From positions 778 to 64,777 of the forward strand of contig JBJMGU010000120.1 in the NCBI GenBank assembly GCA_045807765.1: a DNA stretch of 64,000 nt, in the 5' to 3' direction. This document shows positions 1 to 64,000 of the stretch, piece by piece (the first letter of the stretch is position 1; each line of letters opens with the position of its first letter). The stretch is from Blastocatellia bacterium (GTDB lineage Bacteria; Acidobacteriota; Blastocatellia; UBA7656). The translations under genes were made by a program, and so were the position numbers. The notes beneath the pieces are model-generated. The model did not search any database. It worked only from the letters and a program-made list of their open reading frames with translations, and was not told where the DNA came from.

Positions 1-1
1 C

Positions 2-667
2 GGGCGCAAGCCTTTCCTGACCGAGTTGCGCGAAGGCTTGCGCTACATCCGCGCGACGCCGTTTGTGCGCGCCGTGATTCTGGTGAACATCGGCTGGGGG
101 ACGGGCGGCGGCATGAACAGCCTCCTCTTTGACCAGATCGGCGGTCACGTCTTCAGCGGCGGTGACCGCGGCGACTGGAACGTGGCGATGCTGTTTACGG
201 CGGGCGGTGCAGGCGTCTTCTTCGGGATGCTGCTATCGCGGCGCATCGCCGCCTGGGTGAGCGACGAACAGCGCGCCGGTCACTTCATCGGCTGGGCGCT
301 GCTGCTGCACGGCGTCTTGTTCGCTATGGGCGGCTGGATGCCGACGCTGCTGCTGATGTCGCTGTGGATTGCCGCCAGCCGCCTGGTGCTGGGCGCCGAG
401 TTCGGCGTTCAGGAGACGATGATGATGCGAGTGATCCCGGACGATTATCGCGGTCGGGTCTTCACCACCGACCGCTCGCTTGAGCTGGCAACGATGGCCA
501 TCTCGACCATCGTCGCCGGCTGGCTGCTGACGCACTTCAGCCCGCGCGTGATGATGGTCGCGTCGGGGCTGTTGTCGGCGAGCCCGGGCCTCTTCTGGTT
601 ATTGGCCATGTGGGCCGCGCGCTTCCGTGTACCGGCGCGCGCGGTGCGCGAAAGTTACGGCGACTAG
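2..667 (+). CDS. MFS-family transporter, C-terminal part (5' end outside window)
   Basis: The frame is open from nt 2, and the track's M at 26 is a TTG. The product is a run of hydrophobic helices (LLMSLWIAASRLVLGAEFGVQETMMMRVIPDDYRGRVFTTDRSLE) typical of MFS permeases. Confidence 0.6.
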   Translation, partial: GRKPFLTELREGLRYIRATPFVRAVILVNIGWGTGGGMNSLLFDQIGGHVFSGGDRGDWNVAMLFTAGGAGVFFGMLLSRRIAAWVSDEQRAGHFIGWALLLHGVLFAMGGWMPTLLLMSLWIAASRLVLGAEFGVQETMMMRVIPDDYRGRVFTTDRSLELATMAISTIVAGWLLTHFSPRVMMVASGLLSASPGLFWLLAMWAARFRVPARAVRESYGD

Positions 668-718
668 CCGCCTTCTTCGAGGAGCGTGGTGAGTCGCCAA
701 TGGAAAGGAGACGCAGCG

Positions 719-880
719 ATGAACATTCTCGCTTTGATACTGTTGGCGACGCTCAGTTGCGGCATCGTCGCAGTGTCGCTGCGCCTCCACGCAGGTTTCG
801 CGCGCCAGCGCGGCCTGCGCTCGGAGAGCCCAACCGATTGGGCGATGCGCAGCGGCGCGACGCAGCCGCTTGAATGGTAA
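719..880 (+). CDS. Small membrane protein (53 aa), hypothetical
   Basis: ATG at 719 with GGAGA 7 nt upstream. One hydrophobic helix (ILALILLATLSCGIVAVSL). Followed directly by a strong intrinsic terminator. Confidence 0.45.
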   Translation: MNILALILLATLSCGIVAVSLRLHAGFARQRGLRSESPTDWAMRSGATQPLEW

Positions 881-885
881 CCGAC

Positions 886-943
886 CGCCGCGAAAGTAGC
901 GGCTCCGACTCTGTGAGCTTCGCTACTTTCGCGGCGTTTTCTC
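886..943 (+). terminator. Rho-independent terminator
   Basis: 16-bp perfect stem CGCCGCGAAAGTAGCG / CGCTACTTTCGCGGCG followed by TTTTCTC. Confidence 0.8.
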
Positions 944-995
944 TGGTGCCGCCGCCTTCCACACACTTCCTGAAGTGATTCGATTCTGCGCTTGC

Positions 996-1025
996 TTGAC
1001 TCTCTATTCGCCGGTTTGCTCTAAT
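996..1025 (+). promoter_or_regulatory. Candidate sigma70-type promoter for the HMGL-like gene
   Basis: TTGACT at 996-1001, then a 17-18 nt spacer, then CTCTAA/TCTAAT about 20 nt before the ATG at 1045. Confidence 0.3.
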
Positions 1026-1044
1026 CCTCAAGGGAAGTCGCCGT

Positions 1045-2262
1045 ATGAATAAAGACGAATTGATTTATGATTGGAACGTTGTCGGACGCAAGGAGGCCGC
1101 AGCGCGCCGCGTCGAGCTGAATGACGAATCGTTGCGCGATGGCTTGCAGTCGCCTTCAGTGATTGACCCGCCCATCGAGCAGAAGATCAACCTGCTCCAC
1201 CTGATGGATTCGCTCGGCATTCATAGCGCAGACATCGGGCTGCCGGGCGCCGGGCCGCGCGCCGTCGCCGACGTGACGCGGCTCGCTGAAGAGATCGTCG
1301 CCTGTAAGCTCGACATCCAGCCGAACTGTGCCGCTCGCACAGTGCTTGCCGACATCATTCCCATTGTCGAAATCTCGCAGAAGGTCGGCATCCCCATCGA
1401 AGCCTGCACCTTCATCGGCTCAAGCCCGATTCGCCAATACGCCGAAGGCTGGTCGCTTGAGATGATGCTGACGGCGACCGAAGAGGCGGTGAAGTTTGCA
1501 ACCTCGCACGGGCTGCCGGTGATGTACGTGACCGAAGACACGACGCGGGCGCATCCCGACACCGTGCGCGCGCTCTATCGCACAGCCATCGAAGCGGGAG
1601 CGCGGCGCATCTGCGTCTGCGATACCGTCGGCCACGCCACGCCCGAAGGCGTGCGCGCCTTGATCGCCTACGTCAAAGAGATCGTTCGCGAGGTCGGGCC
1701 GGACTTCGAGATCAAGATAGACTGGCATGGCCACCAGGATCGCGGCCTCGGCGTCATCAACACGCTTGCCGCGTTTGAAGCGGGCGCCGACCGCTTGCAT
1801 GGCACAGCGCTCGGCATTGGCGAGCGCGTCGGCAATACGCCAATGGATCAATTGCTGGTCAACCTCAAGCTGATGGGCTACATCGATAACGACCTGACGA
1901 ACCTGACACGCTACTGCGAAGCGGCGAGCGCGGCCACAGGCGTGCCGATCCCTGTCAGCTACCCTGTCGTGGGCCGCGACGCGTTCCGCACGGCGACGGG
2001 TGTGCATGCGGCAGCGGTCATCAAAGCATTTCGCAAAGGCGACGACTGGCTTGCCGATGCCGTCTATTCGGGCGTGCCGGCGCGCGCCTTTGGTCGCGAG
2101 CAGGAGATTGAAATCGGCCCAATGAGCGGCAAATCGAATGTCATCTTCTGGCTCGAACGCCACGGCATCGAGCCGACCGCAGAGCGCGTCGAGCGTCTCT
2201 TTGGTCGCGCCAAACTGAGTGCCTCGGTGCTAACCACCGACGAAATTATGCAGAGCATCTGA
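1045..2262 (+). CDS. 2-isopropylmalate synthase / homocitrate synthase family (HMGL-like aldolase domain) protein
   Basis: N-terminal LNDESLRDGLQSP motif, later DTVGHATP and HGHQDRGLGVINTLAAFEAGA, typical of the LeuA/NifV/HMGL TIM-barrel. No long LeuA regulatory domain. Confidence 0.75.
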   Translation: MNKDELIYDWNVVGRKEAAARRVELNDESLRDGLQSPSVIDPPIEQKINLLHLMDSLGIHSADIGLPGAGPRAVADVTRLAEEIVACKLDIQPNCAARTVLADIIPIVEISQKVGIPIEACTFIGSSPIRQYAEGWSLEMMLTATEEAVKFATSHGLPVMYVTEDTTRAHPDTVRALYRTAIEAGARRICVCDTVGHATPEGVRALIAYVKEIVREVGPDFEIKIDWHGHQDRGLGVINTLAAFEAGADRLHGTALGIGERVGNTPMDQLLVNLKLMGYIDNDLTNLTRYCEAASAATGVPIPVSYPVVGRDAFRTATGVHAAAVIKAFRKGDDWLADAVYSGVPARAFGREQEIEIGPMSGKSNVIFWLERHGIEPTAERVERLFGRAKLSASVLTTDEIMQSI

Positions 2263-2411
2263 TTGCGGATTGCGGATTTAAGAGAGCGCGCCATTAACAA
2301 CGGACTACAGGTTGATTGGATTCTAATAGACCATCGTGAAAAATTTCATCAAGAGCGACACCCCCGAATCAACGGCGCGGGTTCCAGAATCCGCAACCCG
2401 CAATCCGCAAT
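2262..2411. repeat. Inverted arms made of tandem heptamers (ATTGCGG)n separated by about 110 nt
   Basis: Left arm ATTGCGGATTGCGGATT (2262-2278). Right arm AATCCGCAACCCGCAATCCGCAAT (2388-2411), which is the reverse complement with three units. Confidence 0.7.
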
Positions 2412-3601
2412 CGCGGGCTCTGCTCTACGCGCCGCAGGTGCGCCGCGCCTTCGCTTTCATCGAAGCCAGCGACAGCGAAACCCACGACGAGATGATGCGC
2501 ATCTGCGAAATTCCGGCACCGCCATTCAAAGAGCATGCCCGCGCCGCTTATCTCAAGCGCCGCTTTGAAGAGATCGGCCTCAAGCATGTGCGCACAGACG
2601 CCGAAGGCAATGTGATCGCCGAGCGACCGGGCCGCAGCGCCGCGCCTGCCATCGTCATCGCCGCGCACCTTGATACGGTCTTCCCCGAAGGCACAGACGT
2701 GCGCGTGCGCCGCGACGGCTCACGCTACTACGCGCCCGGCATCAGCGATAACACCTCAGGCGTTGTCAGCTTGATCGCGCTGGCGCGAGCGCTCGAAGCG
2801 GCACAGGTCGCCACCACCGGCACGATCCATTTCGTCGGCACTGTCGGTGAAGAAGGCGAAGGCAACCTGCGCGGCGTGCGTCACCTGTTCACGGCGGGCG
2901 ACTTTCGTGCCGATGTTGAAGCCTTCATCTCGATTGATGGGCCGGGGGTCGAGCGCATCACGACGCGGGCGCTCGGCTCGCGTCGCTATCGCGTGACGGT
3001 CACAGGGCCGGGCGGCCATTCGTGGGGCGACTTCGGCATCGTCAACCCGGTGCATGCGCTGGGCCGCGCGATTGCCCGCTTTGCCGCCTACCCGGCGCCG
3101 ATGGCGCCGCGCACCTCGTTCAACGTCGGCATCATCGAAGGCGGCAACTCGGTCAATTCGATTCCGCAGCGCGCCAGCATGATCGTTGACATGCGCTCGG
3201 TGTCGAGCGAAGAGATCGATAAGCTGGAAGTTTATTTGCGGCGCGTCGTCGAGCTAGGCTTGCGCGAAGAGAATGCGCAGCGGGCGATGAGCGGCACGAT
3301 GCTGGCCGTCGAGCTTGAGCAGATTGGCGACCGGCCTTCGGGCGAAACGCCGGTGAGCGCGCCCATCGTCCAGGCGGCGATTGACTGCTCGCGCGCCTTA
3401 GGCATCGAGCCGCGCCTCGACTGTTCTTCGACCGACTCGAACATCCCCATCTCGATGGGCCTGCCGGCCATCACGGTCGGCGCCGGCGGCCTGTCAAGCA
3501 ACTGCCACACACTCGGCGAATGGTATGAGCCGACGGGCCGCGAGCTTGGCTTAAAGCGACTGCTGCTGCTCACTGTCATGCTCGCCGGGCTGGTGAATTA
3601 A
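2336..3601 (+). CDS. M20-family metallopeptidase (peptidase T / ArgE-DapE-like)
   Basis: IAAHLDTVFPEG, PGISDNTSGVV and GTVGEEGEGNLRGVRHL motifs. The start (GTG 2336) is uncertain because it lies inside the repeat-flanked spacer. Confidence 0.8.
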   Translation: MKNFIKSDTPESTARVPESATRNPQSRALLYAPQVRRAFAFIEASDSETHDEMMRICEIPAPPFKEHARAAYLKRRFEEIGLKHVRTDAEGNVIAERPGRSAAPAIVIAAHLDTVFPEGTDVRVRRDGSRYYAPGISDNTSGVVSLIALARALEAAQVATTGTIHFVGTVGEEGEGNLRGVRHLFTAGDFRADVEAFISIDGPGVERITTRALGSRRYRVTVTGPGGHSWGDFGIVNPVHALGRAIARFAAYPAPMAPRTSFNVGIIEGGNSVNSIPQRASMIVDMRSVSSEEIDKLEVYLRRVVELGLREENAQRAMSGTMLAVELEQIGDRPSGETPVSAPIVQAAIDCSRALGIEPRLDCSSTDSNIPISMGLPAITVGAGGLSSNCHTLGEWYEPTGRELGLKRLLLLTVMLAGLVN

Positions 3602-3623
3602 TTCTGACCTGAACTGTAGACGA

Positions 3624-4178
3624 TCAAGGCTGTGACGACGTCGGTGGCTTATGCGGCGGTTGCTGGGCAGAGGGCTGCGGCGGTGGCGGCTCCTGTGACT
3701 TCGGCGTCTGCGCGGCATTGATGTAGGCAAGAATCTCTTTGCGCACTTCTGCGTAAGGCTTGTCTATCGGGTGGTTGTTGGCGTCGCGCCAGCCCCTGAC
3801 GATGTCGTTAACGATCAGGAACTGGCCGTATTGAAAATTGAGGGTGCGAAAGAGGCTGTCTTCCGGCTCCAGAAAGACGAGCATCTCCTGTTCGTTGGTG
3901 TAACTGTCTTCGGCGCAGCGCACAATCGAGAGCGCCAGGACGTTCAGCTCTTTCAGCGTGAAGTCGCCTTCGATGACATCAACCGGTTGCAGCAGCGCCA
4001 CCTGATTGTACGAGCCGCGATAGTTCGCCTTACTGGTTTTGCGAACTCGGACGCGCCCGATCCATGTGGCGTTGCGCGTCAACTCGTCGGCGGACATGAG
4101 GCGTAAACAATTGCGCGATTGCGCGAATCCTGGGAGCACCAGCAGGGACAGCGCGATAAAGACGATTGCGTTTCTCAT
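3624..4178 (-). CDS. Secreted hypothetical protein with Pro/Gln-rich C-terminus
   Basis: N-terminal signal peptide (MRNAIVFIALSLLVLPGFAQ). C-terminal QEPPPPQPSAQQPPHKPP tail. No recognisable domain. Confidence 0.5.
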   Translation of the reverse strand: MRNAIVFIALSLLVLPGFAQSRNCLRLMSADELTRNATWIGRVRVRKTSKANYRGSYNQVALLQPVDVIEGDFTLKELNVLALSIVRCAEDSYTNEQEMLVFLEPEDSLFRTLNFQYGQFLIVNDIVRGWRDANNHPIDKPYAEVRKEILAYINAAQTPKSQEPPPPQPSAQQPPHKPPTSSQP

Positions 4179-4276
4179 GTATGGGCCAGTTACTCCTCCC
4201 CAAAGTTACTAATGCTAACACACGCCTTGCGGCGGACGGAAGTTCCTTTTTATCCGCTAATTCATGAGCCCTACGA

Positions 4277-4954
4277 TTATTCGATTGGCGGCTGAAGCTC
4301 TGGAACCGTAAGGCCGCGAGCGCGGCGTGATCGTAGGATGTTGAAGACAATCAGCAGGGTTGCAACAATGGCAACCGCCAGCAGGACTTTCAAGCCATGC
4401 CGCTTGATCTGTTCACCCGCTCCCTCGCCACCAAGCCAGATGGCCAGCAAGCCTTCGATTGAGAAGCGCACCAGGCGGCCCGCGAAGACGGCGATGATGA
4501 AGCGCGACAGCTTCAGCTTGAAGACGCCCGCCGACAGCACAAACGGCTTAAAGGGAAATGGCGGCGGCAGAATCGCTGTCGCCATGATGGCCAGCATATC
4601 ATAGCGCCCGAGCAGGTTTTCGATGCGGGCGCGCCGCGCCGGCTCGATCTTGCGGAGTGCCAGCATACCGGCGCGCCGCGCCACCCAGTACATGAATGTG
4701 CAGCCGATGGTCGAGCCGAGGCTCGCGGCGACAGCGTAAAGCGGCATCAGCGCATGGCTTCTGGCGCTCAACAGAATCATCACGGCATCCGGCCCGCCCG
4801 GCAGCGGCAAGCCCGCCGAATCGATCAGCGAGATGGCAAACAGGCCGAGCGGCCCCAGCGTCACCAGCCATTCGCCGAACGTTTGCAAGCTCTGTTTGAT
4901 CCCCAGCAGGTTAAAGAGAAGTTTGTTCATTCGTCCGTCTATCTCGAATCGCAA
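4277..4954 (-). CDS. DedA/YqaA-type (VTT domain) membrane protein
   Basis: Multi-TM protein with LGLFAISLIDSAGLPLPGGPDAVMILL, typical of the SNARE-associated/DedA family. Confidence 0.65.
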   Translation of the reverse strand: MRFEIDGRMNKLLFNLLGIKQSLQTFGEWLVTLGPLGLFAISLIDSAGLPLPGGPDAVMILLSARSHALMPLYAVAASLGSTIGCTFMYWVARRAGMLALRKIEPARRARIENLLGRYDMLAIMATAILPPPFPFKPFVLSAGVFKLKLSRFIIAVFAGRLVRFSIEGLLAIWLGGEGAGEQIKRHGLKVLLAVAIVATLLIVFNILRSRRARGLTVPELQPPIE

Positions 4955-4972
4955 TTGCGCGATTGTATTCCA

Positions 4973-6184
4973 TCATTCAGCTTGCGAGCGGCTGCTAATC
5001 TGCGCCTGCGGAAAGTAGAAGCGCAGTATCTCTTCATAGCGCCGCCCGCTGCGCGCCTGCGCCACGGCGCCGGCCAGACACAAGCCGACCTGGCTGCCAA
5101 AGCCACGGCCACGAAAAATCATCTGAGCGCCGCGCCGCGTCACGATGAAGCTGCCGCTCAAGACCACGTTCCAGCCGAGCCGCCGCCCGGTGGCGCGGCG
5201 AAATTCGTCGCCGCTCATCGTCCACTCGCGCCCGCTGTCGCGTATGCTCACGGCGCGCACAAAGCCGGCGTCGTCGCCGTCAACCGCGATCTCTGTGCCC
5301 GGTGAAAGCGGCGCGCCAAGAGCCGCCGCCAGCGCGTTGATAATGGCTCGCGCGTCAATCTGCCGCGCCCAGCGGTAATGGCTCGAAGCGCGGCACCATT
5401 CACAGCGCTGCCGGCGGTAAGGATAAGCACACACGCCGCCCCAGACCATCTGCGGCGTCGCCGTCAGGCCGCCACACGAGGCGCTGAAGTAAGTTTCAAC
5501 CGGCTCGCCCGCAAAGCTCAGATGCTCACCGGCGGTTGCGGCAACGGCACTCAAAACCACGGGGCGCGCGGCTTCAGCAGCCAGATCGCTCTCGCCGCGA
5601 TAGAGCTGGCAGTGCGTCGTGTCACAAAAATCAAAGCCGTCGGCGGTGTGCCGGCTCGGATGCGAAAGCATATAAGTCCGCACGACGATGGCCAGCGCCT
5701 TTAAGGCTTCGGGCGCACGCGCCTCGGTCTCGGCGGCGACGATGGAAGCGACTGCCGCTTCGCGGTCGGTCGTCAGGATGATCTTCAACGCGCCGCGCAG
5801 ACTCTTGTCGCCTGCGGCGATCAATAGGTCGCCGCGCACCGTGCGGCGCAGCTTGCCCGGCAGCGTTAGCTCCAGCGTCGCCTCTGGACCGGCGTGCAGC
5901 CGCGCTTCTGCGGCGTTGAAAGTTTGACGGGTGCCGCCGCGCGCATCGCTTATGGTCACCTGCAACTGCTCGCCAACCAGTTGCAAGCGCACGCGGCTGC
6001 CGGCGCTGAGCTGGCGACTGCCGGTCAGGCGGTTAAGATCAATCGTTGCGCCGTCGCCCGAAACCACCCGCGCTTCGACGACCTGCGGCTTAAACAGGCT
6101 GAACAACCCCATGCGCACGGTCTCGGCGCGCGCATGGGGCGCGGCCAGGATCATCAAGGCAACGGCGGCAAGCAGTCTCGGCAT
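4973..6184 (-). CDS. SpoIID/LytB domain protein
   Basis: Signal peptide, ALKALAIVVRTYMLSH...FDFCDTTHCQLYRG and SASCGGLT motifs characteristic of SpoIID-type lytic transglycosylase/amidase enhancers. Confidence 0.8.
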   Translation of the reverse strand: MPRLLAAVALMILAAPHARAETVRMGLFSLFKPQVVEARVVSGDGATIDLNRLTGSRQLSAGSRVRLQLVGEQLQVTISDARGGTRQTFNAAEARLHAGPEATLELTLPGKLRRTVRGDLLIAAGDKSLRGALKIILTTDREAAVASIVAAETEARAPEALKALAIVVRTYMLSHPSRHTADGFDFCDTTHCQLYRGESDLAAEAARPVVLSAVAATAGEHLSFAGEPVETYFSASCGGLTATPQMVWGGVCAYPYRRQRCEWCRASSHYRWARQIDARAIINALAAALGAPLSPGTEIAVDGDDAGFVRAVSIRDSGREWTMSGDEFRRATGRRLGWNVVLSGSFIVTRRGAQMIFRGRGFGSQVGLCLAGAVAQARSGRRYEEILRFYFPQAQISSRSQAE

Positions 6185-6272
6185 GAGTGATGCATCAGCC
6201 CCGCAAGCAACAAGCCCGGCGAGATCACCGTCTGCCGGGCTTGACGCTTGCAGAAACGTTTGGTTATTCGGA

Positions 6273-7463
6273 TTACTTTTCGATGGCCTTCAGCGGCGCG
6301 GTGGTCAACCCGCCATCGCTGGCCGCGGCCTCGGCGGCGCGTTCGCCTTCTTCCAATTCCCACATCTCTTTGTAGCGCTCACGGTACGGATCAACCAGCG
6401 CCCCGCCTTCCTCTTTGGTGAAGACGAGCTTGCCGGTGGCGCCGTCGAAATCGATGACCACGAGGTCGCCGGTCGCCACCTGCTTGGTCGCCACCAGATT
6501 CGAGATCGGGTAGACCAGGAAGCGCTCGATGGCGCGCTTCAGATGACGCGCACCGTACTTGAAGTCTATGCCTTCGTCGAGCAGAAAGGTCTTAGCTTCG
6601 TCCGTGCAGTTGAAGACGAATTTATCGCCGGTGCCGCGCATGATGCGGCTCTGCACCTGCGACAGCTCAAGCTCAAGAATTTGCCGCAGATGATGTGCTT
6701 TGAGGCTGCGGAAGACCACCACTTTATCGATGCGGTTCATGAATTCGGGCGAGAACTTGCGCTTGGCGGCCTCCGAAGCGGTGCGATAGATCTTCTGATC
6801 AACGTCATCTTCGATCATGCCTTTGCCGCGCGCCGGCGCAAAGCCAATCGAGCCGGTGATCAATTCGCTCATCTCTTTCGCGCCCAAGTTCGAGGTCAGA
6901 AAGATCATGCAGCGCGAAAAGTCTACGCGGCGGTTGTCGCCTAAGGTCAGCGTCGCTTTGTCGAGAATGCCCAGGAGCAACTGCCAGAGCGCGTCGCTCG
7001 CTTTTTCGATCTCGTCAAACAGCACAAAGGTCAGCTTGTCGTTGTCCGTGTGGTATTTGTCGAGGTTTTCTTGCGTCAGCATCGGCGCAGTCTCGCGGTG
7101 GCCGAGGTAGCCTGGAGGCGAGCCGATCAGCTTGGCGATTTCGTGCGAGTGCTGAAACTCTGCGCAATCGATCTTGACGACGGCGTTGTTGTCATTGAAC
7201 AGCACTTCGGCTGCCGCTTCGACAACGCGCGTCTTGCCCGAACCGGTCGGCCCCAAAAACAGCATCGTGCCGATGGGGCGGCCAGGGTGCTGCATTCCCG
7301 CGAGGTAAATTTGATAGAGGCCGGAGATGCGGCGCACGGCGCGCTCCTGACCGACGATCAGCCCCGCCAGCTTGGTTTCGAATTCCTGCGCGCGGGGGCT
7401 TTTCAGATCGGGATTGAGCGGTACGCGATTATTTGTATTCGTTCTTAGTTCTTGCACGTCCAT
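6273..7463 (-). CDS. AAA+ ATPase, Clp/Hsp100 D2-type module only (AAA_2 plus ClpB_D2-small)
   Basis: Walker A GPTGSGKTRVVEAAAE, Walker B FVLFDEIEKA, sensor/ClpB-D2-small GARHLKRAIERF. The likely start is the internal ATG at 7463 with GGAG upstream. No N-domain or D1 module. Confidence 0.75.
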   Translation of the reverse strand: MDVQELRTNTNNRVPLNPDLKSPRAQEFETKLAGLIVGQERAVRRISGLYQIYLAGMQHPGRPIGTMLFLGPTGSGKTRVVEAAAEVLFNDNNAVVKIDCAEFQHSHEIAKLIGSPPGYLGHRETAPMLTQENLDKYHTDNDKLTFVLFDEIEKASDALWQLLLGILDKATLTLGDNRRVDFSRCMIFLTSNLGAKEMSELITGSIGFAPARGKGMIEDDVDQKIYRTASEAAKRKFSPEFMNRIDKVVVFRSLKAHHLRQILELELSQVQSRIMRGTGDKFVFNCTDEAKTFLLDEGIDFKYGARHLKRAIERFLVYPISNLVATKQVATGDLVVIDFDGATGKLVFTKEEGGALVDPYRERYKEMWELEEGERAAEAAASDGGLTTAPLKAIEK

Positions 7464-7933
7464 CACTCCGCAAACCAGACGAGAACTACCCTCGGCGACA
7501 CGCGCGGCAAACGACCGGCGGTAACCACAGGCGAGATTCTCGGTTGGCAAACAACGATTGATTCTTCTGGATGCGACACAGCTTTAAGACGCTGGAGTAT
7601 CGTCTCAGGAATAATTATAACCCTGGACTTGCACGGCCTGCCACAAACGATGTCGCTACGTTTTCGGGGCTACTCTCTCCCTGCCTTTTATGCCATTGCG
7701 TCGGGGTTTGTCAAGAAGATTGTGGAAGATATGCCCGGCGCTCTGTTTTGCTCGGATAGATTCGGCACAAATCAGCCCGCTTGAAACGTCTTCGCGCGAC
7801 AGACAACCTTGAACGGCCATCTTCGTGAATCGCCGCACGAATGACAGCGCCGCATCTCGCGCTTTGATGACGCGAGATGCGGTGCCACCTGCTTGCAGGC
7901 AGTCAAGACGGCTCGGCACAGTTCACGTCCTGC

Positions 7934-9001
7934 TTACGGGACGGATGTGATCTTGCCGAACAGCCCATGCTCTTCGTCGTCGATGCCGGCGGTGAAATAG
8001 AGCGTGGTTGTCGGCCCGGCGCTGCCCCCATTGCCGAAGCCCAGAGCCCAGAGCCCATCAATGGTTATCGGCTGGTTGCTGGTATCGAGCAGAAAGCCGT
8101 GGAAGTTTCCGGTCTTCAGATCGAAGACGGCAATCTGGCCGCTGCCGAACTGGCCGATCAGCACTTGGTTGCTGACGCCGAACGCACCGCCCGGCCCGCC
8201 GACGGCGGGGCCGCCGCTGAAACCCGGCGGTGGGATCACCACTCCCCACGGCGCATTCATCCACATGCCGGATTGCAGGCGCAGCAGCAGATTACCAGCC
8301 GAGTCAAAGGCATCAACATAGCCGAACCCCGGCCCGGCGACCTCGTCCTCTTTGTCGGCGTCTTGTTTGGCGTAGGCGACAAAGAGCATGCCGCCCGCCG
8401 CTTGCACATTGAAGGGGGCGAACCCTGCCGGCAGCGCCGGGTCGGAAAAGGCGCCCACCGGCAACGTCACCGGCATATAGTTTCTATCAAAGACTTCGAC
8501 CATGCCCGCGTAAAAATTGGCGGCATAAAGGTAGTTGGCGCCATTGATTTGCGCGATGGTGATCCCCTTATAGATCGCTGAACCGTTGCGGTTCACCCGC
8601 AAAACGGCGCTGGTGCCACTGCTCCAACCGGAGATCGTTCCCTCTTCGGTGTCAAAGATGAAGCGGTCGCCAAAGAAGTCTGAACCGCCGTTGAAGACGA
8701 CGCCGGTGGGCGCAGAAGGCGGCGTCCCTCCGGGCGGCACAGGGATCGTCACGACCAGCGGCACAATGCCGCCGGAGCCGTTATACAGCGTCGAAACACC
8801 GGTGCCATTATCGGCTACCCACCACGGGCTATTTGAGCTGCGGGCCAGTCCCCAGGGATTAACCAGATTCGGGTCGGTCGTCGGAGCAAGTCCCGGCACG
8901 TCCGACACCAGGTTGGTCTGTTGATAATGCTGCGCCGCGGCGCTGGTGGAAAGACAGAGGGTCATTCCAACAGTCAGCGCAAAGGTGATGACGGTCATCA
9001 T
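7934..9001 (-). CDS. Secreted beta-propeller-like protein (resembles the TIGR03118 uncharacterised family)
   Basis: The probable start MMTVITFALTVGMTLCLSTSAAAQ is a signal peptide. YQQTNLVSDVPGLAPTTDPNLVNPWGLA...WWVADNGTGVSTLY is the pattern I associate with TIGR03118. Confidence 0.6.
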   Translation of the reverse strand: MMTVITFALTVGMTLCLSTSAAAQHYQQTNLVSDVPGLAPTTDPNLVNPWGLARSSNSPWWVADNGTGVSTLYNGSGGIVPLVVTIPVPPGGTPPSAPTGVVFNGGSDFFGDRFIFDTEEGTISGWSSGTSAVLRVNRNGSAIYKGITIAQINGANYLYAANFYAGMVEVFDRNYMPVTLPVGAFSDPALPAGFAPFNVQAAGGMLFVAYAKQDADKEDEVAGPGFGYVDAFDSAGNLLLRLQSGMWMNAPWGVVIPPPGFSGGPAVGGPGGAFGVSNQVLIGQFGSGQIAVFDLKTGNFHGFLLDTSNQPITIDGLWALGFGNGGSAGPTTTLYFTAGIDDEEHGLFGKITSVP

Positions 9002-9187
9002 AAACCTTCGGGTCGAAGATAACCGATTGGCTTTGTGATCTACGGTAATTTGTTCAGGCGAGCGGAAAAGGTTGGTAAGCATGGGGGTCCCTCGACTTTC
9101 GATTAACGAAATCAAGCGTCCACCGATAGTGAGGATATAAAATTCTCCCGGAAACCCAATGGCAAGTCAATTGTAACTCGGAATTCT

Positions 9188-9448
9188 TTGCTGAAGCTGA
9201 AGTTCATCCTGGCCTCCTACAACTGCGGCCCCGGCCACGGCGACGACGCGCAACGCCTGACTGAAAAGTACGGCGGCAACCCGAAGTCGTGGGAAGATGT
9301 CCCTCACTGGCTGCTACAGAAGTCGTCGCATCAATACTCGACCGACCCGGTGGTGCGGTTCGGCTTCTGCCGCGGGCTTGAGCCGGTCAATTACGTGACC
9401 TTCATTCTCGAACGTTACAATCATTACAAACAGTTCGTCTCCGGCTGA
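9188..9448 (+). pseudogene. C-terminal remnant of an SLT/MltF-type lytic transglycosylase
   Basis: ILASYNCGPGHGDDAQRL...EPVNYVTFILERYNHY matches only the distal part of the SLT domain (the AYNAGPG region onward). The catalytic Glu region is missing and only a TTG start is available. Confidence 0.55.
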
Positions 9449-9486
9449 GACGTTCTTCTTCCATGCCGGCGGGCATTGTAGGCCGT

Positions 9487-12141
9487 CTACTCTGCCCGCA
9501 AGGTGATCGCCGGGTCAACGCGCGCCGCGCGCCACGCCGGCACCCAGCAAGCGACCGCCGATACGCTCGCCAGCAGCGCCATGACGCCGAGGTAGGTAAG
9601 CGGGTCGAGACGCGAGACGCCGAACAACAGCGACACCAGCGCCTGGCTGGCGGCCACCGCTCCGCTCACTCCGATGACCATGCCCAGCATGGTCATCGTC
9701 ATCCCCTGGCGAATCACCAGCGCCAGGATGTTGCCGCGGGTCGCGCCCAGCGCCAGCCGCACGCCGATCTCGCGCACGCGCTCGGTGACGCTGCCCGATA
9801 GCACACCGTAGATGCCCGTCGCTGCCAGCACCAGCGCCACGAGACCGAACGCTTCGAAGAGGGTCAGCGCGAAACGGCGCACGGCTGCCGATGCGGCAAG
9901 CAGGTCGTCCATCGTCGCGACTTTTACAATCGGCTGATCTTTATCCACAGACCAGATGGCTTTTCTGACGGCGGGCGCGAGCGCCGCCGCATCGCCGCGG
10001 GCGCGAACCACCAGCCACCGCGCCCTGTCTGCGAAAGGCTGCCACTGCGCGTTTGTAATGTAGACCGCATCCGTTTGATCGACCGCAAGCGATGTCTGTC
10101 TCACGTTGCCGACGACGCCGACGACCGTATTCCACGGTCCCGTGGTCGGGCCGATGCGCAACCGCTGGCCAATCGGGTCTTGATCGAGAAACTTGCTTTT
10201 CGCTAACGATTCGCTGATCAGCACCGCTGGCGGCGCCGCGGCGTTGTCGTGCTCGTCGAGCAAACGGCCACGGCGCAGCGGGATGGCCATAGCCTCGAAG
10301 TAGCCAGGGCTCACCGCATACCGCAAAGCGCCGTTATCGGCTTCGGAGCTACCCGTCGGGCTCGACTCGAAATGCACGCCATAGCCGTCTTCAAGATCGC
10401 CGCTCAGCGGCAACTGGCTGGTGAAAGCCGCCTCGGTAATACCGGGAAGCCGGCGCACTGCTTCCAGCGCCTGCGTGAAGAACAGATTGGTGGTTTCGTC
10501 GTTGAAGCGCTGTCCGGCGGCCTGCACTTGTATGGCGACCAGGTGCGACGTATCGAATCCGGGGGCAATCGCAAACAGACGTTGCATGCTGCGTAACAGC
10601 AGACCGGCGCCGACCAGCAGCACCAGCGCCAGCGCGACCTCGGCGACGACCAGCGTACGGCGCGTCAACTGATGCCCTCCTGTGCTGCGCCTTGAGCTTT
10701 GCTGCAAGCTGCCGTGCAGGTCGCTGCGCGAGGCGTCCAGCGCCGGAATCAACCCGACGACCAGCCCCATCACGGTAGTAATGCCGAAGGCGAAGGCGAA
10801 GACGCTGCCGTTGATGCCTATCGCGTCAGCGCGCGGCAGCCCCTGTGGACTGAGCGCCACCAATGCCTGTACGCCCATTACTGCCACCACCATGCCGAGC
10901 GCCCCGCCGATCACGGCAAGCAGCAAGCTCTCTGTGAGCAGTTGCCGCATCAATCTTTGGCGACCGGCACCGAGCGCGACGCGCACCGCGAATTCGCCGC
11001 GCCGCTGGGCGCCGCGAGCCAGCAGCAGATTGGTCACGTTCACGCAGGCAATCACCAGCACCAGCACAACCGCGCCAAGCACGGCGAGCAAGGCCGGTTT
11101 GACGCCGCCCGTGAGGTCGTCGTGCAGCGAATTCACCATCAAGCCATTACTGAGGTCGGCGTAGGGCGGCCTGGCGAATTCCGGCACAGGGTGTTGGGCG
11201 ATGGAATCAATCTCCTGGCGGGCTTGCTCGATGCCGACGCCCGGACGCAGCCGCCCGACCATGCGCAGGTGATGGCCCCACTCCCGGCTATCAGGTCGGA
11301 GCGTCGTGTCATACTGCAAGGGAGTCCAGACTTCCGCCGTGGGAGTCAGCAGATTCTCGAATGCCGCCGGCATCACGCCGATGACGGTATAGAGGTTGGC
11401 GTCGAGCGTGACTTGCTGGCCGACGATTGCGCGATCACCGCCGAAGCGCCGCCGCCACAGCTTATCGCCGAGAATGATCACGCGCGGGCCATTCAGTTGA
11501 TCGTCCGTCGCCTCGAAGTCTCTGCCCATCGCCGGCGTTACGCCGAGTGCGCGGAAGTACTCGGCGCTGACGCGCTGGCCATTGAATCGTTCAGGCTCGG
11601 TCGTGCCGGTCAAGGTCGGCTGCCAGGGCCGCATCACCGCCAGTTCATCAAACGAATGGCCGCGCTCGGCCAGCTCGCGATAGGTGCCGAAGGTGACGTA
11701 GAGGCGCGTGCCTTCGGCGCCGAAGTCCCAGAGCATTGCGATGCGGTCGGCTTGCGGATAGGGCAGCGGCTGAAACAGGATCGGATTGACGGCGCTGAAG
11801 ATCGCCGTACACGCGCCGATGCCGAGCGCCAGCGTCACGACCGCCACCGCCGTAAACCCCGGCGCTTTTCGCAGCATGCGCCGCGCATATCGCAGGTCTT
11901 TGAGCGTCGTTTCAATGAACGGCAGGCCGCGCCGGTCACGGTAGCGCTCTTTTACCTGCTCGACGCCGCCGAACTGGCGCAGGGCGGCGCGGCGCGCTTC
12001 GACGGGACTCATCCCGCGCCGCAGGTTCTCTTCGGTTTCCATCTCCAGATGCGCGCTGATCTCTTCGTCTAGCTCGCGCTCCAGCCGGCTCGTCAATAGC
12101 ACCGCCCGCAGACGGTGAAAGAAGATGCGCAGTCCGTTCAT
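9487..12141 (-). CDS. ADOP-family duplicated FtsX/MacB-type ABC permease
   Basis: 884 aa. Conserved ADOP N-terminus (FFHRLRAVLLTSRLERELDEEISAHLEME...RRAALRQFGGVEQVKE) and two MacB_PCD/FtsX modules. Confidence 0.85.
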   Translation of the reverse strand: MNGLRIFFHRLRAVLLTSRLERELDEEISAHLEMETEENLRRGMSPVEARRAALRQFGGVEQVKERYRDRRGLPFIETTLKDLRYARRMLRKAPGFTAVAVVTLALGIGACTAIFSAVNPILFQPLPYPQADRIAMLWDFGAEGTRLYVTFGTYRELAERGHSFDELAVMRPWQPTLTGTTEPERFNGQRVSAEYFRALGVTPAMGRDFEATDDQLNGPRVIILGDKLWRRRFGGDRAIVGQQVTLDANLYTVIGVMPAAFENLLTPTAEVWTPLQYDTTLRPDSREWGHHLRMVGRLRPGVGIEQARQEIDSIAQHPVPEFARPPYADLSNGLMVNSLHDDLTGGVKPALLAVLGAVVLVLVIACVNVTNLLLARGAQRRGEFAVRVALGAGRQRLMRQLLTESLLLAVIGGALGMVVAVMGVQALVALSPQGLPRADAIGINGSVFAFAFGITTVMGLVVGLIPALDASRSDLHGSLQQSSRRSTGGHQLTRRTLVVAEVALALVLLVGAGLLLRSMQRLFAIAPGFDTSHLVAIQVQAAGQRFNDETTNLFFTQALEAVRRLPGITEAAFTSQLPLSGDLEDGYGVHFESSPTGSSEADNGALRYAVSPGYFEAMAIPLRRGRLLDEHDNAAAPPAVLISESLAKSKFLDQDPIGQRLRIGPTTGPWNTVVGVVGNVRQTSLAVDQTDAVYITNAQWQPFADRARWLVVRARGDAAALAPAVRKAIWSVDKDQPIVKVATMDDLLAASAAVRRFALTLFEAFGLVALVLAATGIYGVLSGSVTERVREIGVRLALGATRGNILALVIRQGMTMTMLGMVIGVSGAVAASQALVSLLFGVSRLDPLTYLGVMALLASVSAVACWVPAWRAARVDPAITLRAE

Positions 12142-12144
12142 CGC

Positions 12145-12486
12145 TTAGCCCTCCGACGGCGCCAGGAACCGTTCGATAATGTCCGCCGCCCGCCGCCAGG
12201 TCTTCTCTTCTTCGGCAAGCTGTTTACGCCCGGCGCGGGTGATCGAGTAATACTTCGCCCGGCGGTTGTTGTCTGAAACGCCCCACTCAGTAGCGATCCA
12301 GCCCATCTGCTCCAATTGCAAGAGCGCCGGGTAGATCGTTCCCTGGTTGAGCTGCAAGAGGTCGCCGCTGGTCTGCTCGATGCGCCGGGCGATGCCATAG
12401 CCGTGCAGCGGCCCGAGGCTATCGAGCGTCTTCAGCACCATCAGGTTGAGGGTGCCCGGCAGAATGTCGTGCTTGTCCTGTCCCAT
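12145..12486 (-). CDS. PadR-family transcriptional regulator
   Basis: [28 protein letters not shown]...GTIYPALLQLEQMGW winged helix. ATG 12486 is preceded by AGGAGA. A 4-nt gap separates it from the downstream ADOP gene. Confidence 0.85.
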   Translation of the reverse strand: MGQDKHDILPGTLNLMVLKTLDSLGPLHGYGIARRIEQTSGDLLQLNQGTIYPALLQLEQMGWIATEWGVSDNNRRAKYYSITRAGRKQLAEEEKTWRRAADIIERFLAPSEG

Positions 12487-12501
12487 ATGTCTCCTGTTGA
12501 T

Positions 12502-12545
12502 AAGCAACACGAGTCTACACTATTTCCTGTAGGCAAGCAACACGA
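12502..12545 (-). promoter_or_regulatory. Candidate promoter/operator of PadR-ADOP operon 1 (direct repeats TCGTGTTGCTT x2)
   Basis: On the minus strand: TTGCTT, 17 nt, TAGACT. The 11-nt repeat occurs at 12502-12512 and 12535-12545, one copy over the -35 and one just downstream of the -10. Confidence 0.45.
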
Positions 12546-12581
12546 AAACGAAGGTCACGGCGAACGTCCGCCCGCCAAGCC

Positions 12582-12630
12582 TTGACATTCTAGGCATCCC
12601 TTTCTATGATGCTTTGGCATTCTAGGCATC
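12582..12630 (+). promoter_or_regulatory. Near-consensus sigma70 promoter plus direct-repeat operator of PadR-ADOP operon 2
   Basis: TTGACA (12582-12587), 17-nt spacer, TATGAT (12605-12610). The 13-nt repeat CATTCTAGGCATC occurs at 12586-12598 (over -35/spacer) and 12618-12630 (just after -10). Confidence 0.6.
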
Positions 12631-12655
12631 AACGAATCGGAGAGGAGAACGGCGA

Positions 12656-12988
12656 GTGACACAACAGAAGGCCGACCTGTTACAGGGCACACTCGACATG
12701 CTGATCCTGAAAGCTGTCAGCCTCGGGCCGCTGCACGGCTATGGCATCATCCAGCGCATCCGTCAGATGTCGGGCGAGATGCTCCACGTCGAGCAAGGCT
12801 CGCTCTACCCGGCGCTCTACCGCATCGAGCAGAAGGGCTGGGTCACTTCCGACTGGGACACGCACGAGACTGGTCGCCGCGCCAAGTTCTACAAGCTGAC
12901 GCGGGCCGGGCGCAAACAGCTCGAAGCCGAAGAGGCAAGCTGGGATCGTCTTGTGCTGGCCGTCACCAAAGTGCGGCAGGCCACCTGA
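12656..12988 (+). CDS. PadR-family transcriptional regulator
   Basis: [27 protein letters not shown]...[18 protein letters not shown] start with GGAGAGGAG upstream. Confidence 0.85.
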
Positions 12989-13001
12989 AGGGCAGACGCA
13001 G

Positions 13002-15662
13002 ATGAAGTGGTTCAATATTCTTTCAGCCCGTTTGCGCGCGCTGCTCGGGCGCGAGGCGCTGCTCAGCGACATTGACGAAGAGATGCGCCTGCACGTCGAG
13101 ATGGAAGTCGAGGCCAACATCGCGCGCGGCATGGCGCCGGACGAAGCGCGCCGCGCCGCGCTCAGAGCTTTCGGCAACCTCGGCGTCATCAGAGACACGG
13201 CTTACGAGATCAGGGGAGGGGGCTTTATGGAAACGCTATTGCAAGACATTCGCTACGGTGCGCGCGTGCTGGTCAAGCACAGAGGGTTCACGGCAGTCGC
13301 CGTGATCACGCTCGCTTTAGGCATCGGTGCGAACACGGCAATCTTCTCTGTGGTCAACGACCTGCTCTTGCGCCCGCTGCCCTTTCGCGAAGCTGACCGG
13401 CTGGTGATGCTGTGGGAGGTCACGCCGGAAGGCCGGCACCAGAACACCACTTCGCGCGCCAACTTCCTCGGCTGGCGCGAGCAGAACACCGTCTTCGAAA
13501 GCATGGCGGCGTTTTCGGATCAGCGGGTCAGCCTGACCGGCAATGGCGAGCCTGAAGAAGTCGCATTGCAGCTCGCCACGCCTGAGCTGTTCAGCGTCTT
13601 AGGCGTCGAGCCCGCTCTCGGTCGCGGCTTTACAGAGGAGGACGGGCGCGAGCAAGCGCCCAACGTCGCGGTGCTGGGCTATGGCATCTGGCGGCGGCGC
13701 TTCGGCGGTGATCCGCAGATCGTCGGCCAGAAGATCATGCTCAACACCGTGCCTTGCACAGTGATCGGTGTGCTTCCTGCGCATTTTGAGTGGCACATTC
13801 GCAAGCGCTCGGGCACGGGCAAGCCCGCAGAAATCTGGACGATCCTGGCGATGCCGAAGGAGGGGCCGGCTCTGCTTGGCCGCTTTCTTTCGACCGTGGC
13901 GCGCTTGAAGCCCGGCGTCACGATGGCGCAGGCACAGGCCGAGATGACGACCATCGCCGCCCGCCTCGAACAGGATAACCGCTACAACAAGGGGTTCACC
14001 GCGGAAGTCGTGCCACTGCGCGAGCAATTTGTCGGCAATGTCCGGCCCGCTCTCTTAATCTTGCTCGGCGCGGTGGCTTTTGTATTGTTAATCGCCTGCG
14101 CCAACGTCGCCAATCTGTTGCTCGCCAGAGCCGCGGCGCGCGAGAAAGAGATTGCCGTGCGCACGGCGCTCGGCGCCGGTCGCCGGCGCATCGTCCGACA
14201 GTTGTTGACTGAAAGCCTGCTGCTCGCCTTGATGGGCAGCCTGCTCGGACTGGGGCTGGCATGGTGGGGCACAGGGGCGCTGGTGGCAATCAGCCCGCGC
14301 GACGTCGTCAACCTGCAAGGCGTCGGCATCAATCTGACGGTGCTGCTCTGGACGCTGCTGGTTTCGCTTTTGACCGGCATCATCTTCGGCCTGGCGCCGG
14401 CGATGGAAGCGACGCGCCTGAATCTCAACGACGCGCTTAAAGAAGGCGGCAAGGGGGCTGAAGGACAGGGCACCCGCAGCCGCCGCCTGCGCAGTGCGCT
14501 GGTGATTGCCGAAGTCGCGCTGGCGCTCGTGCTGTTGGTGAGCGCCGGATTGCTGATAAAGAGCTTCACCCGCCTGCGCCAGATTGACACGGGCTTCGAC
14601 ACCAACAACGTCTTGACGATGGTCGTCAACCTGCCGGCCCGCAAGTACAAGGAAGACCCGCAAGTCGTCACCTTCTTCCAGCAAGCGATGGAGCGCATAC
14701 GGGCGCTGCCCGGCGTGCGCGCCGCCGGCATGGTGAACTACCTGCCGTTGTATGGAGGGCTGGGTACGACGACCGACTTCACCATCGAAGGTCGGCCCGC
14801 CCCGCCGCCGGGCGAAGAACCCGCGACCAACGTGCGCGTTGCGGATTCTGGTTACTTCGGCGCGATGAATATCCCCTTGCTGCGCGGTCGCAACTTCAGC
14901 GAGGTTGAAGACAGCCAGTCGCGCCACACGGTCATCATCAGCGAATCTATGGCGCGGCAGCACTTCCCTGGCGAAGACCCCATCGGCAAGACGATCACCG
15001 TTGATATGTTCGAGAAGCCGAACCCGACGCAAATTATCGGCGTCGTCGGTGACGCGCGCTACGACAGCCTGACCGACGCGGCGGAGCCGATGGTCTATTT
15101 TCCGCTCCCAGAGCTTACCTACTCGTTTATGACGCTGGCCATTCGCACCGACAACGATCCGGGGGCGATGACTGCGGCGGTGCGCGACGTGATCCACGCT
15201 ATAGACGCGGACCAGCCGATCTCTGACGTGCGTACAATGAATCAAGTGATGGCTACCACACTGGGCCGTGCCCGCTTTAACACGCTGCTGCTCGGATTAT
15301 TCGCGGGGCTGGCGACGCTGCTCGCAGGAGTCGGCATCTTCGGCGTGATGAACTACTCGGTGACGTTGCGGACGCGCGAGATCGGCATTCGCATGGCGCT
15401 CGGCGCACAGCCCGGCCAGGTGCTGATGCTCGTGCTCAAGCAAGGTCTTCTGCTTACGACGGTCGGCATCGGCATCGGACTTGGCGGCGCGCTGTTGCTG
15501 ACGCGGCTGATATCGGGATTGCTTTTCGGAGTAGCAGCCACCGACCCGATGACCTTTGCCGCCATCGTGCTGCTGCTCGCGGTCGTGTCACTGATAGCCT
15601 GCTACATCCCGGCGCGGCGGGCGACGCGCCTCGACCCACTGATCGGCTTGCGCTACGAATAA
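13002..15662 (+). CDS. ADOP-family duplicated FtsX/MacB-type ABC permease
   Basis: Likely start [35 protein letters not shown] at 13002. Two FtsX permease modules. Paralogous to 9487-12141. Confidence 0.85.
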
Positions 15663-15664
15663 GG

Positions 15665-15739
15665 AACCACAGATGAACACAGATAAACACAGATAGAAAA
15701 TCTTCTCTTATCCGTGTTCATCTGTGTTCATCTGTGGTT
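15665..15739. terminator. Long hairpin whose arms are tandem 10-mers (ACAGATGAAC-like), probable terminator
   Basis: Left arm AACCACAGATGAACACAGATAAACACAGATA. Right arm TATCCGTGTTCATCTGTGTTCATCTGTGGTT, followed by TTCATTT. Arms are about 31 nt with 2-3 mismatches, immediately after the ADOP stop. Confidence 0.6.
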
Positions 15740-15822
15740 TCATTTCCTGCCGTCGTTTCGCTATACTCCTCTTTCAAAGAAATCCCGCAAGATGTGCTCC
15801 AATACTCCTGTGAGGTAAGACT

Positions 15823-18800
15823 GTGTTGCGCAAGATAGCCGTCTGTCTATTGATTCTTTCATTCGCGTTCTCTGTTCAAGCTCAACCACCGCAGGCGAAG
15901 CCTGACGCGCCGAAAGACGCGGCAAAGAAGCCCGAAGCCTGGGACGTCGAAGGCGACCACGGCCCCTCGACGCTCGTCGAATTCGACACCGACGAAGGCA
16001 CCTGGATGAGTTGCGACGTGTCGCCCGATGGCCAGTGGATCGTCTTCGACCTGCTGGGCGACATCTACAAAATGCCGATTGCCGGCGGCAAGGCCGAGCT
16101 GCTCGCGGGTGGCCAGTCGTGGGAAGCGCAGCCGCGCTTCAGCCCCGATGGTCGCCTCATCGCCTTCACCTCGGACCGCGACGGCGGCGACAACATCTGG
16201 GTGATGGACAGCGACGGCAAGAACCGCCGGCAGGTAACGAAAGAGACTTACCGGCTGGTCAACTCGCCTGCATGGACGCCCGACGGTCAGTACCTCGTCG
16301 TGCGCAAGCACTTCGTCGATCAGCGTTCGTTGGGCGCGGGCGAAATCTGGATGTATCACGTCACCGGCGGCAATGGGGTTCAGCTCACAGAAAAGCCGAA
16401 CTGGACGGCGAACGGCGGCGAGCCGGCGGTTGACCCCAAAGGCCGCTTCGTCTACTTCGTACAGAGCACGGCCTTCGATTACAACAAGAACGTCTATGAT
16501 TCGATCTACTGGATCGAGCGTTACGACACGACCAACGGGCGACGCGCGGTCTTCGTGCGCGGCTCGGGCGGCGCGATCCGCCCGCAGGTTTCGCCCGATG
16601 GCCGCTATCTCTCGTTCATCCGCCGCGACGGCTTGAAGACCGCACTCTACCTGCGCGAGATCAGTAGCGGGCGCGAGTGGCCCGTCTACGACAACCTGAC
16701 GCGCGACCAGCAGGAGACCTGGGCGGTCTTCGGCACTTACCCCGCTTACAATTGGACGCCCGACGGTCAGAGCATCATTATCACCGCGCAAGGCAAGTTC
16801 GTGCGCGTTGACGTGAACCGCAAGCAGGCGACGCCGATTCCCTTCACGGCGCACGTCGCGCAGAAAGTTACAGAGGCCGTGCGCTTCGCACAACCAGTCG
16901 CGCCCGACCGCGATAACGCCAAGCTGCTGCGCTGGGCGAAAAAGAATAACGACCGGATCATCTACAGCGCGCTCGGCAAGCTCTACGTCAAGGAAGGCGA
17001 TGCCGCGCCGCGCCGCTTGCTTAACACGGCGGCTCTCGAATATGCGCCGAGTTTCAGCGCCGACGGCAGTAAGATCACCTACGTTACCTGGACGGACGCC
17101 GACAAGGGCGCGGTCTGGGTGGCGAACGCCGACGGCTCGAACGCCCGCAAGATCACGACCGTCGGAGATCAGTACGCGAATCCGGTTTTCTCGCCCGACG
17201 GCGCGAAGGTCGCGTACCTGAAAGGTCGCGGCAGCGTTTACCACGAGGAAGACCTGGCGAGCGAATCCACCTTCGAGATTCATTACTGGGACGGCAGCGA
17301 GCACCATTACGTCATTGACGTCTTCAGCCGCGGCTCGAACGCGCGCATGCCCATCCTGAGCTTTGACCCGACCGGCGAGCGCATTCATTTCATGGAGTCG
17401 AAGCCTGTGCCCACGGGCGGCGCGACCACTTATCTGAGCAGCGTCAAGCTCACGGGCGACGATTACAAACAGCACATCGAATCGAAGTACGCGGCGGAGC
17501 TCATCCCGTCGCCGGATGGCCGCTGGGTGGCGTTCAAGGAACTGCACAAGCTCTACGTCGCGCCGCTGCCGCAGACCGGCAAGCTACTGAAGCTGTCGGC
17601 GACCGAAACCGTCGTGCCGGTAAAGACGCTATCGAATGCTTCGGGCGATTGGCTCGCGTGGTCGCGCGACAGCCGCAGCGTGCAGTGGACGGCGGGCGAG
17701 AACTTCTTCGAGCAATCGCTTGAAAACGTCACGCGCCCGCTGGCCAAAGATGAGAAAGCGCCGGAGCCGCGCGCCGTGAAGATCGGCTTCGAGTTCGAGA
17801 CGGCGCGCCCGCACGGTTTGGTGGCGCTGACGAACGCCCGCCTCATCACGATGAAAGGCGACGAGGTCATCGAGCGCGGCACCATCCTCATCGAAGACAA
17901 CCGCATCAAGGCCATCGGCGCGAACGTCAACCTTCCGGCCAATGCGCGGCGCATTGACATGGCCGGCAAGACCATTCTGCCCGGCCTGGTAGACGTACAC
18001 GCGCACATGGGCTACAACACGCTCGACATCATGCCCGAACGCCAGTGGCCGTATTACGCCAACCTCGCCTATGGCGTGACGACGACGCACGACCCGTCGG
18101 CCTCGACGCAACTGGTCTTCGCGCAGTCCGAGATGGTCAAAGCGGGCGCGATGGTCGGGCCGCGCGTCTTCTCTACGGGGTATATCCTCTACGGCGCGGA
18201 GAACGTCGAGAAGACGGTCATTAACGGCTACGACGACGCCAAAGCGAGTCTCGAACGCATGAAGGCGGTCGGCGCATTCAGCGTGAAAAGCTACAACCAG
18301 CCGCGCCGCAACCAGCGGCAGCAGATCATCAAGGCGGCGCGCGACCTCCAGATGATGGTGGTGCCCGAAGGCGGCTCGACTTACTTTTACAATATGACCG
18401 AGATACTCGATGGCCACACCGGCATCGAGCATGCCTTGCCGGTCGCGCCGCTCTACAAAGACGCGATCCAGCTTTTCGCCAAGAGTAAGACGGGCTACAC
18501 GCCGACTTTGATCGTCGGCTACGGCGGCATCTGGGGCGAGAACTACTGGTATCAGCACTCGAACGTCTGGGAGAACGAGCACCTGATGCGCTTTACGCCG
18601 CGCGCTGTCATTGACGAGCGCGCCCGCCGCCGTCTGATGGTGCCCGAAGACGACTTTTACCACTTCGAGCTGGCGAAGTCTGCCAAAGACGTGCTGCGCG
18701 CCGGCGGCCATGTGCAACTCGGCGCCCACGGCCAGCTTCAAGGATTGGGGGCGCACTGGGAGTTGTGGATGTTGCAGCAGGGCGGCATGACGCCGATGGA

Positions 18801-19041
18801 GGCGATCCGCTGCGGCACCCTCTACGGCGCGCAGTACCTCGGCCTTGATAAAGAGACCGGCTCGCTCGAAGCCGGCAAGCTCGCCGACCTGATGGTGACG
18901 GATAAGAACCCGCTCGACAATATCCGCAACAGCGAAACGATCCGCTTCGTGATGATCAACGGCGTGCTCTACGACACAGGCAACATGGACGAGGTCTATC
19001 CCGAAGCCAGGCCGCGCGCCAGATTCTTCTGGGAGCGTTAA
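15823..19041 (+). CDS. TolB-like beta-propeller (PD40 repeats) fused to amidohydrolase-family domain, secreted
   Basis: Signal peptide. FSPDGRLIAFTSDRDGGDNIWVMDSDG-type PD40 repeats. C-terminal ILPGLVDVHAHMG metal-binding motif of the amidohydrolase superfamily. Confidence 0.8.
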   Translation: MLRKIAVCLLILSFAFSVQAQPPQAKPDAPKDAAKKPEAWDVEGDHGPSTLVEFDTDEGTWMSCDVSPDGQWIVFDLLGDIYKMPIAGGKAELLAGGQSWEAQPRFSPDGRLIAFTSDRDGGDNIWVMDSDGKNRRQVTKETYRLVNSPAWTPDGQYLVVRKHFVDQRSLGAGEIWMYHVTGGNGVQLTEKPNWTANGGEPAVDPKGRFVYFVQSTAFDYNKNVYDSIYWIERYDTTNGRRAVFVRGSGGAIRPQVSPDGRYLSFIRRDGLKTALYLREISSGREWPVYDNLTRDQQETWAVFGTYPAYNWTPDGQSIIITAQGKFVRVDVNRKQATPIPFTAHVAQKVTEAVRFAQPVAPDRDNAKLLRWAKKNNDRIIYSALGKLYVKEGDAAPRRLLNTAALEYAPSFSADGSKITYVTWTDADKGAVWVANADGSNARKITTVGDQYANPVFSPDGAKVAYLKGRGSVYHEEDLASESTFEIHYWDGSEHHYVIDVFSRGSNARMPILSFDPTGERIHFMESKPVPTGGATTYLSSVKLTGDDYKQHIESKYAAELIPSPDGRWVAFKELHKLYVAPLPQTGKLLKLSATETVVPVKTLSNASGDWLAWSRDSRSVQWTAGENFFEQSLENVTRPLAKDEKAPEPRAVKIGFEFETARPHGLVALTNARLITMKGDEVIERGTILIEDNRIKAIGANVNLPANARRIDMAGKTILPGLVDVHAHMGYNTLDIMPERQWPYYANLAYGVTTTHDPSASTQLVFAQSEMVKAGAMVGPRVFSTGYILYGAENVEKTVINGYDDAKASLERMKAVGAFSVKSYNQPRRNQRQQIIKAARDLQMMVVPEGGSTYFYNMTEILDGHTGIEHALPVAPLYKDAIQLFAKSKTGYTPTLIVGYGGIWGENYWYQHSNVWENEHLMRFTPRAVIDERARRRLMVPEDDFYHFELAKSAKDVLRAGGHVQLGAHGQLQGLGAHWELWMLQQGGMTPMEAIRCGTLYGAQYLGLDKETGSLEAGKLADLMVTDKNPLDNIRNSETIRFVMINGVLYDTGNMDEVYPEARPRARFFWER

Positions 19042-19176
19042 GCAGCGGGACCATTCTTCACGGCAAAGGCGGGCACTTGGGGTTTCCCCTAATGGGATGG
19101 CGCGGCGCGCAAATTCCTATTGCATAAAGCCTAAACGCTATGTCAGCATTATCCAGGCTCTCTCAGGTCTGGAGGT

Positions 19177-19581
19177 TTGACGATGGAGACCGAGTCGGCT
19201 ACGGTGCTTCTGATCGAAGATCATGAAGACACGCGTAAGATGCTTTCACTGCTGTTCGACGAATGGGGCTATCGGGCGACAATCGCGCCGACTGCCACCG
19301 AAGGTTTGAAACATCTGCTCGAACAACGCTTCGACCTGATTATTCTCGACAACTGGCTTCCCGACCTCGACGGCGTCGAGCTTTGCCGTCAGGTGCGCGC
19401 CGATGACCGGCAGACGCCTGTCATCTTTTACTCGGCCTCCGGCATGGGCAGCGAAGACCGCGAGGCGATGGATGTGGGCGCCAACGCCTTCGTCTCGAAG
19501 AGCGGCAGCCTCGGCGAGCTGCGCGAGACCATGACCGCACAGCTAAAGAAGATCAACGGCAAAGCCTTCAAACACGCTTGA
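19177..19581 (+). CDS. Stand-alone response-regulator receiver domain protein
   Basis: LLIEDHEDTRKML...FDLIILDNWLPDLDGVELCRQVR...VIFYSA (CheY-like acidic pocket and phospho-acceptor Asp). An ATG at 19183 is an alternative start. Confidence 0.8.
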   Translation: MTMETESATVLLIEDHEDTRKMLSLLFDEWGYRATIAPTATEGLKHLLEQRFDLIILDNWLPDLDGVELCRQVRADDRQTPVIFYSASGMGSEDREAMDVGANAFVSKSGSLGELRETMTAQLKKINGKAFKHA

Positions 19582-19707
19582 GCCTTTACGGCGAACACGC
19601 GATCTGAAAAGAAAAAAGTAACCGGCGGCATTGCCCGCCAGTACATGAAGCTTCCAAGCCTTGCACGCACGATTGCACGAATACCGCATCTACTTAGGAG
19701 GACAGCT

Positions 19708-21408
19708 ATGCAAAAACATCGATTCATGACGCTGCTGCTTGTCATCAGCTTGCTGACAACCGGCACGGCGGCGCTCGCCCAGCCGCCGCAAGAAAAGTTT
19801 GACGAAGCGGCGATCAATAAGATCAGGGAAGAAGGGTTAAAGCACTCGCAGGTGATGGACACGATCAGCTATATCACCGACGTGACGGGTGCGCGCCTGA
19901 CCGGCTCGCCCAACCTCCGCGCCGCGCAGGAGTGGGCAAAGAATAAGCTCGCCTCGTGGGGACTGGCGAACGCTCACCTCGAAGCCTGGGGGCCGTTCGG
20001 GCGCGGCTGGTCGCTGGAAGGCTTTGCCGCTAATCAGGTGAAGCCGTATTACGCGCCGCTGATCGCTTACCCGAAAGCCTGGTCGCCTTCGACCAACGGC
20101 GCGGTGCGCGGCGAAGTCGTCTATCTGAACGCCGCGAGCGCCGACGATCTTGAAAAGTACAAGGGCAAGCTGAAAGGCGCCATCGTCCTGATCGATAAGC
20201 CGCGCGAAGTCAAAGCGCACTTCGAGCCCGAAGGCCACCGCCTGAGCGACAGCGACCTGTGGAAGCTCGCTAACGCCGAGCCGCAGGGCAGCGGCGGGCC
20301 GGGCCGTCGTTTCGAGCTCACCCCCGAACAGCGCACTGCAATGGAGATGAGCAATAAGAAATGGCAGCTCGTCGCCGCCGAAGGCGCCGCCGTCGTGCTG
20401 GAGCCAGGACGCGGCGATGGCGGCAACATGATCGTCAGCGCTGTGAACATTCCCGCGCCGGTTGATACGCCATTTGACCGCCGCCCGCGCGCCTGGGCCA
20501 AAGACGTCACAGGCGTCGTGCCGCAGGCCGTCGTCGCCGCCGAGCATTACAACCGGCTGGTGCGCATGATCGAGCGCGGCGCGCGGCCCGAGCTTGAGAT
20601 CAACATCAACACGCGCTTTCTCGATCAAGACTTGATGAGCCACAACGTCGTCGCCGAAATCCCCGGCACCGATCTGAAAGACGAAGTGGTCATGCTGGGC
20701 GCGCACTTCGATTCGTGGCATTCGGGCACTGGCGCGACCGACAACGCTGCCGGCTCGGCGGTCATGATGGAAGCCGTGCGCATCCTGCAAACCCTCGGCC
20801 TGAAGCCGCGCCGCACGATTCGCATTGCGCTGTGGAGCGGCGAAGAGGAAGGGCTGTTAGGCTCGCGCGCTTACGCCGGCGAACATTTTGCCAAGCGCGT
20901 CGACACCAATCCGCAACCGGGCAGCAATGCCACGCCGCAGTACGAGTTCAAACCGGAGTGGGACAAGGTCGCGGGCTACTTCAACATTGACAACGGCACG
21001 GGCAAGATTCGCGGCATCTACCTGCAAGGCAACGAAGCGGTGCGCCCGATCTTCCGCGCATGGTTTGCGCCATTCAAAGACCTGGTCGGCACAACCAAAG
21101 AGAACAGCATCGCGACGCTGTCAATCGCCAACACCGGCGGCACAGACCACCTGTCGTTTGACGCGGTCGGATTGCCAGGCTTCCAGTTCATCCAGGATAC
21201 GATTGAATACGACTCGCGCACGCACCACTACAACATGGACGTGTACGACCGCATTCAAGAAGACGACATGAAACAGATGGCGACAATCGTCGCCGCCTTC
21301 GTTTACAACACGGCAATGCGCGACCAGAAGCTGCCGCGCAAGGCGATGCCGGGCCAGCCCAACGCCCGCGCCGGACAGAAAAACAGGGGGCTAGGGACTA
21401 GGGGCTAG
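19708..21408 (+). CDS. M28-family aminopeptidase with PA domain, secreted
   Basis: ATG 19708 with AGGAGG upstream, then a signal peptide. GAHFDSWHSGTGATDNAAGSAVMMEAVRIL and LWSGEEEGLLGS motifs. Confidence 0.85.
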   Translation: MQKHRFMTLLLVISLLTTGTAALAQPPQEKFDEAAINKIREEGLKHSQVMDTISYITDVTGARLTGSPNLRAAQEWAKNKLASWGLANAHLEAWGPFGRGWSLEGFAANQVKPYYAPLIAYPKAWSPSTNGAVRGEVVYLNAASADDLEKYKGKLKGAIVLIDKPREVKAHFEPEGHRLSDSDLWKLANAEPQGSGGPGRRFELTPEQRTAMEMSNKKWQLVAAEGAAVVLEPGRGDGGNMIVSAVNIPAPVDTPFDRRPRAWAKDVTGVVPQAVVAAEHYNRLVRMIERGARPELEININTRFLDQDLMSHNVVAEIPGTDLKDEVVMLGAHFDSWHSGTGATDNAAGSAVMMEAVRILQTLGLKPRRTIRIALWSGEEEGLLGSRAYAGEHFAKRVDTNPQPGSNATPQYEFKPEWDKVAGYFNIDNGTGKIRGIYLQGNEAVRPIFRAWFAPFKDLVGTTKENSIATLSIANTGGTDHLSFDAVGLPGFQFIQDTIEYDSRTHHYNMDVYDRIQEDDMKQMATIVAAFVYNTAMRDQKLPRKAMPGQPNARAGQKNRGLGTRG

Positions 21409-21485
21409 GGAAGAGAGTAAGGCTCATGCAATACAGCATGCCATTTCTCTAGTCCCTAGCCCCTAGTCCCTAACCCCTAGCCCCT
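21387..21485. terminator. Hairpin with tandem-repeat arms (CTAGGGR units) between convergent genes
   Basis: GGGGCTAGGGACTAGGGGCTAGGG (21387-21410) against CTAGTCCCTAGCCCCTAGTCCCTAACCCCTAGCCCCT (21449-21485). It overlaps the 3' ends of both convergent ORFs. Confidence 0.55.
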
Positions 21486-22887
21486 ATTCCGTCTTGCTGC
21501 GATTGCGTCCCGCCGCTTCGTTCTCTTTGATCCACACGGTCTTGATGTTGACGAATTCGCGGATGCCGAAGACGCTCAACTCGCGCCCGTAGCCGCTACG
21601 TTTGACGCCGCCAAATGGCAGGCGCGGGTCGCTCGCCACCATGCCGTTGATGAAGACACATCCTGCCTCCATCTCTTCGATAAACCGCTGCCGCTCGGCT
21701 TCATCATTCGTCCAGGCACTGCTGCCGAGGCCGAACTCTGTGGTGTTGGCCAGGCGAATCGCTTCGTCAATGTCGCGGGCTTGAAACAATGAAGCCACCG
21801 GGCCGAAGAGTTCTTCGTAATAAGCCGGCGCGTCTTCAGGGATATCCGCCAGCGCCGTCGGCGCGTAAAAGTTGCCGAGGCGATCCAGCCGCTTGCCGCC
21901 GGTCAAAATCCGTGCGCCGGCTTCGACCGATTTGCGCACCTGCGCGTTAAGGTCTTCGAGAATGTCAGCCGTCGCCAGCGGCCCGATGTCGGTCGCTTCA
22001 TCAAGCGGGTCGCCGATTATGAGCGATTCCATTTCGCGGACGAAGCGCTGCTCGAATTCATCAGCAATCCGTTCGTGAACGATGAAACGTTTCGCAGCGA
22101 TGCAGGACTGGCCGTTGTTGATGGTGCGCGCCTTGACGGCGGTGGTCGCGGCTTCGTCAAGGTCGGCGCTCGGCATGACGATAAACGGGTCGCTGCCGCC
22201 TAGCTCAAGCACCGTCTTCTTGATGCGCTTGCCGGCACGTTCGGCGACGCGGCTGCCCGCAGGCTCGCTGCCGGTCAACGTCGCCGCCACGACTCGCGGG
22301 TCATCGAGCAGCCGCGCCACCTGATCCGCGCCGATGAGCAAGGTTTGAAATGTGCCTTCGACGAAACCGGCGCGGCGAAAAATCTCTTCAATGGCCAGCG
22401 CGCATTGCGGCACGTTCGAAGCGTGCTTGAGCAATCCGACATTGCCGGCCATCAAGGCCGGCGCGGCAAAGCGAAAGACCTGCCAGAAGGGAAAATTCCA
22501 CGGCATCACGGCCAGCACCGGCCCAAGCGGCTGGTAATGAATATAACTTTTGCTCGCGTTGGTCGCGACCATTTCATCGGCAAGAAACGCCTCGGCGTTT
22601 TCGGCGTAGTAGCGACAGACCCAGGCGCATTTTTCGGTCTCAGAGATGGCCGCCTTAATAGGTTTGCCCATCTCGATGGTCATCACGCGCGCGAAGCGGC
22701 CTTTGTCCGATTCAAGCACCTCGGCGGCGCGCATCATCTTCTCGCGGCGTTCTTGAAACGGCGTGCGCCGGTGGGCGCGGAAGGTGTCGGCGGCGAGTTG
22801 CAGCTTGCGCTCGATATCTGCGTCAGTCAGTGACTCGAAGGACTTCAAGGTTTCGCCGGTCGCGGGATTGATCGTTGCGATTGCCAT
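21484..22887 (-). CDS. NAD(P)-dependent succinate-semialdehyde / aldehyde dehydrogenase
   Basis: Start [12 protein letters not shown] at 22887. ALDH signatures [10 protein letters not shown] and [12 protein letters not shown]. Confidence 0.85.
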
Positions 22888-23002
22888 GAGAATTAACCTC
22901 GTAGGAATGGGGTAGAGCAAGCAGCGACTCACAGCAAAAGCCTAGCACATTCGTCAGTCGTCAAGCATTGTGGCTTGGTGGCGGTTTTATTGATTTGCTA
23001 CG

Positions 23003-23884
23003 ATGGCGCTAGATTTTCCGACAAAGGATCAAGCAATGGCGAAAGCGATTGACATGCATGTGCATCTGCCGACGGCGAGCTTTCTCGATGGCGCGATCAA
23101 ACCGTTTCGCGCCGCCGCCGAGACCTTCTTTCGCACGGCGGTGCCGGTGCGCCAGATGGACGAGGTCGCCCGTCTCTACGAAGAACTCGATATCATCGGC
23201 GTGCTCCTGGCCTGGGACGCCGAGACCGCTACGGGTATGCCGCCGCTGACGAATGACGAAGTCGCCGAGGTCGTTAAAGCCTATCCGGGCCGCTTCATCG
23301 GCTTCGCCTGCGTTGATCCGTGGAAAGGCGAGCGGGCGATTGACGAGATGGAACGCGCGATCACCGAGCTAGGGATGAGCGGCGCGAAGTTTCATCCCGG
23401 CGTGCAGGCGTTCTATCCGAACGACGCGCGCTTTTATCCGCTCTACAAAAAGATCACCCAGTTGAAAATCCCTGCGCTCTTTCACACAGGCACAAACGCT
23501 CTGGGCGCGGGCACCCCCGGCGGCCTCGGCGTGCGCATGGATTACACGCGTCCGATCTATCTCGATCACGTTGCCGTGGATTTTCCCGAGCTGACGATCA
23601 TCGGCGCGCACCCGGCATGGCCGTGGCACGAAGAGATGCTGGCGATCATCGCTCACAAAGCGAACGTCTTCATGGATCTATCGGGCTGGTCGCCGAAATA
23701 CATTCCGAAAGCGATCATGGACGAAGCGCGCACGCGCTTGCAGGATCGCATCCTCTTCGGCAGCGATTACCCGTTCATCACGCCGTCGCGCTGGCTTGCG
23801 GATTTTGATTCGTTGGAAGGATTCAAGCCGGAAGTGCGGCAGAAGATTTTATACGACAACGCCGCACGCCTTTTGAAGCTGTAG
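23003..23884 (+). CDS. Amidohydrolase-2 (ACMSD-like, PF04909-type) family protein
   Basis: IDMHVHLPT..., HPGVQAFYPND..., GAHPAWPW..., FGSDYPF motifs. The start could be 23036. Confidence 0.75.
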   Translation: MALDFPTKDQAMAKAIDMHVHLPTASFLDGAIKPFRAAAETFFRTAVPVRQMDEVARLYEELDIIGVLLAWDAETATGMPPLTNDEVAEVVKAYPGRFIGFACVDPWKGERAIDEMERAITELGMSGAKFHPGVQAFYPNDARFYPLYKKITQLKIPALFHTGTNALGAGTPGGLGVRMDYTRPIYLDHVAVDFPELTIIGAHPAWPWHEEMLAIIAHKANVFMDLSGWSPKYIPKAIMDEARTRLQDRILFGSDYPFITPSRWLADFDSLEGFKPEVRQKILYDNAARLLKL

Positions 23885-23892
23885 CGTCTCCA

Positions 23893-23933
23893 CGAATGAG
23901 CGCGAATTTCATTCCCCCATCCGCGCTCATTCG
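23893..23933 (+). terminator. Stem-loop after amidohydrolase gene
   Basis: 12-bp perfect stem CGAATGAGCGCG / CGCGCTCATTCG with a 17-nt loop. No U-tract. Confidence 0.4.
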
Positions 23934-23955
23934 CAGAGAGTAAGAAACTTTACAA

Positions 23956-24438
23956 TCAATGGTTGAACAGCCACTCCTCGAAGATGCGTGACTCTTCCTT
24001 CTTGCCGCTGAAGCGGGCGCGGTTGCGACCCGTCAGCGCCAGGACCTCGGCGTGGTGCTGGCCGGCGCGGTCACCGATGCGCTCAAAATACTTGTAGAGC
24101 CGCGCAATCTGCTCGACCGATTCCTGCGCCGCTTCGACCGTCTTAAAGCTCAGGACGTTGCGAAAGAAACGGCTGTAGGTGTTCTGGTCGCGCGCCGTCG
24201 TCGTGTACAGGTCGAAGTAGCCTTGAATCAATCCGGCGCTCTGCAAAACGCCGGCGACGTAGCTCGGACGCGTGCCGACCTGGCGGGCGATTTCGCCGAT
24301 GTCTGCGGTGCCCGCGCGGTGCAATTCGAGAATGCGGTTCTTCTTTGAGTCCTTGCGCGTCGCGCGCTTCGGCTGCCGATCTTCGACCGGCGGCACAAAC
24401 GGCAGCGGCGCGGTTTCGTTAAACAATATTTCCTGCAT
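23956..24438 (-). CDS. Hypothetical HTH-containing protein (phage-like module, last gene)
   Basis: Predicted HTH ILELHRAGTADIGEIARQVGTRPSYVAGVL. No family recognised. Confidence 0.5.
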   Translation of the reverse strand: MQEILFNETAPLPFVPPVEDRQPKRATRKDSKKNRILELHRAGTADIGEIARQVGTRPSYVAGVLQSAGLIQGYFDLYTTTARDQNTYSRFFRNVLSFKTVEAAQESVEQIARLYKYFERIGDRAGQHHAEVLALTGRNRARFSGKKEESRIFEEWLFNH

Positions 24439-24484
24439 GGTTAATCCTCCTACGGCTCACAGGAAAGCGATAGCGACATCACCT

Positions 24485-25471
24485 TCAGCCGGCGTGGCGG
24501 ATCTCCACCTCGTCAGGCGTCTTCGATTTCAGATAATCGATGAAGGTGCTGGCCGCCTTGCGCGACAACTCTTCGGGACGGCACTTCAACTGTTCAAGGC
24601 ACTGCGCCTCGGCGTTGATGCCGTGCGCGTTGGCAATCGCGCGAATCGCTACGAGTTGCTTGGGCGTCACCAGATCGGCCATAGTCTTCGCCACCGGGTC
24701 GCGCGGGAATTGCGACTGCGCCAGCGCGGCGTTCGGCTTCTTCTGCGATGCCGCCTCTTCTTCCTTGCGATAGAGCTCGCGGGCGATGCCGAATTTGACC
24801 GCGGCGCGCTTCAACGCATCATGCTCGGCCTTCTTGATTCCCTTCTCGTCATAAGCCGAGCCGGTGCCGACGCCCTGGCGGGTGACGCCTTGAATGGTGA
24901 TCGAAGCCGTCACCGCGACGAAATCGCCGATCTGCTTGATCGAAATCACCTCGTGCGACCAGTCGGGGCAGATGCGGTCGAGCAAGTCTGCGACGACATG
25001 CCACTCGACGTAATCCACTTCATGCTCGCGGCCCGCGCGGTCCGTCCAGCCGACGCGCTGGCGAATCAATTCCGGCGACAGGGCATGTGACAGCTCTTTC
25101 AAGGTTTCGGCAAACGGCATCGCGATCACCTGTCCGCCATCGCCGTTGCGGTGATCCGCGTCACTGACTTCAATTTCAGGCTGCGACTCGGCAGTCACTT
25201 CGCCGGTGAATTCGTCCGGCGGCTCAAGGTGAAACTTCACCGCCAGAATATGCTCACAACGGTAGCGCGGCTCCGTTTCGACGCGCCCTTCATAATCGGC
25301 GCAGGAACAGCGCACGCGGCCCTCTTCGTCGCGCCAGACGCGGAACGTCTCTTTGTGGATGCCGGGGCTGGTGACGTTAAAGCCTTCGTAGTCGCGCTCG
25401 ACCATGCCCATTGCGGCAATCGTCTTGGCGCGATTCATTGCCAGATTGGTTTGCTCAACTGCTGCGCTCAT
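24485..25471 (-). CDS. SWIM zinc-finger / Rad52-Rad22-type single-strand annealing protein fusion
   Basis: CSCADYEGRVETEPRYRCEH fits SWIM CxCxnCxH. The central VDYVEWHVVADLLDRICPDWSHEV...GVGTGS...KKAEHDALKRAAVKFGIARELY matches the Rad52/Sak core signature. Confidence 0.7.
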   Translation of the reverse strand: MSAAVEQTNLAMNRAKTIAAMGMVERDYEGFNVTSPGIHKETFRVWRDEEGRVRCSCADYEGRVETEPRYRCEHILAVKFHLEPPDEFTGEVTAESQPEIEVSDADHRNGDGGQVIAMPFAETLKELSHALSPELIRQRVGWTDRAGREHEVDYVEWHVVADLLDRICPDWSHEVISIKQIGDFVAVTASITIQGVTRQGVGTGSAYDEKGIKKAEHDALKRAAVKFGIARELYRKEEEAASQKKPNAALAQSQFPRDPVAKTMADLVTPKQLVAIRAIANAHGINAEAQCLEQLKCRPEELSRKAASTFIDYLKSKTPDEVEIRHAG

Positions 25472-25650
25472 CTTCCGACCTCGCTTTCGTAAATCGCTTT
25501 TGCTCGTTGCTGGCTGGCGACAACGGCGGCCCGTGATTCAGATTCAACGGCCCCGAGCCGCGCTTCCAGCTCGCGCACCTGGCGACTCAGCTCCTGCACC
25601 CGCCGCCACAGCGCCTCAAAGTCTTCCCATACTTCAGAATGGCAGGACAT
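25468..25650 (-). CDS. Small coiled-coil protein, hypothetical
   Basis: MSCHSEVWEDFEALWRRVQELSRQVRELEARLG. Its stop overlaps the start of the SSAP gene by 4 nt. Confidence 0.4.
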   Translation of the reverse strand: MSCHSEVWEDFEALWRRVQELSRQVRELEARLGAVESESRAAVVASQQRAKAIYESEVGR

Positions 25651-25870
25651 CGCTTTTGCCTTCCTGCGCCGGCAATGGCGCGGCGCCAATCGCTTCCTGC
25701 ACTTCGGAGAGGAACTCCATCTCCGCTTCTAACTGCGCCGACCAGAACTCGTAGCCCTGCCAGGCGCTCCAGTCGGCCCACTCATCCATCTCTATGCGAT
25801 AGCTCGTTTTTTCTTCCTGGTTCTTCATGGCTATCCCCTTCTCTGTTTCATACGTGAAACATTGTATCAC
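25634..25870 (-). CDS. Small acidic hypothetical protein (first gene of leftward operon)
   Basis: 78-aa ORF with a GTG start, divergent from the XRE gene. No family recognised. Confidence 0.4.
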   Translation of the reverse strand: MIQCFTYETEKGIAMKNQEEKTSYRIEMDEWADWSAWQGYEFWSAQLEAEMEFLSEVQEAIGAAPLPAQEGKSDVLPF

Positions 25871-25921
25871 GGTTCCGAAATTTGTTTCAAGTGTAAAATA
25901 ATATGTTGCATCCGTGATACA
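25845..25921. promoter_or_regulatory. AT-rich divergent control region with inverted repeats (candidate XRE operators)
   Basis: Palindrome GTTTCA-TACG-TGAAAC (25845-25860). 10-bp inverted repeat TGTATCACGG (25863-25872) / CCGTGATACA (25912-21) between the divergent operons. Confidence 0.4.
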
Positions 25922-25962
25922 GGCTATGTTATAAGTATGATAGGTAAGGAGGGTCTTATCCG

Positions 25963-26391
25963 ATGACCGAACCCGCGTTGAACATTGTTGAGTTAGGGGA
26001 GTACGTGAAGCGCAAGAGGTTGGAAGAGAAGCTATCGCTGCGACAGGTGGCGACCAACATCAGTGTCAGCGCCTCGACGCTTTCGCGAATTGAGAATGGC
26101 ATTGGCGTGCCCGACAGCGCGACGCTGGCGCGGCTGGCGGCGTGGCTGGGCATCCCGCTTGAGCGGCTGATGCGCGGCTCGCTGGTCGAGACCGGCGAAG
26201 CCGCCACCGCGGCCTACATCGAGCCGGTGATCTATTATCCGACCGAGTCCATGCCGAGCATCGTCGAAGCCCACCTCAGGGCCGACCGCAATCTGAAGCC
26301 GGACATGGCGAAAGCCCTGGCCGAGCTGTTCCGCGTCGCTTATACTCAATTCGCTACGAAGCCAAACGAGACGACTGAGACGAATGAATAG
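25963..26391 (+). CDS. XRE-family HTH transcriptional regulator
   Basis: LGEYVKRKRLEEKLSLRQVATNISVSASTLSRIENG is a classic Cro/C1 HTH. Confidence 0.8.
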   Translation: MTEPALNIVELGEYVKRKRLEEKLSLRQVATNISVSASTLSRIENGIGVPDSATLARLAAWLGIPLERLMRGSLVETGEAATAAYIEPVIYYPTESMPSIVEAHLRADRNLKPDMAKALAELFRVAYTQFATKPNETTETNE

Positions 26392-27016
26392 TCAAGAGCC
26401 GCAGCCGACTCAACCAATAGATGAGCTGCTACCGCCGACGGCCAAGCGCCGCGTCTATGAGCGCATCGCGCTCAAGGTGCGCGAATTCGCCGGCGCCCCT
26501 CTGGATCAGCCGCTCGACCCCTGGAAACTGGCGCCCTTCGTGAAGATTCGCGTGATGAGCCTGCGCGACGTGCAGGGCTTATCGATGGAGAGCCGGCGTG
26601 TGCTGTTGGGCGATAACGGCAAGGCGTGGTCGGGCGGTGCCAGCCGTCCGCTGCCCGACGGCTCGCGGCTCGTCTTCCTGAACCCGAATCACACACGCGA
26701 GCGCCAGGCGGCGACCTTGATGGAAGAGATTTGCCACGTTCTGCTCGGCCATTCGCCGACCCGATTGATGCACGAAGAGGAGACCACCAAGGGCGTGCGC
26801 TTCCGCAACTTTGACAAGAACCAGGAAGAGGTCGCTTATGCGGTTGGCGCGGCGTCGTTGATTCCCTACTTTCCGCTCAAGCACGCGGTGCTGGCCGGTC
26901 TGACCTCTGACGTCATCGCGCGGCGCTTCGGGGTCAGCCGCGATCTGGTCGAATACCGCATCAAAGTCTGCCGCCTCTGGACCGAATACAAATCCCGCCG
27001 CGTCCAGGCCAGCTAA
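26384..27016 (+). CDS. ImmA/IrrE-like (DUF955/M78-type) protein with variant metal motif
   Basis: Overlaps the XRE gene by 8 nt. TLMEEICHVLLGH aligns to the family's aHELGHllLH, and QEEVAYAVGAASLIP aligns to E-x-EAN-x-FA. The first His of HExxH is Glu here. Confidence 0.6.
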   Translation: MNSQEPQPTQPIDELLPPTAKRRVYERIALKVREFAGAPLDQPLDPWKLAPFVKIRVMSLRDVQGLSMESRRVLLGDNGKAWSGGASRPLPDGSRLVFLNPNHTRERQAATLMEEICHVLLGHSPTRLMHEEETTKGVRFRNFDKNQEEVAYAVGAASLIPYFPLKHAVLAGLTSDVIARRFGVSRDLVEYRIKVCRLWTEYKSRRVQAS

Positions 27017-27055
27017 CTAAGCGTTCGGCCCCTGCGCGCCGGTAGTAAGGAAGCC

Positions 27056-27529
27056 ATGAAGAGGATGCTCTATAGAATCACCTTCTGGTGTCTGGTTTTT
27101 ACCTTTAGCTGCTCGACTGCTGCCCACAAGCCAACCGACAAAGATACGGCTGAGATCATCAGGCTCACTCTGGAACGTGCAATCGTCGCAGGTGAGGCTC
27201 CCGATTACCACATGATCAAGGATAGACCCCCTATTGTCATATCATCAGAGAATCTCAATCCGAACTGGCTGCCTCAGTTTCCAGGGCTTGAATTAACAAT
27301 GCTCGATCAGCAGCAAATACAAGAGAGGGCTGACGCAAGCCCACTTTTCTTATATCTGAGATTCAGAAGCATTCAGATAAAGGGGGAACAAGCAGAAGTA
27401 GTTTTGGATGTGGTCCAAGCCAGGGGGAAGCAAACTAAGGAGATGGGCTTCGGCGGTAGTCTGACAATCGAGTATCGGAAGGAAAATGGGAAATGGATAG
27501 GAGAGGTGAAGGAAAAGGTGATAGCCTGA
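27056..27529 (+). CDS. Cassette ORF 1: putative lipoprotein, hypothetical
   Basis: Signal peptide with Cys (VFTFSCS). AT-richer codon usage than the flanks. attC-like site starts 6 nt after the stop. Confidence 0.55.
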   Translation: MKRMLYRITFWCLVFTFSCSTAAHKPTDKDTAEIIRLTLERAIVAGEAPDYHMIKDRPPIVISSENLNPNWLPQFPGLELTMLDQQQIQERADASPLFLYLRFRSIQIKGEQAEVVLDVVQARGKQTKEMGFGGSLTIEYRKENGKWIGEVKEKVIA

Positions 27530-27534
27530 CAGTG

Positions 27535-27627
27535 GCCGAACAAGGCGTTGCAGCGGAGGCCGTGAAGCGCAGTTCTTATCGTGACTTGTGAGGCCGCTCA
27601 CGGCCCCGCTGAACGCGGGCGTTAGAC
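27535..27627 (+). repeat. attC-like site 1
   Basis: GCCGAAC-AA-GGCGTT-G-CAGCGG-A-GGCCGTG...variable...CACGGCC-CCGCTG-AACGC-GGGC-GTTAGAC. The 3' box fits GTTRRRY; the 5' box is one mismatch from RYYYAAC. Confidence 0.65.
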
Positions 27628-27666
27628 CTGCCAACGAGTACCGGGGGTTCAAAGAGCGGGGGTAAA

Positions 27667-28050
27667 TTGCGCAGAACTCTAATATTGCTTTCAACCTGCA
27701 TCACCCTCAGCTACATCCTGGCACTTGCTGGCTATCGGCTCTTATACTCGCTTTTCGCTGGAAGAGGAGCCAACGATAAAATCGACTTCATCCTGATCAC
27801 TGCCGTGGGTATCTTCCTTCTACTCCCGGCTACCTCTGTATTAAACGGCATCGTGGTCGGTTTGCTGGAAAAGAGTCAGCGATGGTGGCTATCTGGAATT
27901 TCAATAGCACCTTTACTGCTCTACCTGATCTATCAAATGCCAGCCGGGCCAGTGATGATCTTATGCATCATCTACGAGGTGATAAGCTTGGCTACAGGTT
28001 ATATAGCTATGAAGCTGAGATACCGGTATAGCCAACTAAGGCAGGTCTAA
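27667..28050 (+). CDS. Cassette ORF 2: small polytopic membrane protein, hypothetical
   Basis: 127 aa with about 4 hydrophobic helices and a TTG start. Its TAA stop lies inside the GTCTAAC box of attC-like site 2. Confidence 0.5.
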   Translation: MRRTLILLSTCITLSYILALAGYRLLYSLFAGRGANDKIDFILITAVGIFLLLPATSVLNGIVVGLLEKSQRWWLSGISIAPLLLYLIYQMPAGPVMILCIIYEVISLATGYIAMKLRYRYSQLRQV

Positions 28051-28136
28051 CAAGCCGTTGCGGCGGAGGCCGTGCCGCGAAGTTCACATAGTTCCCGAAA
28101 TGCCGCTCACGGCCCCGCTGAACGCGAGCGTTAGAC
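28045..28136 (+). repeat. attC-like site 2
   Basis: GTCTAAC (RYYYAAC) ... GTTAGAC (GTTRRRY), exact reverse complements. Same paired blocks and two unpaired 5'-arm bases as site 1, with a different central 27 nt. Confidence 0.7.
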
Positions 28137-28434
28137 ATCCTTGCTCGACAGAGACGTAATTGTTCGTCAGCGCCTACGAGCCCACTTCGCAGGCAAGCGC
28201 ACAACCACGAGTTGGTTGTGCGGTGGCGCAGCTCGCTGGCGTATGCCGTCACTTGCTTCGTTGCGTGGTCGTTGCGCTACTCGCTGGCGCATGTTTCGAT
28301 GTGGCCGCCCGCCGCGCCGCCGCTTCGCGGCAGTGCTTCAGCAGGCGCGGCTATGTCGTCAGTGTGCAGCATGCACAATCGGGATGCCGCACAGGCGCGT
28401 TGACTACGGCGATGCGTCAAATTATCGTTCAGAA

Positions 28435-28632
28435 ATGAAGGTGCGCGATGTGTTAAAATTGCTTAATGATGATCGCTGGTACTTGGTCGCGACCGAAGGC
28501 AGTCACCGTTAGTACAAGCACGCGACCAAGCCAGGACGTGTAACTGTACCAGGTAAGCCAAATGATGACCTTCCACCTGGAACCTTGAATAGTATATTGA
28601 AACAAGCTGGACTGAAGAAGTCGGGGGATTAA
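28435..28632 (+). pseudogene. hicA: hicA-type toxin gene interrupted by in-frame TAG
   Basis: MKVRDVLKLLNDDRWYLVATEGSHR*YKHATKPGRVTVPGKPNDDLPPGTLNSILKQAGL. The HicA signature GSH(R/K)x(F/Y)KH is split by an amber codon at 28510-28512 where family members have a sense codon. Confidence 0.7.
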
Positions 28633-28635
28633 AGC

Positions 28636-28848
28636 ATGCGCTACGCTATCGTCATCGAGAAAGCAGAGAATAACTATGCGGCCTATGTTCCTGACCTGCC
28701 AGGCTGCGTGACAACTGGGCAGACGATAGAAGAGACCGAAGAACAGATTCGTGAGGCTATTGAGTTTCATCTTCGGGGGCTACGAGAGGATGGCCTGCCG
28801 ATACCAGAGCCATCCAGCAAGGTGAACTACGTCGAAGTTGCTGCCTGA
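28636..28848 (+). CDS. hicB: HicB-type antitoxin (N-terminal RNase-H-like fold only)
   Basis: MRYAIVIEKAENNYAAYVPDLPGCVTTGQTIEETEEQIREAIEFHL is the typical HicB/UPF0150 N-domain. It starts 4 nt after the hicA reading frame ends. Confidence 0.75.
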   Translation: MRYAIVIEKAENNYAAYVPDLPGCVTTGQTIEETEEQIREAIEFHLRGLREDGLPIPEPSSKVNYVEVAA

Positions 28849-28897
28849 AAGCTGAACCCGGTAAGGCGTCAAATAGATTTGGCTGCGAGTCAGGTGC

Positions 28898-28990
28898 GTC
28901 TAACAAGGCGTTGCAGCGGAGGCCGCGCAGCAAATTTCGCGTGGCTTATCGGAGTACTTCAAGCGGCCCCGCTGAACGCAGGCGTTAGGA
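28898..28990 (+). repeat. attC-like site 3 (array end)
   Basis: GTCTAAC...GTTAGGA. The inner stem is GGCCGC/GCGGCC where sites 1-2 have GGCCGTG/CACGGCC, a compensatory change. It ends 3 nt before the convergent oxidoreductase stop codon. Confidence 0.65.
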
Positions 28991-28993
28991 TGA

Positions 28994-30370
28994 TTAACGC
29001 GCACGCTCCCAGCGACCGCGCGTAAAGTCGGGAAACTTCACCGGCACACTGCCGCGCGCCACAGACATCTCGCTGAGCGGGCCGGGGACGCTCCACGAGG
29101 CGGCGTCATACACATCCATGTCCGGCGCTAAACCCTGACGCATACATTCCGTTAGCCGGTAACACATGATGTAATCCATACCGCCGTGGCCGCCGGTCTT
29201 GCGCGCCATCTCGCCTTCTTTCTTCCAGAGCGGCGGCTCGTGTTGCGCCTGATACTTGTCGAGCGTCGCCCAGTTGTGGCCCTCGCCCTGACCGTCAAAG
29301 AAAAGGCGCGGCGGGTAGTCGCGGAAGATGCCCTTCGTGCCTTGAATCAGGTTGATGCGGTCGTAAGGGCGCGGCGTGCTGACGTTGTGTTGCAGCATGA
29401 TGGTGCGCCCTCTGGCAGTCTTGATCAGGCTGGTGTTGTAATCACCGCAGCGGTAGACCTCTTTCCACTTCGGGTCGCCTGCCGGCACATGATCTTTGCG
29501 GTAGGCTTCCAATCCGAGATGCGCCGAACTCATCGACACCAGATAATCGAAGCGGTCACCGCGATTGATGTTCATGTAGTTAGCGACCGGACCGAGGCCA
29601 TGCGTCGGGTAGAGGTTGGCGTCGCGCCGCGTATGATGCGCTCGCCGCCATAAGCCTTCGTCCTTATCTTCGAATAGAATCTCGCGCAGGTCGTGATTGT
29701 AAGCACACTCGCCGTGAACCACCTCGCCGAACAGGCCGGCGCGCACCATGTTCAGCACCATCATCTCCGTGTAGCCGTAACAACAATTCTCCATGATCAT
29801 GCAGTGGCGGCGGTTCTTCTCTGACGCCTCGACCAGTCGCCAGCAATCTTCGACGGTGTAAGCGGCGGGGACTTCCGTGCCGCTGTGCTTACCATTGCTC
29901 AAGGCGGCGAGCATCACAGGGACGTGCCATTCCCAGGGCGTCGCGGTGTAGACGAAATCGATGTCGTCGCGCTTGCAGAGGTTTTCAAAGTCATGGTCGC
30001 CGTTAGCATAAATGGCCGGCGACTTCTGGCCTTTGGCTTCGATCATCTTTGCGGCGCGCTGGCACTTCTCTTTGACGGTGTCACAGACGGCTGTGATTCG
30101 GACATTGTCGATGTTGAGAAATTCTCCGAGAACGCTGGTGCCGCGCAGACCGACGCCGACGATGGCGAGCCTCACGATGTCGCGCGGCTCGAACCGCACG
30201 CCGATCATCGTGTCGTAACGGGCCTGCGGCTCTGGCGTTGTCGCATCACCGGCAATCGCCTCTCGTTCATTGCCCGGCCCATAGCTCGTCAGGCCCAACG
30301 CCGCGCCGGCCATACTCGCGCTTTTCAGCAAGTCGCGGCGCGATAGCTTCTTCTCTTCCCCGCTCATAGT
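28994..30370 (-). CDS. Gfo/Idh/MocA-type NAD-dependent oxidoreductase with Tat signal (GH109-like)
   Basis: Twin-arginine signal SRRDLLKSASMAGAALG. Rossmann segment VRLAIVGVGLRGTS. The length and pattern resemble GH109 enzymes. Confidence 0.7.
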   Translation of the reverse strand, partial: TMSGEEKKLSRRDLLKSASMAGAALGLTSYGPGNEREAIAGDATTPEPQARYDTMIGVRFEPRDIVRLAIVGVGLRGTSVLGEFLNIDNVRITAVCDTVKEKCQRAAKMIEAKGQKSPAIYANGDHDFENLCKRDDIDFVYTATPWEWHVPVMLAALSNGKHSGTEVPAAYTVEDCWRLVEASEKNRRHCMIMENCCYGYTEMMVLNMVRAGLFGEVVHGECAYNHDLREILFEDKDEGLWRRAHHTRRDANLYPTHGLGPVANYMNINRGDRFDYLVSMSSAHLGLEAYRKDHVPAGDPKWKEVYRCGDYNTSLIKTARGRTIMLQHNVSTPRPYDRINLIQGTKGIFRDYPPRLFFDGQGEGHNWATLDKYQAQHEPPLWKKEGEMARKTGGHGGMDYIMCYRLTECMRQGLAPDMDVYDAASWSVPGPLSEMSVARGSVPVKFPDFTRGRWERAR

Positions 30371-30410
30371 CTTCACCCCTCTGAATTTCAAATCGCCGAG
30401 CCCCAGTCAA

Positions 30411-31475
30411 TCACGCTCGCGGCAGTAGCCGCAATGCATTCTCGCGATAGACCAGCCGCAACACTTCATCCGGCAGGTGCAGGCCGTAAATCTTCCAGCG
30501 CCCCTGCCGCGAAGCGTGCGATGGGTAATCAAAATACTCATCCGTGGTTTCGAGAAAGCGGTAATGTAGCCGATACATCTCGACTTCCGGAATCAGGTCG
30601 GTGCCGAAGAGAATGCGGCGGGCGTGCTTCAGAAAAAACTCGCGTGCCGCATAAGGCTGGCGGCCAAGCTCCGCCGTCCGCGCCGCGATGTCTACATAAA
30701 GATTTTCATGTGCCGCAAGCAGACGAATGACATACGCCAGATGTTCGGGCCGCTCGGCGACGTGCGCCGCCACGAAGGTCGTCTTCGGGTGACGCGCAAA
30801 GACGCGGTCGCGTTGCCGTAGCAGCTCATCTTTCGAGTACCGCGCGCCGTAAAAGCTCCAGTCTGGATGCGCCGCCAACTCTTCGTAACGCTCGTTGAAG
30901 CGGTCAATGGGCAGAAAGAACGCGTCGGGGTCGGCGATGTGAAACATCACCGGCACGCGCAGCTCGGCGGCCTTTTCAAACAGCGGCGCGAGCCGCTCAT
31001 CGTCTACAGGCAGCAATTCGCCGTTCGCCTCGCGCAGCGTCAGTCCCAGGTCTTTCCAGATTTTGATTCCACAAGCGCCGTGCTCGACCAGCCGTTCGAG
31101 CCGCTCTGCTGAGCGCGTAAAGAATCCTGGCTCGTGTAAGTCGCGCCAGTCCATCCACGCAATCGTCGCAAAGCGGTCGGGCGCGGCGCGCTGAAAGCGC
31201 TCCATCACCGCCAGCGCTTCATCTTCCACACGCATCGTGATGTTGACCAGACGCTCAATGCCACATTCGTCCATGATCTCTAACACGGTACGCGGCTCCT
31301 GCGCGTCGAGGTGGTTGTGATAATCGATCACCGGAAAGCGCGGACGGGCAATTTCATGCTCATCTGTGACCAGCATCGAGCGCGGCGCAAAATCGCTCAA
31401 GCGCAAATCGGTCTCGGCCCGCGCCGTCACCATCGCGATGAACTTGTCGGCCTCTTCGGGTGTGCGATCTTCCAT
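30411..31475 (-). CDS. Amidohydrolase-2 family protein
   Basis: PVIDYHNHLD..., VPVMFHIADP..., FGTDLIP motifs (PF04909-type metal-dependent hydrolase). Confidence 0.7.
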   Translation of the reverse strand: MEDRTPEEADKFIAMVTARAETDLRLSDFAPRSMLVTDEHEIARPRFPVIDYHNHLDAQEPRTVLEIMDECGIERLVNITMRVEDEALAVMERFQRAAPDRFATIAWMDWRDLHEPGFFTRSAERLERLVEHGACGIKIWKDLGLTLREANGELLPVDDERLAPLFEKAAELRVPVMFHIADPDAFFLPIDRFNERYEELAAHPDWSFYGARYSKDELLRQRDRVFARHPKTTFVAAHVAERPEHLAYVIRLLAAHENLYVDIAARTAELGRQPYAAREFFLKHARRILFGTDLIPEVEMYRLHYRFLETTDEYFDYPSHASRQGRWKIYGLHLPDEVLRLVYRENALRLLPRA

Positions 31476-31527
31476 AGACGATTGATGTAGCGCAAGCTAA
31501 CCGCCTTGCGCTAGATTGAGCCGCCGA

Positions 31528-31680
31528 TCATTCGGAATTACTGTCGCGGCGTCGGCTTAACCGCCCGAACATCTCGCGCAGGTCTTTATATCCCCGGATG
31601 GTCACGACCACCGTGATGAACGCGAAAGAGATGCCGGCCACAATCAAGCTGATTGTCCAGAACATCTGCCAGTATTTCAT
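31528..31680 (-). CDS. Small single-TM protein (50 aa) translationally coupled to the symporter
   Basis: Not in the ORF track (shorter than 60 aa). MKYWQMFWTISLIVAGISFAFITVVVTIRGYKDLREMFGRLSRRRDSNSE. Its ATG overlaps the symporter TGA (ATGA at 31677-31680). Confidence 0.45.
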   Translation of the reverse strand: MKYWQMFWTISLIVAGISFAFITVVVTIRGYKDLREMFGRLSRRRDSNSE

Positions 31681-33179
31681 TTCGCCTCCTGTACGGCCTG
31701 CGGCGCGGTCGAGGGCCGCCCGACGAGCGACCCGACCACCAGGCCAAGCGCTGCCAATCCGAAGGCCGCAAAGCCGGTGACGTTCTCGCTCCAGTGGAGA
31801 AAAAAGAACGGGATGATCGCGCCCGTTGCGCCTGCAATCATCGCCAGATAACCGCCCGTGGTGTTGGCGCGTCGCCAGTAGAGCCCGCCGACTACACAGA
31901 CGAAAGCGCCCGCCAGAAAGATCGTCCCCGTGATGTTCAGGTAGAGATAGACCGCGCCGGGCGGCGTGTAGTACAAACCCCAGAACATCAGGAATAGGCT
32001 GACGAAGAGATTGCTGATGCGGTTGACGAGAATCTGGGCGCGCGAATCGAGCGGCGGCTTCTTGAGCACGCGGCGCAGCGGCAGAATGATGTCTTGCGAA
32101 ATGACCGCGCTCCAGCCCAGCAGGTAAGAGCTATTTACAGACATGGTCGCCGCCAGCATGCCGGCAACCACCAGTCCTTTTACTCCCGGACGCAGAATGG
32201 TCGCCAGCATCGCCGGCATCGCATCAATCGGCGCGAGCGTCTGACCATCAACCACCGGCGCCGGCACGCCGTGATCGGTTGCGCCGGTGCCGAACATCGT
32301 CAACGCGGCAATGCCCCAGAGCATCGGCAGCATGCCGCGACCGAGGAAGATAAAACCTGTCCAGGTCATTACTCGCTTCGAGGTTTCGGCGCTGCGCGTC
32401 GCAAACATGCGCATGGCGGTCGTCTGCCAGCAGGTATGCACTGAAAACCAGAGCAGCACTTGCCAGATCAAAAAGGTCAGGCCGAATTTCGGATTGGCAA
32501 TCGGGTTGAAGCCGGCCTCGCCCATTGTCGCCGTCACCTTATCAACAATGTTGCCCCAGCCGGCGTGAGCGACGGCATAGATCGTCACCAGGATGGTCGC
32601 GACCGACAGCAGTACGTATTGAACGAAGTCCGTGATGACGACGGAAACCATGCCGCCCAGCACCGTGTAGAGCAATTCGAGCAGCAGGATGACGGTCATC
32701 GCCGCCACGAGGTAGCGCGAAGGGATGCCGCTCACGATGGTCAGGAACTCGCCTTCGATCTTGAGGAAGACGCCCATGTTGAGGATGCCGCCGAGGGCTA
32801 CGAGCACTCCGGTCACCAGGCGCAGCCCGCGACTATACTTGACCTCGAAGAACTCCGGCACGGTCATCAGGCGCAGCTCGCGCAGGCGGCTGATGACGAA
32901 GCCCGTGCGCCCGACGAAGATCATCACCAGGCCCGATATCAGCGCCGCCGCAAACGCCGCGAAGCCGTATTTGTAGCCCAGCTCGCCATTGTACATGTAG
33001 GTGATTGTGCCGATCTCTGTGGCCGCCAGCGTCGCGATGCCGACGTACAGGCCCAGCTCGCGGCCCGCCACCAGGAAGTGCGAGACGTTGCCGACGAAAC
33101 GTTTGCCGATCAAGCCAACGGCGACCGAAACGATCAGATAGACGATGACGATGAGCCAGTCAATCCCTGTAAACCCCAT
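31677..33179 (-). CDS. Sodium:solute symporter family (SSF) transporter
   Basis: 500 aa with about 13 TM helices. N-terminus MGFTGIDWLIVIVYLIVSVAVGLIGKRF... is typical of SSF proteins. Confidence 0.8.
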   Translation of the reverse strand: MGFTGIDWLIVIVYLIVSVAVGLIGKRFVGNVSHFLVAGRELGLYVGIATLAATEIGTITYMYNGELGYKYGFAAFAAALISGLVMIFVGRTGFVISRLRELRLMTVPEFFEVKYSRGLRLVTGVLVALGGILNMGVFLKIEGEFLTIVSGIPSRYLVAAMTVILLLELLYTVLGGMVSVVITDFVQYVLLSVATILVTIYAVAHAGWGNIVDKVTATMGEAGFNPIANPKFGLTFLIWQVLLWFSVHTCWQTTAMRMFATRSAETSKRVMTWTGFIFLGRGMLPMLWGIAALTMFGTGATDHGVPAPVVDGQTLAPIDAMPAMLATILRPGVKGLVVAGMLAATMSVNSSYLLGWSAVISQDIILPLRRVLKKPPLDSRAQILVNRISNLFVSLFLMFWGLYYTPPGAVYLYLNITGTIFLAGAFVCVVGGLYWRRANTTGGYLAMIAGATGAIIPFFFLHWSENVTGFAAFGLAALGLVVGSLVGRPSTAPQAVQEAK

Positions 33180-33478
33180 GCGCGGCGCTCCCGATTGTTG
33201 AATTTATCTGGCGAAATGCATAGACGCTGCCAATCACTTCTGCGCCGCAATGTATCGCATAGATCATCGGATAAGATCAACAGCGATTTGCGAATTTACC
33301 GGCAGTGCATGACTTGCCGATCACGCAAGCTTTAATCCGACCGAGCCATATCGAAGAACTCGATTGGCCTGCGGGCGACCAACTCATCTATGATCGCTTG
33401 GAGCAGGGCGAGCGTCATTGCGCCCGGCAAACCGCTTGATCTGATTAGCGGCATATTTAAAACCCGAGGAGTTTTCGA

Positions 33479-34546
<1,068 letters not shown>

Positions 34547-34654
34547 CCGCCAACAATCGCTGTGGTGGTCGCGGCGCGAGCCGGGCGTTTGCTTGACTTA
34601 TATTGGGCTTTGCAATAAACCTCTTTTAAAGGTGTTGGAAAAGGAGGCCGCGCG

Positions 34655-35059
34655 ATGGCAGGCCAGGCCGAAAGTACGAATTCCGCTTCGACAATCCAGA
34701 CGGAGCAACAACTGCGGCACATTAACGATGAGTGGGTGGCGGCACTGGTCGGCGGCGATACCGCAACCCTCAACCGCCTGATGGACGAAGGCTGCATCTT
34801 CAGCTACGTCCTTGACGGCGACGACCGAGCGCAGTTCATTGCCGATATCGAATCCGGCGACCTGCGGGTCGCTTCGCTCGTCCGCGATCACCTTGAAGTC
34901 TGCATCTTTGGCGCGACCGGCGTGCTGATCGGCTTTGACACCGCCGACTGGCGCTACAAAGGCCAGCAGATGCAGCGCCATTACCGCACCATACACGTCT
35001 ACGCCGAGCGCGACGGCGAGTGGCTGATCGTCGCCATCCAGGCCAGCCCTATCGGATAG
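34655..35059 (+). CDS. NTF2-like / SnoaL-DUF4440 family protein
   Basis: 134 aa. QLRHINDEWVAALVGGDTATLNRLMDEGCIF...YAERDGEWLIVAIQASP is typical of the DUF4440 fold. Confidence 0.6.
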   Translation: MAGQAESTNSASTIQTEQQLRHINDEWVAALVGGDTATLNRLMDEGCIFSYVLDGDDRAQFIADIESGDLRVASLVRDHLEVCIFGATGVLIGFDTADWRYKGQQMQRHYRTIHVYAERDGEWLIVAIQASPIG

Positions 35060-35082
35060 TGACAAGTGGCCGGGTAAGTATT

Positions 35083-35191
35083 CAGGAGTCAGAAGTCAGG
35101 AGTCAGAATAAAAGTGGAAGGCGCGAAAAGTGTACGCACTGCCGCCGACTTCCTTCTTCATTCTGTCTTCTGACTTCTGACTCCTGACTCC
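35083..35191. terminator. Hairpin with tandem-repeat arms (AGTCAGR units) between convergent genes
   Basis: CAGGAGTCAGAAGTCAGGAGTCAGAA (35083-35108) against TTCTGTCTTCTGACTTCTGACTCCTGACTCC (35161-35191). Confidence 0.55.
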
Positions 35192-35197
35192 CTTCCT

Positions 35198-38100
35198 TTA
35201 GTAGTACAGCTTCAGAGCAAATTGAATCAGCCGCGGGTCGCGCGTGCTGGTGATCTGCCCGAAGGTGGTGCTGCCAAAGACCGTGCTGACGCCCAGGAAG
35301 TTGGTATGGTTCCAGATGTTGTAGGCTTCGGCGCGGAATTGCAGGTTGACGTTCTCGGTGAACTTCCAGCGCTTGCTCAACGTCATGTCCCACTTCTGGT
35401 AGCCCGGCCCGATGACGACGCCGCGCGGCGCGTTGCCGGGCCGCGTCACGCCTGCCGGCACGAGCTGGAAGGCGAACGGGTTGAACCACTGGAAGCGCGT
35501 GCGGATAGCCGACGTCTGGTTCGGGTTGGCTACCTGATCCGGGCGGCCTGAAGACGGGCTGGTGCCGAGGAAGCCGAGGGCTCCGGGATCGGTGCCGGTC
35601 GTCGTCACCGTCAGCGGCGAGCCGCTGGCGGCGCTGGTGATTCCCGACAGCTCCCAGCCGCCAAGCACGTGACCGAGGAAGCCCTTCTGATCACGGAAAA
35701 ACGGCAACTGGTAGACGTAGTTGATGGATAGGATGTGGCGGCGGTCGAGTTGCGACGGGCCGTAGTCGGCGGCGCGGTTGTACAGGCTCTGCGGTGCGCT
35801 GCTGCGGTCGGTCTGGTTGTCCGTGAGCGCCTTCGACCAGGTGTAGGAGAGCCGCACCAGCGAGCCTTCCCTGAAGGTCTTGTCCGCCGACACCTGCATC
35901 GAGTTGTAGTTCGAGTTGAACCAGTTCTGGATGCTGCCAATCGAGGAAAAGCCCTTGTAAGGGCGCACGGCATTCAGCCGCGGCGTGAGGGCGGTGGTCA
36001 CTTGCGTGCCCGCCGTGATGATGCCGGCGGCAACCGCTGCCCCCGGCGGCACTTCGTTGAGGTCAACGATGCCCGGCAGGTGCGTGCCCTTCGAGCCGTA
36101 GTAGCCGACCGCGACGACGAAGTTCTTCGTCACTTCGCGCTGCACATCGAGGCTCCACTGCTGGACGTAAGGCATGTCACTGTTGTTGGGTGTGCCGCGG
36201 ATGGCTTTCGGCGCTGCGGAGATCGACGGCAGCACCGAGGCCGGGTTGTTCAGCACCGTGTTGCTGATCGTCACATTGTTGACGTAAGGCGGGTTGCCGA
36301 AGATGTTCTGCTCAAGAATGCCTACCAGCGTCACGTCATAGCTGATGCCATAGCCGCCGCGAATCGCCGTCTTGCCATCCTTGTACGGGTCCCAGGCGAA
36401 GCCGAAGACCGGCGCGAAGTCGCTGTTGCTTTCCGGCGACACTTTGTCGCCAAATGGCGAGTTCTGGCCGGCGATGACGATGCCGTTGAGCGGGTCGCCG
36501 GTGCCCGGAATGATGTTGCCGGTCGTCGGGTTGATCTGCACCGCTTTGGCCGGGTCGTAGGCCGCCGGATCAAAGTTCGTCAGCTTGCCCGTCTTGTCAA
36601 TCGGCTGGCGGAAAAGCGAATAGCGCAAGCCGAAGTTGAGCGTCAGGTTCGACTTCCAGCGGAAGTCGTCCTGGATGTAGAACTCGAACTGGCGGGTGCG
36701 AATGTCGGGCGTCAGGTCCTGATCGGCCTGCGCGAAGGTCGAGACATTGCCAAGCAGGAAGTTGGCCCACGCCTGCTGGGTGGTGGTCGCCGTAGAACCG
36801 GTCGGACGCGGCGAGGTGGCAAAGGCGAACGACCCGACGTTGTTGCCGCCGGCGTTCTCCGTCTTCTGGTAAAAGTTCATGCTGGTGCCGACCTTGAAGG
36901 TGTGCAGGCCGTGAATCCAGGTGACATTGTCAAAGATGTTGTGGTTGCGGTTGAAGTCGTCATACGGGCCGAAGCCGGCGACGCCTGCATATCCCGGCGA
37001 GATGCTCGGGATGCGGTCGAGCGTGACCGCGAACGGCAGCTTGACCGCCGAGGTGACGTTCGGCGAGTTCTCGCTCAAAGCCAGGCCGATGGGTCGGCTG
37101 ACGATGGCGCCGTACGAGAAGGCATAGCCCAGTTCGTTGAGCAGCGTCGGGCGCAGGGTCTGAACGCTGCGCGCTACCCAGGAGTAGCCGGGCGAGTCGG
37201 TCTTGGTCGTCGCCACGCCGGGCACCGTCAGGCCGGTGAACAATCCGCCCGGCTCTTCAGTCGGTATGGTGTCGTGCAGGTAGCGCACGGCGAGGGTCAC
37301 CTTGCTGCTGAAGTTGTGATCAACGCGCGCCAGCTCCTGGCGGTGATTGAAGACGTTGCGCACGTTGCTGATCAAGGTGTTGGTGCCCGAATTCGGCAGC
37401 GGGATGTTGGCATAGATGTCTTGCAGGTAAGCCCGCGCCGCCGGGTTGATGTTGGTGATCGTTGTCGCCGACTGCGTACAAGCAGTGCCGGCAGCGTTGG
37501 TCGCCACGCAGATGGGCGCTGAGAAGATGCCCTGGCGCTCGGCAGCGCTCGGCACCGTGGCGTTAAAGGTCGAGTAGGTGATGACGCGGCGGAATTCCTG
37601 CGAGAAGAAGAAGAAGGTCTTGTCCCGCTCCTTGTTGTAAAAGCCGGGAATGGTCACAGGGCCGCCGATGGTGTAGCCGAAGTTGTTGTAGCGCAGGATG
37701 GGGCGCGGCGTGCGCAGCGTGCCGGCGCGCGGATCATTCGCCGCAACGATGACATCGGGCGCCAGCGCCGTCGGGTCGGTCGTGAAGCGGCCCGTCAGGT
37801 TGTTGAAGTAGGGGTTGGCGTTCAGCTTGTCGTTGCGGAAGAACTCGTAGAGGTTGCCATGAAAATCATGGCCGCCCGACTTGGTGATGACGTTGACGTG
37901 GCCGCTGGCGTTGCGCCCATACTCGGCGCTGTAGTGATTGCGCAGCACCTTGAACTCGGCAATGGCGTCAATGCTCGGATAGTTCAACAGCGTCAGGTTC
38001 GAGCCGCGGTCAACGTTGTCTGCGCCGTCAATCGTCCAGCTATTCTGGCTGGTGCGCCCGCCGTTGATCGAGATTGACACGGTGTTAGTCTGGCCGAACG

Positions 38101-38644
38101 GGTTGGTCGTGCCGATGTAAGCCTGGTCGGTCATCGTCGAGCTGACGCCCGGAAGCAACGTGACCAGTTGCACGAAGTTGCGGTTATTGAGCGGCAGCTC
38201 GCGCACCTCGATGTTCGAGACCAGGCTGCCGGCGGTTGCCGTCTGCAACTCGACCTGCGTAGCGCTGGCTTCGACATGCACCTCTTCGGTGATGGCGCCG
38301 GCTTCGAGCGCCACGTCAACCGACAGGCGGTCGTTGACGTTCAACTGAATGTCGGTCTTGGTGTATTTCTTGAAGCCCGCGGCTTCGACGGTGACCGCGT
38401 AGCTGCCGGCTTGCAAGAGCGGCGCCGAGTAAGCGCCTTCCTCGTTGGTCGACAGCGTGCGGGCGACGATGTTTTTCGTCGTTTCTCTGATTGTCACGGT
38501 GGCGCCGGCGACCGCTGCGCCATTGGCGTCGCGGACAATGCCGACGATGCTGCCCGTGATGTCCTGCGCGCGGGCCGGGATCGCCATGACGGCGAGGCCC
38601 ACAAGCAGCAACAGACTGACTGCTTTCCTGATGATCGGTGACAT
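35198..38644 (-). CDS. TonB-dependent receptor with CarboxypepD_reg-like N-domain
   Basis: Signal peptide. ITGSIVGIVRDANGAAVAGATVTI (carboxypeptidase regulatory-like fold), plug region, long beta-barrel ending ...FALKLYY. Confidence 0.85.
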   Translation of the reverse strand: MSPIIRKAVSLLLLVGLAVMAIPARAQDITGSIVGIVRDANGAAVAGATVTIRETTKNIVARTLSTNEEGAYSAPLLQAGSYAVTVEAAGFKKYTKTDIQLNVNDRLSVDVALEAGAITEEVHVEASATQVELQTATAGSLVSNIEVRELPLNNRNFVQLVTLLPGVSSTMTDQAYIGTTNPFGQTNTVSISINGGRTSQNSWTIDGADNVDRGSNLTLLNYPSIDAIAEFKVLRNHYSAEYGRNASGHVNVITKSGGHDFHGNLYEFFRNDKLNANPYFNNLTGRFTTDPTALAPDVIVAANDPRAGTLRTPRPILRYNNFGYTIGGPVTIPGFYNKERDKTFFFFSQEFRRVITYSTFNATVPSAAERQGIFSAPICVATNAAGTACTQSATTITNINPAARAYLQDIYANIPLPNSGTNTLISNVRNVFNHRQELARVDHNFSSKVTLAVRYLHDTIPTEEPGGLFTGLTVPGVATTKTDSPGYSWVARSVQTLRPTLLNELGYAFSYGAIVSRPIGLALSENSPNVTSAVKLPFAVTLDRIPSISPGYAGVAGFGPYDDFNRNHNIFDNVTWIHGLHTFKVGTSMNFYQKTENAGGNNVGSFAFATSPRPTGSTATTTQQAWANFLLGNVSTFAQADQDLTPDIRTRQFEFYIQDDFRWKSNLTLNFGLRYSLFRQPIDKTGKLTNFDPAAYDPAKAVQINPTTGNIIPGTGDPLNGIVIAGQNSPFGDKVSPESNSDFAPVFGFAWDPYKDGKTAIRGGYGISYDVTLVGILEQNIFGNPPYVNNVTISNTVLNNPASVLPSISAAPKAIRGTPNNSDMPYVQQWSLDVQREVTKNFVVAVGYYGSKGTHLPGIVDLNEVPPGAAVAAGIITAGTQVTTALTPRLNAVRPYKGFSSIGSIQNWFNSNYNSMQVSADKTFREGSLVRLSYTWSKALTDNQTDRSSAPQSLYNRAADYGPSQLDRRHILSINYVYQLPFFRDQKGFLGHVLGGWELSGITSAASGSPLTVTTTGTDPGALGFLGTSPSSGRPDQVANPNQTSAIRTRFQWFNPFAFQLVPAGVTRPGNAPRGVVIGPGYQKWDMTLSKRWKFTENVNLQFRAEAYNIWNHTNFLGVSTVFGSTTFGQITSTRDPRLIQFALKLYY

Positions 38645-38756
38645 AGGTTGCCTCCATTCCTTATTAGTAAGCGAAACTACCGTAGCGCGCCGCTCGTGGC
38701 GGGCGCTTCTCTGTTATCGTTGCGCGGCGCTCGCTCCGCTGTCGCGTCGCGCCTTC

Positions 38757-41213
38757 TCAATACAGCAGATACTTCTGCCTGATGCGAGCAAACTCCGCCA
38801 GCCCGCCTTGCCAGACGCCGGCCAGGTCGGCGGGGGCCTTCCCTTCTTTCAATGCCGCCAGCGTCGCGCGATTGGCGAGCAGGCGCAAGTAATCGTCAAC
38901 TTTCCAGGTGCCTGAATAGAGTCGGTTCAACTGGTAAGCGATCTCTAAGCCAACGATCACTGGTCGCAGCGTGGCGCGATCTGTGAGGACGAGGTTAACG
39001 CCGCCGCACTCTTCGCCGGCGAACTTCGATGACTTAGGCTTAAATCTTACGGGCACAAAGCGCACTCCGGCAAGCCCTGCGCGGTTGAGCGCATCGCTCA
39101 ATTTCTGCGGCTCGATCCACGGCGCGCCGATGATCTCGAAAGGCGTATCGGTGCCGCGCCCGACCGAAAGATTGGTGGTCTCAAGTAAGCCGATGCCGGG
39201 ATACAACATGGCTTCGGTCAGGCTGCGCATGTTCGGCGACAGGTTGACCCAGGTAAGCGATGTGCCGTCATAGTAATCGGCCCGCCGCCAGCCTTCCAGC
39301 TTGATGATCATCAGGTCAGCGCCAATCTTGCGCTCGCCGTTAAAGAGCATGGCCAGCTCGCCCATCGTCATGCCGTGGCGCACAGGCAGACGGTAGGGCA
39401 CGGTGAACGACAGCAGATCGGCGTCGGCCACAGGGCCTTCGATGTCGTAGCCGTTAATCGGATTTGGACGATCCAGGACGACGAACTTGAGCTGGCGGCG
39501 GGCGGCCTCTTCCATCGCGTAGAGCATCGTCGTCGTGTAGGTGTAGAAGCGCGCGCCGACATCTTGAATGTCGAAGACCAGCGTGTCTATGCCTTTCAGC
39601 ATGTCGTCGGTCGGGCGCTTGGTGGCGTTGTCATACAGGCTATAAACCGGCAGGCCGGTCTTCTCGTCGTGGCTGTTGCTGATCGGCGCGTCTTCGATGC
39701 CGCGCAAGCCATGTTCGGGCGAAAAGAGCGCGACGAGCTTGAAGTTGGTCGCCGCCGCCAGCCGGTCTATCGTCGAGTGGCCGTCGCGGTCGCGCCCTGT
39801 GTGATTGGTAATCAAGCCGACGCGGCGGCCTTCGAGGGCTTTGAAGGCGTCGCGCGCCAATACATCGATGCCGGTCAGCACCGGGTGGAGCGGCGTGGCC
39901 TGCGGCCCCGCTCGATTGACCGAAGCGCGCGGCGCTTCGACAACCGACACAGGTGAGCCGAGCGAGGCAAAGACCGGCGCGTAAGGCGGCGCGGTAATCG
40001 CCCCGGCGACGATGGAGGCGACGAACGAGCGCAGCCGCGTCACGTCGCCGTGGCCGGTCGGGTGGACGCGGTTCGTAAGCAAGACCACAAAGGTTTCGCT
40101 CGCAGGGTCCATCCACAGGCTGGTGCCGGTGAATCCGGTGTGGCCGAAGGTGCCGACCGGGAAGAGGTCGCCGCGATTGGATGAAAACGATGTGTTGACA
40201 TCCCAGCCGATGCCGCGCATTTGCGCCGTCGGCAAGGTGTGCGCGCTCAACATTCGCTCGACAGTGTAAGGCGCGAGCAAGCGCACGCCGTTCAGCTCGC
40301 CTTTGTTCAAGATCATCTGGCAGAAGATGGCCAGATCGTCGGCGGTTGAAAACAGGCCGGCGTGACCGGCGACGCCGCCCATCTCGTAGGAGCGCGGGTC
40401 GTGGACTTCGCCGCGCATCCAGCGCCCCTCGCGCATCTCGGTCGGCGCGATCCGCGATGTGTCGCCGTGTTGCTGCTCGCCGCTCGCCGGCTCAATCGGC
40501 AGATACGCGGTGTGCGCCATGCCGAGCGGCGCGAAGATGTTTTCGCGAGCGAACGCATCAATGCGCTTGCCCGAGACGCGGCGGACAATCTCGGCGGCGA
40601 CGATGAAGCCGACATCCGAATAGACGAAGCGCGTGCCCGGCTCGTATGCAGGCTTCAGCTTGTAAATCTCTTCGAGCGGCTTGATCGTGACGCCGACATA
40701 ATCGGCTATCTCGTTGTCGGGCGGCAGCCCGGCGCGGTGCGTCATCAGTTGCTCGATGGTGATGCGCTCCTTGCCGTTTGCGGCGAACTCAGGGATGTAG
40801 AGCGACACCGGATCGGCGAGGCTCAAGCGACCGCGCTCGACCAGCATCATCACCGAGGTCGTCGTCGCCACGACTTTGGTGAGCGATGCAAGATCGAAGA
40901 TCGTATCCACGGTCATGGCTTCGCGCTGCGGCTGAAGGGCGCGGTCGCCGAAGGCTTTGCGATAGACGATGCGGCCACGCCGCCCGACCACGACGACCGC
41001 GCCCGGCGTCTCTTTGCGCTCGACTGCGGCGCGCACCGCGTCATCAATGCGGGCGAGCCGCTCGCTCGACATGCCGACGGTTTCGGGCGCGACTTCAGCG
41101 AGCGCTGATGATGGGTGCGCGGCGCGACGTTGCGCCAGCAGTGACGGCGACAGCGAAGAGACAGCAAGGATTGCAATGATGAAATAAGCGAATCGGCGTC
41201 GGACATTCGTCAT
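38757..41213 (-). CDS. Fusion protein: serine beta-lactamase-fold hydrolase (AmiE/PBP4*-like) + DUF1343 (NamZ-type exo-N-acetylmuramidase family)
   Basis: N-half: SxxK motif FDLASLTKVVATT and YSDVGF. C-half: GLITNHTGRD...FSPEHG...DIQDVGARFYTY...LDRPNP, characteristic of DUF1343. Probable start MTNVRRRF at 41213. Confidence 0.8.
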   Translation of the reverse strand: MTNVRRRFAYFIIAILAVSSLSPSLLAQRRAAHPSSALAEVAPETVGMSSERLARIDDAVRAAVERKETPGAVVVVGRRGRIVYRKAFGDRALQPQREAMTVDTIFDLASLTKVVATTTSVMMLVERGRLSLADPVSLYIPEFAANGKERITIEQLMTHRAGLPPDNEIADYVGVTIKPLEEIYKLKPAYEPGTRFVYSDVGFIVAAEIVRRVSGKRIDAFARENIFAPLGMAHTAYLPIEPASGEQQHGDTSRIAPTEMREGRWMRGEVHDPRSYEMGGVAGHAGLFSTADDLAIFCQMILNKGELNGVRLLAPYTVERMLSAHTLPTAQMRGIGWDVNTSFSSNRGDLFPVGTFGHTGFTGTSLWMDPASETFVVLLTNRVHPTGHGDVTRLRSFVASIVAGAITAPPYAPVFASLGSPVSVVEAPRASVNRAGPQATPLHPVLTGIDVLARDAFKALEGRRVGLITNHTGRDRDGHSTIDRLAAATNFKLVALFSPEHGLRGIEDAPISNSHDEKTGLPVYSLYDNATKRPTDDMLKGIDTLVFDIQDVGARFYTYTTTMLYAMEEAARRQLKFVVLDRPNPINGYDIEGPVADADLLSFTVPYRLPVRHGMTMGELAMLFNGERKIGADLMIIKLEGWRRADYYDGTSLTWVNLSPNMRSLTEAMLYPGIGLLETTNLSVGRGTDTPFEIIGAPWIEPQKLSDALNRAGLAGVRFVPVRFKPKSSKFAGEECGGVNLVLTDRATLRPVIVGLEIAYQLNRLYSGTWKVDDYLRLLANRATLAALKEGKAPADLAGVWQGGLAEFARIRQKYLLY

Positions 41214-41239
41214 CTTGTCTCGATTGCAGATCATATTGA

Positions 41240-42760
41240 TTAATCGTTCGCAGCGCTGCTCACTGTCTCAACCACTGGCTGCGGCGAAGGCTTGCTAAGC
41301 AGGCTGACGCTGTAACCAACGGCCAGACAAACCGCCGTGCCTATCAGCACATACCAGGTCCATGCCACCGCTGTGTAGAGTTTAATCAGCAGCATGAAGA
41401 CCAGCGAGACAGCCATGCCCGTCATCACCCCTGTCTGATTGGCGCGACGGCTCAGAACGCCGAGCAGGAATGCGCCGAGCATCGGGCCATAGACCAATGA
41501 CGCAATCGTCAGCCCCACCGTGAAGACCGAGCCCCAACCGCTCGCCAGCACCGCAATGGCGATCAGCACGATGCCCCACGCGGCGGTGAACCACCGCGAC
41601 AGCTTCAACAAGCTCTCATCGCTCTTGCCGCGACCCGCAAGCGGCTTATAGAAATCGATCACGCTGGTCGAGGCCAGCGAGTTGAGCGAGCCGCTCAGGT
41701 TCGACATCGCCGCCGCAAAGATCGCCGCGATGACCAGTCCCGATATGCCGTGCGGCAACCGCTCAACGATAAACAGCGGGAAGACGTCATCGTTGCTCGG
41801 CGATTGCGGGTTGAGCGGATAATACCTGGCATAGGCGAACAGCATCACGCCGATCACCAGAAAGAGCGCGAACTGAAAGAGCACAACGAAGCCGCTCAAG
41901 ATGATCGCCTTCTGGCTGTCGCGCTGGTCGCGGCAGGTGAGCAATCGCTGCACGAGTAGTTGATCTGTGCCGTGCGAAGCCATCGTCAAACAGGTGCCGC
42001 CGAGCAGGCCGGCCCAGAACGTGAACGGCAGCTTGAAATCCCAGGAGAACGAGAAAATCTGAAATTTATTGGCTTCTCGACCTACGGCAACGACCGTGTC
42101 CCAGCCGCCGGGGATCAGCCGCAGCAGCATATACGCCGCCAGCAGCGAGCCGGCTACATAGATCACCAGTTGAATCAAGTCCGTCCAAATCACCGCCGCG
42201 ATGCCGCCTTCGAAGGTGTAGATCAGCGTCAGCAAGCCGACGATGAAGATTGAAATCAGCCAGAGGCGCGGCAGGCCCGGCAGGCTCACGCTCAAGACCG
42301 CACTCAGCACCAGCGATGCCGCGTAGACGCGCACGCCTTCGGCGAGCGCCCGCATGATTAAAAACAGGGATGCGGCGAAATTCTTGGTTTGCGGCCCGAA
42401 GCGTCGCTTGAGCAGCTCGTAGGCGGTCAGCAATTCGCCTTTGAAATAAGCCGGGATGAAGAGCAAGCTGATGATGAAGCGCGCGATGATGTAACCGAAG
42501 ACGACTTGCAGATAGGCGAGGCTGCCGCCCTGCTCTGGCCGCCCGTAGACGGTGTAGGCCAGGGCCGGCACACCGATCAGCGTCAGTGTGCTGGTTTCGG
42601 TGGCGACAATCGACAGGCTGATGACCACCCACGAGGTGTTCTTTGAACCGATGAAGTAGTCTTTGACGGTGCGCTGCGAGCGGCGAAAGCGCATACCAAA
42701 GACAGTGATGCCCACAAGGTAAAGCAGCAGGACGATGTAATCTATCGCCGAGAATCCCAT
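41240..42760 (-). CDS. Sodium:solute symporter family transporter
   Basis: Polytopic. The probable start MGFSAIDYIVLLLYLVGITVFG is at 42760 (the track ORF extends to 42841). A 5-nt gap separates it from the downstream fusion gene. Confidence 0.8.
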   Translation of the reverse strand: MGFSAIDYIVLLLYLVGITVFGMRFRRSQRTVKDYFIGSKNTSWVVISLSIVATETSTLTLIGVPALAYTVYGRPEQGGSLAYLQVVFGYIIARFIISLLFIPAYFKGELLTAYELLKRRFGPQTKNFAASLFLIMRALAEGVRVYAASLVLSAVLSVSLPGLPRLWLISIFIVGLLTLIYTFEGGIAAVIWTDLIQLVIYVAGSLLAAYMLLRLIPGGWDTVVAVGREANKFQIFSFSWDFKLPFTFWAGLLGGTCLTMASHGTDQLLVQRLLTCRDQRDSQKAIILSGFVVLFQFALFLVIGVMLFAYARYYPLNPQSPSNDDVFPLFIVERLPHGISGLVIAAIFAAAMSNLSGSLNSLASTSVIDFYKPLAGRGKSDESLLKLSRWFTAAWGIVLIAIAVLASGWGSVFTVGLTIASLVYGPMLGAFLLGVLSRRANQTGVMTGMAVSLVFMLLIKLYTAVAWTWYVLIGTAVCLAVGYSVSLLSKPSPQPVVETVSSAAND

Positions 42761-42883
42761 ACCGATCAAGCCTGCCGAACGAACCGCTATCGGAAGTGAT
42801 GGAGGAAACGTGAGACTGCCTGACTTCAAACGCCTGAGCAACTCAGCCCGACTGGGTAATGATAAAACGGTGATGCTGCAATT

Positions 42884-43073
42884 GCCGCGTCGCGGCAGTT
42901 GAATTTAGGCAGGTACTTCAGTGCCTGTGTGCGCCAGCCCGATTGCCGCCGCGTCGCGTCAGCGATGATTGAATGCCCGCTGACTCAGGCGTCGCTACGC
43001 GACGCGCGTTGATCTGTCGCTCGCACCCCAGGCGTTGAAACGCCTGGCTAAATTCAACCCGCCGCTACGCGGC
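42884..43073. repeat. REP/MITE-like structured element with ~30-bp terminal inverted repeats
   Basis: GCCGCGTCGCGGCAGTTGAATTTAGGCAGG (42884-42913) against CCTGGCTAAATTCAACCCGCCGCTACGCGGC (43043-43073). Internal GC hairpins include GCGTCGC-TAC-GCGACGC and CCAGGCG-TTGAAA-CGCCTGG. Confidence 0.55.
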
Positions 43074-43121
43074 GCGATCTCATCGCCTGAGCCGTGAATG
43101 GTCCCCGAGTTACGAACCGCT

Positions 43122-44168
43122 CTAATTTTCCACTGCGGCCTGCGCCAGCTTGACCGCGCCGATCTCGGGCGGGCGCAGCGGCGGCCCGACTTCGGCGCGC
43201 GGCGCTATTTCGCGCACGGCGGCGCGCAAAGGGTCAAGCACGCAATCGCCGGCCTTAAAAACGCTGCCAACGTAGGCGACGCGAAACGTTTGTGATTCGA
43301 ACCCCAGCTTGCGAATCACCGAAACGGCCAGCTCGCCGAGGTCGCGACCGGCCTGCGCCAGAATGGCGCGCGCCACGGCGTCGCCTTCGGCGGCGGCCTC
43401 AGCGACCAGCCGCGCCAGCGAAGCGATCTCGGTGGACTCTTCGGCGTCGTTATTATAGATGACGCCCGGCAGATCCTTGGCACTCATGATGCCAAAACGG
43501 CGGCAGAGGCGCTCGGTCAAGACGGTGCGCGGGGCGCGGCCATCGAACGACGCGGCGACGGCTTTCAGCGCCTGCCGCGCAATGTCGTAGCCTGAGCCTT
43601 CGTCGCCCAGCGTCGGCCCCCAGCCGCCTGAGCGCTCGACGGTGCGCGCGTCGTTGATGCCCATGGCAATCGAGCCGGTGCCGGCAATCAGCACCACGCC
43701 GGACTTGCCATCAAGCGCCCCTTCGAGCGCGGCGCGGGCGTCGGTGACCAGTTCCAGGTGATCGATGCCGAGACGGCGGACGAGTCCTTTCTTCATAGTG
43801 TGATAATGAATCGGGTGGCTGATGCCGGCGATGGCGGCGCAGCCGGCGGCGAGGTCTTGCGGTGCCAGATGGGCCTGCTCACAGGCTTGTTTGACGGTTT
43901 CGCTGACATGCGCGACCGCCAGATCAAAGCCGACGCGCACCGGGTTGGAAGCGCCGCTGAAGCCTTCGCCGATGATCTTGTATGAAGCAGTGGTAATGAC
44001 GGCGTGGGTCTTGGTGCCGCCGCCATCTATGCCGAGAAAGCATGGCGGTTCGGTGAACCCTTCACCCAGGCGTTGCGCGAAGCGTGTTGCTGCCGCAGGG
44101 CCTGACGAAGAGTGCGAGGTGAGGGTCTTCGACATAAGTCTCCGGGGCTCTCTGACCGTTGTCGGCAA
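43122..44168 (-). CDS. BadF/BadG/BcrA/BcrD-type ATPase: N-acetylglucosamine / MurNAc kinase-like
   Basis: FLGIDGGGTKTHAV (phosphate-1), LIAGTGSIAMG and GGWGPTLGDEGSGYDI motifs of the NagK/MurK-like sugar kinase family. Confidence 0.75.
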   Translation of the reverse strand: MPTTVREPRRLMSKTLTSHSSSGPAAATRFAQRLGEGFTEPPCFLGIDGGGTKTHAVITTASYKIIGEGFSGASNPVRVGFDLAVAHVSETVKQACEQAHLAPQDLAAGCAAIAGISHPIHYHTMKKGLVRRLGIDHLELVTDARAALEGALDGKSGVVLIAGTGSIAMGINDARTVERSGGWGPTLGDEGSGYDIARQALKAVAASFDGRAPRTVLTERLCRRFGIMSAKDLPGVIYNNDAEESTEIASLARLVAEAAAEGDAVARAILAQAGRDLGELAVSVIRKLGFESQTFRVAYVGSVFKAGDCVLDPLRAAVREIAPRAEVGPPLRPPEIGAVKLAQAAVEN

Positions 44169-44431
44169 ATGTGGAAGCTTGGCACTTCATTATGCCGGCA
44201 GACCGGCTGGCCAAGAGTGCGGACTATCGCATCATCTGACCATAGGAGCCTTAATCACTGTTATAAGCGACTACCCGGAGCTTGTAAAACGAATTGTTTT
44301 TATAGTAACTATAACAAATTCTTTGGCTTGCCCTCTGACGGCTTCGACTTAGCTTATCTTCAGTCTCAGAGTTTTCAGAGGTTTCACGGTGTTCCTCGGT
44401 TGATCATCGCCCGCGCCAGGCGCACAGCGGG

Positions 44432-44986
44432 CTACGCCGTTTTATCGGCGCGGGCACTTTCCAGGAAGAGGTACTTTCTCCACTCCGGCCTTGATGTCGA
44501 CTCATGGCAGAGGATCGAACGGTCAATACCGTAAGTCAACGCCGCCGGGTTCTTCAGCAGCGGCATGCGCGACTCTTCCGGCGTGCGGTCGCCTTTTCGC
44601 TGATTGCACGCAAAGCATGAAGCCACCAGGTTATCGGCAGATGTCGAGCCGCCGCGAGACGCCGGCAGGATGTGATCGATAGTCAACTCGAACATGCCGC
44701 CGCGCTTGCCGCAGTACTGGCAGCAGAAATGGTCGCGCGCCAGAATCCGCGCGCGCTTGCTTGATGATTTGCGCTGCCTGCCGCGCACGTCGATGTATTC
44801 GATCAAACGAATGACTGACGGCTGCGGAAATTCAAAGCGCAGTGAGCGTAGCATGCGGTCGCCGTCTGCCTCGACCATCTCGGCTGACTCCTTCCAGATC
44901 AGACGCACCGCTCGCGGCACAGCAATCGTCCCCAGCGGTTCGTACGAAGCGTTCAACAGCAATACTTTTCGCGTCAGCAGATTCAT
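44432..44986 (-). CDS. HNH endonuclease (McrA/COG1403-like)
   Basis: CQYCGKRGG...LTIDHILPASRGGSTSADNLVASCFACNQRKGDR (HNH with two CxxC pairs). The ATG lies 7 nt after the encoded CCA of the last array tRNA. Confidence 0.85.
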   Translation of the reverse strand: MNLLTRKVLLLNASYEPLGTIAVPRAVRLIWKESAEMVEADGDRMLRSLRFEFPQPSVIRLIEYIDVRGRQRKSSSKRARILARDHFCCQYCGKRGGMFELTIDHILPASRGGSTSADNLVASCFACNQRKGDRTPEESRMPLLKNPAALTYGIDRSILCHESTSRPEWRKYLFLESARADKTA

Positions 44987-44993
44987 AACGTCC

Positions 44994-45070
44994 TGGAGCC
45001 GATGGAGAGAATTGAACTCACACTCTGCGACTTACGAGGCCGCCGCTTTATCCGTTTAAGCTACATCGGC
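44994..45070 (-). tRNA. tRNA-Thr(CGU), CCA encoded
   Basis: Hand fold: acceptor GCCGATG/CATCGGC, anticodon loop CTCGTAA, T-loop TTCAATT, 3' TCCA. Confidence 0.8.
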
Positions 45071-45073
45071 AAA

Positions 45074-45147
45074 TGCCCGATGGAGGAATCGAACCCCCGC
45101 ATGGCCACTTTGTAAGAGTGGTGCTTTCCCGTCTTAGCTAATCGGGC
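45074..45147 (-). tRNA. tRNA-Val(UAC)
   Basis: Acceptor GCCCGAT/ATCGGGC, anticodon loop CTTACAA, T arm GGGGG-TTCGATT-CCTCC. Confidence 0.8.
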
Positions 45148-45152
45148 AAAAG

Positions 45153-45225
45153 AGCGAGCGACGGGATTCGAACCCGCTCGGTCCAGCTTGGAAGGCTGGC
45201 GCTCATCCACTTGAGCTTCACTCGC
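45153..45225 (-). tRNA. tRNA-Gly(UCC)
   Basis: Acceptor GCGAGTG/CGCTCGC, U73, anticodon loop CTTCCAA, T-loop TTCGAAT. Position 8 is A. Confidence 0.8.
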
Positions 45226-45228
45226 CTG

Positions 45229-45301
45229 AGCCGATGACGGGCCTCGAACCCGCAGCCTGGGCATTACAAGTGCCCTGCACGTCCGCTTGTGCTTCATCGG
45301 C
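45229..45301 (-). tRNA. tRNA-Thr(UGU)
   Basis: Acceptor GCCGATG/CATCGGC (identical to Thr-CGU and Ile-GAU), anticodon loop CTTGTAA. Position 8 is A. Confidence 0.8.
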
Positions 45302-45304
45302 GAA

Positions 45305-45378
45305 TGGGGATAGGAAGAGTCGAACTCCCGGCCTCACCTTTCGGAGAGGTGCGCTCTCTCCGTCTGAGCTATATCCCC
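45305..45378 (-). tRNA. tRNA-Arg(CCG)
   Basis: Acceptor GGGGATA/TATCCCC, anticodon stem CACCT/AGGTG, loop CTCCGAA, T-loop TTCGACT. Confidence 0.8.
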
Positions 45379-45383
45379 GGAAC

Positions 45384-45455
45384 TTAGAATTGCAGCGGGC
45401 ACTTCAAGCAATACCGCTTGCCGTGCGCCTTACAGACTTTCTTATAACGATGCAT
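45384..45455 (-). CDS. 23-aa basic Cys/His microprotein embedded in the tRNA array
   Basis: MHRYKKVCKAHGKRYCLKCPLQF* (not in track). GGAGG at 45465-45469 lies 9 nt upstream of the ATG. It fills the only long (93-nt) spacer, between tRNA-Gln(UUG) and tRNA-Arg(CCG). Confidence 0.5.
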   Translation of the reverse strand: MHRYKKVCKAHGKRYCLKCPLQF

Positions 45456-45471
45456 GGCGATCTACCTCCGA

Positions 45472-45545
45472 CTGCGGGGGCGGGCAACGATTCCGCAACC
45501 TCCACTTTCAAAGAGTGGCGCTCTGCCTGCTTGAGCTACCCCGCA
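45472..45545 (-). tRNA. tRNA-Gln(UUG), irregular T arm
   Basis: Acceptor TGCGGGG/CCCCGCA (U1-A72) with G73, as in bacterial tRNA-Gln. Anticodon loop CTTTGAA. The T arm GCGGA-ATCGTTG-CCCGC lacks the canonical TTCGA loop and the G53-C61 pair. Confidence 0.65.
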
Positions 45546-45549
45546 TCAG

Positions 45550-45622
45550 TGGTTGGGGTGAGGGTCGAACTCACCGCCTCTGGTGCTTCAAACCAGCGCT
45601 CTTCCTGATGAGCTTCCCAACC
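45550..45622 (-). tRNA. tRNA-Phe(GAA)
   Basis: Acceptor GGTTGGG/CCCAACC, anticodon loop TTGAAGC (G37), T arm GTGAG-TTCGACC-CTCAC. Position 8 is A. Confidence 0.75.
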
Positions 45623-45626
45623 ATAA

Positions 45627-45699
45627 AGCTGCCGGCGAGACTCGAACTGGCGCGGATAGGTTCAGGAAACCTGCGCCTCATCCGCTCGGCCACGGCAGC
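45627..45699 (-). tRNA. tRNA-Arg(CCU)
   Basis: Acceptor GCTGCCG/CGGCAGC, anticodon loop TTCCTGA. D arm TGGCCGAGCGGATGAGGC resembles class II D arms. One T-stem mismatch. Confidence 0.7.
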
Positions 45700-45706
45700 A
45701 AAAAAA

Positions 45707-45784
45707 TGGTGGAGAGTATGGGGCTCGAACCCATCCATCGAGTTTGCAGGACTCGCATGCCGCCAACAACACCTTGCCGACCGA
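45707..45784 (-). pseudogene. Degenerate/chimeric tRNA-like unit (Ala-UGC-like 3' half with CCA)
   Basis: Canonical 3' part: T arm ATGGG-TTCGAGC-CCCAT, then ACTCTCC-A-CCA. Anticodon arm CGAGT-CCTGCAA-ACTCG. The 5' end (GGTCGGCAAGGTG...) cannot pair with the 3' acceptor strand. Confidence 0.5.
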
Positions 45785-45857
45785 TGGGCCGCGTGGGAGT
45801 CGAACCCACTACCACCCGATTAAAAGTCGGGTACTCATCCTGATGAGCTTGCGGCCC
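45785..45857 (-). tRNA. tRNA-Lys(UUU)
   Basis: Acceptor GGGCCGC/GCGGCCC, anticodon stem CCCGA/TCGGG, loop CTTTTAA, T arm GTGGG-TTCGACT-CCCAC. Position 8 is A. Confidence 0.8.
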
Positions 45858-45858
45858 G

Positions 45859-45949
45859 TACTCCCGCCGGGACTCGAACCCGGATCACGCACCAATCTAG
45901 TGCTTGCAGGGTATAAGCCTGCTGTTTTATCCAATTAAACTACGGGAGC
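45859..45949 (-). tRNA. Class II (long variable arm) tRNA with anticodon UAU
   Basis: Acceptor GCTCCCG/CGGGAGT, A73. Anticodon stem GCAGG/CCTGC with loop CTTATAC. 22-nt variable arm AAGCACTAGATTGGTGCGTGAT (stem GCAC/GTGC). T arm CCGGG-TTCGAGT-CCCGG. Confidence 0.7.
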
Positions 45950-45953
45950 GCGA

Positions 45954-46025
45954 TGAGCCCGACAGGAATCGAACCTGCTTTTCCGGTTTAAGAGACCGGC
46001 ACTTCGCCAGCAAAGCTTCAGGCCC
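45954..46025 (-). tRNA. tRNA-Lys(CUU)
   Basis: Acceptor GGGCCTG/CGGGCTC (two G-U pairs), anticodon stem CCGGT/ACCGG, loop CTCTTAA. Position 8 is A. Confidence 0.75.
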
Positions 46026-46028
46026 AAA

Positions 46029-46103
46029 TGCTCCCGGCAGGACTCGAACCCGCATCGCCAACCTTAGAAGGGTTGTGCCTTAATCCAGTTAGACCACAGG
46101 AGC
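46029..46103 (-). tRNA. tRNA-Arg(UCU)
   Basis: Acceptor GCTCCTG/CGGGAGC, anticodon stem CAACC/GGTTG, loop CTTCTAA, T-loop TTCGAGT. Confidence 0.8.
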
Positions 46104-46108
46104 AAAAG

Positions 46109-46182
46109 CGAGGTGTAGGGGAGTCGAACCCCTCTCTTCACGATAGACAATCGTGCGCCTCAAGCCGCTCGGCCAACACCTC
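46109..46182 (-). tRNA. tRNA-Asp(GUC)
   Basis: Acceptor GAGGTGT/ACACCTC, G73, anticodon stem CACGA/TCGTG, loop TTGTCTA (pyrimidine at 37). D arm TGGCCGAGCGGCTTGAGGC. Confidence 0.7.
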
Positions 46183-46186
46183 GAAA

Positions 46187-46259
46187 TGCCGATGTCAGGA
46201 TTCGAACCTGCATCGCGCGGTTATCAACCGCGTGCTCTGCCTGCTTGAGCTACATCGGC
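46187..46259 (-). tRNA. tRNA-Ile(GAU)
   Basis: Acceptor GCCGATG/CATCGGC, anticodon stem CGCGG/CCGCG, loop TTGATAA. D arm GCTCAAGCAGGCAGAGC is identical to that of Gln(UUG). Confidence 0.75.
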
Positions 46260-46260
46260 A

Positions 46261-46337
46261 TGGCTCCGGGACAAGGATTTGAACCTTGAATCTCCTGAGT
46301 CAGAGTCAGGCGCGATAGCCAGTTTCGCCCTCCCGGA
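46261..46337 (-). tRNA. tRNA-Gln(CUG), CCA encoded
   Basis: Acceptor TCCGGGA/TCCCGGA (U1-A72), G73-CCA, anticodon loop CTCTGAC, T arm CAAGG-TTCAAAT-CCTTG. Position 8 is G. Confidence 0.75.
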
Positions 46338-46342
46338 ACACG

Positions 46343-46417
46343 TACGGGCGGTTGGAGTCGAACCAACGATCTCCTGATCCACAATCAGGCGCTCTTGACC
46401 ATCTGAGCTACGCCCGC
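46343..46417 (-). tRNA. tRNA-His(GUG), without encoded G-1:C73
   Basis: Acceptor GCGGGCG/CGCCCGT, anticodon loop TTGTGGA, T arm GTTGG-TTCGACT-CCAAC. Position 73 is A and the base 5' of G1 is U. Confidence 0.75.
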
Positions 46418-46422
46418 ACAAG

Positions 46423-46495
46423 CAGGGATGGCGAGACTCGAACTCGCTAAAACTGGTTTGAAAAACCAGGCGCTCGGCCCTTTGCATTCATCCCC
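46423..46495 (-). tRNA. tRNA-Glu(UUC)
   Basis: Acceptor GGGGATG/CATCCCT, G73, anticodon stem CTGGT/ACCAG, loop TTTTCAA. The D loop contains AGGGCC as in Glu tRNAs. Position 8 is A. Confidence 0.75.
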
Positions 46496-46515
46496 ATTAA
46501 AGCCAAAGATCACCA

Positions 46516-46589
46516 TGCGCGAGGGGAGAGTCGAACTCCCAAGACTTCGGGTTTAAGCCGAAGATGTCTGCCGCTTGCATCACTCGCGC
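46516..46589 (-). tRNA. tRNA with Leu anticodon UAA but class I (short variable loop) architecture
   Basis: Acceptor GCGCGAG/CTCGCGC, A73, anticodon stem TTCGG/CCGAA, loop CTTAAAC, 5-nt variable loop. D arm TGATGCAAGCGGCAGACATC. Confidence 0.7.
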
Positions 46590-46594
46590 AAGAT

Positions 46595-46670
46595 TGGTGG
46601 CAGGGCCGGAGTCGCACCGGTGATTTCCTGGTTATGAGCCAGGCGAGCCTGATTCCTGCTCCACCCCTGC
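46595..46670 (-). tRNA. tRNA-Met(CAU)-like, CCA encoded, irregular T arm/acceptor register
   Basis: D arm GAGC/GCTC, anticodon stem CCTGG/CCAGG, loop CTCATAA. T-loop TGCGACT (G at 55). The acceptor pairs only as GCAGGG/CCCTGC, consistent with a 1-nt loss. Confidence 0.55.
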
Positions 46671-46675
46671 ATCAG

Positions 46676-46748
46676 AGCGCGCGGTCAGACTCGAACTGAC
46701 ACGTTAGCGGTTTTGCAGACCGCCGCCTTCCCTTTTGGCTACGCGCGC
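46676..46748 (-). tRNA. tRNA-Cys(GCA)
   Basis: Acceptor GCGCGCG/CGCGCGC, U73, anticodon stem GCGGT/ACCGC, loop CTGCAAA, T arm GTCAG-TTCGAGT-CTGAC. Confidence 0.8.
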
Positions 46749-46754
46749 GAAAAG

Positions 46755-46825
46755 AGCTTCGTATGGGACTCGAACCCATGTCTGCGACCTGGCAAGCCGC
46801 CGTCTTTCCTCTGGACCAACGAAGC
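46755..46825 (-). tRNA. tRNA-Gly(GCC)
   Basis: Acceptor GCTTCGT/ACGAAGC, U73, anticodon loop TTGCCAG, T arm ATGGG-TTCGAGT-CCCAT. Confidence 0.8.
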
Positions 46826-46829
46826 CGTA

Positions 46830-46903
46830 TGGGAGCAAAGAGATTCGAACTCTTATGACCGGCATTTTGAGCGCCGGATGTCTACCACTTGCATCATGCT
46901 CCC
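46830..46903 (-). tRNA. tRNA with Leu anticodon CAA, class I architecture
   Basis: Acceptor GGGAGCA/TGCTCCC, A73, anticodon loop CTCAAAA, 5-nt variable loop. D arm TGATGCAAGTGGTAGACATC. Confidence 0.7.
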
Positions 46904-46907
46904 GCAG

Positions 46908-46981
46908 TGCGGACGGAGAGATTCGAACTCTCAAAACGTCGCCTCTGAAACGACGATGTCTGCCGCTTGCATCACGTCCGC
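46908..46981 (-). tRNA. tRNA with Leu anticodon CAG, class I architecture
   Basis: Acceptor GCGGACG/CGTCCGC, A73, anticodon loop TTCAGAG, 5-nt variable loop. D arm TGATGCAAGCGGCAGACATC. Confidence 0.7.
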
Positions 46982-47077
46982 AGCAGTGTGGGCGACCGGA
47001 GTCGAACCCACAACGGATTGGTTACCGCTACTTGTTTTCAAGACAAGCTGACATTCCAGCATCTACTCTTCCACGAA
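46982..47077 (-). pseudogene. Degenerate class II tRNA-Ser(UGA)-like unit
   Basis: Good anticodon arm CTTGT-CTTGAAA-ACAAG and variable arm AGCGG/CCGTT. The T region reads GTGGG-TTCGACT-CCGGTCG-CCCAC (7 extra nt). The 5' GGAAGAG has no complementary 3' strand. Confidence 0.45.
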
Positions 47078-47161
47078 CGGAGATGAGAGGAGTCGAACCT
47101 CCACGGGATATTTCACCCGGCGGCTTAGCAAACCGCTGCCATACCTTTAGGCGACATCTCC
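47078..47161 (-). tRNA. tRNA-Ser(GCU), class II
   Basis: Acceptor GGAGATG/CATCTCC, G73, anticodon loop TTGCTAA, long variable arm CGGGTGAAATATCCCGT, T arm GGAGG-TTCGACT-CCTCT. Confidence 0.8.
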
Positions 47162-47167
47162 ACAAGG

Positions 47168-47237
47168 CAGGAGTGACAGGAATCGAACCTGTTCTGCTGG
47201 TTTTGGAGACCAGTTGGCTGCCTTAGCTCTCACTCCC
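47168..47237 (-). tRNA. tRNA-Trp(CCA), irregular D region
   Basis: Acceptor GGGAGTG/CACTCCT (G1-U72), G73, anticodon stem CTGGT/ACCAG, loop CTCCAAA, T arm ACAGG-TTCGATT-CCTGT. The D stem is only 3 bp (GCT/AGC) with extra linker nucleotides. Confidence 0.65.
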
Positions 47238-47242
47238 AAGCA

Positions 47243-47328
47243 TGCCGGCGGGAGGACTCGAACCTCCGAAGTCCACAAAGGGACGCCTGTTCTACAGACA
47301 GGAGCGATTGCCGCTACGCGACGCCGGC
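47243..47328 (-). tRNA. tRNA-Tyr(GUA), class II (first gene of array)
   Basis: Acceptor GCCGGCG/CGCCGGC, A73, anticodon stem CCTGT/ACAGG, loop CTGTAGA, long variable arm with GTCC/GGAC stem, T arm GGAGG-TTCGAGT-CCTCC. Confidence 0.8.
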
Positions 47329-47880
47329 GTACGGACAACTTATTGTCAAAGAGCGCAGCATGGCGGCTTCAGCCATCGGCCATCGCTCCTTGATCTCTAG
47401 CTTTTGTGGATTGCTTGGGATTTCGGGAGCGAGAGGACGCTCCCGCTACGATTAGTTCAGACTACCCAAATCTATAAAGCGCCCTTGCAGGACGACCGTC
47501 GATTCGAGCATCCGATTAGACGTATAGACACACGTCGGCTGGTTCGCCGTGCGTGGGTGCCATTTTGTGGATAACCGTCTAATCATTTGAACTACCTTAA
47601 CCTCGTAGCCAGTTTGCCGGAAGCTAAATCCGGCACCGCTCATTGTAGGCCATACGGCAGACCAGATCAATAAGTTCTTCTCACTTCACTTTTTTTTCGT
47701 TTGCGACTGCCAATCCCAGCGCGATGCCGATCAACGCCATGCGAATCCCCTGTTGCACTACCAGAGTCCGACCCGTCGGCTCAACTTTGCAAGCCGGTCG
47801 GACGCGTAGTAAATTGTTGTCGTCTTGCGGCCCCGAAAGTTGACCGTCTTTTAAATTCATTTGTGAAGGAAAAACGCGTT

Positions 47881-48912
47881 ATGAATCTCTGCCACCAACA
47901 CCGTCTTTTCATACTTACGGTTGCGCTATTCATCTTTTCATTCCCCGCCCTTGCCGCGCAGACCAAGAGCAAGCCGCCCGCGAACACCAATGCCGCCAGA
48001 TCACAGTCGAAGCCCGCTGCAAAGCCGAAGCGCGAAACGGCGGAAGCGAAGCGCGAGGCGGCTGAGGCAAAAGCCAAAGCGGCGCGCGCCGGCGTAACCC
48101 TGTTCGTCGTGGCGCAAGACCGCGGCGGCAGCCACATCGAGCCGCTCGTCGGCATCATCGAAGGGCGTTACCTTGAGCCGCCCTCTGCCGAGTCTGAACA
48201 ATTCTCGGCCTTCGCGGCGCGCTACTATCACGTCGGCCAGAGATACCGCCTGCTGTTCGGTGGCGGCGATGCCGGCACGGCAACCGTCAGGGCCAAGCCT
48301 GATAAAGACAGCGACTGCGCTCGCGCCCTGGCCAGCGTCGAGTTGCAGACCGCCGCACGCATCAACGGCCTGGTGATGGGGCTGGCGACAAACTCAGAAA
48401 CGCTGGGCCGGCGCGCCGCAACGCGCCGTTTCCCTACCCCTGCCGAGCGCACGGCGGCCAATGATCTGGCCGGGCGCATCTTTCGCCAGAAGGGCGCTGC
48501 CGCCGCCGCCGTGCAAGACATGAAGACGATTAACATGACGGCGGCCGACCTGAACGGCGACGGCAAGTGGGAGATCATTGCCAGCTTCATCGTCCGCACG
48601 CAATCGCGCAATGAAGCCGTCCATCATCTCTTTCTCATTGCCGCGCCTGACGCCGATGGCTTTGACATAGACCTGATGCGCTATGCCCGCACGGCGAAAG
48701 GCGACCTGCCCGAAGGCGCCAGCCTCGACGATGTGCAGGAAGCGTTATTGAGCGAAGTGCTGGTTGATCACGTTGATCTGGATAGCGATAAGATGAGCGA
48801 AGTCGTCACCATGACGACCAACTTCGAGGGCGCGACCTACAAGATTTATCACAAGCAGAAGAATCGCTGGGCGAACATCTACGAATACTACAGCTACCGC
48901 TGTGCCTATTGA
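47881..48912 (+). CDS. Secreted hypothetical protein with Lys/Ala-rich linker and FG-GAP-like motif
   Basis: The probable start MNLCHQHRLFILTVALFIFSFPALAAQ is a signal peptide. AKPKRETAEAKREAAEAKAKAA low-complexity segment. DLNGDGKWEIIA motif. Confidence 0.5.
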   Translation: MNLCHQHRLFILTVALFIFSFPALAAQTKSKPPANTNAARSQSKPAAKPKRETAEAKREAAEAKAKAARAGVTLFVVAQDRGGSHIEPLVGIIEGRYLEPPSAESEQFSAFAARYYHVGQRYRLLFGGGDAGTATVRAKPDKDSDCARALASVELQTAARINGLVMGLATNSETLGRRAATRRFPTPAERTAANDLAGRIFRQKGAAAAAVQDMKTINMTAADLNGDGKWEIIASFIVRTQSRNEAVHHLFLIAAPDADGFDIDLMRYARTAKGDLPEGASLDDVQEALLSEVLVDHVDLDSDKMSEVVTMTTNFEGATYKIYHKQKNRWANIYEYYSYRCAY

Positions 48913-48954
48913 TCCAGCGGCATGGACACAATCGCCAGCCAGAAAACGGGCGGC

Positions 48955-50649
48955 TCAAATATCAAAGCCGCCGAGGCGTCCGCCGCTCTTGGGCTGCGGC
49001 TTGACCAGCACGGCGCGCTCCTCGTCGCGGCGTGCGCGGCTCTGCTCGCTGTGCCAGCGCGCCCACTCCAGCGGCGCATCGATGGTTTCGCCGCCGTGGC
49101 GCGTCAGCCGCTTGCGCACCTGACACATCACCGGCGTATTGATCGCCACGCCTGACACGATCAACTGCCCCTTGGTCAGCGCCGGCAATTCATCAAGCAT
49201 GCGTCGGCCTGCGCCTTCGACCGTTTTAGCAATGGTGTCCTGATCTATTGGGTTGACGATGCGCATGATGAACTGCGTCATGCATTGCGACAGCACATCG
49301 GCGTCGAGCTTGCCCGGTCGCTGAGTAATCAGGCCGACGCCGACGCCGAATTTGCGCCCTTCGGAAAGAATCTGCTTTAACACATTCGTAGACACGACCG
49401 TTTGTCCGGCGGGCGCGAAGCGGTGCGCTTCTTCGAGCAGAACGAACATCGGGAACGGCAGGTATCGCTCGTTGGTTGGGTCGGTGACTTCGCCCTTATG
49501 CGTCGCCATGCGGCCCAGGATCGCCCGCCGCAAAAGCGTCGCGACGATTACCTGCTGCTCGTTCTGCTCGATGTCTACGAGTTGCAGCACGGTACATTGA
49601 CCGGGCTGAAACAGCTCGGTGAGCAGGTTATGTTCGTGGTCGGAAAAAATCTGATGCTTGCTGTAGCCGCGAAAGCGCCCTTCGAGCCGCCACGTCAGCC
49701 CGTCAATCGTGCTGATGTTGCCGGCGCGGTTGCCTTCGTCGTCGCCATAACGCTGCTCTTCGACGGCGTCGAGCAAGTCCTGATAGATGTAGTGGCCGTG
49801 CTTGCCGGCGCGCTCGCGCATGGTGCGAAAGGCGTTGCCGAGAAAGTGGCGCATCTTGTCGGTCATCTCCGGCAGCAGGTAGCAGATGTCGGCGAACTCC
49901 AAGGTGTCGAATCTGACTTTCACCTTTTCGGGCCGCAGAATCTTAACCTCCGGCGTATAGCCGTCGGCGGTGAATTGAGTGCGAAACTTTTCGCCTTTGA
50001 TCTCCTGTAACGTATCATACTCGCCGTGCGGGTCAACGATCAGCACCGCCGAGCGGTTCTGTGGGCGCATCAGCTCTTCGATCAGCACAGACGCCGTGTA
50101 GCTTTTGCCCGCGCCGGTCGAAGCCAGCACCGCCAGATGTGTCGATACGACATCCTTCACAGACAGGACCACCGGGACGTCGCCGGCTTCGCGGGTCAGC
50201 AGACTGCCGACGTGCGCCGCGCCACGCTCGCCCGGCTGCTTCGGCGACAACACGCGCGCCAACAATTCAGAGGGCGCAAGGTAGACAGGTTGGCCGGGCA
50301 TTGGCGGGATGCGCGGGTTGACGAAGTCTTTCAGCTCGTCGTCATAGTAACCAATCAACGAGACAACGATCTCGAACAGCTCGGCGCTGTCGTCGTCAAA
50401 GCCGATCATCGCGGCGACCGCCGCCGGCGGCGTTTCGGGATCGGCAAGAAAGCTGTCCGGCAGCGAGCGCGCCAGCCGTCGCTCGGTGACATTGCCAAGA
50501 ATGCGGCGCTCGCTGCGGGCCGCATCGCGCACGTAGTAGACGAACTCGCCGACGCGCGTGTGGTCGTTGTCTGTGGTGATGAAGACAAACTCGCTGGGCT
50601 TTTCGCCCGGCCCCTTGACTGTGCCTACCAGTGTGTCGGACATTTCCAT
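48955..50649 (-). CDS. HerA-like (DUF87) hexameric ATPase/helicase
   Basis: N-terminal HAS-barrel-like GTVKG...EFVFITTDNDHTRVGEFVYYV. Walker A VLASTGAGKSYT. Walker B MFVLLEEAHRFAP. Confidence 0.75.
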   Translation of the reverse strand: MEMSDTLVGTVKGPGEKPSEFVFITTDNDHTRVGEFVYYVRDAARSERRILGNVTERRLARSLPDSFLADPETPPAAVAAMIGFDDDSAELFEIVVSLIGYYDDELKDFVNPRIPPMPGQPVYLAPSELLARVLSPKQPGERGAAHVGSLLTREAGDVPVVLSVKDVVSTHLAVLASTGAGKSYTASVLIEELMRPQNRSAVLIVDPHGEYDTLQEIKGEKFRTQFTADGYTPEVKILRPEKVKVRFDTLEFADICYLLPEMTDKMRHFLGNAFRTMRERAGKHGHYIYQDLLDAVEEQRYGDDEGNRAGNISTIDGLTWRLEGRFRGYSKHQIFSDHEHNLLTELFQPGQCTVLQLVDIEQNEQQVIVATLLRRAILGRMATHKGEVTDPTNERYLPFPMFVLLEEAHRFAPAGQTVVSTNVLKQILSEGRKFGVGVGLITQRPGKLDADVLSQCMTQFIMRIVNPIDQDTIAKTVEGAGRRMLDELPALTKGQLIVSGVAINTPVMCQVRKRLTRHGGETIDAPLEWARWHSEQSRARRDEERAVLVKPQPKSGGRLGGFDI

Positions 50650-50733
50650 CTGCCTTTGCCGGTGTTTTATTGTGACCTATGAAGGACGCGTCGTGACTAT
50701 AACACATGGCGAATGCGCCGTGTAACTGCAACG

Positions 50734-52017
50734 ATGAGCAATGAACTTCTGATTACCAACGCCGCGCAACTGGTGACAATGGCCGGGCCTGAGCGCCCGC
50801 GCCTGGGCGCGGAGCTGGGCGAGCCGGCAATCATTACAGATGCCGCCCTGCTCGTTCGCGGCGACACCATAGTGGCTGTGGGAGCCAGTTCCGAGGTCGA
50901 AGCCCTGGCCGCTGTCGACGCCATGCGCCTCGACGCCGAAGGGCGAGTGGTCATGCCCGGCTTCGTTGACGCGCACACCCATCCGGTCTTTGCCGGCACA
51001 CGCGAAGACGAATACGAGATGCGCGCCGCCGGTCTCACCTATCAAGAGATCGCCGCGCGTGGCGGCGGCATTCGCGCCACCGTGCGACGGACGCGCGCCG
51101 CAAGCGAAGATGAACTCTTTGACATGGCGCTGCCGCGCGTCCGCTGGTTGCTTGAGCATGGTACGACGACCGTTGAAGCCAAAAGCGGTTACGGCTTGAC
51201 GCTCGAAGACGAGTTAAAAATCCTGCGGGTCATCCGCCGCTTGAATCAAGAGACGCCGCTCACCCTGGTCCCGACTTTCCTCGGCGCGCACGAAATTCCT
51301 GACGAGTATCGCGGCGCGGCAGAGGGCTCGCGGCGCGCTGATTATCTCCGCCTGTTGATGGACGAGATGCTGCCGCGCGTCGCCTCGGAACGGCTGGCGC
51401 GCTTTGCCGACATCTTCTGCGAATCGCATGTCTTCACGGTCGCCGAATCGCGGCACATCTTATCGCGGGCCAAACAACTGGGGCTTGGCCTGCGCCTGCA
51501 CGCCGAGCAATTGACGCTTTCGGGCGGCGGGCGGCTGGCGGCAGAGCTTGGCGCCGTGACCGCCGACCACCTGGAATGGATCGATGATAACGGCATCCGT
51601 TTGCTTGCCTCTGCAAATGTCACGGCAGTGTTGCTGCCGGGAGCGGTCTTCAATCTTGGGCTGACGCGCTATGCGCCGGCGCGGCGAATGATCGAAGCCG
51701 GCGTAGCCGTCGCCATCGCGACAGATTTTAATCCCGGCAGCTCGCCGACCGCTTCGATGCAGATGGCGCTTTCAATCGCCTGCACGCAGATGCACATGAC
51801 GCCTGCGGAAGCCATCTCAGCAGCGACCATCAACCCGGCTTACACGCTCGACCTCGGCCAGCGCGTTGGCTCGCTCGAAATCGGCAAGCAGGCGGACGTG
51901 GTTGTTTTCGAGGTTCCCGATTATCGGCAGATTCCCTACTTTTTCGGCATGAATCACGCGTTGGTGACGATCAAAGCAGGCCGCGTCGTGAGCGACCGCC
52001 GCGACCGCCGCGCTTGA
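50734..52017 (+). CDS. hutI: Imidazolonepropionase
   Basis: PGFVDAHTHPVFAG, KSGYGL, TFLGAHEIP, ADIFCE, LRLHAEQL, ADHLE and ATDFNPGSSP motifs in HutI order. Probable start MSNELLITNAAQL. Confidence 0.85.
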   Translation: MSNELLITNAAQLVTMAGPERPRLGAELGEPAIITDAALLVRGDTIVAVGASSEVEALAAVDAMRLDAEGRVVMPGFVDAHTHPVFAGTREDEYEMRAAGLTYQEIAARGGGIRATVRRTRAASEDELFDMALPRVRWLLEHGTTTVEAKSGYGLTLEDELKILRVIRRLNQETPLTLVPTFLGAHEIPDEYRGAAEGSRRADYLRLLMDEMLPRVASERLARFADIFCESHVFTVAESRHILSRAKQLGLGLRLHAEQLTLSGGGRLAAELGAVTADHLEWIDDNGIRLLASANVTAVLLPGAVFNLGLTRYAPARRMIEAGVAVAIATDFNPGSSPTASMQMALSIACTQMHMTPAEAISAATINPAYTLDLGQRVGSLEIGKQADVVVFEVPDYRQIPYFFGMNHALVTIKAGRVVSDRRDRRA

Positions 52018-52129
52018 AAAAGGGAATTGCGCAAGCCTGCCGCGCTCTGTATAATCCGCCTGCTGCATTGGCCTCTCTCATTCGCAATCAATGTAAAGCA
52101 GCGATTCAGGAATCTAGGAGGAAGCGTTT

Positions 52130-52747
52130 ATGTCATACGGAGGGAATCAACCGCCCGGTGGTTATCCGCCATCAGATTATCCGCCCGGCTATCCGCCGCC
52201 CGGTTACCCGCAGCCCGGCGGCTATCAGCCGGGGAGCTATCAGCCCGGCGGTTATCCGCCAGGCGGTTACGGAGCCATGCCGGCGCCGCCTTATGCCAGC
52301 ATCGGCAAGCGCTTCGGCGCATGGTTTTGTGATGCGCTGATCGGCTTTGTGGCGACCATCCCCGGCTGGGTGGTTTTCGGCATCTCCATCGCCATCGCCG
52401 CCGCTAACACCGACTCGCAAGGCAACGTCCGCGGCAACGAAGCCGGTGCGGTATTCGGCTTGATGTTTCTTGGCTACGGGCTGCTGTTTCTCGGTGTGCT
52501 GGCCGTCGGCATCTACAACATCTATCTGCTCGGCAAGACCGGCTCGACGCTCGGCAAGCGCTGGATGAAGATCAAAGTGCTCGACCCGTCGGGCCAGCCA
52601 CTCGGCTTCTGGAAAGCCTTTGCGCGCGAGCTGGTCAAGGGCCTCATCGGCAACGTCTGCTTCATCCTCTGGCTGTGGCCGCTGTGGGATGAGCAAAAGC
52701 AGGGCCTCTATGACAAAGTCTTCAACACGCACGTCTACGAGTCGTGA
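52130..52747 (+). CDS. RDD-family membrane protein with N-terminal Gly/Tyr/Pro-rich repeats
   Basis: GGYPPSDYPPGYPPPGYPQPGGYQPGSYQPGGYPPGGY low-complexity region, then the RDD-type domain (GKRFGAWFCDALIGFV...GKRWMKIKV...WDEQKQGLYDKV). Confidence 0.75.
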   Translation: MSYGGNQPPGGYPPSDYPPGYPPPGYPQPGGYQPGSYQPGGYPPGGYGAMPAPPYASIGKRFGAWFCDALIGFVATIPGWVVFGISIAIAAANTDSQGNVRGNEAGAVFGLMFLGYGLLFLGVLAVGIYNIYLLGKTGSTLGKRWMKIKVLDPSGQPLGFWKAFARELVKGLIGNVCFILWLWPLWDEQKQGLYDKVFNTHVYES

Positions 52748-52834
52748 TCGGTAATAGAGACTTCAAAGCGCCGGGCGGCGCGCTCGCTGCCGTGCCGCCG
52801 GCGCTATAACGCTCTCCCCCAAAACTCATCACCC

Positions 52835-52866
52835 GGCGCGCCCGCATCGCGCGCCACGATTTTTTG
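52835..52866 (+). terminator. Candidate intrinsic terminator after RDD gene
   Basis: Stem GGCGCGC/GCGCGCC (7 bp), then ACGA and a T6 run. Preceded by a second 12-bp GC hairpin at about 52771-52808. Confidence 0.5.
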
Positions 52867-52897
52867 CTTACCAAGCAATTTCCAACAAGGAGAAGGA

Positions 52898-53392
52898 ATG
52901 TATTTTCGATTCGCAAAAACCCTCGGCCTCGTCATCGCTTTGACCATGCTGGCGTCTTTCGCTTCGGCGCAGGATCATGTACTGACTCACAAGGAAGGCG
53001 GCATTCGATTCGCGCTGCCCGCCGGCTGGACATCAGACGCTGAAGGCGACCGCCTGCTCGTCCACTCACCCGACAATAGCGTGGCCATTGTTTTCTTTGT
53101 CGCTACCGAAGACAACTTCGAGGCCGCCATTGACGCCATGACCGGCGAAGTCGACAAGATTATCGATAACGTCAAAGTCACCAATAAAGGCAAGGAAGGC
53201 GAGCATAACGGTATGCCGATGTATTCGGTATCGGGCAACGGCACCATAGACGACAAGCCGGTTGCCTGGGACGTGACGCTGCTTGCGGCCAAGCGGCTCG
53301 TCATCGTCATGGGCTTTGCCGAGCCGGCAAGCTTGAAAAAGAACGCCGCCGCTTACCTCCAGCTCGTCGAGAGCATCCACAAAACCGAGTAA
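52898..53392 (+). CDS. Secreted hypothetical protein
   Basis: Signal peptide (LVIALTMLASFASAQ). 164 aa. No recognised domain. Confidence 0.5.
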   Translation: MYFRFAKTLGLVIALTMLASFASAQDHVLTHKEGGIRFALPAGWTSDAEGDRLLVHSPDNSVAIVFFVATEDNFEAAIDAMTGEVDKIIDNVKVTNKGKEGEHNGMPMYSVSGNGTIDDKPVAWDVTLLAAKRLVIVMGFAEPASLKKNAAAYLQLVESIHKTE

Positions 53393-53503
53393 GCGCGCAC
53401 AGACCACCCGACGGCGAGCGGTGGGCGATGCTGCGATTGCCCGCCGCTTCTATTTTTGCCGCGCCTTCCGCACAACTCTGATTTCGCGCCGCCACGAAAG
53501 CGG

Positions 53504-53531
53504 TTGCCTTCGCCGACGGTGGTGATATAAT
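53504..53531 (+). promoter_or_regulatory. Candidate sigma70 promoter with ~190-nt leader before 53726 ORF
   Basis: TTGCCT (53504-53509), 16-nt spacer, perfect TATAAT (53526-53531). Confidence 0.3.
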
Positions 53532-53725
53532 CCGCGCGCCACGGCAATCCACTCTTATACCTCCGCCGTAGTGCAATACCGGGTATCATCGAATCGTTTT
53601 CACGGCTCCGCGGTTTTTCATCACCACCGAATTAGATCCACGGGTTTCTCGAAATCCGCGATGCCAGCCCGACGGCCCGGCCCGTCTGCATAGCTTGCTG
53701 TCAGCAGAGAATAGGAGAAAAGACC

Positions 53726-54622
53726 ATGAGAAAAAACCTGATGTTTCTGTTTGCTACCTGCCTGCTTGCCGCCCTGGCGCCGCAAGTCCTGGCTCAGACT
53801 CCCCCACCGCCACCGAAAGTCATGACCATCTTCCGCGAAGATGTGAAGCCTGGACGTGGCGCGGCCCATGAGAAGGTCGAAGCCGGCTACGTGGCGGCCA
53901 TGCGCAAGGCGAAATGGAACACATACTCGCTGGCGCTTTCGTCGGTGTCGGGGGTTGGCGACGCCTGGTTCCTGACCGGCTACCCGTCGCTCGAAGCAAT
54001 GGAAACCGACCGCCGTAACACCAACAAGAACGCGACGTTGAGCGGCGAATATGACCGCCTCGACGAAATGGACGCGCAATTCCGCACTAACCAGCGCCTG
54101 ATGATCGCTCGCTTGCAGGAGAACCTGAGTTATCACGAGAACATTGATGTCGCCCATATGCGCTACTTCGATGTCATCACCTTCCGCGTACGGCCCGGCC
54201 ACGAGGCGCAGTTTGCCGAAGCCGCCAAGCTCCTGAGCAGCGCTTACGACAAGGCCAAGGCGGATGTCCACTGGGCGACTTACGCGGTGATGAGCGGCGC
54301 GCCCGCCGGCACCTATCTCGTCTTTCTGCCGCTGAAATCGCTCAAGGAAATGGACCCAAACCCCGATGTCGAGAAAGCGATGATGGCGGCTATGGGCGAA
54401 GACGGCGGCAAGCAGATGGACAAGATCGCCAGCGAAGCGTACATCTCGATGGAAAGCACGATCTACGCCTTCAGCCCGCGCATGAGCTACGTCCCCAAAG
54501 AATGGGAAGACGCCGACGCGGCCTTCTGGAAACCGAGGCCGGCGACGGTCGCCAAAGCGCCGATCAAGAAAGCGCCCGCCAAGACCGCCAGCGCCAAGAC
54601 CTCGACCGAAACCAAGCCGTAA
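53726..54622 (+). CDS. Secreted hypothetical protein
   Basis: Signal peptide (MRKNLMFLFATCLLAALAPQVLAQ). C-terminal KAPIKKAPAKTASAKT tail. No recognised domain. Confidence 0.5.
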   Translation: MRKNLMFLFATCLLAALAPQVLAQTPPPPPKVMTIFREDVKPGRGAAHEKVEAGYVAAMRKAKWNTYSLALSSVSGVGDAWFLTGYPSLEAMETDRRNTNKNATLSGEYDRLDEMDAQFRTNQRLMIARLQENLSYHENIDVAHMRYFDVITFRVRPGHEAQFAEAAKLLSSAYDKAKADVHWATYAVMSGAPAGTYLVFLPLKSLKEMDPNPDVEKAMMAAMGEDGGKQMDKIASEAYISMESTIYAFSPRMSYVPKEWEDADAAFWKPRPATVAKAPIKKAPAKTASAKTSTETKP

Positions 54623-54760
54623 GCAACGATTGCCCGAACAGTCGTGATGCAGACCGCCGCTTGCCGTATGATTGCAAGCGGCGGTCTTATTTGTTCGGCA
54701 GGTGATTTTCGTCGCCGCCGCAAGTTCTGGAACTTTTATGGTCGCTCAAGCGAATCCTCA

Positions 54761-55402
54761 ATGTCAGCCGTCGGCTGGCCGTTGCCGATGATGAACCTCG
54801 ATGCGCTCAACGACGAAGACTTGCTGCGGCTGGCGCTGGCCGGCGACGAAGCTGCGTTCACGGCGCTCTACCGCCGGCGGCAGCCGAGCGTCTACCGCTT
54901 CGCTTTGCAGATGTGCGGCTCGCCGTCGGGCGCCGAAGATGTGACCCAGGAAGCCTTTCTGACGCTGGTGCGCGACGGCCAGCGCTTCGACCCGGAGCGC
55001 GGACGGCTGCTGGCGTTTCTCTTCGGCATTGCGCGTAACCATGTGCTGCGCCGCCTGGCACGCGAGCGCTCTTTCATTCAGATGGGCGAAACCGACGACG
55101 AGAACCCGCCCAACATGGCCTTGACTGCTGAAGGCGACCCGCTCAGCGAGCTGACGCGCGGCGAGATGATCGAGCGGGTGCGCGCCGCGGTGCTGGCGCT
55201 GCCGGCGCATTATCGCGAAGCCGTCGTGCTATGCGACCTGCACGAGATGAGCTACGCGGAAGCGGCGGAAGTTATCGGTTGCGCTATCGGCACGGTACGC
55301 TCGCGGCTGCACCGCGCACGGCTGATGTTGATTGACAAGCTGCGCGGCGCACAGGACGAGACGGCTTCGCAGGCCGTCAACCCGACGGGGTGTTTCGCAT
55401 GA
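54761..55402 (+). CDS. ECF-type RNA polymerase sigma-70 factor
   Basis: Region 2 (FTALYRRRQPSVYRFALQMCGSPSGAEDVTQEAFLTL) and region 4 (LPAHYREAVVLCDLHEMSYAEAAEVIGCAIGTVRSRLHRAR). The start may be 54788/54791. Confidence 0.85.
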   Translation: MSAVGWPLPMMNLDALNDEDLLRLALAGDEAAFTALYRRRQPSVYRFALQMCGSPSGAEDVTQEAFLTLVRDGQRFDPERGRLLAFLFGIARNHVLRRLARERSFIQMGETDDENPPNMALTAEGDPLSELTRGEMIERVRAAVLALPAHYREAVVLCDLHEMSYAEAAEVIGCAIGTVRSRLHRARLMLIDKLRGAQDETASQAVNPTGCFA

Positions 55403-56205
55403 ACTGCAATGACTTTGAAACGAGAGTGACCGATCTGGCGCGCGGCCAGATGATGGATGCCGACGCACGCGACCGCGCCCTGGCGCACGCCGCCGGCTGT
55501 CGGCGATGCGCCGCGCGTCTCGAAGACGAGCAGCGGCTGAGCGCGGGGCTGAGCGCACTGGCTGGGACCTTCGACCATGAGCAGATGCCTGCACGCGCCG
55601 AAGCGCAACTGCTCGCCGCATTTCGCGCTGCGAACCAGCTTGCGCCCGCGACCAAATCTGCGCGCCGCAGGCTCGCATGGGCAGCAGCGGCGGCGATCCT
55701 CATCGCGCTGGCAGCGTTTGCCGCCGTGCGCTTTGTCGAACGCGACAAGCCGCAGCCCATAGCCGAGCGCCAACCGGCGACACCACAAGAAACAACGCCG
55801 TCGCCGGTTGCGCCTGCCGTGCCACAGCCCGCTAATCAACCTTCGGCACCGCCGGTGCAAGCCGTTGCGACGCCGCATCACAAGCGGCCTGCGCATAGGG
55901 CGACGCCGCAAGCAGTGGCTCAGAAGCCCGCCGGCGTCGCTAGCCCGACAACTCCGCCGGCGCTTAATGCAGAGGCGGCGAGTGGCGATGAGCAGGCGAG
56001 TGAGATCGCCACGTCATTCATTCCGCTGTCGGGCGCGCGCGGTCTGGATGCCGACAATCTGCAACTGGTGCGCGTCAAGCTGCCACGTTCGGCGCTCCTG
56101 TCATTCGGCTTGCCGATGAATGTCGAGCGCGCCGACGAGCGGGTCAAAGCCGACGTGCTGGTCGGCAACGACGGCGTCGCACGCGCCATTCGCTTCGTGC
56201 GCTGA
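55399..56205 (+). CDS. Anti-sigma factor (zf-HC2 type) with TM and Pro-rich periplasmic region
   Basis: Its ATG overlaps the sigma stop (ATGA). HAAGCRRCAARL zinc motif. One TM (LAWAAAAAILIALAAFAAV). Confidence 0.75.
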   Translation: MNCNDFETRVTDLARGQMMDADARDRALAHAAGCRRCAARLEDEQRLSAGLSALAGTFDHEQMPARAEAQLLAAFRAANQLAPATKSARRRLAWAAAAAILIALAAFAAVRFVERDKPQPIAERQPATPQETTPSPVAPAVPQPANQPSAPPVQAVATPHHKRPAHRATPQAVAQKPAGVASPTTPPALNAEAASGDEQASEIATSFIPLSGARGLDADNLQLVRVKLPRSALLSFGLPMNVERADERVKADVLVGNDGVARAIRFVR

Positions 56206-56288
56206 ACCGGGTTGGTGATTGCTGGCTGGCCCTGGCCAGAGATCAGGAACCCGGAACGAGAAACCTATAGCGGTAATCAATTGGGCTC

Positions 56289-56338
56289 GCGCAATCTAAC
56301 AGATTGCGCACTGGCTCACGCAATCTGTTAGATTGCGC
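56289..56338. repeat. Twin palindromes in mutual inverted orientation
   Basis: GCGCAATCTAACAGATTGCGC (56289-56309) and ACGCAATCTGTTAGATTGCGC (56318-56338). Each is a 7-8 bp hairpin, and copy 2 is the reverse complement of copy 1. Confidence 0.6.
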
Positions 56339-56391
56339 TACAGGGCAAACTCAATTGAAATCCGCTCTAAAATCAAACTTCGGAGGAACGT

Positions 56392-57471
56392 ATGAAATCT
56401 TACAGACGATGGATGGTGGTATCGATGCTGCTGGCGCTGGTGGCGACCGGCGCGGTCGTTTCGGCCCAGGACAAACAATTGGACAAACAATCGGATAAGC
56501 AGTCGGAAAAAGCGGCCAAGGCCGGCAAGCTGGATCGCGATGTGCTCATACAGCACGGCAGCCAGTTCATGTTTGACGGCCAGGACGGCGGCCCCGGCGG
56601 GCGCGTCTGGTTCGGCGATTCCGACACCTCGCTTTTCGTCTCTTCAGAGATGCTGAACGGCGACCATGCCATCAAGGGCGCGCCGTATTCGGCGCAGGCA
56701 GTGAGCGAATCTATCCAGACGCTCTCGGATGGCAACCGCATCGTCCGCCGCACGACGGCCAGCGTTTACCGCGACGGCGAAGGCCGCACGCGCCGTGATC
56801 AGAGCATCGGCGATATCGCTCCGTACGCCACCGCTATGGGCGAGCCGTCGCAGGTCATCAGTATCAGTGACCCCATCAGCGGCACCCATTACATGCTCGA
56901 CCCACGCTCGAAGACGGCGCGCAAGATGACCTTCACCTTCACCAAGTCCTTGAACGGCAAAGACGTGGTGACGGTTCAATCCGCGCCGGTGCTGGCCACT
57001 GAGCCGATGGCCGATGGGGCGGTGAAGAGGCACATCGAAGTCCACGCCGCCAACGGCGACCTCCTGACCGATAACATCGTAGGTGATGTCGGCACGTTCA
57101 ATACCAAAGTCCGCGCGCCGAAGATCGAGCAACTGGGCAAACAGATGATCGAAGGTGTCGAAGCCGAGGGCCGGCGCGCGACCATTACCATCCCGGCAGG
57201 CGAGATCGGCAACGAGCAGCCCATCTCGATTGTTTCCGAGAGCTGGTACTCGCCCGATCTCAAGGTGACGGTGATGACCCGCCAAAGCGACCCGCGCATG
57301 GGCGAAACGATTTATCGGCTGACCAACATCAACCGCGCAGAGCCGGCGCACTCGCTCTTTGAAGTGCCGTCGGATTACACGATCAAAGAGAGCGTTGCGC
57401 CGAAGATGAGAATGATGGTCGAGCGCGAAAAGCAGCGCTCGGGCAAGCCTGCCGACAAGCAGGAGAACTAA
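56392..57471 (+). CDS. Secreted hypothetical protein downstream of ECF pair
   Basis: Signal peptide (MVVSMLLALVATGAVVSAQ). KQLDKQSDKQSEK repeat. No recognised domain. Confidence 0.5.
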   Translation: MKSYRRWMVVSMLLALVATGAVVSAQDKQLDKQSDKQSEKAAKAGKLDRDVLIQHGSQFMFDGQDGGPGGRVWFGDSDTSLFVSSEMLNGDHAIKGAPYSAQAVSESIQTLSDGNRIVRRTTASVYRDGEGRTRRDQSIGDIAPYATAMGEPSQVISISDPISGTHYMLDPRSKTARKMTFTFTKSLNGKDVVTVQSAPVLATEPMADGAVKRHIEVHAANGDLLTDNIVGDVGTFNTKVRAPKIEQLGKQMIEGVEAEGRRATITIPAGEIGNEQPISIVSESWYSPDLKVTVMTRQSDPRMGETIYRLTNINRAEPAHSLFEVPSDYTIKESVAPKMRMMVEREKQRSGKPADKQEN

Positions 57472-57518
57472 CGCCTGCGGCCTTGCGCCGGCAGCGCCAC
57501 CATTCATCCTTGCGCTAG

Positions 57519-57562
57519 ACAGCGCGGAGCCTCACACGTGTGAGGCTCCGCGCTGTTTTTTC
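57519..57562 (+). terminator. Strong rho-independent terminator
   Basis: Perfect palindrome ACAGCGCGGAGCCTCACA-CG-TGTGAGGCTCCGCGCTGT followed by T6. Confidence 0.85.
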
Positions 57563-57581
57563 TTTACTCGGCTGATGACGC

Positions 57582-58427
57582 TTAATCCTTCAGGTAGGGT
57601 TCAAGCAAGCGGCCCCAGCTCTTGCTAATCTTTTCATACTCGTCAGCGCAACGCGCGCCGCGCTCTTTCGGCAGGTATCCCTTATTCACCAGGTAGGCAT
57701 ACTTGGTTTCGTCGTGGCCGTAGACCCAGCAGAGCAGGTTGTAAAATCGCTGCGGATCGAGCGAATGCTCATCGGCGAATTGCGTCCTGGTAAAAGGATT
57801 CTTGCCCTGCGCTTTATACTCAGACAGGTATTGGATGGAAGCATCGAGCACAGCCTTTTCTCCATCTTCACCGCTCTCGACCAGGATGACGGTTGCGAGC
57901 TGATCGACGGCATCCTCTTCCTTGCCGGTCACCGGCAGATCGAGGACATGGGTGAGCGCGTGGCCGAGCTCATGAAAGAAGATATGCATGATCGCCCCGC
58001 TCAGCTTGGTGCCCAGCTCGTCATCGGTCTTAGCGTGCGGCGCGTAGGTTTCTGCAAGCTCTACAAGGAACTCATAGCAGAAGATGATGCGTTGTTTTTC
58101 CGGGTCGTAGAAGGCATTGGCCTCGCCGCATTCGCCGAAGCTCAACGTCACATCAACCGGCAGGGCGATGGTCTTGTTCAAATCGTCGGCGATCTCTTCG
58201 AGCAGGCGCTCGGAAGTCACCAGTTGTTGAAGCTCCTTATAGTCCTTGTTCTTCACCGGGATATAGGCGACTTTGAAGCGGCCTTTGCCCTGTGGCGTGC
58301 GGTGTTGCGGCTGCGGCCTGCCGGCGCTGACCGACGAGCCGCCGATCAAGGCGATGCCGATCAATATGATGACGGCGGTGGCCATATGCAACTTCAATCT
58401 CTGGCGAGAAGGACGCGAACGGTTCAT
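57582..58427 (-). CDS. DUF4344-like putative metallopeptidase
   Basis: ATG 58427 with GGAGG upstream. TM/signal segment. HELGHAL zinc motif within FFHELGHALTHVLDLPVTGKEEDAVDQLA. Confidence 0.7.
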   Translation of the reverse strand: MNRSRPSRQRLKLHMATAVIILIGIALIGGSSVSAGRPQPQHRTPQGKGRFKVAYIPVKNKDYKELQQLVTSERLLEEIADDLNKTIALPVDVTLSFGECGEANAFYDPEKQRIIFCYEFLVELAETYAPHAKTDDELGTKLSGAIMHIFFHELGHALTHVLDLPVTGKEEDAVDQLATVILVESGEDGEKAVLDASIQYLSEYKAQGKNPFTRTQFADEHSLDPQRFYNLLCWVYGHDETKYAYLVNKGYLPKERGARCADEYEKISKSWGRLLEPYLKD

Positions 58428-58654
58428 GCTTTTCCTCCAAGGTTGCTGGATGATGTGGCGCAAAGGGTACACTGCCGCCTTGACACACAACCTGGTCGGC
58501 GTCTGAAGGTGGCTTAAATCTGACTCGTTAATTTCCCCTGAGTCCCTGAGCTGCCCCGCGCCGCATTATAGCTGGCCGGCGTTATTGCAACAAACCAATT
58601 ATCGCTAAAAATGTCGGCGATTTACGAACCATAACCTGATTTACAAAACTCACG

Positions 58655-61102
58655 TCAACGCCCGCGCAGGTATTCGAGCGCCGCCATCTGCCGAGGGCTC
58701 GGATAAGGCACATCGTCGCCTTTGATCGCGCGCCAGAGGACGCGGTTGAACAGCGCCATGTCGGCCCGGTCTTCTTTGCTGAAGTCGAGCCGCAGCGAAT
58801 CCTGCGCGTTATGACCATGCGCAGGGTTCAGCTCGTCGAGCGGTTGCGCCGGCTTCAAGACTTCGTAAGGCCGCAGGTCAGGCTCTGCCGCGAAAATCTC
58901 GCGCAGCGGTCGCCCGTAATAATCAAACTGCGAGAGCGGCGCAAGCCCAAGAATCTCTTCCATCGTCGCAATCACGTCGGTGGTGTTGACGAAGCGGTGT
59001 AGCGTGCCGGTGCGATTGTACGGCGAGATGACCATCAGCACAGAGCGGTGCGAATCCACATGGTCTGGGCCGTCCTGTGCGTCGTCTTCGAGAACGAAAA
59101 AGACCGTGTCTTTCCAGAAAGCCGATTTCGACACCGCCTCGACCATGCGCCCAAGCGCGAAATCATTGTCGGCGACGTAAGCCGCAGGCGTGCGCCACCA
59201 CGGGCGCGCGCCGCCTGTGTGATCGCACGGCAGATGGACGATCTCCAGCGCCGGCAGCCTCCCTTTGGCGGCGAACTCCTGAAACTCTTTAAGCCAGACC
59301 TCGACGCGCTTCTGATCCGTAATCGCCATATCAAACGACGGATAATTGGGATTGGTGTGCGGGGCCAACGCCTTCTTCACAGCGCCATAGCGCGGCGCCG
59401 CCTTAGACTTGCCTTTAGGCGCTTCGACCGGCAAGGCGAACTCGCCATAGTTGCGCAGCGTGATGCCTTTGCGCAAAGCGGCGTCCCAGAGATAGCCGTT
59501 GACCGGCTCGTCTACCTCGCCAGCGTCGTCCGGGTCGGCGCGGCGTTGCGAGTAGGTCGAGGGCACGACCTTCTCCGTGTAGTCGGTCGAGTAGGCGGAC
59601 GTAGACCACTGGTGGCCCTGCGAGCTGACCTCTGCGGTGACGAAGAAACGGTCGAAGAGTCCGAAGCGCTCGGCCAGCGCCCGGTGATTCGGGGTCACTC
59701 TTTGCGGAAAGAACAACAGCGCCGGGTCGCCATCGCCGGCTTTCAGGTCGCCGAATATCTGGTCATAGGTGCGATTCTCTTTGATGACATAAATCACATG
59801 CTTGAACGGTGGGTAGCGCGGGGCGGCTGGTCGCCGGCTCCAGTTATTCAATTCGGCGACGTGCGCCGTCAGCCGATTCAACTTGGCGGCGGCTACGGGC
59901 AATGTCAGCTCGGTGATCGTGCCGTTGAGCTGGCCGAGCACATAACTGGTCTTCGGGCCTTCGGCATTCGTGCCGGGCTTGCGCCGGTCGGGGTTGGCCA
60001 TCGTTCCGCGCCCTTTGCCGTTCAGCACCCAGAGCGCGTTGGGCGAAGCGACCAGCGCCGTCGGATACCAGCCAACCGGGATGCGACCGGCAAGGCGATC
60101 CTGTGCGCGCTTGGTCGGCTGCCCCGCGGTCGCGCTGCTGAGGTCAAAGACCGCGACGGCGTTGTTATCGGCTTCGGCGACAAACAACTGCCCGCCGCCG
60201 GGCGACAGCGACAGCGCGTCGGGCGTGCTGCCTTCGCGCGGCCCGGCGGGCGGCGCATCCAACAGCTCTTTGATGACCCGGCGTTTTGTCGTGTCAACTA
60301 CAATCACCCGATCGTTGCTCGCCGAGGCGATAAAGAGTCTTGTGCCCTGTGTGTTCAACGCCAGCGCCGACGGGTGGCGTCCAACGGCAATCTTGCCGGC
60401 GTCTGTAAGCCCGCCGCTCGCCGCGTTAAAGACGGAAACGCTGTCGCCGCCCCACGCCGAGACGTAGACTCTGGCATCGGCGGCAACCGCAACATTGTAC
60501 GGGTAATGATCGGTCTTCAATCGCTGTACGATGCGATGGCTCGCCGTATCTATGACGGCGAGCGAGTCAGCGAGATTTTCGGCGACATAGAGATAACGGC
60601 CATCGCGCGACACGGCCAGCCCTGCGGGAAAGCGCGTGCCATCTTTCTTCGGCGCTTTCTCGGCCAGCGCGATGTGGTCGATGAGTGTGGCGCGGCCATC
60701 GCGCCAGCTATAACAATAGACGGCGTCTTCGTTGCCGCCCGACGCATACAGCGTCTTACCATCGGGCGAAAAGACGAGGCCGAGAAAGGCCGCCGGCTGC
60801 GTAAGCGTTTGCACGACGCGGCCAGTGGCGCGCTCGACCACTTGCACGCCCTGTTCGCGCCAACCGTTGAGCGACAGGATCAAGTGATCGCCTTCGGGCG
60901 CGAGCAGCATCCCAAGCGGCATGTTGCCGACATCGAACGAGCGCCCCTCAGGGTCGAGCCGCGCCCCCGTAGGCAACCGCGGCGACGCATCCGTGTCATC
61001 GGCGGCGCGCGAGGCCGGCAGGCTAGTATTCAATGTCACAAAGGTTAGAGTGATCGCAATACAACAAGGGGTCAGGCAAGCGAGCAAGGTCTTGATGTGC
61101 AT
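58655..61102 (-). CDS. Secreted beta-propeller (YVTN/lactonase-type repeats) fused to phosphoesterase (PLC/AcpA, PF04185-like) domain
   Basis: N-half has repeats such as LYVAENLADSLAVIDTASHRIV. C-half has HVIYVIKENRTYDQIFGDL and VLEDDAQDGPDHVDSHRS motifs. Confidence 0.75.
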   Translation of the reverse strand: MHIKTLLACLTPCCIAITLTFVTLNTSLPASRAADDTDASPRLPTGARLDPEGRSFDVGNMPLGMLLAPEGDHLILSLNGWREQGVQVVERATGRVVQTLTQPAAFLGLVFSPDGKTLYASGGNEDAVYCYSWRDGRATLIDHIALAEKAPKKDGTRFPAGLAVSRDGRYLYVAENLADSLAVIDTASHRIVQRLKTDHYPYNVAVAADARVYVSAWGGDSVSVFNAASGGLTDAGKIAVGRHPSALALNTQGTRLFIASASNDRVIVVDTTKRRVIKELLDAPPAGPREGSTPDALSLSPGGGQLFVAEADNNAVAVFDLSSATAGQPTKRAQDRLAGRIPVGWYPTALVASPNALWVLNGKGRGTMANPDRRKPGTNAEGPKTSYVLGQLNGTITELTLPVAAAKLNRLTAHVAELNNWSRRPAAPRYPPFKHVIYVIKENRTYDQIFGDLKAGDGDPALLFFPQRVTPNHRALAERFGLFDRFFVTAEVSSQGHQWSTSAYSTDYTEKVVPSTYSQRRADPDDAGEVDEPVNGYLWDAALRKGITLRNYGEFALPVEAPKGKSKAAPRYGAVKKALAPHTNPNYPSFDMAITDQKRVEVWLKEFQEFAAKGRLPALEIVHLPCDHTGGARPWWRTPAAYVADNDFALGRMVEAVSKSAFWKDTVFFVLEDDAQDGPDHVDSHRSVLMVISPYNRTGTLHRFVNTTDVIATMEEILGLAPLSQFDYYGRPLREIFAAEPDLRPYEVLKPAQPLDELNPAHGHNAQDSLRLDFSKEDRADMALFNRVLWRAIKGDDVPYPSPRQMAALEYLRGR

Positions 61103-61144
61103 GCGCTGATTGAATCAAAACGCGCACATTATGGCAAAGGATTC

Positions 61145-62773
61145 TCAAGCTTTCATGGATTTTTCCGTATTTTCCTGCTGGCGCGTTTCCATGACGTTTT
61201 CGAGCGTTTCGCGCACCTGCGGCAGGTAAGCCGTCAATAATCCAAACTCGCGCTTCGGCAGCGAGATCGTGTTCATCGGCGCAACACAGCGCACGGTCGC
61301 GCCGCGCGTCGTCTGCTTGAGCAAGGCCATCTCGCCGAAGTATTCGCCCGCCCCGAGCTGCGCCAATATATTTTCTGCGCCCTCGACTTCGCGCACGACT
61401 TCGGCCTGACCGCTGACGATCATGTAGATTCGATCACCGAGGTCGCCTTGATGGAAGACCTCTTCGCCCGGCTCGAAGTGTTCCTGCGTGATGCCCATCG
61501 AAGAGTTGAGCTTTAACTGCACCAGCTCTGCCGGCAATAGCAGGTCGAGCGTCCATGACGAAGCGACCTTGAGGCGGCGGCCCCAGCCCGGCAGCTTCAT
61601 CAGATAGATCGTTCGCCATATCCACCAGGCGAGGAATCCCGAAAGCTTGATGCCGAAAATCTGCGCTACCGCCGAGCGGTGACCGAGCGCGCCCATCTGG
61701 CCAAGCTCATTAAACGCAAAGGTCTTCTTGGCGCCGCCGCGAATGTCGGCGAGGATATTCTCAGCGGCAACCTTTGCCTGCCGGGTGGCATACTGCGCGG
61801 TCGGCGGGCTGACCGTGCCGTCGGGCGTCGGAATCTGGCCGCAGTCGCCGACGGCGTATAGTCCCGGTACGCCTTCGACTTCGAGCTGGCCGTTGCAGAT
61901 CAAGCGCCCGTTCTTGCCTTTCGGCAGATCGAGCCCATCAATGATCGGATGCGGCGAGCTGGGCACGGTCGAAACCAGCGTGCGCGTCGGGATGCGCCTG
62001 CCGTCTTTGAGGATGGCTTCCTCGCCGGTGGCGGCAGCGAGCCGCACGTTGAGCAAGACCTCGACGCCGCGCTTCTGCAAAATCTTTTGCGCGAAGCGCG
62101 CCAGGTCTTCGGGCATTTCGGGTAGGATGCGGTCTTGCGAATGCACCAGCACGACGCGAATCTCGCGCGGGTCAAGGCCGCGATAGCTCTTCGCTACTTC
62201 GCGCACAAAGTCGTTCAGCTCGGCGACGACTTCGACGCCGGAAAAGCCGCCGCCGGCAACGACGAAGGTCAGCAGTTGCCGCCGCAAATCCATATCGTGA
62301 TCTTCGATTGCTGCTTCTTCGAGGGCACGGATGACGTGGTTGCGCAAGTAGAGCGCGTCGGCCAGGTTCTTGAACGGCAGCGCATGCTCGGGCAACCCAG
62401 GCATGCCGCGAAAGTCTGTCACATTGCCGAGCGCGAAGACGAGGCAATCATAATCAATGACGTGCGGGTGCGGGCGAAAGCCGGGACTGGTCGTCACCGT
62501 TTTGTTCTGAAGATCGATGGCTTCGATGTCGCGGACATGCAGGTTGGTGCGCGGCAACAATCGGCGAATCGGGCTGACGGTGTCGAGCAGGCCGATGGTT
62601 CCCGAAATGACTTCCGGCAACATCGGCTGAAAGACGAAGTAATTCTCTTTGTTGATCAGCGTGATCTCGTAATCGTCGCGGCGACCGAGCGCTTTTTCCA
62701 GGTACGTGGCAGTGTAGACGCCGGCAAAGCCGCCGCCGAGAATAACGATGCGTTTGCGCGTTTGCTTGCTCAT
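61145..62773 (-). CDS. Type II NADH dehydrogenase (NDH-2)-like flavoprotein fused to C-terminal cyclic-nucleotide-binding domain
   Basis: IVILGGGFAGVYTA and FVVAGGGFSGVE dinucleotide folds, then GDCG. A hydrophobic segment (FLAWWIWRTIYLMKL). cNMP signature GEYFGEMALL...RGATVRC. Confidence 0.8.
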   Translation of the reverse strand: MSKQTRKRIVILGGGFAGVYTATYLEKALGRRDDYEITLINKENYFVFQPMLPEVISGTIGLLDTVSPIRRLLPRTNLHVRDIEAIDLQNKTVTTSPGFRPHPHVIDYDCLVFALGNVTDFRGMPGLPEHALPFKNLADALYLRNHVIRALEEAAIEDHDMDLRRQLLTFVVAGGGFSGVEVVAELNDFVREVAKSYRGLDPREIRVVLVHSQDRILPEMPEDLARFAQKILQKRGVEVLLNVRLAAATGEEAILKDGRRIPTRTLVSTVPSSPHPIIDGLDLPKGKNGRLICNGQLEVEGVPGLYAVGDCGQIPTPDGTVSPPTAQYATRQAKVAAENILADIRGGAKKTFAFNELGQMGALGHRSAVAQIFGIKLSGFLAWWIWRTIYLMKLPGWGRRLKVASSWTLDLLLPAELVQLKLNSSMGITQEHFEPGEEVFHQGDLGDRIYMIVSGQAEVVREVEGAENILAQLGAGEYFGEMALLKQTTRGATVRCVAPMNTISLPKREFGLLTAYLPQVRETLENVMETRQQENTEKSMKA

Positions 62774-62855
62774 GAAATTATCCTGACCAGCAAATCAGAT
62801 CGGCTCACAGGCCCGCTCATCTCTCTTTATGCCGAACGCGGCGCGGCTTATTCCC

Positions 62856-62969
<114 letters not shown>

Positions 62970-62970
62970 G

Positions 62971-63999
62971 CTACGCGGTGGCGCGGTCGAGCGGCGGCCC
63001 CGTCGTAAAGAAATCTTCATAAAAGCGGCGGTTGTACTGGTCGAGCAGCTCTTCGATGCGCTCGGGGTTGGGCGAGCCGAAGACCAGCCCGGCGTGATAA
63101 CGCTTGTGCAAACGATAAGTGATCTCCGAATCCGTATAAGCCGACAGGTCGGGATATTCCTGCCGCGCCAGCGAGATCACCACGCCGGCATAATTGTCGC
63201 GGTGCGGCGGCAGCTCGTACACCGAGTCTTCGCCGGCCACTTCGATGCGCGCCCACTCGGCCCAGAGGTTGAGGCCCGACGAGGCTTCGACGCACTCGGC
63301 GATGTTGGCGCCGCCGACGCGCGCGGCGATTTCCAGAAAGTAGAAGCGCCCGTCGTCGCGCCCCTTGATGAATTCGGCATGGGTGACGCCGCGCACCAGC
63401 CCGAGGGCTTTGATGACATCGCGGTTCAACAGCTCAAGCGCCTGCGCGTCAGCACTCTCGTGCGGAATCTTGCGCGTCGAGAAGATGCCGCCCGCCGACA
63501 CTTCCATCGGCGGCTTGCCATACTTGTGCGCCACGGTGAACTTCACTTCACGGTCAAAAACAATCGAGTCGAGATGGTAGATGTCGCCGGGAATGAAATG
63601 TTCGAGGACGTAGTAAGACTGGCGGTCACCCATCGCGTCGAGCAGCGGCCATAGCTCGTCGGAGTTGTGCAGCTTCTTGATGCCGATGGCGGCAGCTTCG
63701 GCGCGCGGCTTCAAGACCCAGGGCGGCGGCACCCGCGCCATATAATCGCGCAGCCGGTCGTAATTCAAGACGTGAACGAACTCGGGAACGAGCAGGCCAG
63801 AGTTGTGCGCCTTGACGCGCATGGCAAGCTTGTCGCGGAAGTAGCGCGCCGTGGTCTCGCCCATGCCGGGCACCCGCAGGTGCTCGCGCAGCATGGCGGC
63901 GGTCTCCTGGTCAAATTCGTCGAGCGGCACGATGCGATGAATCTCACGCGAGCGCGAGAGGTAGCTGATGCCTTTGAGCACGTCGTCGTTGCTGTGCTG
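62971..63999 (-). CDS. ATP-grasp domain protein (5' end outside window)
   Basis: [13 protein letters not shown]..., ATP-grasp core [18 protein letters not shown]..., [13 protein letters not shown]. The frame stays open upstream of the track's GTG at 63981, to the window edge. Confidence 0.7.
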
Positions 64000-64000
64000 G

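Follow-up and report, generated by a model that had tools for sequence, protein, structure and literature searches.

Results

The tRNA array of the window

The window, by which we mean the whole stretch of 64,000 nucleotides analysed here, carries on its minus strand a tRNA array at positions 44994..47328. ARAGORN called 26 tRNAs in this array, among them a tRNA with the anticodon UAU, and a tRNA-Glu(UUC) added by Rfam at 46423-46495(-) brings the number to about 27. Rfam also marked a degenerate tRNA-like stretch within the array at 45710-45778(-). Directly downstream lies an ORF of 184 aa for an HNH endonuclease (44432..44986(-); Pfam HNH_5, HNH and HNH_4), and a HerA helicase stands at the opposite flank. 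Next to the array are NamZ/beta-lactamase, SSF symporter and BadF-type ATPase genes, with an outer-membrane protein (CarboxypepD_reg + OMP_b-brl_4) also in the neighbourhood. A search for promoters and terminators of the array gave nothing above chance, the one weak sigma-70-like site at 47670-47642(-) included, and no close DNA relative of the window was found among GenBank phages. In the long ORFs of the window, AUA made up 9.5% of the Ile codons. The first-pass annotation of this DNA was silent on the minus strand, on the array of about 27 tRNAs and on the conserved GAU loop described below.

The UAU tRNA gene

The UAU tRNA was called by ARAGORN at 45858-45949(-) as tRNA-Ile(tat) with a length of 92 nt, and RF00005 matched it at 45859-45949(-) over its full length (model positions 1-71). 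The Rfam score was 61.2 bits, above the gathering score of 29 and thus within the tRNA family by that threshold, with E = 5.8e-12, or 1.7e-13 on a short stretch. In the Rfam alignment UAU occupied positions 34-36 (45913-45915(-)), and 19-20 nt were inserted in the variable region. The minimum free energy fold was a cloverleaf with an additional variable-arm hairpin (-33.9 kcal/mol, z = -2.84). The gene, 91 nt long (45859..45949(-)) and without an encoded CCA, is an intact tRNA with the anticodon UAU.

Its sequence reads GCUCCCG-UA-GUUU-AAUUGGAUA-AAAC-A-GCAGG-CUUAUAC-CCUGC-AA-GCAC-UAGAUUG-GUGC-GUGAU-CCGGG-UUCGAGU-CCCGG-CGGGAGU-A. Within 45859..45949(-), the acceptor stem GCUCCCG/CGGGAGU contains the pair G1-U72 and is followed by the discriminator A73, U8 and A9 are present, and the D stem GUUU/AAAC has 4 bp. 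The anticodon arm GCAGG-CUUAUAC-CCUGC (45906..45922(-)) has C instead of A at position 38. The variable region AAGCACUAGAUUGGUGCGUGAU (45884..45905(-), 22 nt) consists of AA, a hairpin and GUGAU, the last of which resembles the variable loop of a class I tRNA, with a G46-like and a Y48-like base. The hairpin (45889..45903(-)) has the 4-bp stem GCAC/GUGC and the 7-nt loop UAGAUUG (45893-45899(-)), in which the triplet GAU (45895-45897(-)) is the part conserved in the family. The T arm CCGGG-UUCGAGU-CCCGG lies at 45867..45883(-). Its variable region folds into a stem-loop and exceeds about 10 nt, which makes the tRNA class II by structure.

The first-pass annotation had already read a long-variable-arm tRNA with UAU here, and ARAGORN, the Rfam score and the fold all bear this out. 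The parts it listed, namely the 7-bp acceptor with G1-U72 and A73, the perfect stem GCAGG/CCTGC with the loop CTTATAC, the 22-nt variable arm with a 4-bp stem and the canonical T arm, agree with the sequence, the T arm also with the Rfam alignment, and the arm stem covaries among relatives. The covariance model, which might have placed a different anticodon, kept UAU at positions 34-36, and the view that a class II shape with UAU is unusual for bacteria is supported.

A family carried by phages and bacterial genomes

We scanned the collections with a pattern that joins the anticodon arm and the T loop across a long spacer, GGCTTATACCC N17-37 GGTTCGANTCC. The long-spacer pattern occurred in 98 viral contigs, where about one was estimated by chance, and its short-spacer version in 12; with one genome per species, it occurred in at least 119 genome contigs. 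Because a match had to be exact for a single anticodon-arm sequence and a single T-loop pattern, these counts are lower bounds and not a census, and the viral set may contain some bacterial fragments among the IMG/VR contigs. Most of the genome matches listed belonged to Acidobacteriota (Acidobacteriaceae, Pyrinomonadaceae, Terriglobales and Blastocatellia), and the others listed came from Melainabacteria, Chloroflexota, Planctomycetota and alpha-proteobacteria (Ruegeria, Pelagibius). Among the matches listed, the closest relatives of the window tRNA were found in Acidobacteriota MAGs. Together with the outer-membrane protein and the genes beside the array, this suggests that the window is part of a bacterial chromosome, probably one of Acidobacteriota.

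Several cultured phages also carry the gene. It is annotated as 'tRNA-Ile' in Levilactobacillus phage ENFP1 and Lactobacillus phage 3-521 and as 'tRNA-Ile(tat)' in Sinorhizobium phage Phosso, and it is unannotated in Lactobacillus phages LpeD and Lpa804 and in Synechococcus phages S-SRM01 and S-SKS1. For some relatives ARAGORN gave an intron-containing Gly(ccc) or Arg(ccg) tRNA; we rejected this call, since these relatives keep both the UAU stem-loop and the arm. These results show the family to be large and conserved, moving with the tRNA clusters of phages and the tRNA arrays of bacteria. In the full-text literature, where tRNA-Ile(UAU) of lactic acid bacteria was only incompletely covered, we found neither a description of a class II tRNA-Ile(UAU) of bacteria or phages nor any account of a variable arm with a GAU loop.

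The conserved loop of the variable arm

We parsed 188 unique members with the canonical 7/5 body; this set includes some members picked by the loop motif, and the loop statistics of sets unselected on the loop agree with it. The anticodon loop was CUUAUAC in 154 of 188 members, A73 was found in 184, U8 in 177, A9 in 168 and an encoded CCA in 126. Pair 1-72 was G-U in 72 members, G-C in 46, C-G in 43 and A-U in 22, and the rest of the acceptor stem covaried freely. U12-A23 was found in 77% of the family, C4-G69 in 51% and C29-G41 in 48%. The variable region is composed of 1-6 unpaired nucleotides, the hairpin and then 5 (sometimes 6) nucleotides of the class I-like form NNGNY, with G as the third base from the end in 129 of 188 members and U or C as the last base in 178.

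The arm stem varies from 3 to about 10 bp, with 4 bp as the usual length, and it covaries. In an alignment of 50 sequences (the window copy and 49 relatives) it was 100% paired, and all four of its pairs had changed on both sides. For the structure as a whole, 98.2% of the cells of this alignment were paired, against 66.6% in shuffles, and the covariation score was 0.828, against 0.204 for shuffled sequences and 0.12-0.17 when the partners were slid by 1-3 columns.

The loop of the arm has 7 nt and the form Y-(A>G>>U)-G-A-(U>>C)-N-(A>G). In genome copies unselected on the loop, positions 3 and 4 were G in 95 of 96 and A in 94 of 96, respectively, and in the 188-member set positions 3-5 were GAU in 173 and GAC in 10. 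The window copy falls within the family so defined: it has the UAU loop, a hairpin loop of the form Y-N-G-A-U/C-N-R, about 5 nt after it, and the T arm, and it aligned readily with the 49 relatives. In the major bacterial tRNA-Ile(GAU) the anticodon loop reads C-U-G-A-U-A-A. The arm loop agrees with it at positions 32, 34, 35, 36 and 38, and in several members it is exactly CUGAUAA or CUGAUUA. Since the decoding loop has C38 and A38 is a determinant for E. coli IleRS, the arm loop is nearer to an Ile anticodon loop than the decoding loop is. At its position 7 the arm loop has mostly A in the family and G in the window copy.

Two other roles of the loop were considered and rejected. Pairing with the T loop (GAU-AUC or GAC-GUC) would require covariation at T-loop position 59, and by eye the GAC-type members did not show it. 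Mimicry of an AUN codon for the tRNA's own UAU disagrees with the variable position 6 and the invariant G at position 3.

Coupling of the arm to the UAU anticodon

A second scan of the viral contigs was free of the anticodon and used only the arm motif and the T arm (CCAGATTAG N6-16 GGTTCGANTCC). It returned at least 120 viral loci. Among the matches listed, 110 of 115 new loci had a UAU stem-loop just upstream; in the remaining five the motif lay inside an ordinary anticodon arm, and five is about the number estimated by chance. Within the window itself, the search for a second copy of CCAGATTAG with at most one mismatch gave no more matches than chance would.

The module of UAU and GAU arm was found on at least three tRNA bodies. 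The first is the canonical 7/5 body, as in the window. The second, from cyanophages and rhizobiophages, has a 4-bp/4-nt D arm that is separated from the acceptor by 1 nt and an anticodon stem of 7 bp, and the third is an irregular body conserved in about 50 Acidobacteriaceae contigs. In the window and the first 98 viral loci, the long-armed tRNAs with other anticodons all lacked a GAU arm, and a few showed a stray AGAU. The 'swapped' form, with the anticodon GAU and an arm UAU, occurred as a single case among the viral contigs (L219) and is not general.

Scaffold and amino-acid identity

The first-pass annotation had suggested that the tRNA might be a class II scaffold that underwent an anticodon change. 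With the arm removed, the body was nearest to class I Arg(UCU) and Val(UAC) tRNAs in a global alignment with about 3000 tRNAs from the loci, and no Leu, Ser, Tyr or Ile parent was found among them. The D stem of the window tRNA has 4 bp with U13-A22, instead of the 3 bp of a class II tRNA by descent. A body that resembles no Leu, Ser or Tyr tRNA excludes an anticodon-shifted class II scaffold, and U8, A9, the 4-bp D stem and the NNGNY ending likewise disagree with this reading. Ser identity is excluded because the discriminator is A73 and not G73, in the window as in 184 of 188 members, and Tyr identity because the anticodon UAU lacks G34 and U35. Bacterial tRNA-Leu identity consists of A73 and a Leu-type tertiary core (A15-U48 and the placement of G18G19), and the anticodon is not read. 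Of these features the window tRNA has A73, A15 and U48, and its D arm is not Leu-like. A15 and U48 are LeuRS-friendly features in E. coli. Going by sequence, the tRNA might therefore still take Leu, against which the codon alignment below argues.

The identity set of bacterial IleRS comprises the anticodon, t6A37, A38, A73, C4-G69, U12-A23 and C29-G41 (PMC9976931). The window tRNA has A35, U36, A37 and A73 as well as C4-G69 and U12-A23; absent from its anticodon loop are G34 or lysidine-34 and A38, which are replaced by U34 and C38, and A29-U41 stands in place of C29-G41. The triplet G-A-U is supplied by the loop of its arm. Judged on these positions, A73, A37 and U12-A23 appear compatible with Ile identity.

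In order to learn which amino acid AUA stands for, we aligned the codons of 74 protein clusters from the loci. In the viral tRNA-carrying loci, AUA (794 weighted codons) aligned with I at 0.31, L at 0.17 and V at 0.15. The corresponding values for AUU and AUC (2547 and 1058 weighted) were I 0.42-0.45, L 0.12-0.14 and V 0.17-0.19, and those for Leu codons (386-1329 weighted each) were I 0.08-0.12, L 0.51-0.56 and V 0.06-0.07. The profile of AUA is like that of AUU and AUC and unlike that of Leu codons, so that AUA means Ile in the tRNA-carrying phages, in a test that also mirrors the host's own AUA decoding, is insensitive to low-level mistranslation and covers 62 weighted AUA codons in genomic loci. 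The slightly lower Ile share at AUA would be expected of a rare codon in less conserved positions; AUA made up about 18% of the Ile codons in the phage ORFs of tRNA-carrying loci. This profile speaks against the earlier suggestion that the tRNA is a candidate for recoding or mistranslation. The other suggestion, an 'unprecedented class II Ile tRNA', can be kept in part: a class II Ile tRNA is favoured, whereas 'unprecedented' is not supported for a tRNA with hundreds of copies, some of them annotated 'tRNA-Ile' in GenBank phages.

Related arrays and recurrent neighbours

Arrays that start with Tyr-Trp-Ser-Ser and contain short Leu tRNAs together with the long Ile(UAU) were found in many Acidobacteriota and other MAGs. 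In these related arrays the Leu tRNAs were 73-80 nt long, with rare exceptions, and Ile(UAU) measured 89-96 nt in every array. Homologues of the HNH ORF adjoined the UAU tRNA in 27 loci (16 viral, 10 genomic and the window) by neighbour clustering. Near such arrays one repeatedly finds genes for Ro60/TROVE-vWA and RtcB, which fits tRNA back-up and repair islands. We infer that the window gene belongs to an array of about 27 tRNA genes that has spread horizontally and now sits in a chromosome of Acidobacteriota type; such arrays are probably a back-up or replacement tRNA set.

Two orthologous loci in other Acidobacteriota arrays, L230 and L263, have an acceptor stem that is the same as in the window or nearly so, and L230 also shares the T arm. 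Their D stem is GCUC/GAGC, against GUUU/AAAC in the window, and the arm stem of L230 is GCGC/GCGC, against GCAC/GUGC. Both differences are compensatory, which points to continuing selection.

A partner protein of the arm was also sought among the neighbouring genes. When ORFs of at least 80 aa were clustered over 346 loci, no recurrent synthetase or modification enzyme was found; the recurrent neighbours of these loci were only HNH endonuclease, Ro60/TROVE-vWA, RtcB and ordinary phage genes.

Discussion

A proposed role of the arm

AUA is the hardest codon for bacteria to decode. The usual route to it is the essential enzyme TilS, which converts C34 to lysidine. UAU tRNAs, of which few are known, depend on an IleRS and a ribosome with special adaptations. 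E. coli IleRS charges tRNA-Ile(UAU) inefficiently, the IleRS of M. mobile charges a UAU tRNA-Ile through one adapted residue, Arg865, and an unmodified UAU cannot separate AUA from AUG on E. coli ribosomes (PMC3575796). Poorly charged and misreading AUG in unadapted hosts, a mobile UAU tRNA needs help. A single feature of the family is at once specific to it, conserved and coupled to UAU, namely the hairpin with the Ile anticodon triplet in its loop, and for this reason the arm suggests itself as a surrogate element for IleRS.

We propose, at about even confidence, that the family is a TilS-independent, AUA-decoding tRNA-Ile of mobile elements, in which the arm would stand in as a recognition element, with IleRS as its most plausible reader. 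An ordinary bacterial IleRS, tuned to G34 or lysidine-34, would charge the UAU anticodon poorly. The GAU-bearing arm would then give it a surrogate or additional element to recognise, and the tRNA, charged with Ile, would read AUA without lysidine or TilS. Such an arm would make the tRNA usable in any host. A less likely partner of the arm would be some other protein able to recognise the anticodon loop of tRNA-Ile.

Several observations weigh against recognition by IleRS. Class I synthetases approach the tRNA from the face opposite to the variable region, and the tip of the arm is far from the anticodon; it is thus hard to picture how one IleRS, in its normal mode, could hold the arm loop as well as the CCA end. 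The variation of the stem from 3 to about 10 bp speaks against a contact at a fixed distance. At position 2 the loop has A or G, and hardly ever the U that a real anticodon loop has at 33; position 6 varies where A37 would be expected, and the 10 of 188 members with GAC (about 5%) display a Val-type triplet. In addition, the window copy without an encoded CCA and the 9.5% share of AUA make the need for the tRNA in this particular host uncertain.

A bolder version, which we hold only tentatively, is that the arm is a transplanted anticodon arm. Its GAU might be read by the ordinary anticodon module of IleRS, or the two arms might be offered to different partners, and the tRNA would be charged with Ile despite its UAU.

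Alternative explanations

The arm might instead be concerned with modification, an alternative that we consider unlikely but the strongest of those outside recognition for charging. It would be a determinant or anti-determinant for the modification of U34 or of position 37, or for another step that blocks the reading of AUG, and IleRS would charge the tRNA through A35, U36, A37 and A73. UAU tRNAs do face a problem of decoding fidelity besides that of charging (PMC3575796), and the strict coupling of arm and UAU suits either problem. An arm that faces away from a class I synthetase would also be free for another protein. Against this, no candidate gene is conserved beside the tRNA across the loci, where only HNH, Ro60/TROVE and RtcB recur, and the copying of the Ile anticodon loop in particular is left unexplained. 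We know of no modification enzyme with a variable-arm GAU loop as its target.

Somewhat less probable still is that the RNA does not serve mainly as a substrate of translation, and that its GAU loop is a decoy for a toxin or defence nuclease aimed at the anticodon loop of tRNA-Ile. The Ro60/TROVE-vWA and RtcB RNA-repair genes, which are often present in related loci, point to conflicts over tRNA damage. However, the conservation of UAU loop, A73, acceptor stem, T arm and encoded CCA (126 of 188) is what one finds in functional tRNAs, lytic phages keep the genes in clusters with ordinary tRNAs, and a conserved UAU anticodon would be superfluous for a pure decoy. The suppressor assay of PMC5389517 demanded serine at the test site and would have been blind to charging with Ile.

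Whatever the family does in phages, the window copy could be a silent passenger of a transferred array, unexpressed or unneeded. The array has no convincing promoter, its weak sigma-70-like site being at chance level, and it holds a degenerate tRNA-like remnant; arm loops are more variable in genomic arrays (CGGAUCA, UGGACUA) than in phages, and AUA is a minority codon in the window. Yet all helices of the window copy are intact and its loop keeps GAU, and the compensatory changes seen with L230 and L263 in the D stem and the arm stem indicate selection that continues. We regard a silent copy as improbable.

The weakest explanation, which we give very little credence, is a class II Leu, Tyr or Ser tRNA mutated to UAU through which LeuRS, TyrRS or SerRS would insert the wrong amino acid at AUA: the long variable arm, A73, a combination of A73, A15 and U48 that would suit a bacterial LeuRS, and a nematode class II nev-tRNA-Ile(UAU) that takes Leu in vitro (PMC3333845, PMC4300185) speak for it, but the body with its 4-bp D stem is unlike Leu, Ser and Tyr tRNAs, the G73 needed by SerRS and the G34 and U35 needed by TyrRS are missing, the arm loop is conserved where no Leu, Ser or Tyr arm needs it, the Leu tRNAs of the same arrays lack a long arm with rare exceptions, AUA aligns with Ile and not with Leu, and so widespread a family is unlikely to be a mistranslator.

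Implications

Taken together, the comparisons suggest a structural variant of tRNA-Ile whose arm carries a conserved copy of the Ile anticodon loop, and which is new as far as we could find in the literature. The proposed mechanism of the arm is potentially important. If the arm does serve as a surrogate element for IleRS, the family would represent a third and portable solution to AUA, through a built-in second 'anticodon' arm, and a tRNA identity element could move out of the anticodon loop. If the transplanted-arm version were true, this would be the first natural tRNA to separate an 'identity anticodon' from a 'decoding anticodon'; phages and mobile arrays would gain an AUA decoder independent of host and TilS, and a template for orthogonal tRNA engineering would be at hand. 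The subject bears on the escape of phages from host codon bias and from defences that target tRNAs, and the design could be borrowed for tRNAs charged independently of their anticodon. It also concerns annotation pipelines, in which genes of the family are labelled plain 'tRNA-Ile', missed (S-SRM01, S-SKS1) or called intron-containing Gly or Arg tRNAs.

Comparison with known systems

The tRNA-Ile(UAU) known as 'Ile3', which occurs in Mycoplasma mobile, Bifidobacterium, Neorickettsia and some lactobacilli, is as far as is known a class I tRNA with a short variable loop. The present family is like Ile3 in its encoded UAU, A73 and A37, and, as Ile3 tRNAs do, it would decode AUA without lysidine or TilS. 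The difference is that in Ile3 systems the IleRS of the host is adapted (Arg865 in M. mobile; PMC3575796), whereas the family has an arm with a GAU loop and resides on mobile elements that meet many hosts.

Similarities also exist with the allo-tRNA(UAU) of Acidobacteria (Mukai et al. 2017, PMC5389517), which also has UAU and a long arm, occurs in Acidobacteriota and is associated with mobile or toxin-antitoxin contexts. Allo-tRNAs are defined by a 12-bp acceptor branch split 8/4 or 9/3 and a presumed Ser identity with G73. The window tRNA is unlike them, with a 7-bp acceptor and a 5-bp T stem, so neither an 8/4 nor a 9/3 split, and with A73. The irregular Acidobacteriaceae type of our family, which has the same CCAGAUUAG loop, may be the allo-tRNA(UAU) group of Mukai et al.; the GAU loop of its arm goes unmentioned in the accessible text of that paper. 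A decoy or regulatory role has been suggested there for allo-tRNA(UAU), which is possible but fits poorly with the fully conserved tRNA features of the present family. The amber-suppressor reporter of the paper required serine, because of which an allo-tRNA charged with Ile would score as inactive.

The nematode nev-tRNA-Ile(UAU) shares the class II shape and the anticodon UAU with our family (PMC3333845, PMC4300185). It is eukaryotic, has a tRNA-Leu-like body and takes Leu in vitro (PMC3333845, PMC4300185), whereas in the family the body is class I-like and the arm loop conserved, and the codon evidence favours Ile.

With the canonical class II tRNAs of bacteria (Leu, Ser, Tyr and Sec) the family has in common a variable region of more than 10 nt that forms a stem-loop. 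Canonical class II tRNAs have a D stem of 3 bp and an arm loop of unconserved sequence, and their arm acts by its shape, for LeuRS not at all. In contrast, the D stem of the family has 4 bp and its arm loop is conserved.

Finally, the array of the window resembles other bacterial and phage tRNA arrays: its 27 tRNAs are tightly packed on one strand and cover most amino acids, an HNH gene lies alongside, and the gene order recurs in distant taxa. It is unlike the usual arrays in that the structural classes are swapped here, with short Leu tRNAs and a long Ile(UAU).

Beyond the tRNA genes called by ARAGORN, the window array contains one further member, a tRNA with the anticodon UUC (Glu) and G73 at 46423-46495 on the minus strand, for which ARAGORN gave no call despite a score of 42 bits with the Rfam tRNA model. 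A degenerate tRNA-like stretch on the same strand (45710-45778) scored 21 bits with Rfam, below threshold; its 3' end is CCA, followed by seven T in a row, and the stretch could be a former array gene that has decayed, or else a terminator within the array. The stretch of tRNA-Ser(UGA) (46986-47074, minus strand) gave no listed match to the general Rfam tRNA model, and matched the Rfam tRNA-Sec model weakly, at 30.4 bits versus a gathering score of 47. On the upstream side, the array is flanked by a 403-aa ORF that matched no known family (47701-48912, plus strand) and by a HerA-type helicase (48955-50649, minus strand), whose matches to anti-phage HerA models all fell short of the cut-offs.

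UAU-anticodon tRNAs whose variable-arm hairpin carries the conserved GAU loop were found unannotated in two cultured cyanophages, Synechococcus phage S-SRM01 (L348; MW015081.1, about 32944-33035) and S-SKS1 (L349; HQ633071.1, about 178510-178600). In both, the tRNA body is unusual, with a 4-nt D loop and a 7-bp anticodon stem. For long-armed family members at loci L001, L035, L044, L051, L069, L074, L076 and L078-L081, ARAGORN wrongly called a tRNA-Gly(ccc), Arg(ccg) or Val(tac) with an intron. In L219 (contig IMGVR_UViG_3300002052_000476, 7964-8018, plus strand), the two hairpins are swapped: the anticodon position holds a perfect tRNA-Ile(GAU)-type arm, CCACU-CUGAUAA-GGUGG, and the variable-arm position holds the UAU hairpin, GUUGG-CUUAUAC-CCGAC. 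No other tRNA of this kind turned up when viral contigs were scanned specifically for it, leaving a single example. Long variable arms were also seen on Gly, Glu, Pro, Asn, Asp, Cys and Met tRNAs of the viral contigs L006, L062 and L073 (the latter two of 308 kb and 501 kb), so Ile(UAU) is not the only phage tRNA type to bear an extra arm.

Among the related arrays, one of 21 tRNAs is common to a Melainabacteria MAG (L238) and a Chloroflexota MAG (L250), with the same order and nearly identical lengths; either the array was transferred horizontally not long ago, or the contigs were binned wrongly. Ro60/TROVE-vWA proteins recur adjoining these arrays (16 genome and 14 viral loci), as does an RtcB-like ligase in 14 loci; examples are the genomic loci L316 and L341 and the viral locus L225. 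These neighbours suggest that the tRNA arrays are RNA-repair islands.

The three tRNA-Leu genes of the window array, all on the minus strand with anticodons UAA, CAA and CAG (46516-46589, 46830-46903 and 46907-46981, respectively), are 74-76 nt long with a variable loop of 5 nt, and are therefore class I-shaped. Leu tRNAs of this shape occurred likewise in every related array examined, and a type I tRNA-Leu is already known from Streptomyces coelicolor (PMC6614811).

Follow-up and report, generated by a model that had tools for sequence, protein, structure and literature searches.

Leucine tRNA genes lacking the long variable arm in a phage-type tRNA array of a Blastocatellia bacterium

A tRNA array in a 64,000-nucleotide stretch of DNA from a Blastocatellia bacterium (hereafter the window, that is, the whole stretch that was analysed) carries three genes with leucine anticodons (UAA, CAA and CAG) whose products lack the long arm of class II tRNA-Leu (Table 1). 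We consider it likely that these are functional leucine isoacceptors that arose from class II tRNA-Leu when the arm was lost and that are carried in a mobile array of phage type. Textbooks and the main review of tRNA identity treat the long arm as universal in non-mitochondrial tRNA-Leu. The trio is a real feature that appears to be under selection; the element that carries it is of a known type, and the feature is largely precedented.

Table 1. Coordinates of the three leucine tRNA genes, the array and its neighbouring features in the window
Feature	Position	Strand	Remarks
Class I tRNA-Leu(UAA)	46516..46589	(-)	74 nt, variable loop GTCTT, A73, CCA not encoded
Class I tRNA-Leu(CAA)	46830..46903	(-)	74 nt, variable loop GTCAT, A73
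Class I tRNA-Leu(CAG)	46908..46981	(-)	74 nt, variable loop GTTTT, A73
Whole tRNA array	44994..47328	(-)	26 ARAGORN genes and 2 further tRNA-like units
HNH endonuclease gene	44432..44986	(-)	Begins 8 nt downstream of last array tRNA; Pfam HNH_5 1.1e-15
Conserved stretch upstream of array, possible leader/promoter region	47418..47482	(-)	Matches related array L143
Decayed tRNA-Ala(UGC), 5' acceptor strand lost	45707..45778	(-)	Rfam 21.3 bits, below gathering score

The Rfam tRNA model recovered all three genes at exactly the positions at which the initial annotation had placed class I tRNAs with leucine anticodons, with scores of 43.9 (UAA), 43.6 (CAA) and 40.2 bits (CAG) relative to a gathering score of 29, and ARAGORN called a tRNA-Leu for each of them on the minus strand (46515–46590, 46830–46903 and 46907–46981, respectively). 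The anatomy of each tRNA (with the 74 nt counted from position 1 to position 73) also bears out the five-nucleotide variable loops, A73, near-identical D arms and good stems that had been described: 7 of 7 pairs form in every acceptor stem and 5 of 5 in every T stem, positions 44–48 make up the variable loop with the class II long arm absent, U48 and TTCGAMT T loops are found, and the anticodon loops (CTTAAAC, CTCAAAA and TTCAGAG) each have 7 nt and U33. Positions 8–26 read TGATGCAAG(C/T)GG(C/T)AGACATC and are identical at 18–20 of 20 positions among the three, and overall identity among the paralogues is 47–56 of 74 positions. The Leu(CAG) tRNA has A37, where its E. coli counterpart has G37 (m1G).

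The array itself runs in one orientation over 2,335 bp at approximately 11 genes per kb, mostly with spacers of 1–6 nt. With at least 20 tRNA genes, at least 2 per kb, a single orientation and an HNH gene, it has the make-up by which an 'L-array' or 'tRNA array unit' is defined (PMC4758250, PMC8421152). Its class II scaffolds (86–92 nt) carry Tyr, Ser and UAU anticodons, as had been noted initially, and comprise Tyr GUA and Ser GCU (both 86 nt), Ser UGA (89 nt) and a UAU-anticodon tRNA (91–92 nt). Most of the other tRNAs have the discriminator base that is usual for their isotype, and identity elements have thus been kept across the array. Irregular members occur as well, namely six tRNAs with A8, an aberrant Ser-UGA and the class II UAU tRNA. 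The decayed tRNA-Ala(UGC) shares 92.6% identity with an intact Ala-UGC in a related array (L100, 6454–6521). G+C content is 0.55–0.57 in the two 2-kb bins over the array compared with 0.61–0.62 in adjacent bins. The conserved stretch upstream of the array matches L143 (1700–1765) at 82% over 67 nt (blastn), and a promoter search found one sigma-70-like site (47670–47642) that was not above chance. No leuS gene is present within the window.

Syntenic arrays were found in L100 (a Blastocatellia MAG), L142, L143 and L152 (viral contig IMGVR_UViG_3300005617_000340), and thus in a MAG, in soil metagenome contigs and in predicted viral contigs; when annotated phages and plasmids were searched by blastn with the entire array, the matches were to single tRNAs only. 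The HNH protein of the window is 67% identical to that of L152, which occupies the same position after Val-UAC/Thr-CGU, 39% identical to the one that adjoins the array of L110 (a phage contig with terminase and HNH genes) and 32% identical to all8564 of Anabaena. The flanks of L100 do not match those of the window. With related arrays in unrelated hosts or elements and between unrelated flanks, the array has, as judged from these sequence comparisons, spread horizontally, and the copy in the window resides in the chromosome of a probable acidobacterium.

The D arm of the trio had been called unusual, and proves instead to have the normal tRNA-Leu architecture, with a 3-bp stem, A14, A15, G18G19 and an AGAC run; when aligned to a covariance model of canonical tRNA-Leu, GUG..G.AA..GG.AGAC matches column by column. 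All three tRNAs have U8, A14, A15:U48, G18G19 at leucine spacing, A20a and U54/A58, and A73, A15:U48, G18G19 and A20a are known to matter for leucylation in E. coli (PMC9976931), although several array tRNAs of other isotypes share A15:U48, which therefore does not discriminate here. In a pattern scan in which only matches inside a tRNA were kept (the remainder were mostly chance matches in coding DNA), the D-arm string was found in 3 of 111 loci from genomes and viruses and in 9 of 40 from metagenomes. These 12 loci (L078, L100, L110, L113, L119, L120, L130, L131, L137, L139, L142 and L143) have differing stems and exclusively leucine anticodons (UAA, CAA, CAG or AAG). The looser D-loop motif AA-N(1-3)-GG-N-A-N-AC was present in 25 of 35 Leu and 0 of 187 non-Leu tRNAs in a first set, and in 28 of 61 Leu and 2 of 427 non-Leu tRNAs in an independent set.

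Reading the trio as leucine decoders, which the initial annotation had offered as one possibility, emerges as the best interpretation from a structure-aware model of canonical tRNA-Leu (R1, built only from five E. coli K-12 Leu isoacceptors and three housekeeping-type class II Leu tRNAs). R1 placed the trio first, second and third among the 28 tRNAs of the array (UAA 55.1, CAG 53.1 and CAA 52.2 bits), ahead of Tyr (51.3), the UAU tRNA (47.8) and Cys (45.5), the comparison being one of ranks within this Leu-only model. The general Rfam model ranked the trio only 20th, 21st and 24th of 27 matches in the same array. In five other arrays the top 14 matches to R1 all had Leu anticodons, and across five control loci with approximately 60 non-Leu tRNA genes the best non-Leu score among the matches listed was 49.5; a Pseudomonas megaplasmid, Tsukamurella loci and phage Rctr197k, which have no Leu tRNAs, were used as negative controls for R1 only. 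The margin is modest (0.9–3.8 bits over the long-armed Tyr and 2.7–5.6 bits over the highest-scoring non-Leu tRNA of the control loci) and widens to 6.7–9.6 bits over the best other short-armed tRNA of the array. Part of the R1 margin is supplied by the Leu anticodon itself. A sequence-only HMM of canonical Leu bodies gave the trio 12.8–16.9 bits and other array tRNAs up to 19.9, and a crude local alignment with canonical Leu D arms did not set the trio apart from other tRNAs; the stem bases of the trio differ from those of canonical tRNA-Leu by compensatory changes, and it was the structure-aware model that separated the trio. The framework of allo-tRNAs and irregular acidobacterial polycistrons (PMC5389517) was also considered and was excluded by the canonical 7/5 acceptor/T stems of the trio.

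Short-armed tRNA-Leu is common in mobile and phage tRNA arrays. Among 20 arrays on phage contigs, chosen by HNH homology alone and with unique tRNAs counted, 34 of 61 Leu tRNAs were short-armed and 27 long-armed, whereas all 27 Ser tRNAs were long-armed and none was short-armed; A73 was present in every one of the 61 Leu tRNAs. Such genes are thus routine in these elements, contrary to the view of a universal arm, and their rarity, overstated in the initial annotation, is further reduced by their presence in the trn operon of Anabaena. Descent of the short-armed forms from class II tRNA-Leu is supported by the phage contig L110, which carries long-armed Leu CAG and GAG tRNAs with nearly the same D arm (TGATGGAATTGGAAGACAT) adjoining a short-armed Leu UAA that has the D arm of the window trio, and by L139, in which short-armed Leu GAG and CAG tRNAs have the canonical D arm (GTGGTGGAATTGGCAGACAC). 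In L143 a long-armed Leu(CAG) lies on the opposite strand beside an array closely related to that of the window.

As an L-array or tRNA array unit, the array is mobile and moves together with its HNH homing-type endonuclease. We suggest that one precursor would be transcribed from the minus strand and then cut into tRNAs. CCA addition after cutting would be expected because CCA is not encoded. The host LeuRS may then charge the trio by means of A73, A14, A15:U48, the positions taken by G18G19 and A20a, and the corner where the D and T loops meet, and the resulting tRNAs would read UUA/UUG (UAA), UUG (CAA) and CUG (CAG). As the long arm is no identity element for E. coli LeuRS, which still charges armless minimal variants of tRNA-Leu (PMC9976931), the arm can be lost; SerRS needs the arm, and Ser tRNAs therefore keep it. 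By analogy with the stress-induced operon of Anabaena, the trio may serve as a supplementary or back-up tRNA set.

Several other readings need to be weighed against functional leucine isoacceptors. The least credible, to which we assign almost no weight, takes the genes for pseudogenes, that is, for drifting relics of tRNA-Leu with the arm deleted: under the general model they score near the bottom of the array (40–44 bits), decayed members such as Ala-UGC do occur in it, and 3 of the 26 genes of the Anabaena operon are pseudogenes (PMC8421152). Against it, all stems are perfect and, across 18 homologues of the trio drawn from 12 sources, pairing is kept in 97.9% of stem cells (37–47% in control alignments with the partners slid by 1–3 columns) and 17 of 21 stem pairs have changed on both sides in a compensatory manner, a number reached by none of 500 shuffles. 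The paralogues of the window differ at 18–27 of 74 positions and yet keep the fold and a near-identical D arm, and the same short-armed architecture is present in Acidobacteriota, Cyanobacteria, Melainabacteria-type MAGs and phages. Genuine decay can be seen for contrast within the array itself, in the Ala(UGC) gene. In agreement with the initial annotation, which had argued for selection rather than decay, the covariation across homologues indicates that the three Leu genes are under selection, and they do not look like pseudogenes. Invariance of U8, A14, A15, G18, G19, A35 and A73 in the same homologues (with U48 in at least 90%) also bears on a further reading, improbable in our judgement, in which the trio is made and yet donates no leucine in translation, the tRNAs being uncharged, mischarged, decoys or regulators. 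Such a role would agree with the rejection of a bacterial type I tRNA-Leu by E. coli LeuRS (PMC6614811), with irregular acidobacterial tRNAs of which some are charged yet unused in translation (PMC5389517), with the other irregular members of the array (A8 in six tRNAs, Ser-UGA and the class II UAU tRNA) and with A37 in place of G37 in Leu(CAG). It sits poorly with the invariant A35 and A73, with anticodons that vary only inside the leucine box across the 18 homologues, with the retention by the trio and most homologues of U33 and a 7-nt anticodon loop (a signature of decoding tRNAs), and with a homologous Anabaena set that is aminoacylated and found on polysomes (PMC8421152). The possibility, raised initially, that the trio is charged with another amino acid found no evidence: G3:U70, a long arm and G-1, and with them the identity elements of another synthetase, are absent from all three tRNAs, and their anticodon register is unambiguous. 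The trio may, as was also suggested initially, differ in its recognition by synthetases or nucleases.

A different reading accepts leucine decoding and makes the loss of the arm adaptive, such that the tRNAs would escape toxins (tRNA-cleaving or tRNA-modifying), defence nucleases or modifiers, of the host or of competitors, that recognize class II tRNAs by the arm and the array would be a resistant back-up or anti-defence cargo. We regard this as unlikely, although less so than the two readings above. The array is related to arrays of phages and is linked to an HNH gene, the arm is often lost in phage arrays, and a role as anti-defence cargo has been put forward for tRNA arrays (PMC12803027); sequence change is a known means by which phage tRNAs escape anticodon nucleases (PMC10264068), human SLFN11 acts on type II tRNAs (as cited in PMC13056530), MenT3 prefers tRNA-Ser (PMC11541572) and the Anabaena operon is induced along with tRNA-cleaving toxins (PMC8421152). 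However, there is no known nuclease or toxin in bacteria that is specific for the arm of tRNA-Leu, and the 27 array Leu tRNAs that remain long-armed also argue against it. The retention of the arm by Ser tRNAs of the same arrays is a further difficulty, and relaxed constraint explains the contrast between Ser and Leu equally well, because LeuRS has no need of the arm and SerRS does. Bacterial Schlafen was considered as an arm-specific nuclease and rejected, the single characterized one cleaving Lys, Met, Ala and other tRNAs and not those of class II (PMC13056530). If arm loss were adaptive after all, the array would be a toxin-proof spare translation kit with the trio still charged by the host LeuRS, and the strategy would extend to A8 in six tRNAs and to the long-armed UAU tRNA.

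For functional leucine isoacceptors, the reading that we prefer, the contrast between Leu and Ser tRNAs in phage-type arrays amounts to a natural experiment that fits synthetase recognition, with LeuRS ignoring the arm and SerRS needing it. Isotype-aware annotation accordingly has no reason to flag short-armed Leu genes as anomalies or pseudogenes, and phage-type arrays may offer a ready source of natural armless substrates for LeuRS.

The earlier view of short-armed Leu tRNAs as essentially a mitochondrial feature no longer holds (PMC6614811, PMC6582537). Leucylation by way of A73, A14 and the D/T corner is seen in animal mitochondrial tRNA-Leu and in armless variants engineered from E. coli tRNA-Leu (PMC9976931); the former has a dedicated LeuRS and a degenerate core, whereas the trio is canonical in all other arms, and the latter are laboratory constructs, whereas the trio is natural and bacterial or phage in origin. 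In Streptomyces coelicolor, class II Leu tRNAs occur alongside a type I tRNA-Leu(CAA) that has a 5-nt variable loop like that of the trio. The only LeuRS of this species leucylates the type I tRNA, the length of the loop and not its sequence being what counts, and the gene resisted deletion (PMC6614811). Unlike the trio, it is a single essential housekeeping gene outside any mobile array, and its charging relies on the leucine-specific domain of Streptomyces LeuRS and makes no use of A73 (PMC6614811). E. coli LeuRS is unable to charge this tRNA (PMC6614811), and Aquifex LeuRS is sensitive to how the variable arm is oriented (PMC2377443), so that leucylation of the trio by the host LeuRS is not guaranteed. 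Closer in setting is a horizontally acquired cluster of Mycobacterium mucogenicum/phocaicum with an HNH endonuclease and a tRNA-Ile(UAU), in which tRNA-Leu(UAG) has a short variable loop and the chromosomal isoacceptor is long-armed (PMC6582537; for array units, see PMC5966550 and PMC12803027). That cluster differs in its actinobacterial host and in the mention of only one Leu isoacceptor, which is covered in one sentence with no analysis of identity elements or selection (PMC6582537).

The nearest counterpart is the trn operon of Anabaena/Nostoc sp. PCC 7120, which is likewise a long array in one orientation with a homologous HNH gene and shares with the window the order Thr-UGU/Gly-UCC/Val-UAC. 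All four of its Leu-anticodon genes are short-armed, as in the trio; its Leu UAA has a D arm of the same family (TGATGCAATTGGCAGACATG), a 5-nt variable loop, U48 and A73, and R1 scores three of the four at 56–59 bits. The missing arm of these Leu tRNAs is not mentioned in the available portions of the text of PMC8421152 and PMC10272220. The operon lies on plasmid pCC7120delta of a cyanobacterium, whereas the window array is chromosomal; its Leu isoacceptors are UAA, UAG, GAG and CAA, compared with UAA, CAA and CAG in the window; and the HNH gene is upstream of the array in Anabaena and downstream in the window. Expression and charging have been shown for the Anabaena operon: 23 of its 26 tRNAs are made and become aminoacylated in vivo, those tested are on polysomes (PMC8421152), and, with 23 of 26 charged and four Leu genes present, at least one Leu tRNA must be among the charged. 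The Anabaena trn operon is a tractable system in which to study the charging of armless Leu tRNAs and the reason for their loss of the arm.

The three short-armed Leu-anticodon tRNAs (that is, UAA, CAA and CAG; hereafter, the trio) are each 74 nt long (positions 1–73) and combine fully paired acceptor (7/7) and T (5/5) stems with a 7-nt anticodon loop bearing U33, a 5-nt variable region and discriminator A73, CCA not being encoded. Rfam tRNA placements (gathering score, 29) fall exactly on the coordinates proposed in the initial annotation, and the anatomy of each gene agrees with its account of 5-nt variable loops, A73 and good acceptor, anticodon and T stems. Its description of the D arms as near-identical (TGATGCAAG(C/T)GG(C/T)AGACATC) also holds, with 18–20 of 20 D-region positions common to the paralogues versus 47–56 of 74 positions overall. 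The same arm had been called unusual, which we could not uphold: its length, 3-bp stem and loop residues equal those of housekeeping Leu tRNAs from E. coli and elsewhere (common layout, U8 G9 / NNG / N A14 A15 N N G18 G19 N A G A C), and its D-stem bases differ from theirs through compensatory changes.

Features of the window and of related loci
Feature	Position	Strand	Details
tRNA-Leu(UAA)	46516-46589	minus	Rfam tRNA 43.9 bits; variable region GTCTT
tRNA-Leu(CAA)	46830-46903	minus	Rfam tRNA 43.6 bits; variable region GTCAT
tRNA-Leu(CAG)	46908-46981	minus	Rfam tRNA 40.2 bits; variable region GTTTT
tRNA array	44994-47328	minus	26 tRNA genes (ARAGORN)
HNH endonuclease gene	44432-44986	minus	184 aa; Pfam HNH_5, 1.1e-15; starts 8 bases past last tRNA
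HerA-family ATPase gene	48955-50649	minus	Pfam DUF87; PADLOC HerA 2.7e-44; 1.6 kb upstream of array, same strand
Non-coding stretch upstream of array	47418-47482		65 nt; 82% identical to upstream stretch of L143 array, 1700-1765
UAU tRNA	45859-45949	minus	91 nt; long-armed; A73; ordinary 4-bp D stem
UAU orthologue, L100	5516-5605
UAU orthologue, L142	2272-2361
UAU orthologue, L143	144-234
Glu(UUC)-like gene	46423-46495	minus	Rfam 42 bits; odd D region; G1:U72 pair
Gene called tRNA-Ser(UGA)	46986-47074	minus	acceptor pairs 5/7; T pairs 4/5
tRNA-Ala(UGC)-like unit	45707-45778 (Rfam match, 45710-45778)	minus	Rfam 21 bits; 5' acceptor strand lost
Ala-UGC, L100	6454-6521		intact
Trp	47166-47237		A8
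Lys-CUU	45952-46026		A8
Lys-UUU	45785-45857		A8
Phe	45549-45622		A8
Thr-UGU	45228-45301		A8
Gly-UCC	45152-45225		A8
Family member, L131	5103-5180		C33; CCCAAAC
Family member, L137	395-472		C33; CCCAAAA
Family member, L130	9054-9130		C33; TCCAGAG
tRNA-Leu(CAG), L143	2070-2155	plus	canonical, long-armed; CCA encoded
190-aa ORF, L152	2070-2642	plus	phrog_19918, 3.9e-36; phrog_3122, 1.1e-06

The loop motif AA-N(1-3)-GG-N-A-N-AC is Leu-specific, occurring in 25 of 35 Leu versus 0 of 187 non-Leu tRNAs in a first collection and in 28 of 61 versus 2 of 427 in an independent one. Scans with the D-arm string returned mostly chance matches in coding DNA; inside a tRNA, the string always accompanied a Leu anticodon and a short arm within a tRNA array (Blastocatellia MAG L100, Obscuribacteraceae MAG L078, phage contig L110 and nine metagenome contigs). 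A sequence-only HMM trained on eight canonical 'bodies' of class II Leu tRNAs did not set the trio apart from the rest of the array. The same set, made up of five E. coli K-12 isoacceptors and three genes of housekeeping type, was then used for a covariance model (R1), which ranked the trio first to third in the window (55.1, 53.1 and 52.2 bits) above the long-armed Tyr (51.3), UAU (47.8) and Ser-GCU (44.2) tRNAs and the top other short-armed tRNA (Cys, 45.5), a margin of a few bits, owed in part to the anticodon and obtained with a model for Leu alone. In five other arrays, the best 14 R1 matches all had Leu anticodons, including three Anabaena genes (56–59 bits), and in five control loci (~60 non-Leu tRNA genes) the top non-Leu score among the matches listed was 49.5; under the general Rfam model, the trio came 20th, 21st and 24th among 27 tRNA-model matches. 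Intermediates exist: the long-armed Leu-CAG and Leu-GAG of phage contig L110 carry TGATGGAATTGGAAGACAT, and Leu-GAG and Leu-CAG of locus L139 are short-armed with canonical GTGGTGGAATTGGCAGACAC. In our judgement, the trio are very probably genuine tRNAs of Leu type that are under selection and belong to a mobile array.

The genes around the array (a TonB-type OMP_b-brl_4 receptor with a CarboxypepD_reg domain, NamZ, a BadF-type kinase and others) look chromosomal and acidobacterial, and the two 2-kb bins covering the array have a G+C content of 0.55–0.57 versus 0.61–0.62 in neighbouring bins. High tRNA density in one orientation with an HNH gene is the signature of 'tRNA array units' or 'L-arrays' (PMC4758250, PMC8421152, PMC6582537, PMC12803027). 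The window array, with ~11 tRNA genes per kb in a single orientation, an HNH gene and horizontal spread, belongs to this class. MAG L100 contains a syntenic array of 25 tRNAs whose flanks are unrelated to those of the window, indicating that the array moves; the closest relative is locus L143 (79.5% identity over 516 nt). Phage contig L110 has several HNH genes in addition to one for the large subunit of a terminase, and viral contig L152 has an HNH protein 67% identical to that of the window in the same spot, directly after Val-UAC and Thr-CGU. The long-armed tRNA-Leu(CAG) of L143, on the opposite strand ~500 nt from the array start, is possibly the host gene beside which the array inserted. 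The ORF within the related array of L152 shows similarity to a phage protein family and a weaker one to a family of peptide chain release factors with an RF-1 domain. A single promoter-like site was found for the window array, no better than chance level, and the upstream stretch common to the window and L143 may be a leader or regulatory element. No known defence-system partner gene was recognised adjoining the HerA-family ATPase gene.

Decay does occur in the window array, given that its Ala-UGC unit has lost an acceptor strand (while retaining the anticodon arm, T arm, CCA and a seven-T run) and is 92.6% identical to an intact L100 orthologue, but it has not affected the Leu genes. In an alignment of 18 family members scored on the cloverleaf, 97.9% of cells were paired, 17 of 21 pairs had changed on both sides, and the covariation score was 0.86 versus 0.23 ± 0.02 when shuffled (0/500 as high) and 0.13–0.17 with partners slid; U8, G9, A14, A15, G18, G19, the AGAC run, A35 and A73 were invariant, and U48 was present in at least 90%. 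These values bear out the earlier proposal of selection rather than decay, and it is extremely improbable that the trio are pseudogenes. Three family members outside the window have C33 in place of U33.

The long arm is required by SerRS. For E. coli LeuRS, recognition rests on A73, A14, the A15:U48 pair, G18G19, A20a and the D/T corner; the anticodon and the long arm play no part, and minimal tRNA-Leu variants without the arm are still charged (PMC9976931). Leu tRNAs should thus be able to dispense with the arm and Ser tRNAs should not, a prediction that we checked on 80 viral loci picked by HNH homology alone. Of these, 20 had at least eight tRNAs; counting unique sequences, Leu tRNAs were short-armed in 34 cases and long-armed in 27, Ser in 0 and 27, and Tyr in 2 and 9 (of the two short-armed 'Tyr' genes so called, one carries anticodon AUA). 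At least one short-armed Leu occurred in 13 of 17 Leu-bearing arrays, and A73 in 61/61 Leu tRNAs. Most short-armed Leu tRNAs in this sample form a second type, whose D stem has the ordinary 4 bp (TAGCCCAA..GG.AG.GGC); the trio's own type, in which the Leu D loop is retained, was a minority (6/34). All elements on which E. coli LeuRS relies are present in the trio; if these are indeed Leu-type tRNAs in a mobile array, the host enzyme would likely leucylate them through elements other than the long arm. That the arm was lost as an adaptation, to escape tRNA-targeting factors that depend on it, is conceivable but unsupported, and we regard it as unlikely; a non-translational role for the trio seems more doubtful still.

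Long arms are found in the array's Tyr-GUA, Ser-GCU and Ser-UGA tRNAs and in one UAU tRNA, matching the Tyr, Ser and UAU anticodons that the initial annotation had assigned to class II scaffolds. The UAU tRNA is under selection: the stem of the variable arm (GCAC/GTGC) is retained in its orthologues, whose acceptor and T stems differ by compensatory changes. The 7/5 layout of this tRNA rules out a Mukai-type allo-tRNA. The gene called Ser-UGA is aberrant; it had no match to the Rfam tRNA model (best, tRNA-Sec, 30 bits, sub-threshold) and may be decaying or non-canonical. Two tRNA-like units, Glu-UUC-like and a weak Ala-UGC-like, were found with Rfam beyond the ARAGORN set. Six window tRNAs have A8 for the near-universal U8, a change that is conserved, as the L100 Lys-UUU and Phe orthologues share it.

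As an independent check, we turned to the trn operon on plasmid delta of Nostoc/Anabaena PCC 7120, the best-studied L-array. All four of its Leu-anticodon genes are short-armed, and its Leu-UAA resembles the trio in its D arm (TGATGCAATTGGCAGACATG), its A73 and a variable loop of 5 nt that ends in U48; the operon also shares the Thr-UGU/Gly-UCC/Val-UAC order with the window, and its adjoining HNH protein (all8564) is 32% identical to that of the window. Under translational stress, 23 of the operon's 26 tRNAs are both expressed and aminoacylated, and the tested ones occur on polysomes (PMC8421152). Since the 26 include four Leu genes but three pseudogenes in all, at least one short-armed Leu tRNA must be charged. 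The type I tRNA-Leu(CAA) of S. coelicolor is leucylated by its own LeuRS, and its deletion was not achieved, yet E. coli LeuRS cannot charge it (PMC6614811); this failure, the chance-level promoter site and A37 in the window Leu-CAG (G37 in E. coli) argue against easy generalization from precedents. We found no paper stating that the Anabaena operon's Leu tRNAs lack the arm, or that in phage arrays Leu tRNAs have commonly lost it and Ser tRNAs never have; the latter is a modest new point, and the window genes join a known kind. Because the trio carries every sequence feature of bacterial tRNA-Leu except the long arm, we group it with the 'type I' bacterial tRNA-Leu, beside that of S. coelicolor and the short-loop tRNA-Leu mentioned once in a Mycobacterium mucogenicum cluster (PMC6582537).
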